Below are positions 1 to 45,086 of a stretch of DNA of 45,086 nt, piece by piece (the first letter of the stretch is position 1; each line of letters opens with the position of its first letter). The notes below the pieces were generated by a model. The model made no database searches. It saw only the letters and a program-made list of their open reading frames with translations, and had not been told where the DNA came from. The DNA is from Candidatus Thalassarchaeaceae archaeon (GTDB lineage Archaea > Thermoplasmatota > Poseidoniia > Poseidoniales > Thalassarchaeaceae): positions 1-45,086 of the forward strand of contig JASLKH010000010.1 in the NCBI GenBank assembly GCA_030747675.1. The letters are read 5' to 3'. A program made the translations under genes and the position numbers.

Positions 1-1028
1 CCGACGATATTGACAATATGTGTGCCGATGTTGTTGAAGGATTCCTTGCCGGGCCAACACGATATGGCCTTGGAGATTTAGATCCATACATGGACAAATA
101 TTACGATGAACGAAGCCATATTGACAAGGCATTAGGAAAGTACAACGGCAGTATCTATTGGGTACAGGGCCTCCAAGATTGGAATGTCGACCCACACCAA
201 GTATTCGGCGGCCCTCCTGGTACAAATTGGTATCAAGAGTATATCGACAATGGCTACGATGTAGCGGGCATGATCGGACAATGGGAACACAATTACCCCG
301 ACCAATGGACTAAGCACAATAATCAAGATTCAGGGTACGGTGGTGAAGCAATCCACAACATGACTCGCTGGGATTGGGCGCAAGATTTGTTTGAATGGAT
401 GGAATATTATCTCAAGGGAATTGGGCCAAAACCCGGATTACATGCTCAAGTACAGCGTAATGATGGAGAATGGAGAATTGAAGAAACATGGCCTCCAAAG
501 GACATAGAACGCCTTTCATTGAGCCTTGGCGATTGTGGTAATAATGGAGCCTTTGTAGGCGGTGGCGCCCCAGTAGTGGGTGGAGGACAATCAGTCACCA
601 TCGATTGCCCTGCCATGAGTGAAAACACAAACCTCCACATTGCAGGTTTAGCAACATTGCATATGGACGTTGTAGCTACCTTTGATGGTGGCCAAGTATT
701 CGTTGAATTACAAGATGCAGAAACAGGGTTAAGGCTTGGACATGCTACAATGGATATCCGATATTATGCCGGTGGGTATGATGCACAAACAGTTCTCCCT
801 AGCCAGCAGATTACATTACTAATGGAGTTCCAAGCAATTGATGCAATTCTACCTGCAGGGCATGGTTTGCGTTTTATTATGACTGACACAGGAGAAGACT
901 ACCTTGCTCCCGCTTGTGGTAACGCTTGCACCGTTCATGTCTTGCCATCATTAGCAACATTCGAATTACCAGTAATTGATCGTGATGGGAGCAATGTGTT
1001 AATCACACCACAAGAGGTAGCCGAATAA
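1..1028 (+). CDS. CocE/NonD family hydrolase (X-Pro dipeptidyl-peptidase S15-like), C-terminal part; 5'-truncated by the window edge
   Basis: Frame is open from the window start. Motifs G.QDWNVDP (acid), GQWEH.YPD (His) and 'GEWRIEETWPP' followed by a PepX_C-like jelly-roll region (LRLGHATMD...GHGLRFIMTD). Confidence 0.8.
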   Translation, partial: DDIDNMCADVVEGFLAGPTRYGLGDLDPYMDKYYDERSHIDKALGKYNGSIYWVQGLQDWNVDPHQVFGGPPGTNWYQEYIDNGYDVAGMIGQWEHNYPDQWTKHNNQDSGYGGEAIHNMTRWDWAQDLFEWMEYYLKGIGPKPGLHAQVQRNDGEWRIEETWPPKDIERLSLSLGDCGNNGAFVGGGAPVVGGGQSVTIDCPAMSENTNLHIAGLATLHMDVVATFDGGQVFVELQDAETGLRLGHATMDIRYYAGGYDAQTVLPSQQITLLMEFQAIDAILPAGHGLRFIMTDTGEDYLAPACGNACTVHVLPSLATFELPVIDRDGSNVLITPQEVAE

Positions 1029-1030
1029 CC

Positions 1031-1210
1031 TCAACTTTCTCTCCGAACTCTTCCTAAGTACATGATTGCCCCAAGCAATGCAGACATAGTCATCATGAAG
1101 GAAAATCCAGGCAAACCACCGCCTTCTTCTTCTGCAACCTTTACCCCAGTATTATTGGCATTATGATAACTTAAAGCAAGAACCCTTCCAAATCTTCCAT
1201 TATTCGGATA
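1031..1210 (-). pseudogene. Start-less 59-codon open frame ending in a PGF-CTERM-like sorting signal (gene remnant or inverted 3' segment)
   Basis: Manual translation: YPNNGRFGRVLALSYHNANNTGVKVAEEEGGGLPGFSFMMTMSALLGAIMYLGRVRRES*. Acidic/Gly linker, LPGF, hydrophobic helix, basic tail; no ATG upstream of LPGF in this frame. Confidence 0.55.
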
Positions 1211-2604
1211 CTATTTTCATCATCTGGCATATATTCCAATGCCGTTCTTGCAGCATCGTAGGCTGCCATTTTGTTCCCTAATTCCTCATGCGCTTTAGCA
1301 AGATTCGACCACGGGTGTCCAGGAGCGTCATATCGTTGTGCCCGTGTCGCTGCTGCGAGCCACGGAATCGCTGCCGTTGGTTGTTCTAATTGCATTAATA
1401 TCGCCCCGACATCGTTCCAAGCATTACCCAACCTCTCGTCACATTCCAGTGCCTTTCTACACCAACCCAAAGCGCCCCACAAATCATCCATTTCAGAAAG
1501 TGCCCAACCAAGGAATGTTGCTGATTCGGCAGTTGGAGCTAAACGAAAAGCCTCACCCTGATGTTCTGATGCCAATTCAAAAATTCCCATTTGAACGAGA
1601 ACATGGCCCATTCTGAACAGGTCATCCGCTAATTGCTCCCTTAATCCCCCTTCAATTTCATCAGACAGCCCCTCGTGATGTGGATCCACCGAATACCAGA
1701 CGCGCTGTACCATATCGAGCATTCTGGAAGGACCAAACCGGTCTCGAGTCGGGACATCATTGGCCAACTTCCACGCTTTTTCTATGGAAAATCTCCCCAT
1801 CTCAACTTCGACGCTGGTTACCACATCATCTCCAGTTTCTAGACCAATCAACACTTCTTCGGACCACGGATCTACATCCCAACAAGCAATCCATTGAGCC
1901 ATTAATTCTCCTTCACCATGGTGATGTACGATTTGCAACATTGACCTCCCTTCATTTTCTACAGGTAGAACTGCCAATCCTTCTTCATTCATTAGTGACA
2001 TCAATTTGATTGGCAGTGAAGGGAACATTCCCGTAGACAGCACTCGGTCGAAACCCTCCTCTGGCACATGCAAGTCAAGCTCACTGAGCCCAATAAAATC
2101 AATATCACAGTCAAAAGAATGCGCGACCAAATCCAGCCGAAGGTTCAACCATCTTTCAATCAACACATCTCTTCTGCGCAAATCAGGTTCCAACACCACA
2201 ATCTTCTGCGCCCCAATATGCATCAACAATTCAGTGTACCAATTACCACGTGGGCCTACTAGCAACACCGAATCATTCACATCAATTTGTAATAGTTGCA
2301 TGATCTGGCTTGTTTCGAATAAACCAGGAAGTAGGGAATGAGAAGTTTCAGCACCCCACCAAGGCATCCTCAAACTTGAACCTTCAAAATGAGGTATTTC
2401 ATCCTCAAGAGGGAAGGGTAATGCATGTACCCCCCTTGGGCATTGCCGCATTGCTTGCTTCACACAATCCAATTCAATGACACCAAAATTTTCCAACCGA
2501 TCTAGGTGCTGTTGATGATTAGGCAACAATGGCCAATCTTCCACCAGAGGTAACGCATTCACGTCACATGAGGGTGAACCAGCAAGAGGTGGAGATGCAC
2601 TCAC
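1171..2604 (-). CDS. Protein-L-isoaspartate O-methyltransferase-like domain (degenerate) fused to C-terminal TPR repeats
   Basis: VKQAMRQCPR, VLLVGPRGNWY, VVLEPD and FDRVLSTG...LMSLMNEEGLAVLPV follow PIMT motif order. C-terminus has TPR patterns (GNAWNDVGAIL...AAIPWL...HPWSNLA). Start uncertain. Confidence 0.65.
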   Translation of the reverse strand: MSASPPLAGSPSCDVNALPLVEDWPLLPNHQQHLDRLENFGVIELDCVKQAMRQCPRGVHALPFPLEDEIPHFEGSSLRMPWWGAETSHSLLPGLFETSQIMQLLQIDVNDSVLLVGPRGNWYTELLMHIGAQKIVVLEPDLRRRDVLIERWLNLRLDLVAHSFDCDIDFIGLSELDLHVPEEGFDRVLSTGMFPSLPIKLMSLMNEEGLAVLPVENEGRSMLQIVHHHGEGELMAQWIACWDVDPWSEEVLIGLETGDDVVTSVEVEMGRFSIEKAWKLANDVPTRDRFGPSRMLDMVQRVWYSVDPHHEGLSDEIEGGLREQLADDLFRMGHVLVQMGIFELASEHQGEAFRLAPTAESATFLGWALSEMDDLWGALGWCRKALECDERLGNAWNDVGAILMQLEQPTAAIPWLAAATRAQRYDAPGHPWSNLAKAHEELGNKMAAYDAARTALEYMPDDENSIRIMEDLEGFLL

Positions 2605-2692
2605 GCATGGCGAGTTCCCAAAAGGGCACTTGAAGAAATCGCTTCATCCATCAACGCGGAAGGTGATTTGAGCACCCTTTACTTTCTTCCAA

Positions 2693-3475
2693 TTACAATA
2701 AATCTGCAACCGAATTGACAATCAGTGTTGGCATTTGCTCTGCATCTGGACCCAGAGCTTCAACATCTTTTCGAGTAGCTTCTCCACTGAGAACAAGAAT
2801 TCCTTTGACGCCGGCCCTAGTTGCCATGGCCATATCTGTATACAACCTATCCCCAATCATAGCACACCTTTCAGGCAGCAATTTCAACTCCTCAATTTTG
2901 TGGCGAATCATTCCTGGTTGAGGCTTCCCACAAACATGGATTGGTCGGACGCCAGTGGTCGCTTCGAACAGGGCCATATACGCGCCAGTATCAGGTAACC
3001 CCCCATCGGGCGAAGGACACACCATATCGGGGTGACTTGCTACCAAAGGTACACCATTATGGAGGTGAATAGAAGCGGTTGAAATTTTGTCATAATTGAT
3101 TTCAGTATCGTATCCTAGAACTACAATTTCAGGATCACCGGCATCTATTGTTAGCCCAGCATCTTGTAGCATATCTTGCATTCCTATAGTCCCAACCAAA
3201 TAGATTCGGTCATAATCGAATGCATGAAGCCATGAAATCAAATCATGCGTAGATAACAAGACATCACTTTTCATAGCAGGTATTCCCAACTTCTGCAATT
3301 TAGCAACATATTGTTCTACGGATTTACTGCTGTTATTGGAGAGGAAAAACCGTTTTATCCCATTTTTATCACAACGATTCAGGAATTCCAGCGCACCCTC
3401 AATCAAATCTTCACCAAGATAAATTGTCCCATCTAGATCAAGGAATACAGCATCAATATCTTCCATAATTACCAC
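2693..3475 (-). CDS. HAD-superfamily subfamily IIA hydrolase (NagD-like phosphatase)
   Basis: DLDGTIY motif I, LSNNS motif II, GKP motif III, IGDRLYTD motif IV. Confidence 0.92.
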   Translation of the reverse strand: MVIMEDIDAVFLDLDGTIYLGEDLIEGALEFLNRCDKNGIKRFFLSNNSSKSVEQYVAKLQKLGIPAMKSDVLLSTHDLISWLHAFDYDRIYLVGTIGMQDMLQDAGLTIDAGDPEIVVLGYDTEINYDKISTASIHLHNGVPLVASHPDMVCPSPDGGLPDTGAYMALFEATTGVRPIHVCGKPQPGMIRHKIEELKLLPERCAMIGDRLYTDMAMATRAGVKGILVLSGEATRKDVEALGPDAEQMPTLIVNSVADLL

Positions 3476-4825
3476 CTAAAATAAAAGGGTCTTAATCAAC
3501 CACCATTTTGAATGAAATTGCCCCTGCGCCTCTTTTGAAGCAATCATATCAGTCAATGCTCGTTGCAATTCTTCTTTCTTAGCAGCCCTTCCAACGAACC
3601 AGTTGATTAACCGCTTCCTCCTGACTAAACGTTGTAACTTGAATGAGTTTGTTAATTCGGGACAAAGCGTATCCCACAACTTATTTTGATATTCATCTGC
3701 AGCATTTTGAGTGAAACCTTCACTGTGTATATTCGAGTCAAAGAAATCCGAAGCGATCTTTGCAGATAGTAATGCGTTTCCAATACCTTCACCAGTAAAT
3801 GGGTCAACCAATGATGCAGCATCTCCCACGCACATTGCCCCGGCCATGGCGGCCCTTCTAGGTTGGAACGAGGGGGCCTTCTTCCGAGGACTCCCAAAGG
3901 GCAATTGCCAGCCCTTTCCGGTTTTTTCAATCAATTGTGCTTTCTTGAAGCGCTTACTGAATTTAGGGTGCTCATTAATGACCCATTCTTGCAACTTACG
4001 TAGCTTAACTTTTCTTTTATCCATCTCTGAAATGACCATTCCAATACCAACATTCACAACACCATTTCCGACAGGGAATATCCAGAAATATCCAGGGATA
4101 ATTTCATCGATAAAATGTATTTCAATTGCTCCCTTTGAATCACCACACCCTTCGACATTTGACCAATATTCTCTATACGCTCCACAATAATGTTCCTTGT
4201 CTACCATGGGCTCATTGTAAGCAGCAGTGATGGTTCGGGCCACAGGGCAATTGTATCCTCCCGCACCAATTGTCAACGGTGCATTAAATTGAATTTCATC
4301 ATTCCCACTTCGTTTTCCTCCAATAATACCAGAAACCCCTGTAATTTTCATCTCTTCAAGGTGTATTTCTGTAACCGTAAAATTTTGAATTACTGCTCCA
4401 CCGGCTGCTTGAACCTTTTCAGTGGCGTTAGAAAAGAGAATGGAATCAAATTGCTCTCTTGGTAAACTGTAACCAGCTTCTCGTTGTTCCACTTCTTCTT
4501 CGGGAAGAGCAATAGCAATTTCATTGCCGTTGGGTGAACCAAAAATAATTGTATCAACACGAAAATGCGGTGTTTGTTCGATCGTCAGTTTGACACCTAA
4601 TTCTTTGACATGCTTGAGGGACTTTCCCCCCACTGCATCTCCACAAGTCTTGTCCCTTGGCCATACAGCCTTTTCCAATAACAAGACCTTATTTCCATTC
4701 ATGGCCATAAATGCAGCAGTTCCACTACCCCCTGGGCCACCGCCTACGACAATCACATCGTAATTGGTCCCTGATTCAGGAATGGGCCCAGTGTCGATGG
4801 GAGATTTCCAAGCATACTCACTCAT
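3476..4825 (-). CDS. Geranylgeranyl reductase family FAD-dependent oxidoreductase
   Basis: VGGGPGGS dinucleotide fold, PRDKTCGDA, PGYFWIFP...VNVGIG, GDAASLVDPFTGEGIGNA. Confidence 0.9.
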   Translation of the reverse strand: MSEYAWKSPIDTGPIPESGTNYDVIVVGGGPGGSGTAAFMAMNGNKVLLLEKAVWPRDKTCGDAVGGKSLKHVKELGVKLTIEQTPHFRVDTIIFGSPNGNEIAIALPEEEVEQREAGYSLPREQFDSILFSNATEKVQAAGGAVIQNFTVTEIHLEEMKITGVSGIIGGKRSGNDEIQFNAPLTIGAGGYNCPVARTITAAYNEPMVDKEHYCGAYREYWSNVEGCGDSKGAIEIHFIDEIIPGYFWIFPVGNGVVNVGIGMVISEMDKRKVKLRKLQEWVINEHPKFSKRFKKAQLIEKTGKGWQLPFGSPRKKAPSFQPRRAAMAGAMCVGDAASLVDPFTGEGIGNALLSAKIASDFFDSNIHSEGFTQNAADEYQNKLWDTLCPELTNSFKLQRLVRRKRLINWFVGRAAKKEELQRALTDMIASKEAQGQFHSKWWLIKTLLF

Positions 4826-4916
4826 GCTGCCACCATTTGGGTGTGATAGCAGCCGGCATTCAAGTCTTGGGGATGAGATACATCGAATTCAAGACGGGGC
4901 ATCTTCTCCGCCTATC

Positions 4917-5231
4917 ATGGAAGGGAACATACAGATTATTCAAACAACATTGCCCAATAATTGGATAGAGCCACAAGTTGGCGAGTTTTGCCAATATTTG
5001 CTAGAAGCGGGTGCGGCTTGTATACAATATAATTCAGTTTCATCGATGTATCATTGGCAGGGCGAAATAATTTCTGAAGGTGAATGGCGCTTAGAAATTA
5101 AATCAAGTATTGAAAACAATTCTTCTGTAATTACGGCACTCAAAAAGCAACACCCATATGATACGCCTCAAATTTTAATCCGAAACTCTCAGACAAGCAT
5201 AGAGTATGCTAAGTGGGTCAACACAATTTGA
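4917..5231 (+). CDS. cutA: Divalent-cation tolerance protein CutA
   Basis: LLEAGAACIQ...SMYHWQGEI..EGE...EIKS...HPYDTPQIL. ATG at 4917 chosen because the track start (4764) overlaps the divergent gene. Confidence 0.88.
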   Translation: MEGNIQIIQTTLPNNWIEPQVGEFCQYLLEAGAACIQYNSVSSMYHWQGEIISEGEWRLEIKSSIENNSSVITALKKQHPYDTPQILIRNSQTSIEYAKWVNTI

Positions 5232-5264
5232 ATTCATTTCAGAAATAACTAGGGTTCAATTGAA

Positions 5265-6461
5265 ATGCCTCACGCCAATCGTCGAATGATGACAGAAGAT
5301 GGTACTGACAAGCGTTTCGCAACCCGAAGTGTTCACAGTGGAACCCAGCACATCGAGGGAGCAGTAAATACACCTATTTTCCAATCATCAACATATTACC
5401 TCACCGATGAGAGGTATGCTGGTTGGGCAGCCGGAGCTCAGCACACATTACTTTATTCTCGACTTTCCAGTGTAAATTCCGAAGCATGTGTGGAAAAAAT
5501 TTGTGCGATGGAGGGTGCAGAAGACGGTGAATTGTTTGCTAGCGGTATGGCCGCAATATCAACCGTATTGATGGGTTTACTTTCCAATGGTGACCATATT
5601 GTAGCAAGCCCAGATGTATATGGTGGTACGTATGGATTAATGACTGCTGATTTACCTCGATTTGGTATTGAGGTAACTATGGCTGATATGCAAGATCCTG
5701 CTTCATATGAAGCAGCCATCCAACCTAATACGAAAATGCTGTACATCGAAACTTTATCCAATCCGGTTTTGAAAGTATGTGACATTGAAGCGATGGCAAA
5801 GATCGCGCAAAAGCATAATCTGCTATTAGTGGTCGACAATACATTCACCACTCCGTGGGCTTGTCAACCACTTTCCATGGGATGCCACCTCAGTATTCAC
5901 AGCACCACGAAATATCTAGGAGGCCATAGCCAGGTCGTCGGTGGTGCAGTTGTAGGAAATGCAGGTTTGATTGCAGAACTATTTCCAAAGAAAGTACACT
6001 TTGGGGGGTCGCCAGACCCACATGCTTGCTACTTATTGGAGCAAGGAATGAGAACACTTGCAGCACGAATGCCAATCCACTGTTCCAATGCCGCAGACAT
6101 CGCTCGCCGTTTGGATTCACACCCCTTGATCAATAGTGTAAACCACCCCAGTTTACCAAGCCACCCTGACTACGAGGTCGCTCAAAGAACAATGCCCAAT
6201 GGAACAGGAATGCTCGCCTTTGTAGTCAAAGGTGGTGACGCTGCAGCCTTATCATTTATGCGAAAATTGGAAATTATTTTCGAAGCAACCAGCCTTGGTG
6301 GTGTTGAGAGTTTAATTGAATGCCCATTCAACTCTAGTCACATGTCCATACCAGAAGAAATCAGACACGCTTCCGGGGTAGTCCCTGGATTCGTCCGGTT
6401 GAGCATAGGAATTGAAGATGTAGAAGATCTCTGGGATGATATCAGCCAAGCATTATCTTAG
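5265..6461 (+). CDS. Cys/Met metabolism PLP enzyme (cystathionine gamma-synthase/lyase or methionine gamma-lyase family)
   Basis: FATRSVH, TPIFQSSTY, FASGMAAI, YGGT, ETLSNP, VDNTF, HSTTKYLGGH (PLP Lys), SLGGVESL, RLSIGIED. Confidence 0.93.
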   Translation: MPHANRRMMTEDGTDKRFATRSVHSGTQHIEGAVNTPIFQSSTYYLTDERYAGWAAGAQHTLLYSRLSSVNSEACVEKICAMEGAEDGELFASGMAAISTVLMGLLSNGDHIVASPDVYGGTYGLMTADLPRFGIEVTMADMQDPASYEAAIQPNTKMLYIETLSNPVLKVCDIEAMAKIAQKHNLLLVVDNTFTTPWACQPLSMGCHLSIHSTTKYLGGHSQVVGGAVVGNAGLIAELFPKKVHFGGSPDPHACYLLEQGMRTLAARMPIHCSNAADIARRLDSHPLINSVNHPSLPSHPDYEVAQRTMPNGTGMLAFVVKGGDAAALSFMRKLEIIFEATSLGGVESLIECPFNSSHMSIPEEIRHASGVVPGFVRLSIGIEDVEDLWDDISQALS

Positions 6462-8140
6462 GGCATTGAAAAATCTGATGCCCCACTACGCTCTGCAAAT
6501 GCAGCCATAGCTTCGACATAAGCATCCTTTGCATCCTTTTCATCAGAGATTAAAGCATCACTTGCAAGGTATAATGCTGCCAATACCGGCACCCAATCTC
6601 CACCTTTATCACGAGCATCAGAATCAAAATGCCAACCTTCGGACTCAGCCCGTTCATGAACATTAATCCACGCCCATCCAAGTGCTTTTTCGGCAGCATC
6701 ACCACCTTTCTTGGCAAGAGTCACAGTGCTTCCAATCCCATCGGTTCTGGATTTCCGAATGAGCATATCGGCCCGTCCACATAATCCATTCATATCTCCA
6801 TCTTTCCATGGAAACTTAGAGAGCATTAGGTGTTCCGCACGCTGCGATTCCATTCGCTTTAAAAAAGCACCAAAACCTTGTTTTTTCCTTGATTGCTTCT
6901 CCATAATTTCATCAGCCACATCTCCGGTTAAGCCATATATTTCTTCCAATACAAGGGTACCCCATTCTGGCCAAAGTGCAACTAAATTTGCATGACATGA
7001 TCTTTCGGTCATTCTCAATACATCATCTTCTAGTTCAGTGCAAGATCCATCTCTTCGGATGTGTAGGCCACATTCCTCTAAGACTTCAGTCAATATGAGT
7101 TGTAGTGCCGATTTTTCTGGCATTGATCCAGACATTGATTCAATCATTACATCCAAATCATCCATTGCCCACCAATCTTCTCCAATAACACAACCTTCAT
7201 CCAAATTATTGCAGACGGCCAAGCGAAGAGTTTGCACCAATTTAGAATCTGGAATTGACAAATTCATCCAAGCATCCAACACCTCATCAACCCTTTCCTT
7301 GGCAGCAGAAGACAATTCCTTATTTTCTGGCCAACCACTAGGTTTCCAATTCCACTCTACTTTTGCAATTGCAGAAAATTTAGGCGGCAACACCCGAATT
7401 GCAATATTTTGAATCATTGAACTTTCATCGGGAACCCCATCAATGTCTTCTTCTGCGAGGATAATTTTGTCTTCACCAATTTCGAGTACAATTCCACTTT
7501 CATCTCCAATGACACCATTGGGTGAGCAAAAAACACCATCATTTTCTGTGAATTTAATGGGTCCATCCCGCAATCCATCAACTAACCACCCTTCGGGAGG
7601 ATCAGGTTCAATGCCCGTACAAATAATTCCATTTTCAACCGAAAAGAACCACCACCCAGAACGGGCATGCTCTTCCCATGCCAACAACCGTTGGGATGGG
7701 TGGCTGTGATTTTGGAAGGAAACTAATTGGGTAGGTTTACCTGCGCCTCGTCTAACAAAAGATGCAGTTCCAAACACAGGATGATCAAATACAGCAACCA
7801 TGTTCCTTTCATCATCATGCGCTGCATGAAGTGACCCAGCTAAGGCACGTGCAACACTATCGCCCCGCCGTTTCACCATCTTCTTGCCCAACCATCGCCT
7901 ATCATTTTTCTTTACAATGACTTTGTTGCATTCTCGTAGTGATTTTTGTACAGGATCCTTACGTGCTCTTCGCACAACATAATCTGCAATAGGAAGCATG
8001 CTACCAGGATTATCTAATAATTCTGAAAGATTTTTTTCAAGTTTTTTCCGAACTCCAGCCGAAGCCCGCTTTGTTCCACGTGCACGCATGCGTTGCTGCT
8101 TCTTTCCCCCGGGGAATTCCACTTTACTAGGACCTGCCAT
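6458..8140 (-). CDS. Hypothetical protein with basic (K/R-rich) N-terminus
   Basis: Long ORF with natural composition and no recognisable motif. ATG at 8140 preferred over GTG at 8164. Confidence 0.75.
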   Translation of the reverse strand: MAGPSKVEFPGGKKQQRMRARGTKRASAGVRKKLEKNLSELLDNPGSMLPIADYVVRRARKDPVQKSLRECNKVIVKKNDRRWLGKKMVKRRGDSVARALAGSLHAAHDDERNMVAVFDHPVFGTASFVRRGAGKPTQLVSFQNHSHPSQRLLAWEEHARSGWWFFSVENGIICTGIEPDPPEGWLVDGLRDGPIKFTENDGVFCSPNGVIGDESGIVLEIGEDKIILAEEDIDGVPDESSMIQNIAIRVLPPKFSAIAKVEWNWKPSGWPENKELSSAAKERVDEVLDAWMNLSIPDSKLVQTLRLAVCNNLDEGCVIGEDWWAMDDLDVMIESMSGSMPEKSALQLILTEVLEECGLHIRRDGSCTELEDDVLRMTERSCHANLVALWPEWGTLVLEEIYGLTGDVADEIMEKQSRKKQGFGAFLKRMESQRAEHLMLSKFPWKDGDMNGLCGRADMLIRKSRTDGIGSTVTLAKKGGDAAEKALGWAWINVHERAESEGWHFDSDARDKGGDWVPVLAALYLASDALISDEKDAKDAYVEAMAAFAERSGASDFSMP

Positions 8141-8194
8141 GTCTTCCCCAACCTTCGCACACACTCGACACGCTTGACGCCTCCGGCGTTGAAA

Positions 8195-8977
8195 TCAGTC
8201 CTTCCACCGCTCAAGTGCAGCAACTTCGACATCATGCAAGTTTGCTGGAATAACTAAACAATGGACTCGCCCTTGTTCAATTTTTGCAATATCATCTATG
8301 GATCCAAAAACAATTCGAGAATCATCAGTGCCCATATCAGAACATAGCACAAGGTCCCAATCTTCTACATTAACATCAAGTTTTTTAGCCATTCGTCGGA
8401 GTACGTGAACAGCATCCTTTGGTTGCATTGGCTCCTGTATTTCTTCACCCAAGCCAGTAGGATCTAAATCGAGCAACGCTAATGTGTGCAAATCCCTTTT
8501 ACGATTTGCTAAAACAAACTCAAGTGGAGAAGTTGGCAAATAATCTCCATACGGATATGCAAAAGTACACTGTCGGCCAAAACGATACGACTGCAGTCCA
8601 ATGGCTCCAGTAACAATAGTGGTAATTGAAATGCCGTGGATGACATTACAGTTGACCCCAAGCTCTGCACACCGTAATTGCAAATCAACGTGAGTGGTTG
8701 CTTGCAATGGATCACCTACAATCAATAAAGCAACTTTTGAAACCTTGGCAAGTTCCAGAATATGATCAGGATTTTCTACCGAAGACCGCATCCTTAACTC
8801 CCATGACCCGACAGTTTCTTCCAGTTTTTGCATACTTATTGGTGGCAGTAATGCAGTGTACCCTTCTAGGAATCGGAAATCAGCATCACGGGCACACTTG
8901 CGTGCAGCAATGGTCATTTGATCAAGCCCCCCTGGACCCATTCCGATTAACCAAAGCCCACTTCCATCCATATTCAT
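8195..8977 (-). CDS. dph5: Diphthine synthase
   Basis: LWLIGMG, FLEGYTA, LLIVGDPLQATTHVDL, HGISI, GLQSYRFGR..T, N...DLHTLALLD, HCLVIPANLH.VE..ALERW. Confidence 0.93.
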   Translation of the reverse strand: MNMDGSGLWLIGMGPGGLDQMTIAARKCARDADFRFLEGYTALLPPISMQKLEETVGSWELRMRSSVENPDHILELAKVSKVALLIVGDPLQATTHVDLQLRCAELGVNCNVIHGISITTIVTGAIGLQSYRFGRQCTFAYPYGDYLPTSPLEFVLANRKRDLHTLALLDLDPTGLGEEIQEPMQPKDAVHVLRRMAKKLDVNVEDWDLVLCSDMGTDDSRIVFGSIDDIAKIEQGRVHCLVIPANLHDVEVAALERWKD

Positions 8978-9025
8978 TCATCCGTCACGGTCAAGCATAG
9001 GGCCCCTGTCGACACGTCGAGTGCC

Positions 9026-10117
9026 ATGCGTCATTTGAGCGTGCCGAGCATAGATTCGGCTGCAATATTTGCAACATTACGTGATTCAAATTGGATACCG
9101 ATGGGCACCCGCATCATCCCTGATCCTTCAGATGCATCTCGAAGGCTAATTCCCATTATTGATACCACACCTCAATCAATTACTAATGAATTTCCAGTTA
9201 TTGAAGCAGAGCAGCCAAAACCTCCTTCTCAATCATATCGAGATCATCTCGCAAAGTACCTTGATGATAGGATAATTTCTCAATATTCAGAATTATGGCC
9301 AACACGGCATGAAATAATTGGTGACCTTATTTTGGTGAAAATTCCTGAAGAGATAATGAATTATCAGTCTGTAATAGGTCAAGCAATGTTGCATCAACAT
9401 ACGCGCATACGGCTTGTACTGAGAGATGACGGCGTTGCAGGAGAATATCGAGTACGTCAATTAATTCCTCTCGCTGAAAGAGTGAATTCAGAATTCCAAA
9501 CACATTTCACCACTCACCCTGAAACTCTTGTCCAAGTCAAAGAGTCGGGAATCAAATATTGGACAGACCCATCAAAGGCTTATTTTTCAGGTCGTCTTTC
9601 TACCGAAAGGGAAGGCACCATCTCTAGTTGTTTTGAATTATCAAAGCACATTGGTCATAAATTGAGAATATGTGACCCCTATGCTGGAGTTGGCCCAGCA
9701 TTGGTTCACCTATTGGCAACAGAAAATCTGGTTGAATTTGCATGGGGTAGTGATTTAAATATCGATGCAGTTGAGTTGATGAAATTAAATTTAAAATCGT
9801 ATCCTAATGCCAGAATAGAATGTACTGATGCACAAAAAATCGTTGAAAATCAAGAATTGGTTGGGACGTTTGATGTATTATTAATCAATATCCCGCATAG
9901 CATAATTTCACATTTACCGAAAGTAATTCCACTACTCAAGGAGAACTCCCCTACTCTTCTAAGGGGTTGGATAGTTATAGACGAAACAGATATCTCAATC
10001 ACTCAAAAAGAGATAGCCAAGATGTTGCCTGAATTTTCAACGATCGACATATCAATTCGCCGCTCATACTCATCTACACAGCATTTGTGCCGCTTTGAGG
10101 CCAAATTAAATCATTAA
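9026..10117 (+). CDS. Trm5/Taw2 (Met-10+-like) SAM-dependent tRNA methyltransferase
   Basis: HEIIGDLILV, GVAGEYRVR, VKESGIKY..D.SKAYFSGRLSTER, DPYAGVGP, DLN.DAVELM..N, INIPH. Confidence 0.85.
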   Translation: MRHLSVPSIDSAAIFATLRDSNWIPMGTRIIPDPSDASRRLIPIIDTTPQSITNEFPVIEAEQPKPPSQSYRDHLAKYLDDRIISQYSELWPTRHEIIGDLILVKIPEEIMNYQSVIGQAMLHQHTRIRLVLRDDGVAGEYRVRQLIPLAERVNSEFQTHFTTHPETLVQVKESGIKYWTDPSKAYFSGRLSTEREGTISSCFELSKHIGHKLRICDPYAGVGPALVHLLATENLVEFAWGSDLNIDAVELMKLNLKSYPNARIECTDAQKIVENQELVGTFDVLLINIPHSIISHLPKVIPLLKENSPTLLRGWIVIDETDISITQKEIAKMLPEFSTIDISIRRSYSSTQHLCRFEAKLNH

Positions 10118-10151
10118 TTACAACGTGATAAATTCCTAAAATAAGGCATTT

Positions 10152-10227
10152 TGGCGCCCCCGCCGGGATTTGAACCCGGGTCGGAGCCTCGACAGGGCTC
10201 CATGATAGGCCACTACACTACAGGGGC
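10152..10227 (-). tRNA. tRNA-Asp (GTC), CCA encoded
   Basis: GCCCCTG acceptor pairs with CGGGGGC-G-CCA; anticodon arm GAGCC-CTGTCGA-GGCTC; T-loop GGTTCAAATCC. Confidence 0.97.
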
Positions 10228-10251
10228 TGAGCGACTTGGCGACAGCGGACC

Positions 10252-10262
10252 TGTATTTAATC
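10252..10262. promoter_or_regulatory. TATA box, possibly bidirectional (tRNA-Asp and the divergent CDS)
   Basis: Minus-strand TTAAATA lies about 25 nt upstream of the tRNA 5' end. The plus strand reads TATTTAAT about 20-30 nt before ATGs at 10280/10292. Confidence 0.55.
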
Positions 10263-10279
10263 GGCACGTCATCCGCTAG

Positions 10280-11344
10280 ATGGGTGCAAGCATGGCAGAG
10301 GAGACAAATCCCAAAGATAACGAGTCCGATGAGATGCCGGTAGAGGCCGCAGAAGTAGCGCCACAAGGACCGCCCAGCACCCCATTTGGCGGACCTCCAC
10401 AAGGCCCACCCTCTGGCCCCCCAAGCCCCTCACGAGGACCTCCAACCCGGCAAGGAGCGGGCTCCCCCACAATGTTCGGGGGCAACTCCCCATCTTCCCC
10501 CTCTCCTCCACGAGGCCCCCCCTCAGCGCCTACAGGCGCCCAAACAATGCAAACAGGTTCGGGCGTAGTAGTCAATGCTGGAGTTGAGAACACCATTGAG
10601 AAAAAGAAAATTGTAGATAGCGATGAAAAAGCTGAATTGGAACGTCTTCGCGGTGAAAACGAAGAATTACGACAAGGAATGGCTGTTGCTGCAGAAGTAA
10701 TTCAGGACGTCGAAAATCCTCCTATGCCTCCAATTGTTGGGGATGGTTTCGTAGTCCCCGGTGAAGTTGTAGGAATGTTTTCTTCATTAGGGCGCCAACT
10801 GCATAAAGAGCGCCTGATTCATGGAACCGCAGGATCATTTAGTATGCTATCCAGAACCCAACCAGGCTTAGTCCACATTTCACGCCGCGGTGCAGCATTA
10901 GGGCAGTTAAATGAATCAGATATTGTAACAGGACGTTTGGGTGAAGCAGGGCCCAATGGCGCTCACGAAGATTGGCAAATTCATTCAGTTGGTCTTGCAA
11001 TATCTTCGCTGGAGTATGAAGGGCTAGGTGCCTGCATTCATGTACAGGCCCCATATACAACTACAATGAGCATGGAAAAGGACCGCTATGCATTGATTCC
11101 AAAAGATCATGATGGTAAAACCCGATTTGGCCGCGCTACGATAGTTGACGTTCAATACAAGGATATGGAAGGTTACCTTGTTGAAATCACAGAGGCACTA
11201 AAGCAGACGGGAAACAAATTGTTTGTTGCACGAGGGCATGGGATCTATGCTCTTGGCTCAACATTGTTGGAAGCATGGGGTAATGCTGCAGCCTTTGAGC
11301 ATAGTATGCGCATCTTGTACCTCAGCGAATTGGCGGACCTCTGA
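10280..11344 (+). CDS. Class II aldolase/adducin-domain protein with Pro-rich N-terminus and coiled coil
   Basis: GTAGSFS...DIV...WQIH...IHVQAPYTT...RGHGIYALGSTL.EA...A..FEH fits the FucA/adducin fold. N-terminal GPP repeats; EKAELERLRGENEELRQ coiled coil. Confidence 0.8.
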   Translation: MGASMAEETNPKDNESDEMPVEAAEVAPQGPPSTPFGGPPQGPPSGPPSPSRGPPTRQGAGSPTMFGGNSPSSPSPPRGPPSAPTGAQTMQTGSGVVVNAGVENTIEKKKIVDSDEKAELERLRGENEELRQGMAVAAEVIQDVENPPMPPIVGDGFVVPGEVVGMFSSLGRQLHKERLIHGTAGSFSMLSRTQPGLVHISRRGAALGQLNESDIVTGRLGEAGPNGAHEDWQIHSVGLAISSLEYEGLGACIHVQAPYTTTMSMEKDRYALIPKDHDGKTRFGRATIVDVQYKDMEGYLVEITEALKQTGNKLFVARGHGIYALGSTLLEAWGNAAAFEHSMRILYLSELADL

Positions 11345-11385
11345 AGAGCGTCACCTTGATTGAGCGCCACTTGCGCGAAATTGAC

Positions 11386-11979
11386 ATGACAGACCACCCA
11401 TTGGTTATTGATGTCGTTGATAATGGGGGTCAGTGGACACATAGAGAGTGGCGTATGCTACGATATCTTGGTGTTGATACAAAAATAATCTCTAATACCA
11501 CACCCATTACTGAATTGCGTGAATTAGACGGCCTCATACTTTCAGGTGGTGCTGCAAGAGTTGGCTTGACCGGTGAACTAGGAAATTGTGGTGCATATTT
11601 GGAATTGGAAATACCAATTCTTGGCATCTGTGCAGGACATCAATTCATGGCAGGCTATTACGGAGGAAGTGCCGCAGAAGCATTAGCTCCTGAATTTGGT
11701 GCAGCCACAATTCAATTGGTAGAAGGTGGTGGCCAAATTTTCAGTGGCACACCCAACGAACAAACAGTTTGGGAAAGTCATAACGATGAAGTTGACAACG
11801 TTCCGGAGAATTTTTTTATTACAGCTAGCAGCCAATCTTGTTTAGTTCAGGGGATGGAAAATAGAAAAGGAAATAGGTTCGGTCTTCAATTTCATCCGGA
11901 AGTAAATGATTCAGAATACGGGAAAGAAATGTTCCAAAATTTCATTGAAATCTGCCGGAAGTCACGAGATTCAGATTGA
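11386..11979 (+). CDS. guaAA: GMP synthase subunit A (glutamine amidotransferase)
   Basis: VVDNGGQWTHREWRMLRYLG, LILSGG, LGICAGHQ (catalytic Cys), SHNDEV, GLQFHPEV. ATG at 11386 chosen over TTG at 11356. Confidence 0.93.
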   Translation: MTDHPLVIDVVDNGGQWTHREWRMLRYLGVDTKIISNTTPITELRELDGLILSGGAARVGLTGELGNCGAYLELEIPILGICAGHQFMAGYYGGSAAEALAPEFGAATIQLVEGGGQIFSGTPNEQTVWESHNDEVDNVPENFFITASSQSCLVQGMENRKGNRFGLQFHPEVNDSEYGKEMFQNFIEICRKSRDSD

Positions 11980-12026
11980 TTTCCTCAGCGACGGCTTCAA
12001 ATGGGAGGGGCAAGTCGCCGACTTCG

Positions 12027-12176
12027 ATGTCACTCAAGGTTGAGTACAAGTGCCTGCGCTGCGGACACCGTGAAGAATTCATGAACACCGAAACTGGAAT
12101 CTCCTGCAAGTCGTGCGGATTCCGTATTTTTACCAAACCGCGTAGACAGGGTCACAAAACTCTGGATGCAATTTGA
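12027..12176 (+). CDS. rpo12: DNA-directed RNA polymerase subunit P (Rpo12)
   Basis: YKCLRCG...ISCKSCGFRIFTKPR zinc ribbon; ATG at 12027. Confidence 0.9.
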   Translation: MSLKVEYKCLRCGHREEFMNTETGISCKSCGFRIFTKPRRQGHKTLDAI

Positions 12177-12215
12177 ACGTCGTGTTGAAAGACCGCGACA
12201 CTTACGGAGTCCCTG

Positions 12216-13352
12216 ATGACTTCGTGGCTTTCTACACACGCCCCCAAGCGTTTTGATGCATTGGCCATGCCATCAACTATTTCTGACCAATTTATTCGAA
12301 CGTGTTTATCAGGAAATTTACCCCATCTTTTGATTTCTGGCCCAGCAGGCGTCGGCAAGACCGTTGCTTGGCATCTTATTGCGAGACAAGTTTTGGGACC
12401 AGGATGGAAATCAACCTGTCATGTGTTACAAGCACGAGATTTAGCACGCCAGCAAAATGCAATGAAAAAATTCGAAGAATTTCTTCGACCAGCGGGACTC
12501 GGCTCATCAGATACTTTAGCAGGCCGCACAAGTCTCGATGCTTTTGATCGGAAAATGTGGGACAGTAATGATGCTGAAGCCCCATGCGGCGAAGAAACAA
12601 AATTGGAAGATGGGCGAATGGCAGTTAGCCGCCTAATCGTAATAGAAGATGCAGATCATCTTGGCAGCAGACGCCAACCATACCTTCGCCGTATGATGGA
12701 ATCCGAATCCACGACGACACGATTTATTTTCACTGCCCGTGCCCCAAGCAGAATCATTGATGCTTTACGAAGTCGAATGTTGCATATACGAATACCATCT
12801 GTTACTAACGAACAGATATCCTCAACGATTCGGAAGGTAGCAAGTCTAGAAGATGTTAATTTCGCAGATGGCCTTCCTGAGGACCTCGCACACGTCTCTT
12901 CAGGAAACTTGCGTAAGGGCCTATTCATGTTTGAACTATTATCACGCCAAGGCCTTGCTACAGAGCGCAGTAAATTGTATGATGTTGTTGCAGCCAGTTC
13001 GCTTCAACATTCTAGGCAAATGATAGAAATGGCATTACGAGGAAGGGTTGTTGAATGGCGTTGGGAAAAGCAAAGAAATCGAAACGTCAAAATCCTTGAG
13101 GGGGCGATGGGCCTTCTTGATGAAATGATGGGCACACATGCTTTAGATGCTGAAGACATAGTCCACCAAATACATACAGAGTTGGTAGGAAACCGGTTGA
13201 TGCTCCCTCCTTTACTTAGAGGTGAAATTTTACGTGAATTAGCGAAGTGTGATGTTAAATTACGCCGTTCAATACATTCCCGAATCCAAATAGAAAATTA
13301 TCTCTATCAACTTGCAGAAGCAGGACGACGGCACGGGCTTGCTCTTAGTTGA
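12216..13352 (+). CDS. Replication factor C small-subunit homologue (divergent)
   Basis: LPHLLISGPAGVGKT, VIEDADHL...Q..LRRMME, RFIFT, IIDALRSR, GNLRK, C-terminal RIQIE. Several canonical RFC boxes are altered. Confidence 0.82.
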   Translation: MTSWLSTHAPKRFDALAMPSTISDQFIRTCLSGNLPHLLISGPAGVGKTVAWHLIARQVLGPGWKSTCHVLQARDLARQQNAMKKFEEFLRPAGLGSSDTLAGRTSLDAFDRKMWDSNDAEAPCGEETKLEDGRMAVSRLIVIEDADHLGSRRQPYLRRMMESESTTTRFIFTARAPSRIIDALRSRMLHIRIPSVTNEQISSTIRKVASLEDVNFADGLPEDLAHVSSGNLRKGLFMFELLSRQGLATERSKLYDVVAASSLQHSRQMIEMALRGRVVEWRWEKQRNRNVKILEGAMGLLDEMMGTHALDAEDIVHQIHTELVGNRLMLPPLLRGEILRELAKCDVKLRRSIHSRIQIENYLYQLAEAGRRHGLALS

Positions 13353-13353
13353 G

Positions 13354-13427
13354 CGAGCGCGGCAGGATTCGAACCCACGGAGCCCGGCTTAGGAGGCCGG
13401 TGCAATATCCAGCTATGCGACGCGCCC
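13354..13427 (-). tRNA. tRNA-Arg (CCT), CCA not encoded
   Basis: GGGCGCG/CGCGCTC-G acceptor; anticodon arm CCGGC-CTCCTAA-GCCGG; T-loop GGTTCGAATCC. Confidence 0.93.
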
Positions 13428-13516
13428 AAGTGACCCTCAAGCCTCGTATTGAAGGAGGTTACGCTCTAAACAGGCGTCACCCTGATGACCCAGTATCCTC
13501 TCCGAGGGATGTTACG

Positions 13517-15001
13517 ATGTTGCCGGATGACGCCGACGCTGGCCTCCCTCGACCATATGGCGGCGGTTTTGAAGTAGACGAAGGCATAGGGGATATCATT
13601 AGAAGTCGCCTCAAGAAAAGAGAGAGGGCCCGTCGACGATGGGGGAGATTTGCAGATATTTGGCTTTTGAATTACGCTCGAATCCTTTTGCCATCATTAC
13701 TCATTCTATCTACTGTATCGGTAATGGCATTCCCCACAAAAATAGCTTCGGACTTGGTTGCAGGTTGTGCCGCCCTTGCTAGCTTTTCCTTTCTTTTACC
13801 ATCAGTTTTGTCTAGTCATTATATGCTCTGGGTCGGCCAAGATCGTCTTGGGAAACGAAATTTGAAACAAACTGCGAATGATACAGGTGCTGAAAGAATT
13901 TTGAATGCCTTAAAGGAAGCACGTTTACATGAAATTATGCGAATATCTAACCAATTGGGGTTTGCTTTGGTTTTATGGATTGCATCCCAATTCCCTCCCG
14001 GGGAAGAATTTAGAGGGCTTTTACTGGTATCTTGCATACTTGCTGCAAGCATTTCTCTCGCTCACACATTAATCATTGAGCAAAGGACATATGGATATTC
14101 AAGGCGATTACCCTTCCTTCCATTTCACGCACCAAGCCAACATGAAAGCAATCTACAAAATACATTGACTGAGGTTTTATCTGCTCATTTAGACCCTGAA
14201 AGTCATACTAGGTTTACTAATTGGTGCAATGATTTAGCTATGTCATTGAAACCCTCCATAGACACCGCTGAAGCAATCGAAAGAACGCTACATTTGTTGC
14301 ATTTGGAAGGGCAGCACATGATCAATAGGGTACAATTGGTTGAGGAAATGAAATCATACATCGATAACAAAAAATTGGATAATTTATTGTTTACTAGCAA
14401 ACATCTGGATTTGCCAGAACTTTCTCGGTTGGTTGGCCACACTCGTGCATTTGCATTAGGATTATTCCACCTTCTCGACAGACTTCAATTTGATTTAATG
14501 GATCACTCTCAATCCCTTGCCAGCCATTCATGGAGAATGGACTCCAGTATACCCAATAGATGCGGAGAATCTCGAGGGGACCTATTTGTCATGGTCAGTA
14601 ATTTGAGTGATAACGAAACCCCAGTCGAGCTCGAGGTCCACATCCCCGATGGGCAACCCTCGCGACAAGTATTCAGGTTAACACCAACTCCTCAAAATCC
14701 ACCAAATGAGCCCCTTCAATTGTGGGAACCAGAAGATCCGGACGTAGTCCATTGGCAATTGAAATTAGTGGATGCTGCCCATGTTCTTTGGCTCGGAGTG
14801 GCTTGGGCAGATGGGATTCAAGGAAGACGCCCCGTAAGCCTCAATTTACGTCATATTGATGGGCGCACAATTTCATCAGACACACTATGGACAACAGTCC
14901 ATCCACGATCGGGTAGAGGCGAATCCATGCGATGGAAAATGGACCATGCTCGGAACCTTGCACAACGTTGGCGCAATCAGGCCCTTACCCGAATGGAATA
15001 A
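13517..15001 (+). CDS. Membrane protein (about 4 N-terminal TM helices, soluble C-terminal region), unknown function
   Basis: Hydrophobic segments (ILLPSLLILSTVSVMAF, LVAGCAALASFSFLL, LGFALVLWIA, LLLVSCILAASISLA). The track start overlaps the tRNA; ATG 13517 has an upstream GAGGG. Confidence 0.72.
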   Translation: MLPDDADAGLPRPYGGGFEVDEGIGDIIRSRLKKRERARRRWGRFADIWLLNYARILLPSLLILSTVSVMAFPTKIASDLVAGCAALASFSFLLPSVLSSHYMLWVGQDRLGKRNLKQTANDTGAERILNALKEARLHEIMRISNQLGFALVLWIASQFPPGEEFRGLLLVSCILAASISLAHTLIIEQRTYGYSRRLPFLPFHAPSQHESNLQNTLTEVLSAHLDPESHTRFTNWCNDLAMSLKPSIDTAEAIERTLHLLHLEGQHMINRVQLVEEMKSYIDNKKLDNLLFTSKHLDLPELSRLVGHTRAFALGLFHLLDRLQFDLMDHSQSLASHSWRMDSSIPNRCGESRGDLFVMVSNLSDNETPVELEVHIPDGQPSRQVFRLTPTPQNPPNEPLQLWEPEDPDVVHWQLKLVDAAHVLWLGVAWADGIQGRRPVSLNLRHIDGRTISSDTLWTTVHPRSGRGESMRWKMDHARNLAQRWRNQALTRME

Positions 15002-15087
15002 CATCAGACCATAACATTGGTGTGGATGCTTGAGGAGGGGTGCGTTTATGATGCTCCCACCTGTGCCCATCTCTGAAAGGTGATACC

Positions 15088-16680
15088 ATGGAGGCATGGG
15101 ATGTCGTAGTCATTGGGAGCGGAGTCGCAGCGTTACGCGCAGCAATCGCAGCCAGTGATGGAAATGCAACAGTTACAATTTTGAGTTCACAAGCAATTTC
15201 TTCATCTAGCGATTCTACGATTAATTGTGGCTTTTCCATTCCAATGAGTGAACCAAATCACTCTATGTTCACTAGTGATACAATTCGAGTCGGCTCGGAA
15301 CTTTGTGAAGCAGATGTTCTCACATCTACTTCTTCAACTGCAGTTGAGCATTTGGCGGAATTGGAGCGCTGGGGACTAAATCTTCGTCGAGAAGGGAATG
15401 GATTGCCGCACTTGGGTAAATTACCGGGACAATCTGCTCCACGGACCGCAAGTACTGGCGATTCAACTGTAGAAGAAATGCTTTTGATTTTGCAAGAGCA
15501 AACAATGAAACGTCGAATACCACATCGTGGTGATGTCGAAATTTTAGATATCGTTCTCACTGAAGGTGGTTCCCGTGGACTTATTGCGATGGACATTCAA
15601 AGTGGAGAGTTATTTGCCATCCAGTCAAAAGCAATCATTCTTGCAGATTCTGGATTCGAAGGAGCATGGAATGGAGATGGCGTAGGCATGGGGACATCCG
15701 CCGGATTAGCATTACAATGCGCACTCCCACTTGTCGATTTAGAATTCACATCAATGCACCCGCTAACCGTTTCAGAAATAGGCTTACACATTTCGTTGGA
15801 TGTATTAGGTGCAGGAGCCATTGTCACAGGAAATGATGGCACTGCATTAAGCACAGAGGAAGGCCCAGATTCACTAGCAAGGGCAATTGTTGCTGCAGGA
15901 GGTGCAACCCTTGATTTGACACCGATAAGCACCACAGATCGCCCTTGGTTTGAGAAGACATTCTCATCTTTGTTAACCCGTAGTGGAATTGATGGTTCTG
16001 TGGAATTAATACCCATTATGCCAATGGTTACCGCTACTATAGGCGGCATCCCAATCTCCAGTAATGGCCAAGTAATCAATCAAGATTGGAGCACCCAAAT
16101 TCTAGGACTTTTTGCAGCAGGGGACTCAGCATGCTCAGGTTTGCATGGAGCCTCAATCAATAGTGGCGACAGAATTCTTTCTTCCATTACAAGTGGAGCA
16201 ATTGCAGGGGCCACTGCAGCAGATTATGCAGCAACCTCAAAATTTTCGAAATCAAATATCATTTCAATGGCACTTTCACAAGCACACCACGCTCATGACG
16301 AAACTCTTTCTTCCGCTGGAGAGGGAGGGATAAGTCCAGGAATAATATTGCAATCATTGTCCACTACAATGCAAACTCACATGGGCTCAGAACGCAATGC
16401 AAAAGGGCTTGAATCCGCCGCCGCCGCCATACAAGAATTGTCTTCAGTAAAAATCAACATTTCAGATCGAAATCCAGTGATGAATACAGAAATGGTTGCA
16501 TTAATTCGTACACAGCGCCTACTTTCCGTAGCATCAGCTGCAGTTTCATCTGCTATAGCAAGAAAGGAAAGCCGAGGCTCACACATCCGAACAGACTTCC
16601 CAGATTTGGATTCCAAACAGACCCATCACACACTTGTCCACCAAGATGGTCGTACTGAATCCCTCTCTCTTCGCAATTAA
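15088..16680 (+). CDS. SdhA/FrdA/NadB-family flavoprotein paralogue with degenerate active site
   Basis: DVVVIGSGVAALRAAI, LERWG, G.R G...MDI.SGE...I..KAIILA, GLFAAGD.AC.GLHGA, RKESRGSHIRTDFP. SD AGGTGA upstream. Confidence 0.85.
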   Translation: MEAWDVVVIGSGVAALRAAIAASDGNATVTILSSQAISSSSDSTINCGFSIPMSEPNHSMFTSDTIRVGSELCEADVLTSTSSTAVEHLAELERWGLNLRREGNGLPHLGKLPGQSAPRTASTGDSTVEEMLLILQEQTMKRRIPHRGDVEILDIVLTEGGSRGLIAMDIQSGELFAIQSKAIILADSGFEGAWNGDGVGMGTSAGLALQCALPLVDLEFTSMHPLTVSEIGLHISLDVLGAGAIVTGNDGTALSTEEGPDSLARAIVAAGGATLDLTPISTTDRPWFEKTFSSLLTRSGIDGSVELIPIMPMVTATIGGIPISSNGQVINQDWSTQILGLFAAGDSACSGLHGASINSGDRILSSITSGAIAGATAADYAATSKFSKSNIISMALSQAHHAHDETLSSAGEGGISPGIILQSLSTTMQTHMGSERNAKGLESAAAAIQELSSVKINISDRNPVMNTEMVALIRTQRLLSVASAAVSSAIARKESRGSHIRTDFPDLDSKQTHHTLVHQDGRTESLSLRN

Positions 16681-16720
16681 TCGCGTAAGGATGAAAGAGC
16701 AGCCATAGTAGAACCGTGAC

Positions 16721-18349
16721 ATGGATTCTAAGCACGTTATATCTGAAAGCGCCCCCCCTGTGCTTTTGCTTGTAGTTCTAGTATCCCTTCTTTTCGCTTC
16801 GGCACAGTATGAATCACCAGTATCTTCACGATTTGTGCCAGATATTTCTGAACCGACATGGCCCCCTTGCCAATCGGGTACAGATTGCGCAGAATCGAAA
16901 CTTTGTACTACATCATCTTTTGATCCCGAACCTGTGGCAGAAGTTTGGAATATCACAGGTGAAAATCGTACATTTTCATCACCCCATACAGCCGACCTAA
17001 ATGCAGACGGAATACTTGATATTGTGATTGGAACCGGCATAGAATCACCACCAAATGGCTCTATTGTGGCCATTAATGGGCATGATGGCTCAATATTATG
17101 GAATGTTGAAACAAATCAAGAAATGTTCTCTTCAGCCCAATTTGGCGACTTAGATGGTGACGGAGAAATAGATGTAATCTTAGGTGGAAGAGGCCAAGAA
17201 TTACGTGCAATTGATGGCCAAACTGGAAATGAGATTTGGGCCTTTGATGCCACTTCACCAGAGAGAAATCATTGGTATCAATTTTACACAGGTCAATTTA
17301 TTGAAGACGTTGACAGTGACGGCATCAATGATTGGCTTACAGCGAATGGTGGCGACCCAACTAAAGCTCCAACCCAGGAAAGAGGCAATGGCTATTTGAT
17401 GGTCATATCAGGATCTACTGGAAAAATATTGGCTATTGCAGACACTCCTGATGGGATGGAGACGTATATGTCTCCAGTCATATACAATCCTCATCCAGAA
17501 ATGGCGACTGAGATTTTATTCGGCACCGGTGGAGAGACATGGCACGGAGGCCTCTGGTCAACTTCACTAGATGCGATTATGTCTGGAGATATCTCGGGTG
17601 CCAAGCAAATTGTTCCACCTGAAGAGGGAATAGAAAAAGGCCTCATATCCCCTCCGATCATTGTTGATCTAACGAGGGACGAAATTCAGGATATTGTGGT
17701 ATCAATGTTCGATGGAAGGACAATTGCAATTGATGGCCGAGATTATTCTACAATTTGGGAAGTCGACGCAAAAAGTCATGCGATGGGAGGGACATCGCAA
17801 AGCGCAGAAACATGGGTAACCCCCGCAGCCGGATATTTTTCACCAGATTCGATACCAGATATTTTCGTGCATTATGTTATTGGAACATGGCCATTTTATG
17901 ATTCATACTGGACAGCCCAAATTGATGGGGCAACTGGTACAGTTTCTTGGTCGGAGGAAACAGGACACACATCAGCTTCTAGTCCTTTGGCGGTTGATTT
18001 GACAGGTGATCAACGCGATGAAGTAGTAATGATTAGAGGGACCGCTATAGTCAATGAAAATGACTCCAATAGTTTACAATTGACCCATGAATTGTTAATT
18101 TGGAACTCCTGTGATTTTTCAAATGTTTCATTATTCAATAGAGAAGGAATCAGTATTGCAAGCCCTTTAGTTGCAGATTTGGATAATGACGGATATTTAG
18201 ATATGATTTCAACATCTACAACCTCGTATGAATCACTTGCAGGGGCTTGGACTATGCATAGGACTAATCTAAGTGTTTTAGCACCAGAAATAATCACATG
18301 GGGCGCATATATGGGCACCGGATACGATGGACGGATCCAAGGGGCGTAG
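16721..18349 (+). CDS. Membrane-anchored/secreted FG-GAP/VCBS-repeat beta-propeller protein
   Basis: N-terminal hydrophobic helix. About 8 repeats S.P..(A/G)DL..DG..D(I/V) (ADLNADGILD, GDLDGDGEID, DVDSDGIND, ADLDNDGYLD) with PQQ-like DG.TG..LW links. Confidence 0.85.
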   Translation: MDSKHVISESAPPVLLLVVLVSLLFASAQYESPVSSRFVPDISEPTWPPCQSGTDCAESKLCTTSSFDPEPVAEVWNITGENRTFSSPHTADLNADGILDIVIGTGIESPPNGSIVAINGHDGSILWNVETNQEMFSSAQFGDLDGDGEIDVILGGRGQELRAIDGQTGNEIWAFDATSPERNHWYQFYTGQFIEDVDSDGINDWLTANGGDPTKAPTQERGNGYLMVISGSTGKILAIADTPDGMETYMSPVIYNPHPEMATEILFGTGGETWHGGLWSTSLDAIMSGDISGAKQIVPPEEGIEKGLISPPIIVDLTRDEIQDIVVSMFDGRTIAIDGRDYSTIWEVDAKSHAMGGTSQSAETWVTPAAGYFSPDSIPDIFVHYVIGTWPFYDSYWTAQIDGATGTVSWSEETGHTSASSPLAVDLTGDQRDEVVMIRGTAIVNENDSNSLQLTHELLIWNSCDFSNVSLFNREGISIASPLVADLDNDGYLDMISTSTTSYESLAGAWTMHRTNLSVLAPEIITWGAYMGTGYDGRIQGA

Positions 18350-18353
18350 ATGG

Positions 18354-18770
18354 ATGAAGAAGACATTATTCACAAAAATTGTTGAAGGCGACATCCCTTC
18401 TTCTAAAGTAGCCGAAGGAGATTTGTGGTATGCGTTTTTGGACATCAACCCTTGGAGAATGGGACATACACTTGTCGTGCCTAGAGAACCGGCTCAAAGA
18501 ATCTCTGAACTATCAATAGAATCACGCAATGCATTAATGGAAGGCGTGGTCGAAGTTCAACGGCGACTATCGATAGAGTTCAAAACATCAGATTTTAGTG
18601 TAAATGTAAATGATGGACCTCAAGCCGGCCAAGAAGTCCCCCATACCCACATCCATGTAATTCCCCGATGTGTAGAAAATGACAATCGCCCACTATGGAC
18701 GAATAAAAATACCAGTACACCAGATTTTGTTATGCTTGAAGAATTGTCAAAACGTCTTCAGTCCCTTTGA
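18354..18770 (+). CDS. HIT family nucleotide hydrolase
   Basis: LFTKIVEGDIP, AFLDINP...GHTLVVP, NDGPQAGQEVPHTHIHVIPR (HxHxH). ATG at 18354. Confidence 0.93.
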   Translation: MKKTLFTKIVEGDIPSSKVAEGDLWYAFLDINPWRMGHTLVVPREPAQRISELSIESRNALMEGVVEVQRRLSIEFKTSDFSVNVNDGPQAGQEVPHTHIHVIPRCVENDNRPLWTNKNTSTPDFVMLEELSKRLQSL

Positions 18771-18796
18771 TACGGAATGCATACTTGGGTGGGAAC

Positions 18797-20362
18797 ATGG
18801 GGACTTCAGATGTTCGAGAAGTTCAATCAGGGGCCGATGGTGCCATTGATCATCATGGAGAGACTCTTCCAGAATTATCAAAAAGCGCATCACGCATCGA
18901 CATTTCAAAAATTGAAAATGCTCGAAGAGTTGCAAAAAAGCAAGGCGACCATCCAGGAATTGGTTGGTTCTATGATTTAATGATGGGTTTTGCAAGTAGG
19001 GCATTCAAAGGCCAATTCCGTACAATTGAAATTACAGGTTTAGAACACATTTCGGAAGAAGCAGGTATGCTTACTGTTGCGTGGCATACAAATGGATTAA
19101 TTGACCCAATGTGTATTTCAGTAACCCAATCAAAGCGTTTGGTATTTGGCGGCCGCCATGATTTGGTTACACGCCCCATCTTGGGACCAATTGCATCTCG
19201 GATGGGGACCCAACCAGTAATCCGTCAGGCTGAACTTGTCCGGGGTGGAGCATCGGAAGAGGCCGCCGGTAGAATCAATGGAAAAACTATGTTGACAATA
19301 GCAGATTGTATTGCTCACGGCCAAGCTTCAGCCCTATTTCCGGAAGGGACCTCACATCTGGACTCAAAAATGAAACGCCTTCGGACTGGACCAATGCGAT
19401 CTGTAATTGCTGCCAACTCAATTGCTAAAGAACGTGATTTACCCGAACCCCATTTATTACCTGTTGGCTTACATTTCAGGACATCATTCCATTTTGGAAC
19501 CGATGTATGGATTGAATATAGGGAACCAATTCACCTTTCTGAATTTACCCATTCACCCGGAGATCGCACGAAATTAATCTCAGGCGAATGGGTAGAAGCC
19601 CCAGTAGAATCGGTCAATACACTTCGAGAATTAGTGTACCAACGCCTTTCTGAAATAACACCCGATTCTGACACATGGGATGAACATAGGACATGGCACA
19701 CTCTTGGACATATAGAAGCCCAAATTGTCAAGAAACCATTACAAACATGGAAAGACGAAGTATTAGCTGCTAGGAATATACGTGATAGAATTAGAAATGG
19801 AGAATCTAAATTATTGGATTCAATACCTGCTGCAGAGAGAATTTCACAATCATTACATGAAGTTGGATTAGATGGCCGCTCAATATCTAGTGAAGGTTTA
19901 CGAAAACCCAAAATCACCGAGAAGACAGCAATATTACCTGCTATTTTGCTAGCATTGATGGCCGCCCCATTAACAATTTACTCAAGTGGTTTAATGATTC
20001 TCACAGCAAAAATTCTTGGTGATAAAACGGATGAAGGGCTGGATGCTAGAACGACATACCATATTCTCCTAGGGCTACTTGGACCAATTCTTATTTGGCC
20101 ATTCGCAGTGATAATATTGGGCGCTTTTGCGTATTATCTCTTAGTAGTAGTTGGATATTTTGGGACTTTGAGTTTAATACATGTAATGGTAATCATTTTG
20201 ATATCACCATTTTGTTTCCATTTATCGAATCGAGTTGCATTGAAAGGTTGGCATTTCTATGTAATTTATCGTGATGCCCGACGATTGACTATATTTTCGA
20301 AATCAGAAAATGGGGCTAATATTGAATCTGATGTAAAGAAATTACTCGTTGTGCTGAAATAG
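18797..20362 (+). CDS. PlsC-like glycerolipid acyltransferase with C-terminal TM helices
   Basis: HTNGLID (HX4D), PVIR, LFPEGTSH, LLPVGL, 3-4 C-terminal TM segments. ATG 18797 follows GGTGGGA. Confidence 0.88.
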   Translation: MGTSDVREVQSGADGAIDHHGETLPELSKSASRIDISKIENARRVAKKQGDHPGIGWFYDLMMGFASRAFKGQFRTIEITGLEHISEEAGMLTVAWHTNGLIDPMCISVTQSKRLVFGGRHDLVTRPILGPIASRMGTQPVIRQAELVRGGASEEAAGRINGKTMLTIADCIAHGQASALFPEGTSHLDSKMKRLRTGPMRSVIAANSIAKERDLPEPHLLPVGLHFRTSFHFGTDVWIEYREPIHLSEFTHSPGDRTKLISGEWVEAPVESVNTLRELVYQRLSEITPDSDTWDEHRTWHTLGHIEAQIVKKPLQTWKDEVLAARNIRDRIRNGESKLLDSIPAAERISQSLHEVGLDGRSISSEGLRKPKITEKTAILPAILLALMAAPLTIYSSGLMILTAKILGDKTDEGLDARTTYHILLGLLGPILIWPFAVIILGAFAYYLLVVVGYFGTLSLIHVMVIILISPFCFHLSNRVALKGWHFYVIYRDARRLTIFSKSENGANIESDVKKLLVVLK

Positions 20363-20382
20363 GTCGCCATATACGACGGCTT

Positions 20383-21009
20383 ATGGCCGATGAAAAAGAG
20401 GGTGAACGCATTCGTGATTGGTTGACTTCCGAGGGCCTAGAAATTAAGCCACGTGAAGATCCACGTGCAGATTTCCATTACATGGTCCGATATCCACCCA
20501 CAAAGCATGGCCACGTATTCAACGTTCTTTCTCCCAAAGATAGAAATTTGATAGTAGTCTCTTCAGTAACTCAAGTAGATTTAGGTCAACAAGATGAAAT
20601 GAAAAAGCACAGTAAAGATGACTCGGAAGCATGGAGAGAATGGCTGCATGAAACTCGATTAGGACTCACCAGGGCCCATGTGGATTGGGTATTACATGTT
20701 GGGCATGGGAGCGAAAATCCCGGGCCACTCCAAGCATTTAATTTGTCTATGCCAATTTGGAATGATGGTATAACACAAAATGAATTAATGCAAACTCTTC
20801 GTAGATTGTGGCTTTCTAAACTTTCGATTATCCATGAGATTAAATTTTCATACGGCCCAGGCATTGGTCGCCCCGGCCCCGTAGATGATTGGGCCAAGTC
20901 TGGAGGCCCACCTAGTGAAGGTGAGAAACCGCCTTCTTCAGCCTCTAAAGTCGAAACAGATGAAACAGGCGGTTTTGGTACAGGATTTGATCCTTCAGAA
21001 TGGGTTTAA
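20383..21009 (+). CDS. DUF2299-like conserved archaeal protein
   Basis: IRDWL..EGL.I......ADFH..V.YP...G....V..PK resembles DUF2299 as recalled; no search was run. Confidence 0.6.
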   Translation: MADEKEGERIRDWLTSEGLEIKPREDPRADFHYMVRYPPTKHGHVFNVLSPKDRNLIVVSSVTQVDLGQQDEMKKHSKDDSEAWREWLHETRLGLTRAHVDWVLHVGHGSENPGPLQAFNLSMPIWNDGITQNELMQTLRRLWLSKLSIIHEIKFSYGPGIGRPGPVDDWAKSGGPPSEGEKPPSSASKVETDETGGFGTGFDPSEWV

Positions 21010-21143
21010 TGTTGAAAATTGCTGAAAAACACCCTAAAAACGTGGGCGCTGCCCACCACGGTACTGACCGCAAAGGGGTTTGATTAAGTAGGAGGAAAAT
21101 ACGTTGTATGTATGCTGGAGAGACTCTCCAGGGGTTGAGACAG

Positions 21144-24100
21144 ATGGATAACAATAAACGTGGAAGCATTACAATGGTCATCATTTTCTTGATGAGTACA
21201 TTACTTGTCGGGTACACAGCACCCGAAGCAGAAGGCGCAACAGTCGTCATCACAGATGCAGTACAGGTCGTAGATGGCGGTGCTTTGAATGAACGAATGG
21301 CCTCGATGGTATCAGATAGTGAAGGCAACATCCATATTGTCTGGAGTCGCAATACTCAACACTTGTATTATTCAATGATGGACCCAAGAGCGGAAACACT
21401 GATTGATGCTACGCAAATATCCAACCCCGGAGCCCATCGCGCATGGCACCCCGATGTCGATATTGATTCCGAAGACCGAATCCACGTCACATGGACAGAC
21501 AAAGCCAGTCAACACACAATCCTCTATACACTCCTCGATCCAAGTATGGATGACCAAGATGGCTCAGTATCTGATGATACAACTATTTCTATGATTGATG
21601 ATACTGAAGTTGCTCGCTTGCAGCAAAACCGCGATTACCCTGCAATCGCAGTCGATAGTTTGGACAACGTCCACCTCGTCTGGGAAGATTCCTATGATAG
21701 ACATGATAAGTATTTTCAACAACCACAGATTTACTACAAATTTTTAGAAATTGATTTGGTAGCACGTGAAGCGATTACTGCAATTGACAACACTCTTTTG
21801 ACGCCAATTATTGGCCACAAAGGCCACCCAGATATTGCAATTGATGCTGATGATTTCGTACAGATTGCATGGGACGACACCCGTGGTGGAAAAGTGGAAA
21901 TTGTATCACCAATTGACACCTCAGGTTCAATGTATTCAGAATGGGCTGACATGTGCGTTGTATTTTATGGAGGAACATGGTCCAGTGGAGGATATTTCCA
22001 AGGAATCAAACCAATGCTTGAAGAAGCAAACATTTCAGTTTTTGAAACGCTATATGCCCTTGGTGGCTACTATCCTAGCGCAGCAAACTCTGGTGCTTGT
22101 GCAGCCCAACCACATGCAGAGAACCCGCGCAGTAACCACCTTGACATCGGCGACGATTCAGGTGGCATCATTAAATTACACAGCACGATATACAATGGAG
22201 GGGCACAAAATGGAGGTTACCAAGGTGAAGATTGGGGACCCGGTTCAACATGGGCATGCCTTTCATGGGTAGACGCTCAAGGCAACGTTCCAGGAAACCC
22301 ACCTACAAGCCACGATCACAAATGGAATCCCAATGCGACAAAACTAGTCATTCCAATTAGTGATGAAGGACCAAAGGGCGGCGATCCACCCCAACAACAA
22401 GATGACATCACATCAATCAACGAAGCTCACGACGCATGTATCACTGCAGGCGTAATTCCAGTAGGGATGTACGGCTCTTCATGGGGAGGGAACAACCAAG
22501 TCTCTTCACACATGAAAGATCTCGCGCAATGTCCTAACGGGCAAGTCAACATGAACCCCCGACTTTGTCCAGGGACAACAACACGGAACACAAATGCTGG
22601 CGGCCAAGTCTATGCATTCCCTGCATCTGGAGGCAATCAAATGCAAACATTGGTTGAAGCAATGGTATTCTTAGCAACAAACAACAGTCGAGAAATATAT
22701 ATGACAGTTCTTGACCCATATTCCAAAATTAACAATCCAGCCCCCGGATGGTCATATGGTATGACTGGAACAGACGAGTCAGGTAATCGTTACACTGAAG
22801 ATTTAGGTCCAAGTCAAGACGCCAATGGGTATGGCCACCTTGTTGTTGTGAATGATACTCGTGTAACACTTGATGATGCATTTAGTATGCATCCCTCCCT
22901 CGCGATTGATAATGCAGGAGACACTCATATTTCATGGATGGATACACGAGACTATGGGTTTGACAAAGATGACAATTACGAAGTATATTATTCTCGACTT
23001 CGCCTCAAGGGTTCAGCAAATTGGGATGGCGTCTCGGGTGGACTACCAACATATGGTATTAAGAAAATTGTAGATACAAGAATTTCATATGGCGAAGGGT
23101 GGGGTAATGAAAACCCGAATAATTACTACAGCGCATCTTCTTACATGCCTCAAATCATTGCAGATAATCAGAACAATATCCACCTCACATGGTTGGAAAA
23201 TTCTAATATCTCGCAAGGTGAATCAATTCAATATACTCGATTGAATCATACTAATGACAACCCAGATTGGCCCCTCAATAGTATTGCAGCAGCAGTACTT
23301 GATCCATGGGAGAGGGTTGACGTTACAGATTGGAACAGTGATAAATTAGGTCCCAACAATGGACGCACACCTGAATTGTCTCAGCCGCCCGCGTTTGCTA
23401 ATGACCTTGGTAGCGGAGCACACATTGCTTGGTCAGATACTAACAAGTGTAATGACAATTCAAACAATGGAGCCTACACCCTTTGTTACACTCACGTTTT
23501 AACAGGCCAGGTCGATATTGAACTTGCTGACGGAGAAACTTACTATCATGTGATTGAACCAGGAGAGCAAACGTTGTACAACATGACAATTAACAACACA
23601 ACACCAGGGCCAATTGATCTCGTTGCGGACACATTCTCGGTTAACCTATCAGGCGTACCAGTGAATTGGACAGCGAATCTTTTCTTTGCGGATAACCACA
23701 CCGCAATATTCCCTGAAACACCGATTTACTTACTTGGTGGTGAATCAGTACGTGTTTACATGCGTGTTCGAGCACCGTCAATTTATCAGGCCAACAATGA
23801 CGAGTTGGCACAAATATCAGTCAGTGCAATTTCATACAAAGATCCTGCAATACGGAGTGATAGATTGACCTTGACGTTAATGGATGTTAAACACGGGATT
23901 GAGCTTGAAACAAGTCACTTCCAATCAGATGTGGAACAAGGTCAGACAGCAATATTTTCGATTACAATAACAAATACAGGAAACGTTTTCGACTCCTTTG
24001 CTTTCTATGATCCCACCACATTACAAGGTCAGCAAGAATGGCTTTTACCATGGGGATGGCAAGTTACATTCCCATTAATGGTCAGTCTCGACCCAGGCCA

Positions 24101-26201
24101 GTCAGTGACTAAGAATTTGGAAGTCGCAGTTCCCACCACGCAAGAACCAGGTACCTTTGCATTATATCTGAAGGGCTGGTCAATGGGCGAACCCGTGAAA
24201 AGTGTAGACAAAGGGACATACGACATTCTCGAATTATGGGTAAATGTGAGCATTAGATCCACAGGAAATATTGTATTCAATATCTATGATACATCAGAAT
24301 ACGTCATGCCAGGCCAAGGTGAAGATTCTTGTCATACTTACACTATTCAAGTAGTGAAGAATTTCGCTCCAGGCTATCTTGTATTTACCACACCCGGTGC
24401 ACCCGAAGCCCGACCAGATGAAATCCCCCTCAACCAATGGCGCTACGATCATTGGACTGTTTCGTTAGATTTCACTAATGCCCCAGGAGGAAATGGCGTT
24501 GATATGAGTGCCCCTCGGTATTGGGAATTAATTGAGCATTCATATGCGGTAGGTGTAACTGTATGTGCTCCAACCAATGCTAATGCAGGTTTAGGGCCAG
24601 CAATTACAATCAAGGCCCACCTACAAGACTCTGCCCGAGTTTCCGATTCGGTTATTTTATCTACTAATGTAATTCATGTCTACGATTTAGACATGACAAC
24701 TGAAAGTACCACCTACGATGTATCGCCATCGGATGACATTACTCTAAACATGACAACGACAAACAGTGGGAACGGACCGGATCGTTATGATATGCGTTTC
24801 ACAGAAGTCATGGATGCATCAGGCGCCCCTTCCAATTTACCGTGGGCAGTAGATGTGCCACGTGCCCGCCTGTCTGAATTGGATCGTGATGCATCTGAAT
24901 CCGTGGACGTGGTAATCCACGTCCCAGATCAAATTGTAGCTGGGACTTACAGAGTTGTCTTGAAGACATACAGCGAAGAGAGTTGGGAAGGCACAACTGA
25001 ACGCGACGCCATCATCATCACTATTGCAGTGAAAGAATATCATGATATGCAAATATGGCTTGATCCATCTGTTGAGAGCCAAGTGAAAACAACTGCTCCT
25101 GGCAGGACAGTACGATATCTTCTGAATGTGACGAACAATGGGAATGTACCTGATACCCCAACCTTACATAATCACACAAAGAGTGGAAATGATTGGGATG
25201 ATCGCCCTGGAATGGGTTCACTATCAAGTTGGAACAATGGTCAGTATGAAGGTGTACGCTATGCAATGGTTGAAGATTTCAATACTGAATTACCTAAGGA
25301 AATACCCTGTCTTGATTTAGATGTGGGGGACCCAGCACCATTGGAGGGATGTGCTTACCATCCAGATGGCACTTGGAGTTTGGCAGAAATGGAAGCATAT
25401 ACCACGGTTCAAATTATGGCGATTATCGATATTAGCCCCTCCGCAACTCTTGCAAACCGAGAGATTGGAATCAAAGTCATGTCACTTTATGGTAGTTCAC
25501 CAGATGGCGACGCTGATGAAACTGCGAGTTGGTCCGATAGTTGCACCATTGACAGTGACAACGATGGTTTTGTCGACAATATTTATCCGAATTGTGATAC
25601 AAATGAACAAGTTCTAAGAATTCGCTTACGAGCACCAGATCTTGAAATTGTATCAGTTAACGTTGACAGTAGAGAAGCAGCAGTTGGTGAGATGATACCA
25701 ATTACTGTTGAGATTATCAATAGAGGTAACGTTCATGCAGTTGATATCAGCATAGTTCTTTGTGAAGATGAATCTTCGTCAAATCTTAGGAAAAATGATT
25801 GTGAAGATGAAAATATTGCATATCGTCAAGTAATTGGTGCATTAATGCCACCTGACGATAGTGGTTCTGGAGAAGACGATGCAGTCAGTATCACACTCCT
25901 GTATCCTGTAAAGGCCGGTACACACGAATTAACAGTAATTGTTGACCCTGGTAACTTCATCATTGAAGCAAGTGAATCCAATAATCGAAAAGACGTCGGT
26001 GAACTGTCTAGTGAAAATGGATTCTTTGACGTCATACTTGAAGTTGCAAGTGAATGGTCAGTTCCATCGATGATTCTATTGCTAACAATAGCCTTGATGG
26101 GCGTAGCTGGAATGGTGATGATTTCTCGTCGAAGAGACGCCCTCGCACGTGTTGATGCCCAATCAAGCGTAGTCAATTACGAAGAAGATCTTCAGTTTTG
26201 A
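21144..26201 (+). CDS. Very large surface protein: signal peptide, 7-blade beta-propeller with inserted vWA domain, Ig-like repeats, CARDB, C-terminal TM anchor
   Basis: Seven P.(I/V)A.D...H(I/V).W...YY repeats; DTSGS and ISDEGP MIDAS-like motifs; repeated (I/V)TN.GN..D.(F/Y) Ig-like units; PDL.I...VDP.N.I.E..E.NN CARDB; TM followed by RRRD. Start 21144 or 21108. Confidence 0.85.
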   Translation: MDNNKRGSITMVIIFLMSTLLVGYTAPEAEGATVVITDAVQVVDGGALNERMASMVSDSEGNIHIVWSRNTQHLYYSMMDPRAETLIDATQISNPGAHRAWHPDVDIDSEDRIHVTWTDKASQHTILYTLLDPSMDDQDGSVSDDTTISMIDDTEVARLQQNRDYPAIAVDSLDNVHLVWEDSYDRHDKYFQQPQIYYKFLEIDLVAREAITAIDNTLLTPIIGHKGHPDIAIDADDFVQIAWDDTRGGKVEIVSPIDTSGSMYSEWADMCVVFYGGTWSSGGYFQGIKPMLEEANISVFETLYALGGYYPSAANSGACAAQPHAENPRSNHLDIGDDSGGIIKLHSTIYNGGAQNGGYQGEDWGPGSTWACLSWVDAQGNVPGNPPTSHDHKWNPNATKLVIPISDEGPKGGDPPQQQDDITSINEAHDACITAGVIPVGMYGSSWGGNNQVSSHMKDLAQCPNGQVNMNPRLCPGTTTRNTNAGGQVYAFPASGGNQMQTLVEAMVFLATNNSREIYMTVLDPYSKINNPAPGWSYGMTGTDESGNRYTEDLGPSQDANGYGHLVVVNDTRVTLDDAFSMHPSLAIDNAGDTHISWMDTRDYGFDKDDNYEVYYSRLRLKGSANWDGVSGGLPTYGIKKIVDTRISYGEGWGNENPNNYYSASSYMPQIIADNQNNIHLTWLENSNISQGESIQYTRLNHTNDNPDWPLNSIAAAVLDPWERVDVTDWNSDKLGPNNGRTPELSQPPAFANDLGSGAHIAWSDTNKCNDNSNNGAYTLCYTHVLTGQVDIELADGETYYHVIEPGEQTLYNMTINNTTPGPIDLVADTFSVNLSGVPVNWTANLFFADNHTAIFPETPIYLLGGESVRVYMRVRAPSIYQANNDELAQISVSAISYKDPAIRSDRLTLTLMDVKHGIELETSHFQSDVEQGQTAIFSITITNTGNVFDSFAFYDPTTLQGQQEWLLPWGWQVTFPLMVSLDPGQSVTKNLEVAVPTTQEPGTFALYLKGWSMGEPVKSVDKGTYDILELWVNVSIRSTGNIVFNIYDTSEYVMPGQGEDSCHTYTIQVVKNFAPGYLVFTTPGAPEARPDEIPLNQWRYDHWTVSLDFTNAPGGNGVDMSAPRYWELIEHSYAVGVTVCAPTNANAGLGPAITIKAHLQDSARVSDSVILSTNVIHVYDLDMTTESTTYDVSPSDDITLNMTTTNSGNGPDRYDMRFTEVMDASGAPSNLPWAVDVPRARLSELDRDASESVDVVIHVPDQIVAGTYRVVLKTYSEESWEGTTERDAIIITIAVKEYHDMQIWLDPSVESQVKTTAPGRTVRYLLNVTNNGNVPDTPTLHNHTKSGNDWDDRPGMGSLSSWNNGQYEGVRYAMVEDFNTELPKEIPCLDLDVGDPAPLEGCAYHPDGTWSLAEMEAYTTVQIMAIIDISPSATLANREIGIKVMSLYGSSPDGDADETASWSDSCTIDSDNDGFVDNIYPNCDTNEQVLRIRLRAPDLEIVSVNVDSREAAVGEMIPITVEIINRGNVHAVDISIVLCEDESSSNLRKNDCEDENIAYRQVIGALMPPDDSGSGEDDAVSITLLYPVKAGTHELTVIVDPGNFIIEASESNNRKDVGELSSENGFFDVILEVASEWSVPSMILLLTIALMGVAGMVMISRRRDALARVDAQSSVVNYEEDLQF

Positions 26202-26238
26202 GTATAGACGAGATCACCTGAGAAGAAACCTTCTCATG

Positions 26239-26979
26239 CTATTTCGCCAGCCACCAAGGCAGCAGTTTGTCATCTGTTGCAGCAATCAGAGTACCTGATT
26301 TGAGACCAATTTGCCGCATCATCAAACTACGGAGTGTATCCATCATTTCTTCAGCACGTTGCGGTTGAATTTGTAGCCCTGCACAAAACAGATCTAGGTC
26401 AAGTGGCCTTCGTGGCGCCTCTAATAGTGCATGAGCGAGTTGCCTTTCTTCATACTGCTGAAATTCGTCATCAACAGTTCTACTTGCTTTGTGCTTTATT
26501 TGTTGATGTAATGCAATTAGAGCATCACGCTCAGCATCCAAGCGATCTAATCCATCATTTAGTTCTGTGAGGAGAGCCATTGCTTCAGCCATAGGCAAGC
26601 TTCGGCGAGTCCCAACTTTATCTACAATACTCAGAGCATCTTCGGGCAACCGTCCGGATAATCTCACAGGCCCTCCCTCGGGAAGTTTGCGATGTTCAGC
26701 TCGAAATAGATCAGGTCCTAAATCGAGACGAAGAGAAAATGATTGCGTAACGGCATAGATTCGTTTAGGTGGACCCCCTTTTTCACTGGGTACCTTTTCA
26801 CTTGTTACAAACCCAGATTCCTGCAAAATTTTGAGATGTTTCATGATTGCTTGCTGTGAAACATCCAATAATTCTGAAAGTTGTAATGGGTAATGTGGTT
26901 CTCGGACAAGCCGCTCTAAAATGGAACGTCGCACTCCGTTTTCAAGTATAGACAAAGCAGTGTTGAAATCAGTAACCAC
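26239..26979 (-). CDS. ArsR-family wHTH transcriptional regulator with C-terminal coiled coil
   Basis: ILENGVRRSILERLVREPHYPLQLSELLDVSQQAIMKHLKILQESGFV...GGPPKRIY. Confidence 0.88.
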   Translation of the reverse strand: MVTDFNTALSILENGVRRSILERLVREPHYPLQLSELLDVSQQAIMKHLKILQESGFVTSEKVPSEKGGPPKRIYAVTQSFSLRLDLGPDLFRAEHRKLPEGGPVRLSGRLPEDALSIVDKVGTRRSLPMAEAMALLTELNDGLDRLDAERDALIALHQQIKHKASRTVDDEFQQYEERQLAHALLEAPRRPLDLDLFCAGLQIQPQRAEEMMDTLRSLMMRQIGLKSGTLIAATDDKLLPWWLAK

Positions 26980-27031
26980 TCTACAACCCGATGTTAACTA
27001 GCCAAAGGATACCTATGAATCCTCGGATGAC

Positions 27032-27886
27032 TCAACCTTCATCCCATTCTTTCCATCGGTTACTAGAATTCCCCGATCCTTCTTTAATTTCTTCATCTAA
27101 TTCCGAATCTGCAATTATTGAATCAAGCTCAATTTCTGATTGAATCTTGACTGAACTTTGTTGACCGTCCGGTCTATCTGCAAATGGGGGAGGAACATCA
27201 TTTTCTCCATGAGTTGAAGGAACAGACAAATCGAGGGGCACATCTGCATGAACACTTGCCCAGACCTCATCTGTTGTTGGAATCCTGTGTTGAGCATTAT
27301 CTCCACCTGTAATGGGTTTTTGCAATCCCCCTGAAGCATCCATCATTAAGCTAGTAGGATATGATTTCTTACGCCCTGTAAACCAAAGAATTCCACCCAG
27401 AGGCATCAAACAGACTCCGCATATCCCCGCAAAACAGGCGATTTCTAGAATCAATAGGATTGTGCTCCCTTCACCCAGATCTTCCTTATCAACTAACCAA
27501 ACAGGGTCTTCTTGGTCTAAATTTTGTATTAGGTGTGCTCCATCAGCATCGGGCTCATACACCCCTATTGATATGTATATGCGGCTATTTTCACCGAACC
27601 GATCGCCATCCAGCATGCCGGGACTACTTCTTTCAATTTCGGTATTAGTTTGAATTTCACTAATTGTTAAATTAACGGTAGAAGAATCTAATCGATATGC
27701 AATATATGTTTTATCTTCACTCAGATTAACAGACTTCGAAGAGTCGGCTTCTACTTTTGCAACATGATTATTTTCAGGATCCATTGCTGAAACGAAATCG
27801 CCCCAACCAGTCAATAAGGCGATGGAAGCAAGGCAAATCAAGACCCCTCCTGTGATGAGAAGACGGCGTGGCCATAGATTCTGCAT
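27032..27886 (-). CDS. Two-TM membrane protein with acidic C-terminal tail
   Basis: Hydrophobic helices near residues 9-27 and 143-168; no recognised family. Confidence 0.7.
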   Translation of the reverse strand: MQNLWPRRLLITGGVLICLASIALLTGWGDFVSAMDPENNHVAKVEADSSKSVNLSEDKTYIAYRLDSSTVNLTISEIQTNTEIERSSPGMLDGDRFGENSRIYISIGVYEPDADGAHLIQNLDQEDPVWLVDKEDLGEGSTILLILEIACFAGICGVCLMPLGGILWFTGRKKSYPTSLMMDASGGLQKPITGGDNAQHRIPTTDEVWASVHADVPLDLSVPSTHGENDVPPPFADRPDGQQSSVKIQSEIELDSIIADSELDEEIKEGSGNSSNRWKEWDEG

Positions 27887-27902
27887 AAGATTTCCTCCAA
27901 GG

Positions 27903-29006
27903 TTAATTTCCTAATCCCAATTCTCCAAGTTTCTCAGGCAGGTAGGTATCTGTAACGAAATCTAAACCATACTTGGCTAAAGATTGCTGCTCAGCCTTCT
28001 TCCCTAACGACAACATCATTTGGATTTGTTCCTGCCACCAACCATCGGCAAATCGGGGGTCACTTAATTCAGCCTTTAGCGCCTCTACGTCTTTACTAGA
28101 TAATTTGTCACTCGGTAGGTCGTACGCTTCAATATCATCAGATGTAATTCCAAGATATTGCGCAGAAGGAGTTGCTAGGTACTCAGAGATATGCGCTGTT
28201 TTAATTGCACCATACGCAATACTTGCGAAAATTCTGAAGGACCATGGATCACCGTCGAGGAAAACGACGATAGGAAGATTCCACTCTTCATTCATCCGTT
28301 TTAGAATCCGCCGTGTAGATCTCGCGGGTTGCCCTTTTAGATGAAGAAGTCCACAACGATAATCTTCATCGAAGCCATTCTCAATCAATCTGTCAAACAT
28401 ACCACCAGTTTCAATGGCCATAATGAAATCAATATCATGATTGATTAATCTGATTTTTTCTGATTCAACATTGTATGGCACCCCATATCCCGAATCTCCA
28501 ACATCATCTCGTGCATTAATTCGCATCCAATCACCACGCCGATTAAGTTCATCTAAGGTAATATTCCCAATCATACGAGCCCCATCTTCTTCAGGTCGAA
28601 GTTTGAAATCTTCACGGAGACAAGCAGTCACGATTTCCAAGTCTTCTGCAAGGTTATTGCTTTCATTCTGCGAACCGAATTTACCGTGCCCCCAGGCTTC
28701 CGAAATGTAATACATTTCACGAAGCGTCGATGACTTTCCGGCATCGATCATTTCTTCAATGAATTCAATGATGTGTAGTGCACGTAATAGTTGTCGAGCA
28801 CTACCAAGGCTAGTTGCATCCCGGACAGACCTCTTTTTTCCATATTTGTAAACTCCAAGTTTACTATCAAATCCGATATTGTTTTTTGTCCGAACAGGTA
28901 AAGTCATGCGTGGCGGCTCACCCTTTACCATTCGCTTGTACATCTCTCTGGCAACACCATGTAAATCCTTTACAACTTCTTCTCGACTTTTCCTTGCCGT
29001 TGTCAT
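27903..29006 (-). CDS. top6A: DNA topoisomerase VI subunit A
   Basis: STLREMYY (catalytic Tyr), Q.ESN...EDLE, IETGGMFDRL, KGQPARSTR, DGDPW, KKAEQQ. Confidence 0.97.
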   Translation of the reverse strand: MTTARKSREEVVKDLHGVAREMYKRMVKGEPPRMTLPVRTKNNIGFDSKLGVYKYGKKRSVRDATSLGSARQLLRALHIIEFIEEMIDAGKSSTLREMYYISEAWGHGKFGSQNESNNLAEDLEIVTACLREDFKLRPEEDGARMIGNITLDELNRRGDWMRINARDDVGDSGYGVPYNVESEKIRLINHDIDFIMAIETGGMFDRLIENGFDEDYRCGLLHLKGQPARSTRRILKRMNEEWNLPIVVFLDGDPWSFRIFASIAYGAIKTAHISEYLATPSAQYLGITSDDIEAYDLPSDKLSSKDVEALKAELSDPRFADGWWQEQIQMMLSLGKKAEQQSLAKYGLDFVTDTYLPEKLGELGLGN

Positions 29007-31099
29007 TCTTCTTCACCCCCATTATTGGCCCACGACATAATGTCGTTAGGATTACTAGGTTTTTCTTCAACCTCTTCTTCAGTTCCTTCCGTATCACCAT
29101 CTTCAACTACATCATCATCTGTAATTTCTTCTTCTTTTCTTGAAATTCCTACTTCTTCTTCACGTAGCATTTCTGCTAAAATAGTCTCGTCCAATTTGGT
29201 AGCTCCTATCATCTCTCCAGCCCCACGGTAGAAGATTTCAGCATCATTCCAATCTCCTTTAGACAAGCCTTTAACTACAAACTCAACAGTTGTATTTTCA
29301 CCAGGTTCTAATGTGTCAAGTTTCCATGCCCAAAGCCCCTTCGCTTCTCTCTTCCCACCTCTATCATTCTGAATCATTTCAACACCTTCTCGTTCAGGCC
29401 ATGTTGAAAGAACAGTATATGCTCGGGATCTTGCTGTATAGTTGAAAACCTGAATAGTCGCTTTATTTGCCTTCAAATCGCTATCCCATTCGACTGAGTC
29501 TTCGCAAAATACAGCATTCATAATTTGAGTAATCACTGGTTCTAATGGAACAGGGTCTTCTTTCAGAATAGCAATAGTTTTGTCATGTATTTCAGGTAAA
29601 ATGACATTTACAAGTTCAAATTTTTCTTGTGCTTTTTTCTTCTGAGCACTTTTCTTCAAGTGATTCCTAAGGCCCCGACCGACTTCTAACATCGCAAGCC
29701 GTATTTCTTCAAAAACTTCGGAATTATCTGCAACGGCTTCTTTGGCTTCACTTGTGAATTGCACATTTGTACTTGCTAAATGAATCAATATTGCAGCAGG
29801 ACCTTTTGGTAACCCCCTACCTCCTGGATGATCTAAGCCGTAAGTTTTCCATTTTACAGACTCAAGTGCTTTTGTTAGAATACAACCACCTTGTTGATAC
29901 ATCAAAGGAACACGATTGGCAAATCTTAGTACTTGTACAGGTTGGTCACCGGCCAAATCACCTCCGAAAATTAACCCTACTTCGATTTGAAATGGGTTCC
30001 CAGTCGAGACCCTAGGCTCCCTTGTTACGGTAGATACGAACCTAGAATCAATTGCCTTTGAAAGACCTTTTTTGATTAACAAATCTTCAATTGGAGACAA
30101 ACAATCGGTTGCAGGGCCAGGCATTTTGACGGAACCAAATGTAGCCAGTAATGTGTTGACTTCATCTGGCTTTAGACTATTTGGCATTCTTTTAGAACTC
30201 AGCCCCGCCTTTTCAATAATAGATTCACATTTTGAATTACTTAACCCCGAGAATGTGTGACGTAGGAAAAACCTCAGTGGTGTGCGAACACCTTCACCTT
30301 CTGATGGGATATTGGCATCACGCAACAATCGTTGCAAAGTTCCAATTTCTAAACCATGGGGGTGCGGTTTTATTTCCTTAACAGGCCGAGGTAATTGATC
30401 AGTCACACGTGGCCAACATTCTTCTTCAATGAGTTTACCATCTTCATCACATACTTTGAATGATATCGTAGCATGTGGATTTACAATGCTAGTCATCTTC
30501 AAATATTGATGAACAGATTGCTTCCCTCGTTGATATTTCGCCTTCATTCGCGCTTCAACACGTACGCCGTGCTCAATAACTTGCATTGTTTCTTCATCAG
30601 TCCAATGAATTCTTTTTTGATTTGTTTTGATGGCTTTATTTTTCTTGGTATCTAGGCCAATATCAACGCTAATTGCAGTTGCCTCTTTTGCAATTTTCGA
30701 AATTACTTTGGTTGGTTTCCCAGTAGTTAATTGGCTATACATCACAACTCCAGTTATACCAATTCCTTGCTGACCTCTTGTCTGACGGATCGTGTGAAAT
30801 CTTGAACCAAATAGCAAAGATCCAAACACTTTATCGATTGATTTTTGCGGAATCCCCGGACCATTGTCCTGACTAATCATCAACAATTCATCCTTTTTCC
30901 CCTTAATTTTTTTAATTTCAATTTTTATTTCAGGCAAAATCCGATGTTCTTCCGCAGCATCCAAGGAGTTATCGACAGATTCCTTTACAGCTGTTATGAT
31001 GGACCGTGGTAGTGTATCGAATCCTAGAAAATGCTTATTTTTCTCAAAAAATTCACTGATACTTGCTTGTTGCATTGAACTTCGAGAAGACCTTGCCAT
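29003..31099 (-). CDS. top6B: DNA topoisomerase VI subunit B
   Basis: SISEFFEKN..LGF, ESVDNSLDA, DNGPGI, GSRFH..RQTRGQQGIG GHKL motifs; KPHPHG; RFANRVPL.YQQGGC. ATG at 31099; ATGA overlap with top6A. Confidence 0.97.
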   Translation of the reverse strand: MARSSRSSMQQASISEFFEKNKHFLGFDTLPRSIITAVKESVDNSLDAAEEHRILPEIKIEIKKIKGKKDELLMISQDNGPGIPQKSIDKVFGSLLFGSRFHTIRQTRGQQGIGITGVVMYSQLTTGKPTKVISKIAKEATAISVDIGLDTKKNKAIKTNQKRIHWTDEETMQVIEHGVRVEARMKAKYQRGKQSVHQYLKMTSIVNPHATISFKVCDEDGKLIEEECWPRVTDQLPRPVKEIKPHPHGLEIGTLQRLLRDANIPSEGEGVRTPLRFFLRHTFSGLSNSKCESIIEKAGLSSKRMPNSLKPDEVNTLLATFGSVKMPGPATDCLSPIEDLLIKKGLSKAIDSRFVSTVTREPRVSTGNPFQIEVGLIFGGDLAGDQPVQVLRFANRVPLMYQQGGCILTKALESVKWKTYGLDHPGGRGLPKGPAAILIHLASTNVQFTSEAKEAVADNSEVFEEIRLAMLEVGRGLRNHLKKSAQKKKAQEKFELVNVILPEIHDKTIAILKEDPVPLEPVITQIMNAVFCEDSVEWDSDLKANKATIQVFNYTARSRAYTVLSTWPEREGVEMIQNDRGGKREAKGLWAWKLDTLEPGENTTVEFVVKGLSKGDWNDAEIFYRGAGEMIGATKLDETILAEMLREEEVGISRKEEEITDDDVVEDGDTEGTEEEVEEKPSNPNDIMSWANNGGEEE

Positions 31100-31228
31100 T
31101 TTCATCGCACTCCACAGCATCAGGTCCTCCCTCACGCCGAATGCGGAGGGGCCGGCAAGCCGTAAATCGCTCGGGTGGCAAGGGGGCGTATAAGCCTCAA
31201 GGTTGAGATGCAATTAATGATTGCAAAA

Positions 31229-31933
31229 TCAACTCATATTTTCAACGCCAATAATGGTTTCAAGTCGACTACGAGCCTTCTTATCAATCCAAACAATTCC
31301 CCAGATAGTAATAATCAAACTAACGAGGATAGAAATCCACCACATAGAATCCCGTTCAGGCCCCCCACCATCTAACACTACCACAATATCTCCTAATTTC
31401 GCTCCCCACCATGCGTAAAGTATGGTTGGGAATACTGTAGCAACATTACCAATTGCATAATCTCTTGTTCGGATTCTAGTGGCTCCAATCACCCAATTCA
31501 CAAAATTGTAAGGAATAACTAGAGAGAGCCGAATTAATACAGTCAGAGTTAACCCTTCTTCTTCAGCGACGGAATCAAATGCTTTCCATAACGGCTTTGA
31601 ATCAATCCAACTTCTTGCTTTCGAAACACCCAATTTCCTTACGATCAAAAATGGAATCATCGCACCCAACCAAGCACCCAGCCATCCAGCCATTAATCCA
31701 CCAGTGAACCCAAACATAGCACCAGCAGTCAATTTCATCAGAGAAGATGGCACCATTAAAGTTGCAGCAATTCCGAATAAGCATGCGAAAACGAGTGGCC
31801 CTTTCCATGCCCCTAGATCTTGTAGTGGAGCACTGGCTTGCCCGATAATAATAGCCAATGGCCCCAATAATATTGTATATATTACAAATAAAATTACAAT
31901 TATGGTAATAAATTTCACTCGGTTATTTGCCAA
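31229..31933 (-). CDS. TVP38/TMEM64 (VTT/DedA-domain) membrane protein
   Basis: LMVPSSLMKLTAGAMFGFTGG...GA...FLI.R, LIRLSLVIPYNFVNWVIG.T......Y..G. Confidence 0.88.
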   Translation of the reverse strand: MANNRVKFITIIVILFVIYTILLGPLAIIIGQASAPLQDLGAWKGPLVFACLFGIAATLMVPSSLMKLTAGAMFGFTGGLMAGWLGAWLGAMIPFLIVRKLGVSKARSWIDSKPLWKAFDSVAEEEGLTLTVLIRLSLVIPYNFVNWVIGATRIRTRDYAIGNVATVFPTILYAWWGAKLGDIVVVLDGGGPERDSMWWISILVSLIITIWGIVWIDKKARSRLETIIGVENMS

Positions 31934-31942
31934 ATTAACACC

Positions 31943-33934
31943 TTAGCAGAATAGATCTTCACGCCATGCGGTAATTTTGCCAGTAAATGCACTGGCCATC
32001 ACAGTCAAGGGACTAGCCAAGTAAAGTCTCCCTGGGCCGGATCGTCCTTGGAAGTTACGATTGATTGCAGATATTGAAACTTGACTTCTATCATTGGAGA
32101 CACCGGGGCCAGCCCCAATGCAAGCACCACAGCCTGGGTCAATGAGTGTTATTCCAGCGGTTTCAAACAGGTCAGACCACCCCATTTTCTGTGAAAGTTC
32201 TTTCACTGATTTAGAACCAAATTGAATGTAGCATTCAACATCATTAGGAATTTTGAGACCGGCGGCGAGGGCGGCTTTGGTTACTTTAGCGTAATATGCA
32301 AAATCATCATCTTTCCCTGCAGTACATGAACCAGCATATGCGATATCAATTTTCACATCTCCAATATCGGATATATATGCGCCATTAGTTGGATCAGAGG
32401 GCACACCTTCATCGGGGTTTCCGGGATGTGCAACCATTGGACGAATTTCATTGAGGTTAATTATATGGATTCCACCATCGTAGTGGGCATCATGATCGGG
32501 AACAACAAATGCACTCCTGATCATTTCTTCAGTCAAATCATCTCGGCGAGAAAGTAGCCATTCCACAGTTTTGTCATCAGGATCGCAAATACCAGTTTTT
32601 GCACTACACTCAGTAGCCATATTACACAAAGTAGCTCTTTCATCCATTGAAAGGGAAGCGAGGCCAGGTCCACCGAATTCCATAGATCTGTCAAGAGTGT
32701 CAGATTGTTTTGCATAGCGCCATAGGATGTGGAGTATCACATCCTTCGCAGTACAACCAGGGTCAAGTGAACCCGTTAATTCAAAACGAATACTCTCTGG
32801 AACCTTCACGAAAGCAAATTGATTGTGAACTAAGTTTGCATATTCGGTGGAACCAACCCCATATGTTAGTGCATTTGATGCACCTCCCATGCAAGTGTGA
32901 CTATCTGTTGCTTGGATAAAGTCACCAACATCAATGAATTCTTCACGAGCGACTTGGTGACAAATACCAGGGCTAACACCCTCCTTTGCAGAATAATCAC
33001 GAACCCCAGTATGCCTTTGGAATGCGACTTGTAAATCTCTTAACATCTGAATTTTTTCTTCAAAGGGGCCAAACCGAGGGACTCCGGTGGCATACAGAAG
33101 ATGGTCCTCAAAAACTGCAAATTTAGGTGGGTTTGGTAGAGTGTAATTTTCACCATATTCTGCAGATAGGAAATTATGGACTTGAGCAGTTGTAAACTCA
33201 TGACTGTAACCACCATCCACAGTTGCAAGAACAGCATCTCCTGGTCGTACGTAGCACTTTTGACCTTCTGAACCAATCAGTTTTCTAGCCACAATTTTCT
33301 CAACCATTGTCATGGATCGAGTGTGAGTAGAAACAGGAGGTAAATTGATTTCACCTTCTTTCAATTTCTTGGCAAAGGGCAGGATGCCCCCATTTTCAAG
33401 AATTAAGCGAGTCACAGGGTCATATTGCTTGGTAAATTCCGATAGAGGAATAGAATCACCCCTTTGCATTCTTTCTAATATATCGTGACTCCCCATTACT
33501 TGACCGAGATTAATGTTATTTCTTTCATGAATTGGGGCAAAAGAAGCTGCTATGACTATTCTAATTCCGGACCAGCGTTCACATTGAGGAGCCGTCTCTC
33601 GACTGCTTCCTGTGCCCTTACGGTGCCCACTCACTATGACCTCAAATCCCCCATTTTTTAGTGCACCAGGACGAAACACGCGTTCGCCTTCGTGGATAAG
33701 GCCCGCATAGGCATTTTCAGCAATTTTCCTAGGTTCATGATCAAAACAAACCCAAGCAGGTGTCATAACATCAGTATTAATGTCGTCCAGAAGATCATCA
33801 ATAGTTAATTCCGACATTTGTAAATTTAGATTTTCATATAATTGCTGCTTAATTAAGTCTAAATTTTTGGTCAAGAAAAGCACTCGTTTTCCAGGAGTCA
33901 ATGAGATTAATTGGCGTGGCCACATTTCATCCAT
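31943..33934 (-). CDS. Aconitase-family [4Fe-4S] hydratase with swivel (LeuD-like) domain fused N-terminally to the LeuC-like domain
   Basis: N-terminal INTD and GTGSSRE...SFAPIHERNNINLG; C-terminal GICHQV, DSHTC, AGSCT and PGCGACIG Fe-S ligands, NRNFQGRSG, LASP. Confidence 0.9.
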   Translation of the reverse strand: MDEMWPRQLISLTPGKRVLFLTKNLDLIKQQLYENLNLQMSELTIDDLLDDINTDVMTPAWVCFDHEPRKIAENAYAGLIHEGERVFRPGALKNGGFEVIVSGHRKGTGSSRETAPQCERWSGIRIVIAASFAPIHERNNINLGQVMGSHDILERMQRGDSIPLSEFTKQYDPVTRLILENGGILPFAKKLKEGEINLPPVSTHTRSMTMVEKIVARKLIGSEGQKCYVRPGDAVLATVDGGYSHEFTTAQVHNFLSAEYGENYTLPNPPKFAVFEDHLLYATGVPRFGPFEEKIQMLRDLQVAFQRHTGVRDYSAKEGVSPGICHQVAREEFIDVGDFIQATDSHTCMGGASNALTYGVGSTEYANLVHNQFAFVKVPESIRFELTGSLDPGCTAKDVILHILWRYAKQSDTLDRSMEFGGPGLASLSMDERATLCNMATECSAKTGICDPDDKTVEWLLSRRDDLTEEMIRSAFVVPDHDAHYDGGIHIINLNEIRPMVAHPGNPDEGVPSDPTNGAYISDIGDVKIDIAYAGSCTAGKDDDFAYYAKVTKAALAAGLKIPNDVECYIQFGSKSVKELSQKMGWSDLFETAGITLIDPGCGACIGAGPGVSNDRSQVSISAINRNFQGRSGPGRLYLASPLTVMASAFTGKITAWREDLFC

Positions 33935-34060
33935 ACAGAGTCACCAGTCTCTAAGACAAATTCGACCACAACGAGGGGCTATATGACCGTTAGCAAATAG
34001 GTATGGCCAAAAAAACCCTACAGAGACCTTGGAAAAACCCTCTAAACCCAATCCATCAAG

Positions 34061-34068
34061 TTTAAATA
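34061..34068 (+). promoter_or_regulatory. TATA box of tfb
   Basis: Consensus TTTAAATA about 60 nt upstream of the ATG, with a purine-rich SD (GAAGGGGGGA) in the leader. Confidence 0.65.
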
Positions 34069-34130
34069 GCATTTCAGTTCGGAAAAAATCACTTCTTCCA
34101 AACTAATTGGGCTGAAGGGGGGATGAATAA

Positions 34131-35060
34131 ATGAGTGAAGACGCACAGGTAGAGGACATTGTAAAATGTCCAGAATGTAATTCAAGGAATCTTGAAAGAG
34201 ACGAAACAAGAGGCGAATTAGTTTGCCAAGATTGTGGGCTAGTTCTCGAAGACAATGTGATTGATCAGGGCGCTGAATGGCGAGTTTTCAGTCCAGAACA
34301 GGGTGATCAAAGAGCACGCACAGGTGCCCCTATGACAGTCATGTTACATGACAAGGGATTGTCAACAGATATTGATTGGCAGAATAAAGATTATTCAGGT
34401 AAAACCATCAATAGTCGATACCGCTCACAATTTTACCGAATGCGAAAGTGGCAAAAGAGGAGCCGTGTGAGTAATGCTACTGAGCGTAACCTTGCAATGG
34501 CTCTAGCAGAATTAGATCGTATGGCAAGCCGTTTAGAATTACCTAAATCAGTTAGAGAAGCAGCAGCTGTAAATTACAAGAAAGCAGTCGAAAAGCGCTT
34601 GATTCGTGGACGCTCAATAGAAGGTGTTGCAGCAGCCAGCTTGTATGCAGCCTGCCGCCAATGCGGTGTTCCAAGGACGCTTGATGAAATAGGCCAAGCA
34701 AGTCGCACAGGTCGAAAAGAAATAGGCCGCACATATCGGTTTATGGTTCGAGAATTAAAGATGAAAATCATGCCTACAGGACCAGAAGATTATATTTCAC
34801 GATTTTGCAGCGGATTGGGACTTGACGCGGAAGTCGAAGCCAAGGCATACGAATTGATCAAGGCTGCTCAGGAAAAGGAACTGACAAGTGGTCGTGGACC
34901 AACAGGAATTGCAGCATCAATCATTTACATTGCAAGTGTTCTTTGTGGAAAGAGACGTACTCAAAGAGAGGTGGCTGAAGTGGCAGGAGTTACTGAAGTA
35001 ACAATCAGGAATCGATACAAGGAACTTATTCAAAACTTGAATATCGAACTTGACATCTGA
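34131..35060 (+). CDS. tfb: Transcription initiation factor IIB
   Basis: CPEC...C..CG zinc ribbon, [15 protein letters not shown]...HDKGLST, two cyclin repeats, [21 protein letters not shown]. Confidence 0.98.
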
Positions 35061-35086
35061 GTGTAACCTCGATACGAGGTCGTTGA

Positions 35087-36460
35087 ATGGATTGGCGAGA
35101 ACAAACTCGACTGTCTCAGAGGCTTTTCGAAAAAACTCGTGAGGCATTGCAGATTGCAATGATACGAGGTACAACAGATTGGCCTTTACCTGAACCACCA
35201 TTGTCAGACCCCGACTTTCCAGTTTTGATACCTGATGATTCAGAACGATTGAATCAAATGGCAGTTGCATTACTTGAGGCAAATCGTGCTGCTTTCGATC
35301 GTGATTTGGAAAAGATCGGCGAATCGTTAATCCCTCATCGATTATCATTGAGTGCAGATCCTGCAAGAGAGGGCCGCAAATGGTTAGAACGACGAGGCAA
35401 CGAAGTAACTGAACGAGCTTTGTATATGCGATTAGAAACTTTACTTACTCAGGCACTTGATGAAGATGCCCCAGACGCAGATCGTTGGTGGGTTGCAATA
35501 GCTTTACTCAATGGGTTATCAGCGAATGATAGTCCGATATCACGTCAGCAAGGTTATCATCTGATGGAAAGTATTGCATTAGCAAGAAAACCAGGTGCAT
35601 GGCATGGTGGCGCCACTCCCGGGCCACATTTGGTGGATTGGAGTGATAATTCAAGTAGTGAAATGAAAAAGGTAGAATCTCACCCTGGCGGTGTTTTTGC
35701 TGCTGGATGGTTGTTAGATCGAATGGAAGAGGCAGATCCACCACGACCTGTACTTGTTGAATGGTTGAATTTAGCCCTAGCACGTGGGACTTTAGTTCAA
35801 CCACTTACAATATTATCCAGATTAAATCGAATGTCAAGCGATGGCGACCCAATTCTTGCTAGTAGGATAGCCTCATTGCTCCCACGCTCATATGATTTTG
35901 ACTTTGATGGTGCAGTAAAGTTGGAAAAAACATTACTTTCAAGAGAAACCAATGTTCGGTGCGCGGTCGCTGGGGCCCTGGATGAGATCATCCATCGTCG
36001 CGGGACCTCCGCGTTTCAATTGTTAGACCAATTGTTGAATGATTCAGCACCTGAAGTTGTGCGAATTGCAGTGAATTCCCTACGTCTATGTTTTGCATTA
36101 GACCCAGTTGGTGTAAGTAAGCGCAGTTTACAGGTTGCAACACATCCCGATATTGATATTAGAAGACAATTTACACAAATGGTACTTCGAGATTATATTC
36201 AGCAAAATCCACAGGATGACTTAGGACTAACAACTTCTTTGTGGTTAGATGGTGATGAAATAATACGTACACGTGTTAGAGAATTATTACTTCACATGGT
36301 CGATGAACGCCCTACCGACCTATCAATAATTCTCAAGCGCATATATTCTAGTGGAGATAGAGATGTTTTAGTTGATTTTTGGCGTGTTTTGTCTGTACGC
36401 TCAGAATCCTCTGCAATTAATTGGCGTTTACATATTGAGGAAAACTCGCCCAGACCCTGA
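35087..36460 (+). CDS. HEAT/ARM-repeat-like hypothetical protein
   Basis: Helical repeats in the C-half (NVRCAVAGAL, LLNDSAPEVVRIAV, HPDIDIRR, DEIIRTRV). Confidence 0.7.
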   Translation: MDWREQTRLSQRLFEKTREALQIAMIRGTTDWPLPEPPLSDPDFPVLIPDDSERLNQMAVALLEANRAAFDRDLEKIGESLIPHRLSLSADPAREGRKWLERRGNEVTERALYMRLETLLTQALDEDAPDADRWWVAIALLNGLSANDSPISRQQGYHLMESIALARKPGAWHGGATPGPHLVDWSDNSSSEMKKVESHPGGVFAAGWLLDRMEEADPPRPVLVEWLNLALARGTLVQPLTILSRLNRMSSDGDPILASRIASLLPRSYDFDFDGAVKLEKTLLSRETNVRCAVAGALDEIIHRRGTSAFQLLDQLLNDSAPEVVRIAVNSLRLCFALDPVGVSKRSLQVATHPDIDIRRQFTQMVLRDYIQQNPQDDLGLTTSLWLDGDEIIRTRVRELLLHMVDERPTDLSIILKRIYSSGDRDVLVDFWRVLSVRSESSAINWRLHIEENSPRP

Positions 36461-36500
36461 AAGCGTTCATCATTTGAACCAGACTCTCCACCGAGTTCTC

Positions 36501-36920
36501 ATGGCGAACCAAAACCCTCCCCAATGGCGCCAACTCCTGGGCATTAGTATATTGCTAATATCACTTACATTCTTTCCGGGATGGGCACCAGCAGGACCAT
36601 GGGGCACTCCTTCTTTCACTCGTGGAATTGTAGGCTTGATTGGAGGTGGGCTGTTGTATCTCTCATGGTACAGGTACACCTTTGAAACCAAAGGAATTGT
36701 TCCAACAGTGATATTGTGGAGTAGTCCAAATAAATCGATTGGAGTACTTTCTGCACTTGGGATCGGGTTAGTATTTTTTTCAAGAGTAATTGGACATGAA
36801 GTGGATTTCGTTCCAGTTCCAATAGCCTTAATCATGGCCCTTGTTGGATTGTTAATGATTTTACTTTCGATATATGCATGGTTGGTAACAGAAGGGCCAT
36901 TACAGGATGAAGAAGAGTAA
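36501..36920 (+). CDS. Four-TM membrane protein
   Basis: Four hydrophobic segments and acidic end (LQDEEE). ATG 36501 avoids overlap with the upstream gene. Confidence 0.72.
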   Translation: MANQNPPQWRQLLGISILLISLTFFPGWAPAGPWGTPSFTRGIVGLIGGGLLYLSWYRYTFETKGIVPTVILWSSPNKSIGVLSALGIGLVFFSRVIGHEVDFVPVPIALIMALVGLLMILLSIYAWLVTEGPLQDEEE

Positions 36921-37472
36921 CTACCGCATTCCAGGTTTCCAAAATTGAAGTGGGAGTGGGTTTTCACCTATACCCGCCCTCCAAGCTAAGTGATCTGCCC
37001 TTTCATTCCATCGATGACCACGATGAGCCCGGACATGTTCACCAGATAACTCCCGAAGCCCACTTACTTCCCTCCACAAACTTTGCACACGTTCTGCCAA
37101 TTTCTTATTGGCCTTCGCCGTCCATTCACCTGTAGAGATTTTCAAGGCATATTGCGAGTCCCCACGAATCACTGTAGGAATATCCCCTCCTTCACTAAGC
37201 AACCATCGTAATGCATGTGCAAGTGCAGATAATTCTGCGGTGTTGTTGCTGCCAACTTCGGCACCCAACCAATTTGTATCAGTTGGGGCGGTAATCACTA
37301 ATCCAGATAATTCATTGATAACCCGACCATCTCCTTTACCTAATCCAGTATCTCCTTCAACTACAACAACCCCCCAACCAGCTGGAGTTTCAGCGGTAAC
37401 ATTTCGATTATCTTGGCAAGAGCCATCAAAGTAGAGGGTACACCGCTCACTGAGCGGTGTCTCTCTAGCCAC
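36921..37472 (-). CDS. rnhA: Ribonuclease HI (type 1 RNase H)
   Basis: YFDGSC (D), SNNTAELSA (E), GDSQYA (D), HVRAHRGHRWNERADHLA (H, D). GTG start at 37472, 4 nt after the gcvH stop. Confidence 0.9.
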   Translation of the reverse strand: MARETPLSERCTLYFDGSCQDNRNVTAETPAGWGVVVVEGDTGLGKGDGRVINELSGLVITAPTDTNWLGAEVGSNNTAELSALAHALRWLLSEGGDIPTVIRGDSQYALKISTGEWTAKANKKLAERVQSLWREVSGLRELSGEHVRAHRGHRWNERADHLAWRAGIGENPLPLQFWKPGMR

Positions 37473-37476
37473 GATA

Positions 37477-37860
37477 TCAGTCCCCAATAATCGTAGAATA
37501 ACTCGCAGCATCCAACAATGAATCTATTTCTCCAGTAGTTGAAATTTGAAATTTAGCAATCCATGCATCATATGCATTTTCATTAATCATTTCAGGTGCA
37601 TCTTGCAAGTCCTGATTTAATTCAAGTAATTCACCAGCTAATGGTGCGTATATTTCAGATACAGATTTAACAGATTCTACACTTGCGAATGAACCATTTT
37701 CCTTGATAAAATCCCCAACATCACTCAAGAATTCAACCCAAACAATATCTGTTAGGGCATTTTGTGCATAATCTGTAATTCCCACAGTTGCTACATTGCC
37801 TTCGATGTGAACCCATTCATGTTCTTTGGTATAGCGCAAGTTATCAGGTACATTCGACAT
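37477..37860 (-). CDS. gcvH: Glycine cleavage system H protein
   Basis: LRYTKEHEWV, VGITDYAQ.ALTDIV, VESVKSVSEIYAPLAG (lipoyl Lys), N.N.Y..WI. Confidence 0.96.
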   Translation of the reverse strand: MSNVPDNLRYTKEHEWVHIEGNVATVGITDYAQNALTDIVWVEFLSDVGDFIKENGSFASVESVKSVSEIYAPLAGELLELNQDLQDAPEMINENAYDAWIAKFQISTTGEIDSLLDAASYSTIIGD

Positions 37861-37951
37861 GTTTACTCAATACCCCGAAGGGAAAGTAGTGTCTCAATCT
37901 TTCGTTTTAGAAATCCGCATTATTGATAACACAACAGCCCCTCGGAGTAGC

Positions 37952-38569
37952 ATGAATTCTGATTTGCAACATATTTTACTCCACGAAACAATTGTCGTTA
38001 AACAAGAAGTTGAATTCACTAATGTGATACTAAATTTAGATGTTGGAAACCGATATAGTATCAACGATTCAAATGGAGAGCTGCTAGGCTATGCCGCAGA
38101 AGAAAAGAAAGGATTTGGAGGATTCTTACTCCGTCAATTGTTGAATAGTCGCCGTCCTTGCACAGTCCACATATTTGACAAACAAATGCAGGAAATAGCA
38201 GAAGGAAAGAAACCTTTCCGTTTCTATTTTTCTGAGATGTCAGCAAATGTTGGTGGCCAAACGTTGGGCCGCACACGTCGCCGATTTAAGATTCTCAAAC
38301 GCAGATATACAATTGAAGTACAAAATGCCATGCCATTTGAAATCGAAAGTAGCATATTCCAAATTGGAAAGTTGAAATTCACAGTATCTCGAAATGGTCA
38401 GGCTGTTGCCACAATTTCCAAGCACTGGGAAGGCGTGATGAAAGCGATGTTTACACAAGCCGATACTTTCTCAATACAATTCCATGATACAAATCTAACA
38501 TTAGAAGAACGAGCAACGCTATTATTCACGTTATTTTTGATTGATTACGATGTATTTGAGCAGAGATGA
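37952..38569 (+). CDS. Phospholipid scramblase / LURP-one (tubby C-like) family protein
   Basis: VKQEVE...GNRYSI, GYAAEE, RQLLNSRRPCT..I.D, KKPFRF, VA.ISKHWEG......T.ADTF.I.F.......ERATLL...FLIDY..FE. ATG 37952 follows GGAG. Confidence 0.82.
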   Translation: MNSDLQHILLHETIVVKQEVEFTNVILNLDVGNRYSINDSNGELLGYAAEEKKGFGGFLLRQLLNSRRPCTVHIFDKQMQEIAEGKKPFRFYFSEMSANVGGQTLGRTRRRFKILKRRYTIEVQNAMPFEIESSIFQIGKLKFTVSRNGQAVATISKHWEGVMKAMFTQADTFSIQFHDTNLTLEERATLLFTLFLIDYDVFEQR

Positions 38570-39003
38570 ACCGTGAGATTGATGCCCAACCCCCCCCTCG
38601 AAGGGTTATGGATACCCCTGCGACAACCGCGGAAAATCTTTTCTTAGGTTTGGGAATGACTCTATTGTTAGTCACTGCATTCGCACTTATTGATGGCCGC
38701 CTTCCACCTGATGAATGTCCTGAAGGAGATACTCAAGAGATTTGCACATCAAGTTCTGAATTTGGATGGATAGTTCCAGCCTTAGCTGGACTTTCACTTA
38801 CATGTGGAATTATGATGCGATTTTCTCGTATTAGTGGTAACGGACCCCTATTGGGTAATTTGTTCTCTGATGAAGATGAAAAAACAATATCTAATAGACT
38901 TACAAAAGATTACATTGATGCAAATGACACAGATCGTATTACTGGAGCATGGGCAAACCTTGAAACAAAAATGCTAGAATCAAATTATAATGAAGAGGAA
39001 TAA
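38566..39003 (+). CDS. Two-TM membrane protein
   Basis: Two hydrophobic helices flanking a C-X8-C loop; ATGA overlap with the scramblase gene. Confidence 0.72.
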   Translation: MNREIDAQPPPRRVMDTPATTAENLFLGLGMTLLLVTAFALIDGRLPPDECPEGDTQEICTSSSEFGWIVPALAGLSLTCGIMMRFSRISGNGPLLGNLFSDEDEKTISNRLTKDYIDANDTDRITGAWANLETKMLESNYNEEE

Positions 39004-39588
39004 CTAGTAAGTTTCTCTCATCAATTTGTGAATTTTGTATGGTAGAAGAGCCCGGTTCACTGGAGTAACCTCTAGGATACGTGCATCATCTCTTCGTCGA
39101 ATATCCTGGAGGAGAGGGTGCCTACTTTTTTTATGCAAAGTCACCAAAGTTGGCTTGTCAACCTTCATTGCGGCGCGAACAATATCTACAAATGCTTCTG
39201 ACTCAACACTGAATTTACCAATTTCATCGATAACAATCACTTCGTAATTATCCATCGCTTCCTCAATTGCAGGAACTGCAATTCGCTCAATTGCATCAGG
39301 GTCGATTCCATACCCTAGCACACGGAGTCTAGAATCAATATTCTTGTGAGCCATCACATCTTCTTCGCCTGTTTGGAAATTGATGCACCTAACTCCGACA
39401 CGTTCACCATCTTCTACTAATGGTTCACACCTCATACCACCTAGAATTTTGGCGGCTGAAACATCATCCCCCCGAGCCCTCATTTCAGCTCGACGCTCAT
39501 CAGTGATCATCTGGACAACTTTTTGCATAACTGCAGATTTACCACTTCTGGGCAATCCAGTAATTCCTATTTTTGGATGAATGCCCAT
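39004..39588 (-). CDS. Nucleoside-triphosphatase, THEP1/NTPase_1 family
   Basis: IGITGLPRSGKS Walker A, G.RVG, VIVIDEIGKF Walker B, NR..LP..I. ATG at 39588. Confidence 0.9.
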   Translation of the reverse strand: MGIHPKIGITGLPRSGKSAVMQKVVQMITDERRAEMRARGDDVSAAKILGGMRCEPLVEDGERVGVRCINFQTGEEDVMAHKNIDSRLRVLGYGIDPDAIERIAVPAIEEAMDNYEVIVIDEIGKFSVESEAFVDIVRAAMKVDKPTLVTLHKKSRHPLLQDIRRRDDARILEVTPVNRALLPYKIHKLMRETY

Positions 39589-39709
39589 AGTTGAATCCCC
39601 TATCGTAAATACGAGTGAATTCACTATGGCGGTGCCGCAACTAATGAATCCTTTGTTCAAACCCTCAGAAATTTCCGGAGAACAGAACCTGAAATCCGTA
39701 AGCCGGAAA

Positions 39710-41698
39710 TTATGCGAGTTGCTTTGCTACTGAAATTTCAAGTGGTGGCAATGGTAGCATTTCTAATTCGTAATTGTTGACATTATTATTTGCAGCCCAA
39801 GCTCGTGCCCAAGCATCCAATTTGTCACCATTTAGTAGATTACATAACCAATTTAATCCAGTATCCAAATCATCATGTTGGGAGGCCAAACGATCTGATA
39901 CTTCTTCTGGTAGTTCAAGATGATTAACTGAATTTCCAAGAACGCAGCCCTTTGGTAAAACGACCCAACGAAGTCGGCGAGATTGTTGTGCATTTACAAT
40001 TGCTTGACAAGCGAGACGTGGATGATTTGGTGCTTTAATCGGACCTTTCCATTGTGCTTGCTTTCTTTCAGAGGCTTCAACCTCAATTTTTGAATTGAAA
40101 ACCGGATGATGCAACCAAACACCTTTTTCTTCATCATTTCTGAAATGAATACCTCGGATAAATGGAGTCCCACGACTCCCTTTCTTCCATGGTTTGATAT
40201 CACTACTCCAAGTGGTTTGGTCTACTTCTCCTACTCGAACTCTTAATCGCTTTTCACCAGCCAGCCAATGGTGTGACTCTGCTAGGCGTGGTAATTCTGC
40301 TAAATCATCGATAACAGTTAGTAGGTTTTGGCGCTCGAAGCGGTCACGAGGTAATCGAGGAACCGACCATTCATTACGGCTCCATTGGCCCCAGCGAACA
40401 CGATCCAACCCGAATCGAGGAACTGTTGGTAACAAGCCATTCTTTGAGCATAATTCATTGGCTTCAGCAGGTCCATGACAAATCAATTCCTCAGACATCC
40501 CATTTACTGTGATTCCTAAGACTAGAACACCTTGAGTGACTCCAGTGAAAAGTCGTGCCGACTCGGGGAATGTCCAGATGCTTGTCCATTCGTGCTTGTC
40601 AACTAAGAGACGGCGAAGTGGCGCACTACTTTGCTCACGTAGTAAACTATCTGGGACGATAAGACGAACCCGACCACTAGATTGTGTTAGTTGCAAACTT
40701 CGTTCTAGGAATAACCGGTATAGATTCACATTTCCACGAAGAGTACTGAAACGTAGACGACCATCTTTTTCGGTAAGATTTCGCAATTCTTCTCCTAATT
40801 CCTTACGAAGACGACTTCCTTCAACATGTCCACGGAAACGATCCTTGATACGTAGCCAAGGAGGATTACACATGAGTAATCGTGGGGCATCATCCCATAG
40901 CCAACTCCCTCTCAATGCATCCCCTACTCTAACAACATCCTGAAGAATTTCTTCTGCTTCACTCCTGTTAAGCAAACCAGGTTTGTCGTCATCTTTCAAA
41001 GAGACAAGGTTTGAGCGTATTGCTGCTAGTAATAACCGTCGCCTTGTGGCAACAGCTGCAACATCACAGACGTCGAGAAGTTGTAGAGATGAAAGCAATG
41101 TGCGGGTATCTTCTGATCGTTGTTCCAAAGGAATATTTCCAATTTTTTCTCCATGCCATTTTAGTAAACAGGATGGAAACAAACCTCCACCTACAGCAGG
41201 GTCGGCGAATGGAAGAGGAATCCCGGTCCGAGTTCGACGACCTTCTGCGATTTCCTTTTCAGCTTCTTCGTCAACTTCTTCGACATTCTCTGCCCGTTCT
41301 TTAGCCATCTTTGCTTCAATTTGAGCGCGGAACGCCGGCGGAAGTGCTGATAGATTCACATCAGTAGGAGCATCCTTAGTTGATTGAACAGGAGTATCGA
41401 CTTTCAACTCTTCAGCAATAATTGCATCTGCTAGTCGAGTGGGTGTAGGGTGAGCCCCTCTTGGACTTCTACCATCGGCTTCAGCATCATGCCGACACAG
41501 CAGGTGATCCAACACGTGACCAGGATCGGTTAACAAACTCGCCGGAAGCGTTGGCCAATTTGAAGGAAGTTGACTAGCTTGAGGTAGACCCGTTCGAAGA
41601 GCTTCTTCCCAAGCATCCAACCAGATATTCATCTGTTCAATTCGATCCATACATTCGCGATCAAGCCTGGCATACCAGCCACTTACATTTCCACGCAT
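39710..41698 (-). CDS. Orphan N6-adenine DNA methyltransferase (Eco57I/TaqI-like gamma class) with C-terminal TRD
   Basis: DPAVGGGLF motif I, NPPW motif IV, NLYRLFLERSLQL...GR..LIVPDS, TaqI_C-like end (LC.LLN...D.W...N.NV..YELE.LPLP). SD GGTGGGG upstream. Confidence 0.85.
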   Translation of the reverse strand: MRGNVSGWYARLDRECMDRIEQMNIWLDAWEEALRTGLPQASQLPSNWPTLPASLLTDPGHVLDHLLCRHDAEADGRSPRGAHPTPTRLADAIIAEELKVDTPVQSTKDAPTDVNLSALPPAFRAQIEAKMAKERAENVEEVDEEAEKEIAEGRRTRTGIPLPFADPAVGGGLFPSCLLKWHGEKIGNIPLEQRSEDTRTLLSSLQLLDVCDVAAVATRRRLLLAAIRSNLVSLKDDDKPGLLNRSEAEEILQDVVRVGDALRGSWLWDDAPRLLMCNPPWLRIKDRFRGHVEGSRLRKELGEELRNLTEKDGRLRFSTLRGNVNLYRLFLERSLQLTQSSGRVRLIVPDSLLREQSSAPLRRLLVDKHEWTSIWTFPESARLFTGVTQGVLVLGITVNGMSEELICHGPAEANELCSKNGLLPTVPRFGLDRVRWGQWSRNEWSVPRLPRDRFERQNLLTVIDDLAELPRLAESHHWLAGEKRLRVRVGEVDQTTWSSDIKPWKKGSRGTPFIRGIHFRNDEEKGVWLHHPVFNSKIEVEASERKQAQWKGPIKAPNHPRLACQAIVNAQQSRRLRWVVLPKGCVLGNSVNHLELPEEVSDRLASQHDDLDTGLNWLCNLLNGDKLDAWARAWAANNNVNNYELEMLPLPPLEISVAKQLA

Positions 41699-41715
41699 TC
41701 TTTCCCCACCCGATT

Positions 41716-41788
41716 GCGGGCGAGGGCCTTCCCTCTTTCAATCCCTCGCTTGCGCACACGCACGTATGCGAGCGCGCTCGCGCGCGAG
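41716..41788. repeat. GC-rich intergenic element: 11-bp stem, alternating purine/pyrimidine tract and overlapping palindromes
   Basis: 41716-41726 pairs with 41743-41753 (two G.U on + strand); 41751-41770 is a perfect RY alternation; GCGAGCGCGCTCGC (41768-41781) and CTCGCGCGCGAG (41777-41788) are perfect palindromes. Confidence 0.8.
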
Positions 41789-41811
41789 ACATCACCGCAG
41801 TACAACGAAAA

Positions 41812-42285
41812 TTACTTTTTTGAAATGAGTTTATCATCTCCTGGCAAAGTTACGCCAAGAATCCCTCTTCCTTTTGCCATCAACCGCCACCCATCTTCGA
41901 CCCAAGCAGTCAAGGATTCTAGTTCATTGGAGGTGATTCCAGAGGCATTAGAAATTTTTTTGATAATATCAATTTCACTTTCATGATAATCACCATCAAC
42001 CGCTGCAATGATTAGAGAATCACGAAGAGTTACCCGTAAAGCATCTTCAGAAATATTTTCCAATAAATCGTCAAGGTTCGGAGGTTCAACTAACCAAGGT
42101 CGCATTAATTCACGACGATTGGGCCGAATCATCGCTCTACCCATTGCTGCCTCAATGGCAGCACTTTCTTCCCGAACCAAATCTCCGTCTGCAGCAGCCA
42201 CACAAATTAGAATGCCGACATAGGCGTCTCTCGACCGCTCATCTAGTAAATCAACGGCGTCAGGCAACACGCCGTTCACACTCAT
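41812..42285 (-). CDS. TerB-family (tellurite-resistance-like) protein
   Basis: ICVAAADGDL..EE...I and IAAVDGDY.ESE...I..I duplicated TerB motifs. Confidence 0.85.
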   Translation of the reverse strand: MSVNGVLPDAVDLLDERSRDAYVGILICVAAADGDLVREESAAIEAAMGRAMIRPNRRELMRPWLVEPPNLDDLLENISEDALRVTLRDSLIIAAVDGDYHESEIDIIKKISNASGITSNELESLTAWVEDGWRLMAKGRGILGVTLPGDDKLISKK

Positions 42286-42707
42286 CCATCATTGAGAAGA
42301 TCAAGCCCTTCTTGCATCCAATCATATCCACGCAACACCCACGCAAGGAGGAAGTCAACTGTTTCAATGGCTAAACCGACATGTTGTGCGATTGTATCTA
42401 AAACGGCCCTTTCATCAGCATCGACGTTGCCATCTGCCGCAGTCATAAGAGTTGCATCACGCAATGCCAAGCGTCCGGCGATGGGTCCAAGATCTGCTAG
42501 GCAACTTTCTAATGAGGGCGGATTTTTCAAGAAATTTCGGATTTCTTTGCGTTGATTAGGGGACAATAATGCAGTACCCAATCGTTGTTCAAAGACAGCC
42601 ATTTCATCTATTGTGAGTTCATCATCGATGCGAGTTATCAGTGCCAATAATTTGGCATATGCGAAGCGCTCGGATTGAGGAAGTGTGTGTAGCGTGTCTG
42701 GGAGCAT
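42282..42707 (-). CDS. TerB-family protein (tandem paralogue)
   Basis: ITRIDDEL..DE and MTAADGNVDADE..VL..IA..GL motifs; 4-nt overlap with the next gene. Confidence 0.85.
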   Translation of the reverse strand: MLPDTLHTLPQSERFAYAKLLALITRIDDELTIDEMAVFEQRLGTALLSPNQRKEIRNFLKNPPSLESCLADLGPIAGRLALRDATLMTAADGNVDADERAVLDTIAQHVGLAIETVDFLLAWVLRGYDWMQEGLDLLNDG

Positions 42708-42766
42708 GAACTGGCGAAGCCACCTAGGGATGATGAACCCTACGCTAAGAATGGTGTGATAGTATT

Positions 42767-43588
42767 CTAATCATCAAGCGTTTCAACATCACTATCTTTC
42801 CCAGTTAATACACCACGTAGACGGGCATTATCGGTTTGTAGTGCATCGAATAGATCGTAATTGACACCGAGTTCTTTGGCTAAAACTCGCAGTGCATTGG
42901 AATCTTTTGGCAAACATTTGCCACCAAAACCACGATTGAGACCAAAAATTGGATCAAGATGACTTGAACCGATAGGTTGTGCTTGCTCAGCTGTAATAAT
43001 ATCTCGAACTGCATACCAATCTTCCCCCAAACCTTCACAAATGTCATACATTTGGTTTGCAAAAATAACTTTCACTGCATAAAATGTATTTTTAGTATAT
43101 TTCACCAATTCTGCTTGGGTTGGCGTTACTTGATAGGTTTGTTCTCGCTTTAGTACACCTGCTTCACGATGCTGTTGGAATACCCGCTCTGCAACATCGG
43201 CATGGTGAGTTCCACAGACTAAAATATCTTGATTACCAAAATCTTCTAAATGTCGCCGCTCGACAAGGAATTCTGGGCTGTATGCAATTTTTAGATGAGG
43301 AAATTCTTCATGGTAGCGCTGTGTGGCACCAGGAACAACCGTACTTTTGATGACTGCTGTAAACCCATCAGGGAGATCATTGAGCACAGACTCAACAATC
43401 GAAAGGTTACAGGAACCATCATCTGACATTGGAGTAGGTACTGCGATGTAGGCCATATCAACGTGGCCAGTTACATCAGACAGTGAGGTACCGCGAACGG
43501 GGTCATGAATGAATAATTCATGAGCGTCTGCAAACCAATGTTCGATGGCACCCCCAACAATACCCGCTCCAATTATGCCAACCTTCAT
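42767..43588 (-). CDS. Short UDP-glucose/GDP-mannose 6-dehydrogenase family protein
   Basis: [50 protein letters not shown] (catalytic Cys). Confidence 0.9.
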
Positions 43589-43693
43589 GATTAGTCCGAG
43601 AAGCCTTCACGTCAAAACACCTCTCCTCGAAATCCTATATTTTTGAATTGTTAATACCATACTTCATAGAGCAAATCCGCATAGAGTGGAGTA

Positions 43694-45086
43694 ATGGTTA
43701 GGTGGCGTTTTTGGTCAAGGGTACCAAACACTCGCAAGGGCGATCAAAAAGAAGCCCGCCGTTTGTACAATTTGAAAGATTATGATTCAGCAGAGCCATA
43801 TTTATTGAAATTAATTGCTCAGGACCCTGGTAACGAGTGGACTTTGGATGTATTCACAAGATTATTGATGAATACAAATAGACACCGTGATGCAATCCCT
43901 ATTTTGGAGAAATTAATAGATTTCAGTGTCGATAGAGATGTGTATGAATTTCGATTGGCACGTTGCTTTGCTAAATTACTTGAATATGGAAGAGTGATTT
44001 CTATTTTGGAACGAATGGCTCGTGCCTCTACTATTCCTGGGGATGGCTGGGATTTATTGGAAAGCGCCGTTAGAAATTACCATGATTCAGAAAACGCAGA
44101 TTACTTTTGGGAAAAATTAGCTGAAACAGGTACCTCGTCCCCACAAATTGATGTGCAAATGATTAGAATAGGTTTACAGAAAACCAATTTGGAAGATGTT
44201 GCAAAAAGAATCGAAAAAGTGACAGATTTAAACACAGAATTACCATTATCGGATAAATGGCGACTAAAACTCGCTGAGGTTTTAATCCAAGAGGGGGCAG
44301 CAGATATTGCGTTTGAAATAATAGCATCGGTCCCCCCTGAAACTCCAAATTACAATCGCTTTTTGATTAAGGTTAAACAAGCATTAGGTGAAGATGAGGA
44401 TGCAATTTCTATTGCAAGAGAATCATTGGAATCCTCACCCGAACATGGCGTGATGTTTGCCGCCATTCGACTTTCTTGGGACTTAGGTCTGATGGAGGAT
44501 GTAATTAATTTCACGAATAAAATTCTTCAAGATAAGCCCACACAGCGCCTAGCTCATAGATTTCGATTACGCGCTGAAGTGAAAATTGGCGATACGACTC
44601 GCATCAGAAGTGCAATAAAAAATTCACTTGAATTACTCCCGGACTTCGTTCATGCACATCGAGTAATGATTGATTTGGCTTTTAGTGAACTCAATGATTG
44701 GGACCTCGTTGTCCACCATTGCAATGAAATCCTCAAAATCGACTCAACAGATCGACGTGCCCGTTGCCATTTAATCCACTCATTACTAAATCTCAATTTG
44801 TTCGATGATGTATCGAATCAACTTGAAGAGACTACAAACATCCATCCTGAAGATGATGAAGTTGATTTAACAGCGGCACAAGCACATTGGAAAATGAACG
44901 ATGGCATGCATATTGAATGCATCAATAAAATGCTAAAGAGACACAAACTAGAGCCCATATACAGTGCGGCTAACAATCAAAATATTTCTGTAGAAAATTT
45001 ACGCTGCAATGCTCCTAAATCTGAATCACAAAATCAACCTCTGGTCAGCATCATCATGACAGTATATGGGCGGGACGAATATCTTG
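43694..45086 (+). CDS. TPR-repeat protein continuing into a GT2 glycosyltransferase domain; 3'-truncated and absent from the ORF track
   Basis: Manual translation from ATG 43694 (MVRWRFWSRVPN...) is open to the window end. It has TPR-like helical repeats and ends ...QPLVSIIMTVYGRDEYL, the GT2 N-terminal strand motif. Confidence 0.85.
   Translation, partial: MVRWRFWSRVPNTRKGDQKEARRLYNLKDYDSAEPYLLKLIAQDPGNEWTLDVFTRLLMNTNRHRDAIPILEKLIDFSVDRDVYEFRLARCFAKLLEYGRVISILERMARASTIPGDGWDLLESAVRNYHDSENADYFWEKLAETGTSSPQIDVQMIRIGLQKTNLEDVAKRIEKVTDLNTELPLSDKWRLKLAEVLIQEGAADIAFEIIASVPPETPNYNRFLIKVKQALGEDEDAISIARESLESSPEHGVMFAAIRLSWDLGLMEDVINFTNKILQDKPTQRLAHRFRLRAEVKIGDTTRIRSAIKNSLELLPDFVHAHRVMIDLAFSELNDWDLVVHHCNEILKIDSTDRRARCHLIHSLLNLNLFDDVSNQLEETTNIHPEDDEVDLTAAQAHWKMNDGMHIECINKMLKRHKLEPIYSAANNQNISVENLRCNAPKSESQNQPLVSIIMTVYGRDEYL

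What the first reader, a model, noticed from the sequence alone, without database searches (positions are those of the whole stretch)
21144..26201. Integrin-alpha-like architecture in an archaeal surface protein: 7-blade propeller with an inserted MIDAS vWA domain, Ig-like stalk, TM and short tail
Seen: seven blades with the pattern P-x-I-A-x-D-x3-H-I-x-W…(I/L)-Y-Y (IHIVW, IHVTW, VHLVW, VQIAW, THISW, IHLTW, AHIAW). Blade 4 is split: after VQIAWDDTRGG comes a ~260-aa insert (about 21891-22680) that starts VEIVSPIDTSGSM (DxSxS), contains GEDWG and LVIPISDEGP, and is Cys-rich. The blade then resumes with REIYMTVLDP, matching HLYYSMMDP and TILYTLLDP of blades 1-2. About four Ig-like units, a DxDxDG loop, CARDB, a TM helix and a ~20-aa RRRD tail follow. 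Known: integrin alpha-I chains have a 7-blade propeller with an inserted vWA I-domain on an Ig stalk, with a TM and short tail. Inference: a probably convergent, metal-dependent adhesion receptor for particle, host or cell-cell attachment. The blades are not FG-GAP type, so homology to integrins is not claimed.
Basis: partly seen in the sequence, partly recalled or inferred. Interest (0 to 1): 0.78.

Follow-up and report, generated by a model that had tools for sequence, protein, structure and literature searches.

The report
Archaeal surface propeller with nested vWA
This gene of a Marine Group II (Poseidoniales) archaeon encodes a membrane-anchored surface protein whose predicted head is a seven-bladed propeller with a metal-site (vWA) domain looped out of blade 4; the layout resembles an animal integrin head but is built from unrelated parts, and nearly every genome of the order has it, but its ligand is untested.

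Summary
ORF 21144..26201 (+) has a signal peptide, seven HxxW blades, a 266-aa Cys-rich insert in blade 4, a roughly 830-aa stalk ending in CARDB, one TM helix and a 25-aa tail. AlphaFold2 (pLDDT 85, pTM 0.85) gives a closed seven-bladed propeller (Z 33 to CylK, 27 to PLL lectins, 25 to integrin alpha-M/L). The insert folds as vWA: all 50 best PDB matches are vWA, Z 9.0-11.6. No sequence library detects this vWA.

D270/S272/S274, E374 and D419 are intact in 35 of 45 relatives. They are wholly lost in two separate paralogue lineages that keep all six cysteines, as expected for one MIDAS-type metal site.

The gene was found in 80 of 81 Poseidoniales genomes, in conserved synteny, and its head diverges about as slowly as topoisomerase VI-B. 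The insert is therefore conserved, not hypervariable. The blades are BNR/SBBP-like, not FG-GAP, and the insertion point differs from integrins, so the likeness is convergent.

An adhesin or ligand-receptor role is inferred; an envelope-scaffold role remains possible. Earlier follow-ups in this scan reached the same reading on orthologues from other genomes. I found no published description.

The parts
21144..26201 (+). Whole gene (1685 aa from ATG 21144; an in-frame ATG at 21108 would add 12 aa)
   Evidence: Homologue N-termini align from M13 and the Atlas record starts at residue 13.
21144..21239 (+). Sec-type signal peptide (hydrophobic core aa 20-38, AEG|A cleavage-like site)
   Evidence: Hydropathy and alignment of N-termini. 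Cleavage is inferred.
21240..21890 (+). Propeller blades 1-3 and strands 1-2 of blade 4 (aa 45-261)
   Evidence: Blade motifs; AF2 strands; weak BNR_4 and PDIAV_lipo hits.
21891..22688 (+). Nested vWA-fold domain (aa 262-527) with about 80-100 extra loop residues and six invariant Cys (283, 331, 384, 444, 475, 487)
   Evidence: AF2 pLDDT 86.5. VIA: all top 50 matches are vWA, Z 11.6-9.0. Foldseek top hits are integrin beta-I domains. Cys are invariant in 44 of 45 relatives; the 45th, L032, is cut off before C487.
21915..21929 (+). DxSxS motif D270-T-S272-G-S274 at the end of vWA strand beta-1
   Evidence: strand, then helix. Invariant in 18 orthologues.
22227..22229 (+). E374, candidate fourth MIDAS ligand, at the N-terminus of the helix that precedes strand beta-4
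   Evidence: Lost together with DxSxS and D419 in paralogues. Position from topology. Its role is inferred.
22359..22364 (+). S418-D419 after vWA strand beta-4 (PISDEGP), candidate fifth MIDAS ligand
22689..23522 (+). Strands 3-4 of blade 4 and blades 5-7 (aa 528-805)
   Evidence: Propeller superpositions span model residues 15-772.
23523..25622 (+). Stalk (aa 806-1505), probably five or six beta-sandwich modules, with 10 of the protein's 16 N-x-S/T sequons
   Evidence: Weak NEW3/DUF7507 hits and choice-of-anchor T at 65.6 bits, below its cut-off of 70. Sequons. Not modelled.
25551..25568 (+). DSDNDG (DxDxDG) calcium-loop-like motif, aa 1482-1487, between C1479 and C1496
   Evidence: partly conserved in the consensus.
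25632..25991 (+). CARDB domain (aa 1509-1628)
   Evidence: Pfam PF07705, E 2e-10, 41.2 bits against a cut-off of 22.7.
26055..26123 (+). Transmembrane helix (aa 1650-1672)
   Evidence: Hydropathy.
26124..26198 (+). Cytoplasmic tail of 25 aa; the core RR.(D/E)A...(Q/K)SS, an acidic patch and a terminal F recur across both families
   Evidence: Alignment; R1674, R1675 and S1687 are invariant in 18 orthologues.
20383..21009 (+). Upstream DUF2299 gene, a conserved co-directional neighbour (not shown to be functionally linked)
   Evidence: Pfam. Found directly upstream in all 6 loci checked, from both families.

Best explanation
The gene encodes a core, single-copy, type-I membrane-anchored surface protein of Poseidoniales, probably N-glycosylated, that acts as a metal-dependent ligand-binding receptor or adhesin.

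Anatomy. The head is a seven-bladed BNR/SBBP-like propeller. A vWA domain with six invariant Cys (probably three disulfides) is looped out of the strand 2-3 loop of blade 4. By standard propeller topology this loop lies on the same upper face that carries the integrin alpha-I domain. The vWA domain has a MIDAS-type site made of D270, S272, S274, E374 and D419. Having a Glu rather than a Thr as the fourth ligand resembles integrin beta-I domains.

Proposed mechanism. A bound divalent cation (Mg2+, Mn2+ or Ca2+) would complete its coordination shell with a carboxylate or other acidic group of the ligand. A stalk of about 830 aa, made of beta-sandwich and CARDB modules, holds the head away from the membrane. 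A conserved 25-aa tail faces the cytoplasm.

Likely ligand. The head evolves about as slowly as topoisomerase VI-B and the gene is syntenic and near-universal. The ligand is therefore more likely a conserved molecule (a generic acidic marine polymer or protein, or a self envelope partner) than a variable host receptor.

Shown: sequence features, predicted folds, conservation, joint loss of the site residues. Inferred: metal binding, ligand binding, glycosylation, which face the insert sits on.
For: - Head model pLDDT 85.4, pTM 0.85.
- Propeller matches: Z 33.3 to CylK (rmsd 2.6, 355 aligned), Z 27 to PLL/PHL lectins, Z 24.6-24.9 to integrin alpha-M/L.
- Whole-head Foldseek top hit is the alpha-L/beta-2 alpha-I headpiece 5e6s, E 1.7e-8 over 793 columns.
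- Insert: all 50 best of 48,161 chains are vWA folds. These include adhesins (TRAP, CMG2/TEM8, the pilus tip proteins SpaC, PitA, PilB and Mfa5) as well as intracellular vWA proteins. Z 11.6-9.0. Integrin beta-I domains top Foldseek.
- DxSxS sits at the beta-1/alpha-1 junction.
- D270/S272/S274/E374/D419 are intact in 35 of 45 relatives. All three segments are lost in P0130 and in the P0136/P0138/P0141 clade, with at least 3 changes on the tree, while the six Cys and the fold signature persist.
- A compact, non-nested relative in another Thermoplasmatota family keeps DTSGSM...SESWG...PISDE and nearly reaches the Pfam VWA cut-off: 23.2 against 23.8 bits.
- Found in 80 of 81 genomes of the order, and 52 of 53 high-quality ones.
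- Synteny with acyltransferase-DUF2299 and topoisomerase VI holds in both families.
- Eleven of 16 sequons are invariant in 18 orthologues.
- Exact-match contigs from two metatranscriptome libraries of one study cover the gene.
Against: - No binding, metal or localisation data exist.
- MIDAS geometry was not measured (no coordinates available), and the role of E374 rests on topology and joint loss only.
- No Pfam, NCBIfam or PDB sequence search detects a vWA here.
- TM-scores to integrin headpieces are low (0.21-0.28), so the relative placement of the domains differs.
- Near-universality, including in mostly free-living populations (PMC6864105), fits a structural envelope role at least as well as particle attachment.
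- Propellers of this fold class also occur in enzymes.
- The stalk was not modelled.
Confidence: 0.55

Rival explanations
1. Major envelope or S-layer-type scaffold protein. The stalk anchors the protein in the membrane, the propeller-vWA heads tile the cell surface, and the MIDAS cation bridges an acidic residue of the neighbouring subunit, giving a cation-dependent lattice.
For: - Near-universal, single-copy in this genome and syntenic.
- C-terminal TM anchor and conserved sequons, typical of archaeal envelope glycoproteins.
- Transcript-library contigs of run X1 lie almost only on this gene within a 20-kb stretch: 12 of the 13 contigs laid, going by the listed pieces and the per-bin depth.
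- No S-layer protein is named in the MGII genome papers I searched.
Against: - Known archaeal S-layer proteins are built from Ig-like or other beta-sandwich arrays, not a propeller-vWA head (own knowledge).
- S-layer proteins usually diverge fast, whereas this head is about 61% identical between families, like TopoVI-B at 60%.
- The genome also encodes two PGF-CTERM proteins and about 35 other signal-bearing ORFs over 1000 aa, which are alternative envelope candidates.
- Contig data cannot rank expression.
Confidence: 0.2
2. Cell-surface enzyme. The propeller is a BNR/sialidase-like, GH43-like or polysaccharide-lyase-like catalytic domain acting on marine polymers, and the vWA is an accessory substrate-binding module.
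For: - Blades give weak BNR_4 hits, and relatives of the blade repeat carry BNR_4, GH43 and SBBP hits.
- Structural neighbours include CylK, GH families, PL25/PL42 lyases and sialidases.
Against: - The best structural matches also include non-catalytic lectins and WD40 propellers with similar Z.
- The conserved residues are mostly the per-blade repeat motif, so they look structural.
- No catalytic family reaches a curated cut-off.
Confidence: 0.08
3. True homologue of the integrin alpha-I chain, through shared ancestry or horizontal transfer.
For: The whole-head Foldseek top hits are alpha-I integrin headpieces, and the domain order is the same: propeller with nested vWA, stalk, TM, short tail.
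Against: - No FG-GAP signal here, while the same Pfam search finds FG-GAP in the neighbouring gene at E 2e-12.
- Integrin propellers score lower (Z about 25) than CylK (33) and PLL lectins (27).
- The insertion lies inside blade 4 rather than between blades 2 and 3.
- The vWA is no closer to alpha-I (Z 9.6) than to collagen VI or VWF A domains (Z 11.6).
- The stalk is CARDB/NEW3-like, there is no GFFKR motif, and no beta chain was detected, although that control was uninformative.
Confidence: 0.02

Closest known systems
Integrin alpha subunits with an inserted alpha-I domain (alpha-L, alpha-M, alpha-X, alpha-E; PDB 5e6s, 7p2d, 3k6s, 9p97)
   Same: Seven-bladed propeller with a MIDAS-bearing vWA domain looped out of a loop that, by topology, is on the upper face. 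Ig-like stalk, single TM and short cytoplasmic tail. These are the top whole-head Foldseek hits, with propeller Z 24.6-24.9.
   Different: - Blades are BNR/SBBP-like, not FG-GAP, and lack the Ca2+ hairpins in the blades.
- The insert sits in the strand 2-3 loop of blade 4, not between blades 2 and 3.
- The fourth MIDAS ligand is Glu, not Thr.
- Six Cys (likely three disulfides) and about 80-100 extra loop residues.
- No beta chain found; the stalk is CARDB/NEW3-like.
- TM-score is only 0.21-0.28.
Integrin beta-I (beta-A) domains (e.g. beta-3 in 2vdk_B, 9lt3_B)
   Same: Enlarged vWA nested in another domain, with DxSxS plus Glu plus Asp metal ligands and a disulfide-bonded extra loop. Best Foldseek hits of the insert (E 1.2e-4); Z 10.3 with 183 aligned.
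   Different: The host domain is a propeller, not the hybrid domain. Z is no better than for generic vWA domains. ADMIDAS and SyMBS sites were not assessed.
Bacterial vWA tip adhesins (SpaC, PitA, PilB, Mfa5) and PilY1 (vWA plus propeller in tandem)
   Same: Prokaryotic surface adhesins that present a MIDAS vWA, often nested in another domain, at the tip of a stalk or fibre. Z 10.2-10.3. PilY1 combines a vWA and a propeller (PMC11331964 and own knowledge).
   Different: Those are pilus-borne, with the vWA nested in Ig-like domains or placed in tandem with the propeller. This protein is a membrane-anchored single chain with the vWA inside a blade.
BNR_4/SBBP-type propeller surface proteins and the PDIAV-motif lipoprotein family (NF053835)
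   Same: The blade repeat P-D-I-A-x-D ... H-I-V-W is of this type: NF053835 E 2e-5, BNR_4 E 2.6e-5. Relatives of the repeat carry BNR_4/SBBP hits.
   Different: All hits here are below curated cut-offs, and none of the eight blade-repeat relatives scanned carries a Pfam VWA domain.

Membership tests
von Willebrand factor A (vWA) fold superfamily | Three-layer alpha/beta/alpha Rossmann-like fold with a central six-stranded sheet flanked by helices | tested here: met
   AF2 insert model pLDDT 86.5. All 50 top chains of 48,161 are vWA domains, Z 11.6-9.0, with 150-200 residues aligned across model residues 1-273.
von Willebrand factor A (vWA) fold superfamily | MIDAS: DxSxS after beta-1, plus Thr (or Glu in beta-I) before beta-4, plus Asp after beta-4 | tested here: inconclusive
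   DTSGS lies at the beta-1/alpha-1 junction. E374 and D419 are at the expected topological positions, and the three segments are lost together in paralogues. Side-chain geometry could not be measured and no metal-binding assay exists.
von Willebrand factor A (vWA) fold superfamily | Recognition by the sequence profile Pfam PF00092 / PF13519 | tested here: not met
   No VWA hit on the insert even at E up to 10, and no PF00092 match in the whole MAG, while the control rang in 11 of 14 genomes. A compact relative in G134 scores 23.2 bits against a cut-off of 23.8. Membership therefore rests on fold, not on the profile.
Integrin alpha chain | FG-GAP repeats forming the propeller, with Ca2+-binding hairpins in the last blades | tested here: not met
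   No FG-GAP hit. The same library finds FG-GAP in the neighbouring gene 16721-18349. The blades are BNR_4/SBBP-like.
Integrin alpha chain | alpha-I domain inserted between blades 2 and 3 | tested here: not met
   The insert lies between strands 2 and 3 of blade 4.
Integrin alpha chain | Thigh/calf-1/calf-2 legs and a GFFKR membrane-proximal motif | tested here: not met
   Stalk hits are CARDB, NEW3, DUF7507 and choice-of-anchor T. The tail reads SRRRDALARV....
Integrin alpha chain | Obligate heterodimer with an integrin beta chain | tested here: inconclusive
   PF00362 was not found in the MAG (78% complete), but the control rang in no genome, so the search is uninformative.
Seven-bladed beta-propeller (BNR/SBBP-like) | Closed ring of seven four-stranded blades | tested here: met
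   Seven repeats. The model superposes on the seven-bladed CylK domain (Z 33.3, rmsd 2.6, 355 aligned) and on PLL/PHL lectins (Z 27) over model residues 15-772.
CARDB (PF07705) | Profile match above the gathering cut-off | tested here: met
   41.2 bits against 22.7, aa 1509-1628.
Archaeal S-layer glycoprotein families | Match to a described S-layer family or a PGF-CTERM/archaeosortase signal | tested here: not met
   Only a 14-bit hit to NF033506, whose cut-off is 110. The C-terminus is a TM helix plus a 25-aa tail without PGF. Lattice formation itself cannot be tested with these tools.

The most novel reading that the evidence does not exclude
A single-chain archaeal analogue of integrin signalling. 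Ligand capture at the MIDAS shifts the C-terminal vWA helix, which feeds straight into strand 3 of blade 4. The change passes down the stalk to the conserved 25-aa cytoplasmic tail (RR.(D/E)A...QSS...acidic...F), which recruits a cytoplasmic partner. The abundant planktonic Poseidoniales would then sense and respond to contact with particles, polymers or other cells.
Probability: 0.1. Interest if true: 0.85.

Novelty: new variant of a known kind. Interest (0 to 1): 0.62.

Why it matters
Poseidoniales are among the most abundant archaea in the surface ocean. They are uncultured, and how they contact particles, polymers or other cells is not known. The genome papers I searched discuss archaella, thrombospondin and flotillin genes for adhesion and do not mention this protein.

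This is a near-universal, slowly evolving, membrane-anchored protein with a cryptic metal-site vWA presented on a propeller. It is a concrete, expressible candidate for that contact function, or for the envelope itself.

It is also a clear case of convergent domain nesting. The same solution as vertebrate alpha-I integrins, a vWA looped out of a seven-bladed propeller on a stalk, was reached with unrelated blades and at a different insertion point.

The paralogues in which the site residues are eroded while the fold is kept provide natural negative controls for binding experiments.

Tried and rejected
- Sequence searches for a vWA in the insert found nothing: Pfam at E up to 10, NCBIfam, PDB by phmmer and by a family profile.
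- The language-model Atlas search leaned towards vWA but scored below 0.9, so I treat it as a lead only.
- A search for shorter, stand-alone forms of the insert returned only contig-truncated fragments of the same family. None carries a Pfam VWA annotation.
- Integrin_beta (PF00362) in the MAG: no match, but the control did not ring either, so the result is uninformative.
- The FG-GAP propeller gene at 16721-18349 as a partner chain: rejected, because it is absent from the syntenic locus of Poseidoniaceae genome G003.
- Expression ranking from RNA libraries is not possible, because both runs are stored as contigs and were selected for holding this gene.
- The extra 255-aa segment in paralogue P0129 has no Pfam hit, and the Atlas gave only weak leads to MAM, CBM_4_9 and Cleaved_Adhesin, all below 0.9.
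- Literature searches found no description of this protein in a library that lacks most subscription journals.
- MIDAS distances, and which face of the propeller the insert sits on, could not be measured because model coordinates are not exposed.
- Both structure-prediction jobs went to the head, so the stalk was not modelled.
Full report
**The gene**

One frame is open from 21108 to 26201 on the + strand. Orthologue N-termini align from the second ATG at 21144, and the Atlas record also starts there. The product is therefore most likely 1685 aa. Residue numbers below count from 21108.

The sequence starts with a Sec-type signal peptide. Seven blade cores of the form H/Q-[ILV]-x-W lie at aa 76, 126, 189, 252, 607, 692 and 772. 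A gap of about 266 aa follows the fourth core. A hydrophobic helix spans aa 1650-1672, and a 25-aa tail begins RRRD.

**Sequence libraries**

- Pfam finds only CARDB above its cut-off (aa 1509-1628). It gives weaker Ig-like hits to DUF7507 and NEW3.
- NCBIfam gives a sub-threshold choice-of-anchor T hit in the stalk and a weak hit of blades 1-4 to the PDIAV-motif lipoprotein family.
- The N-terminal blades weakly match BNR_4. Other proteins that share the blade repeat carry BNR_4, SBBP or GH43 hits.
- FG-GAP is not detected here, although the same search finds it in the neighbouring gene 16721-18349.
- The insert has no Pfam, NCBIfam or PDB sequence match.

**Structure**

I ran AlphaFold2 on aa 30-830 with a 44-sequence alignment reaching down to about 27% identity. 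It gave pLDDT 85.4 and pTM 0.85.

- *Propeller.* The blades superpose across the insert (model residues 15-772). The matches are seven-bladed propellers:
  - CylK: Z 33.3, rmsd 2.6 A, 355 aligned.
  - Photorhabdus PLL/PHL lectins: Z about 27.
  - WD40 domains: about 25.
  - Integrin alpha-M/alpha-L: 24.6-24.9.
- *Insertion point.* By DSSP the insert leaves after strand 2 of blade 4 (VQIAWDD) and returns at strand 3 (REIYMTVL). By standard propeller topology the 2-3 loops share the face of the 4-1 loops, which is the face that carries the integrin alpha-I domain. I could not verify this on coordinates.
- *Whole head.* Foldseek ranks the alpha-L/beta-2 alpha-I headpiece first (E 1.7e-8, 793 columns), but TM is only 0.21-0.28.
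- *Insert alone.* The insert modelled by itself (pLDDT 86.5) alternates strands and helices. In an unbiased alignment against 48,161 PDB representatives, all 50 best chains are vWA domains (Z 11.6-9.0). They include collagen VI, VWF A1, BatB, CMG2, TRAP, pilus tip adhesins, and integrin alpha-I and beta-I domains. Foldseek puts integrin beta-I domains first.

The insert is therefore a vWA fold with roughly 80-100 extra loop residues.

**The metal site**

DTSGS (aa 270-274) follows vWA strand beta-1. E374 sits at the N-terminus of the helix before beta-4, and S418-D419 follows beta-4. These are the topological positions of the MIDAS ligands, with Glu where alpha-I domains have Thr, as in beta-I domains.

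In 45 orthologues and paralogues the five residues are intact in 35. The other ten are affected as follows:

| Relatives | State of the site |
|---|---|
| P0130 | All three segments replaced (PSTGS / K / GY) |
| P0136, L030, P0138, P0141 (one clade) | All three segments replaced (e.g. PTDGS / R / GR) |
| P0137, P0124, L015-L017 | Partial erosion |

A quick maximum-likelihood tree needs at least three changes. It places P0130 apart from the P0136/P0138/P0141 clade. All six insert cysteines and the WGPG and NPPT signatures remain wherever the sequence is complete. Joint loss of three distant segments on a conserved scaffold is what one functional site predicts.

A compact relative in another Thermoplasmatota family (G134) is not nested in a propeller. 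It keeps DTSGSM...SESWG...PISDE without the long loops, and its start scores 23.2 bits on Pfam VWA against a cut-off of 23.8. This gives a sequence bridge to the family. A truncated protein in G215 has a blade motif followed by the same vWA core.

**Distribution and rate**

- The head finds a match in 80 of 81 sampled Poseidoniales genomes: 52 of 53 high-quality ones and 19 of 19 genera. It is single-copy in this MAG, and some Thalassarchaeaceae carry paralogues.
- In a phylum sample the insert is found in all 35 other Poseidoniales genomes. Outside the order only the two weak relatives above appear.
- The order acyltransferase, DUF2299, this gene, then a convergent ArsR-type regulator and topoisomerase VI A/B a few kb away, is shared with the complete Poseidoniaceae genome G003. 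DUF2299 lies directly upstream in all six loci checked.
- Between the two families the head is about 61% identical, against 85% for TopoVI-A and 60% for TopoVI-B.
- By region across 18 orthologues, mean pairwise identity is:
  - propeller: 66-67%
  - vWA: 69%
  - first two stalk modules: 68-77%
  - membrane-proximal stalk: 48-60%
  - TM helix plus tail: 50%
- The insert is therefore conserved, not hypervariable.
- Eleven of 16 N-x-S/T sequons are invariant. The tail keeps RR.(D/E)A...(Q/K)SS, an acidic patch and a terminal F.

**Expression**

Two metatranscriptome libraries from one study hold exact-match contigs along the gene. In one of them, going by the listed pieces and the per-bin depth, 12 of the 13 contigs laid on a 20-kb stretch fall inside this gene. 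This is weak evidence of transcription only. The runs were selected for holding this gene, and contigs cannot rank expression.

**Interpretation**

The architecture claim is well supported. Homology to integrins is not. The blades are of a different repeat family, the insertion point differs, and the stalk is CARDB/NEW3-like. The vWA is also no closer to alpha-I than to any other vWA.

The most likely function is cation-dependent binding of an acidic group on a conserved ligand, by analogy with MIDAS vWA adhesins. I give this about 0.55.

An envelope-lattice role fits the universality, anchor and sequons. However, the MAG also encodes two PGF-CTERM proteins and about 35 other large signal-bearing ORFs, and the slow divergence is unusual for S-layer proteins. 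I give this about 0.2. A catalytic propeller remains possible at a low level.

**Prior work**

The MGII genome and transcriptome papers I searched do not mention this protein, and broader searches found no description of an archaeal propeller with a nested vWA. Earlier follow-ups in this scan described orthologues and one paralogue from other genomes with the same conclusions. My results were obtained before reading them and agree with them.

Noticed in passing
window 16721-18349 (+): A 542-aa protein with genuine FG-GAP / FAM234-type propeller hits (E 2e-12) lies 2.8 kb upstream of the non-FG-GAP propeller gene. It is absent from the syntenic locus of Poseidoniaceae genome G003, so it is not a conserved partner.
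   Followed up: partly
window 20383-21009 (+) and 18767-20362 (+): A DUF2299 gene and a 531-aa acyltransferase-domain gene lie directly upstream and co-directional. DUF2299 is upstream in all 6 loci checked, from both families. A functional link is unknown.
   Followed up: partly
P0129 aa 549-803; loci L019-L029 (paralogue clade in Thalassarchaeaceae): One paralogue clade carries a further segment of about 255 aa inside the nested vWA, just before its last helix, giving a domain within a domain within a domain. It has no Pfam hit. Atlas leads (MAM, CBM_4_9, Cleaved_Adhesin) all score below 0.9.
   Followed up: partly
G023:C1:643295-645734 (-): In one otherwise high-quality genome the orthologue is interrupted by a TAG and matches as two pieces. 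This may be a pseudogene, a strain variant or an assembly error.
   Followed up: no
window 13349-15001 (+) and 27032-27886 (-): ORFs of 550 aa and 284 aa with no Pfam family at E up to 0.001.
   Followed up: no
G000 whole genome: This 1.68-Mb MAG encodes about 35 ORFs over 1000 aa with signal-like N-termini. Several end in shared acidic/Trp-rich C-terminal motifs such as ...DDDGTWWYR... or ...TSFLDDLL. No Pfam VWA is detectable anywhere in the MAG.
   Followed up: no
window 21078-21144: An A/T-rich TTTGATTAAG element lies about 30 nt before ATG 21108 and about 60 nt before ATG 21144. It may be a TATA-like promoter element, which would fit the downstream start. Not tested.
   Followed up: no
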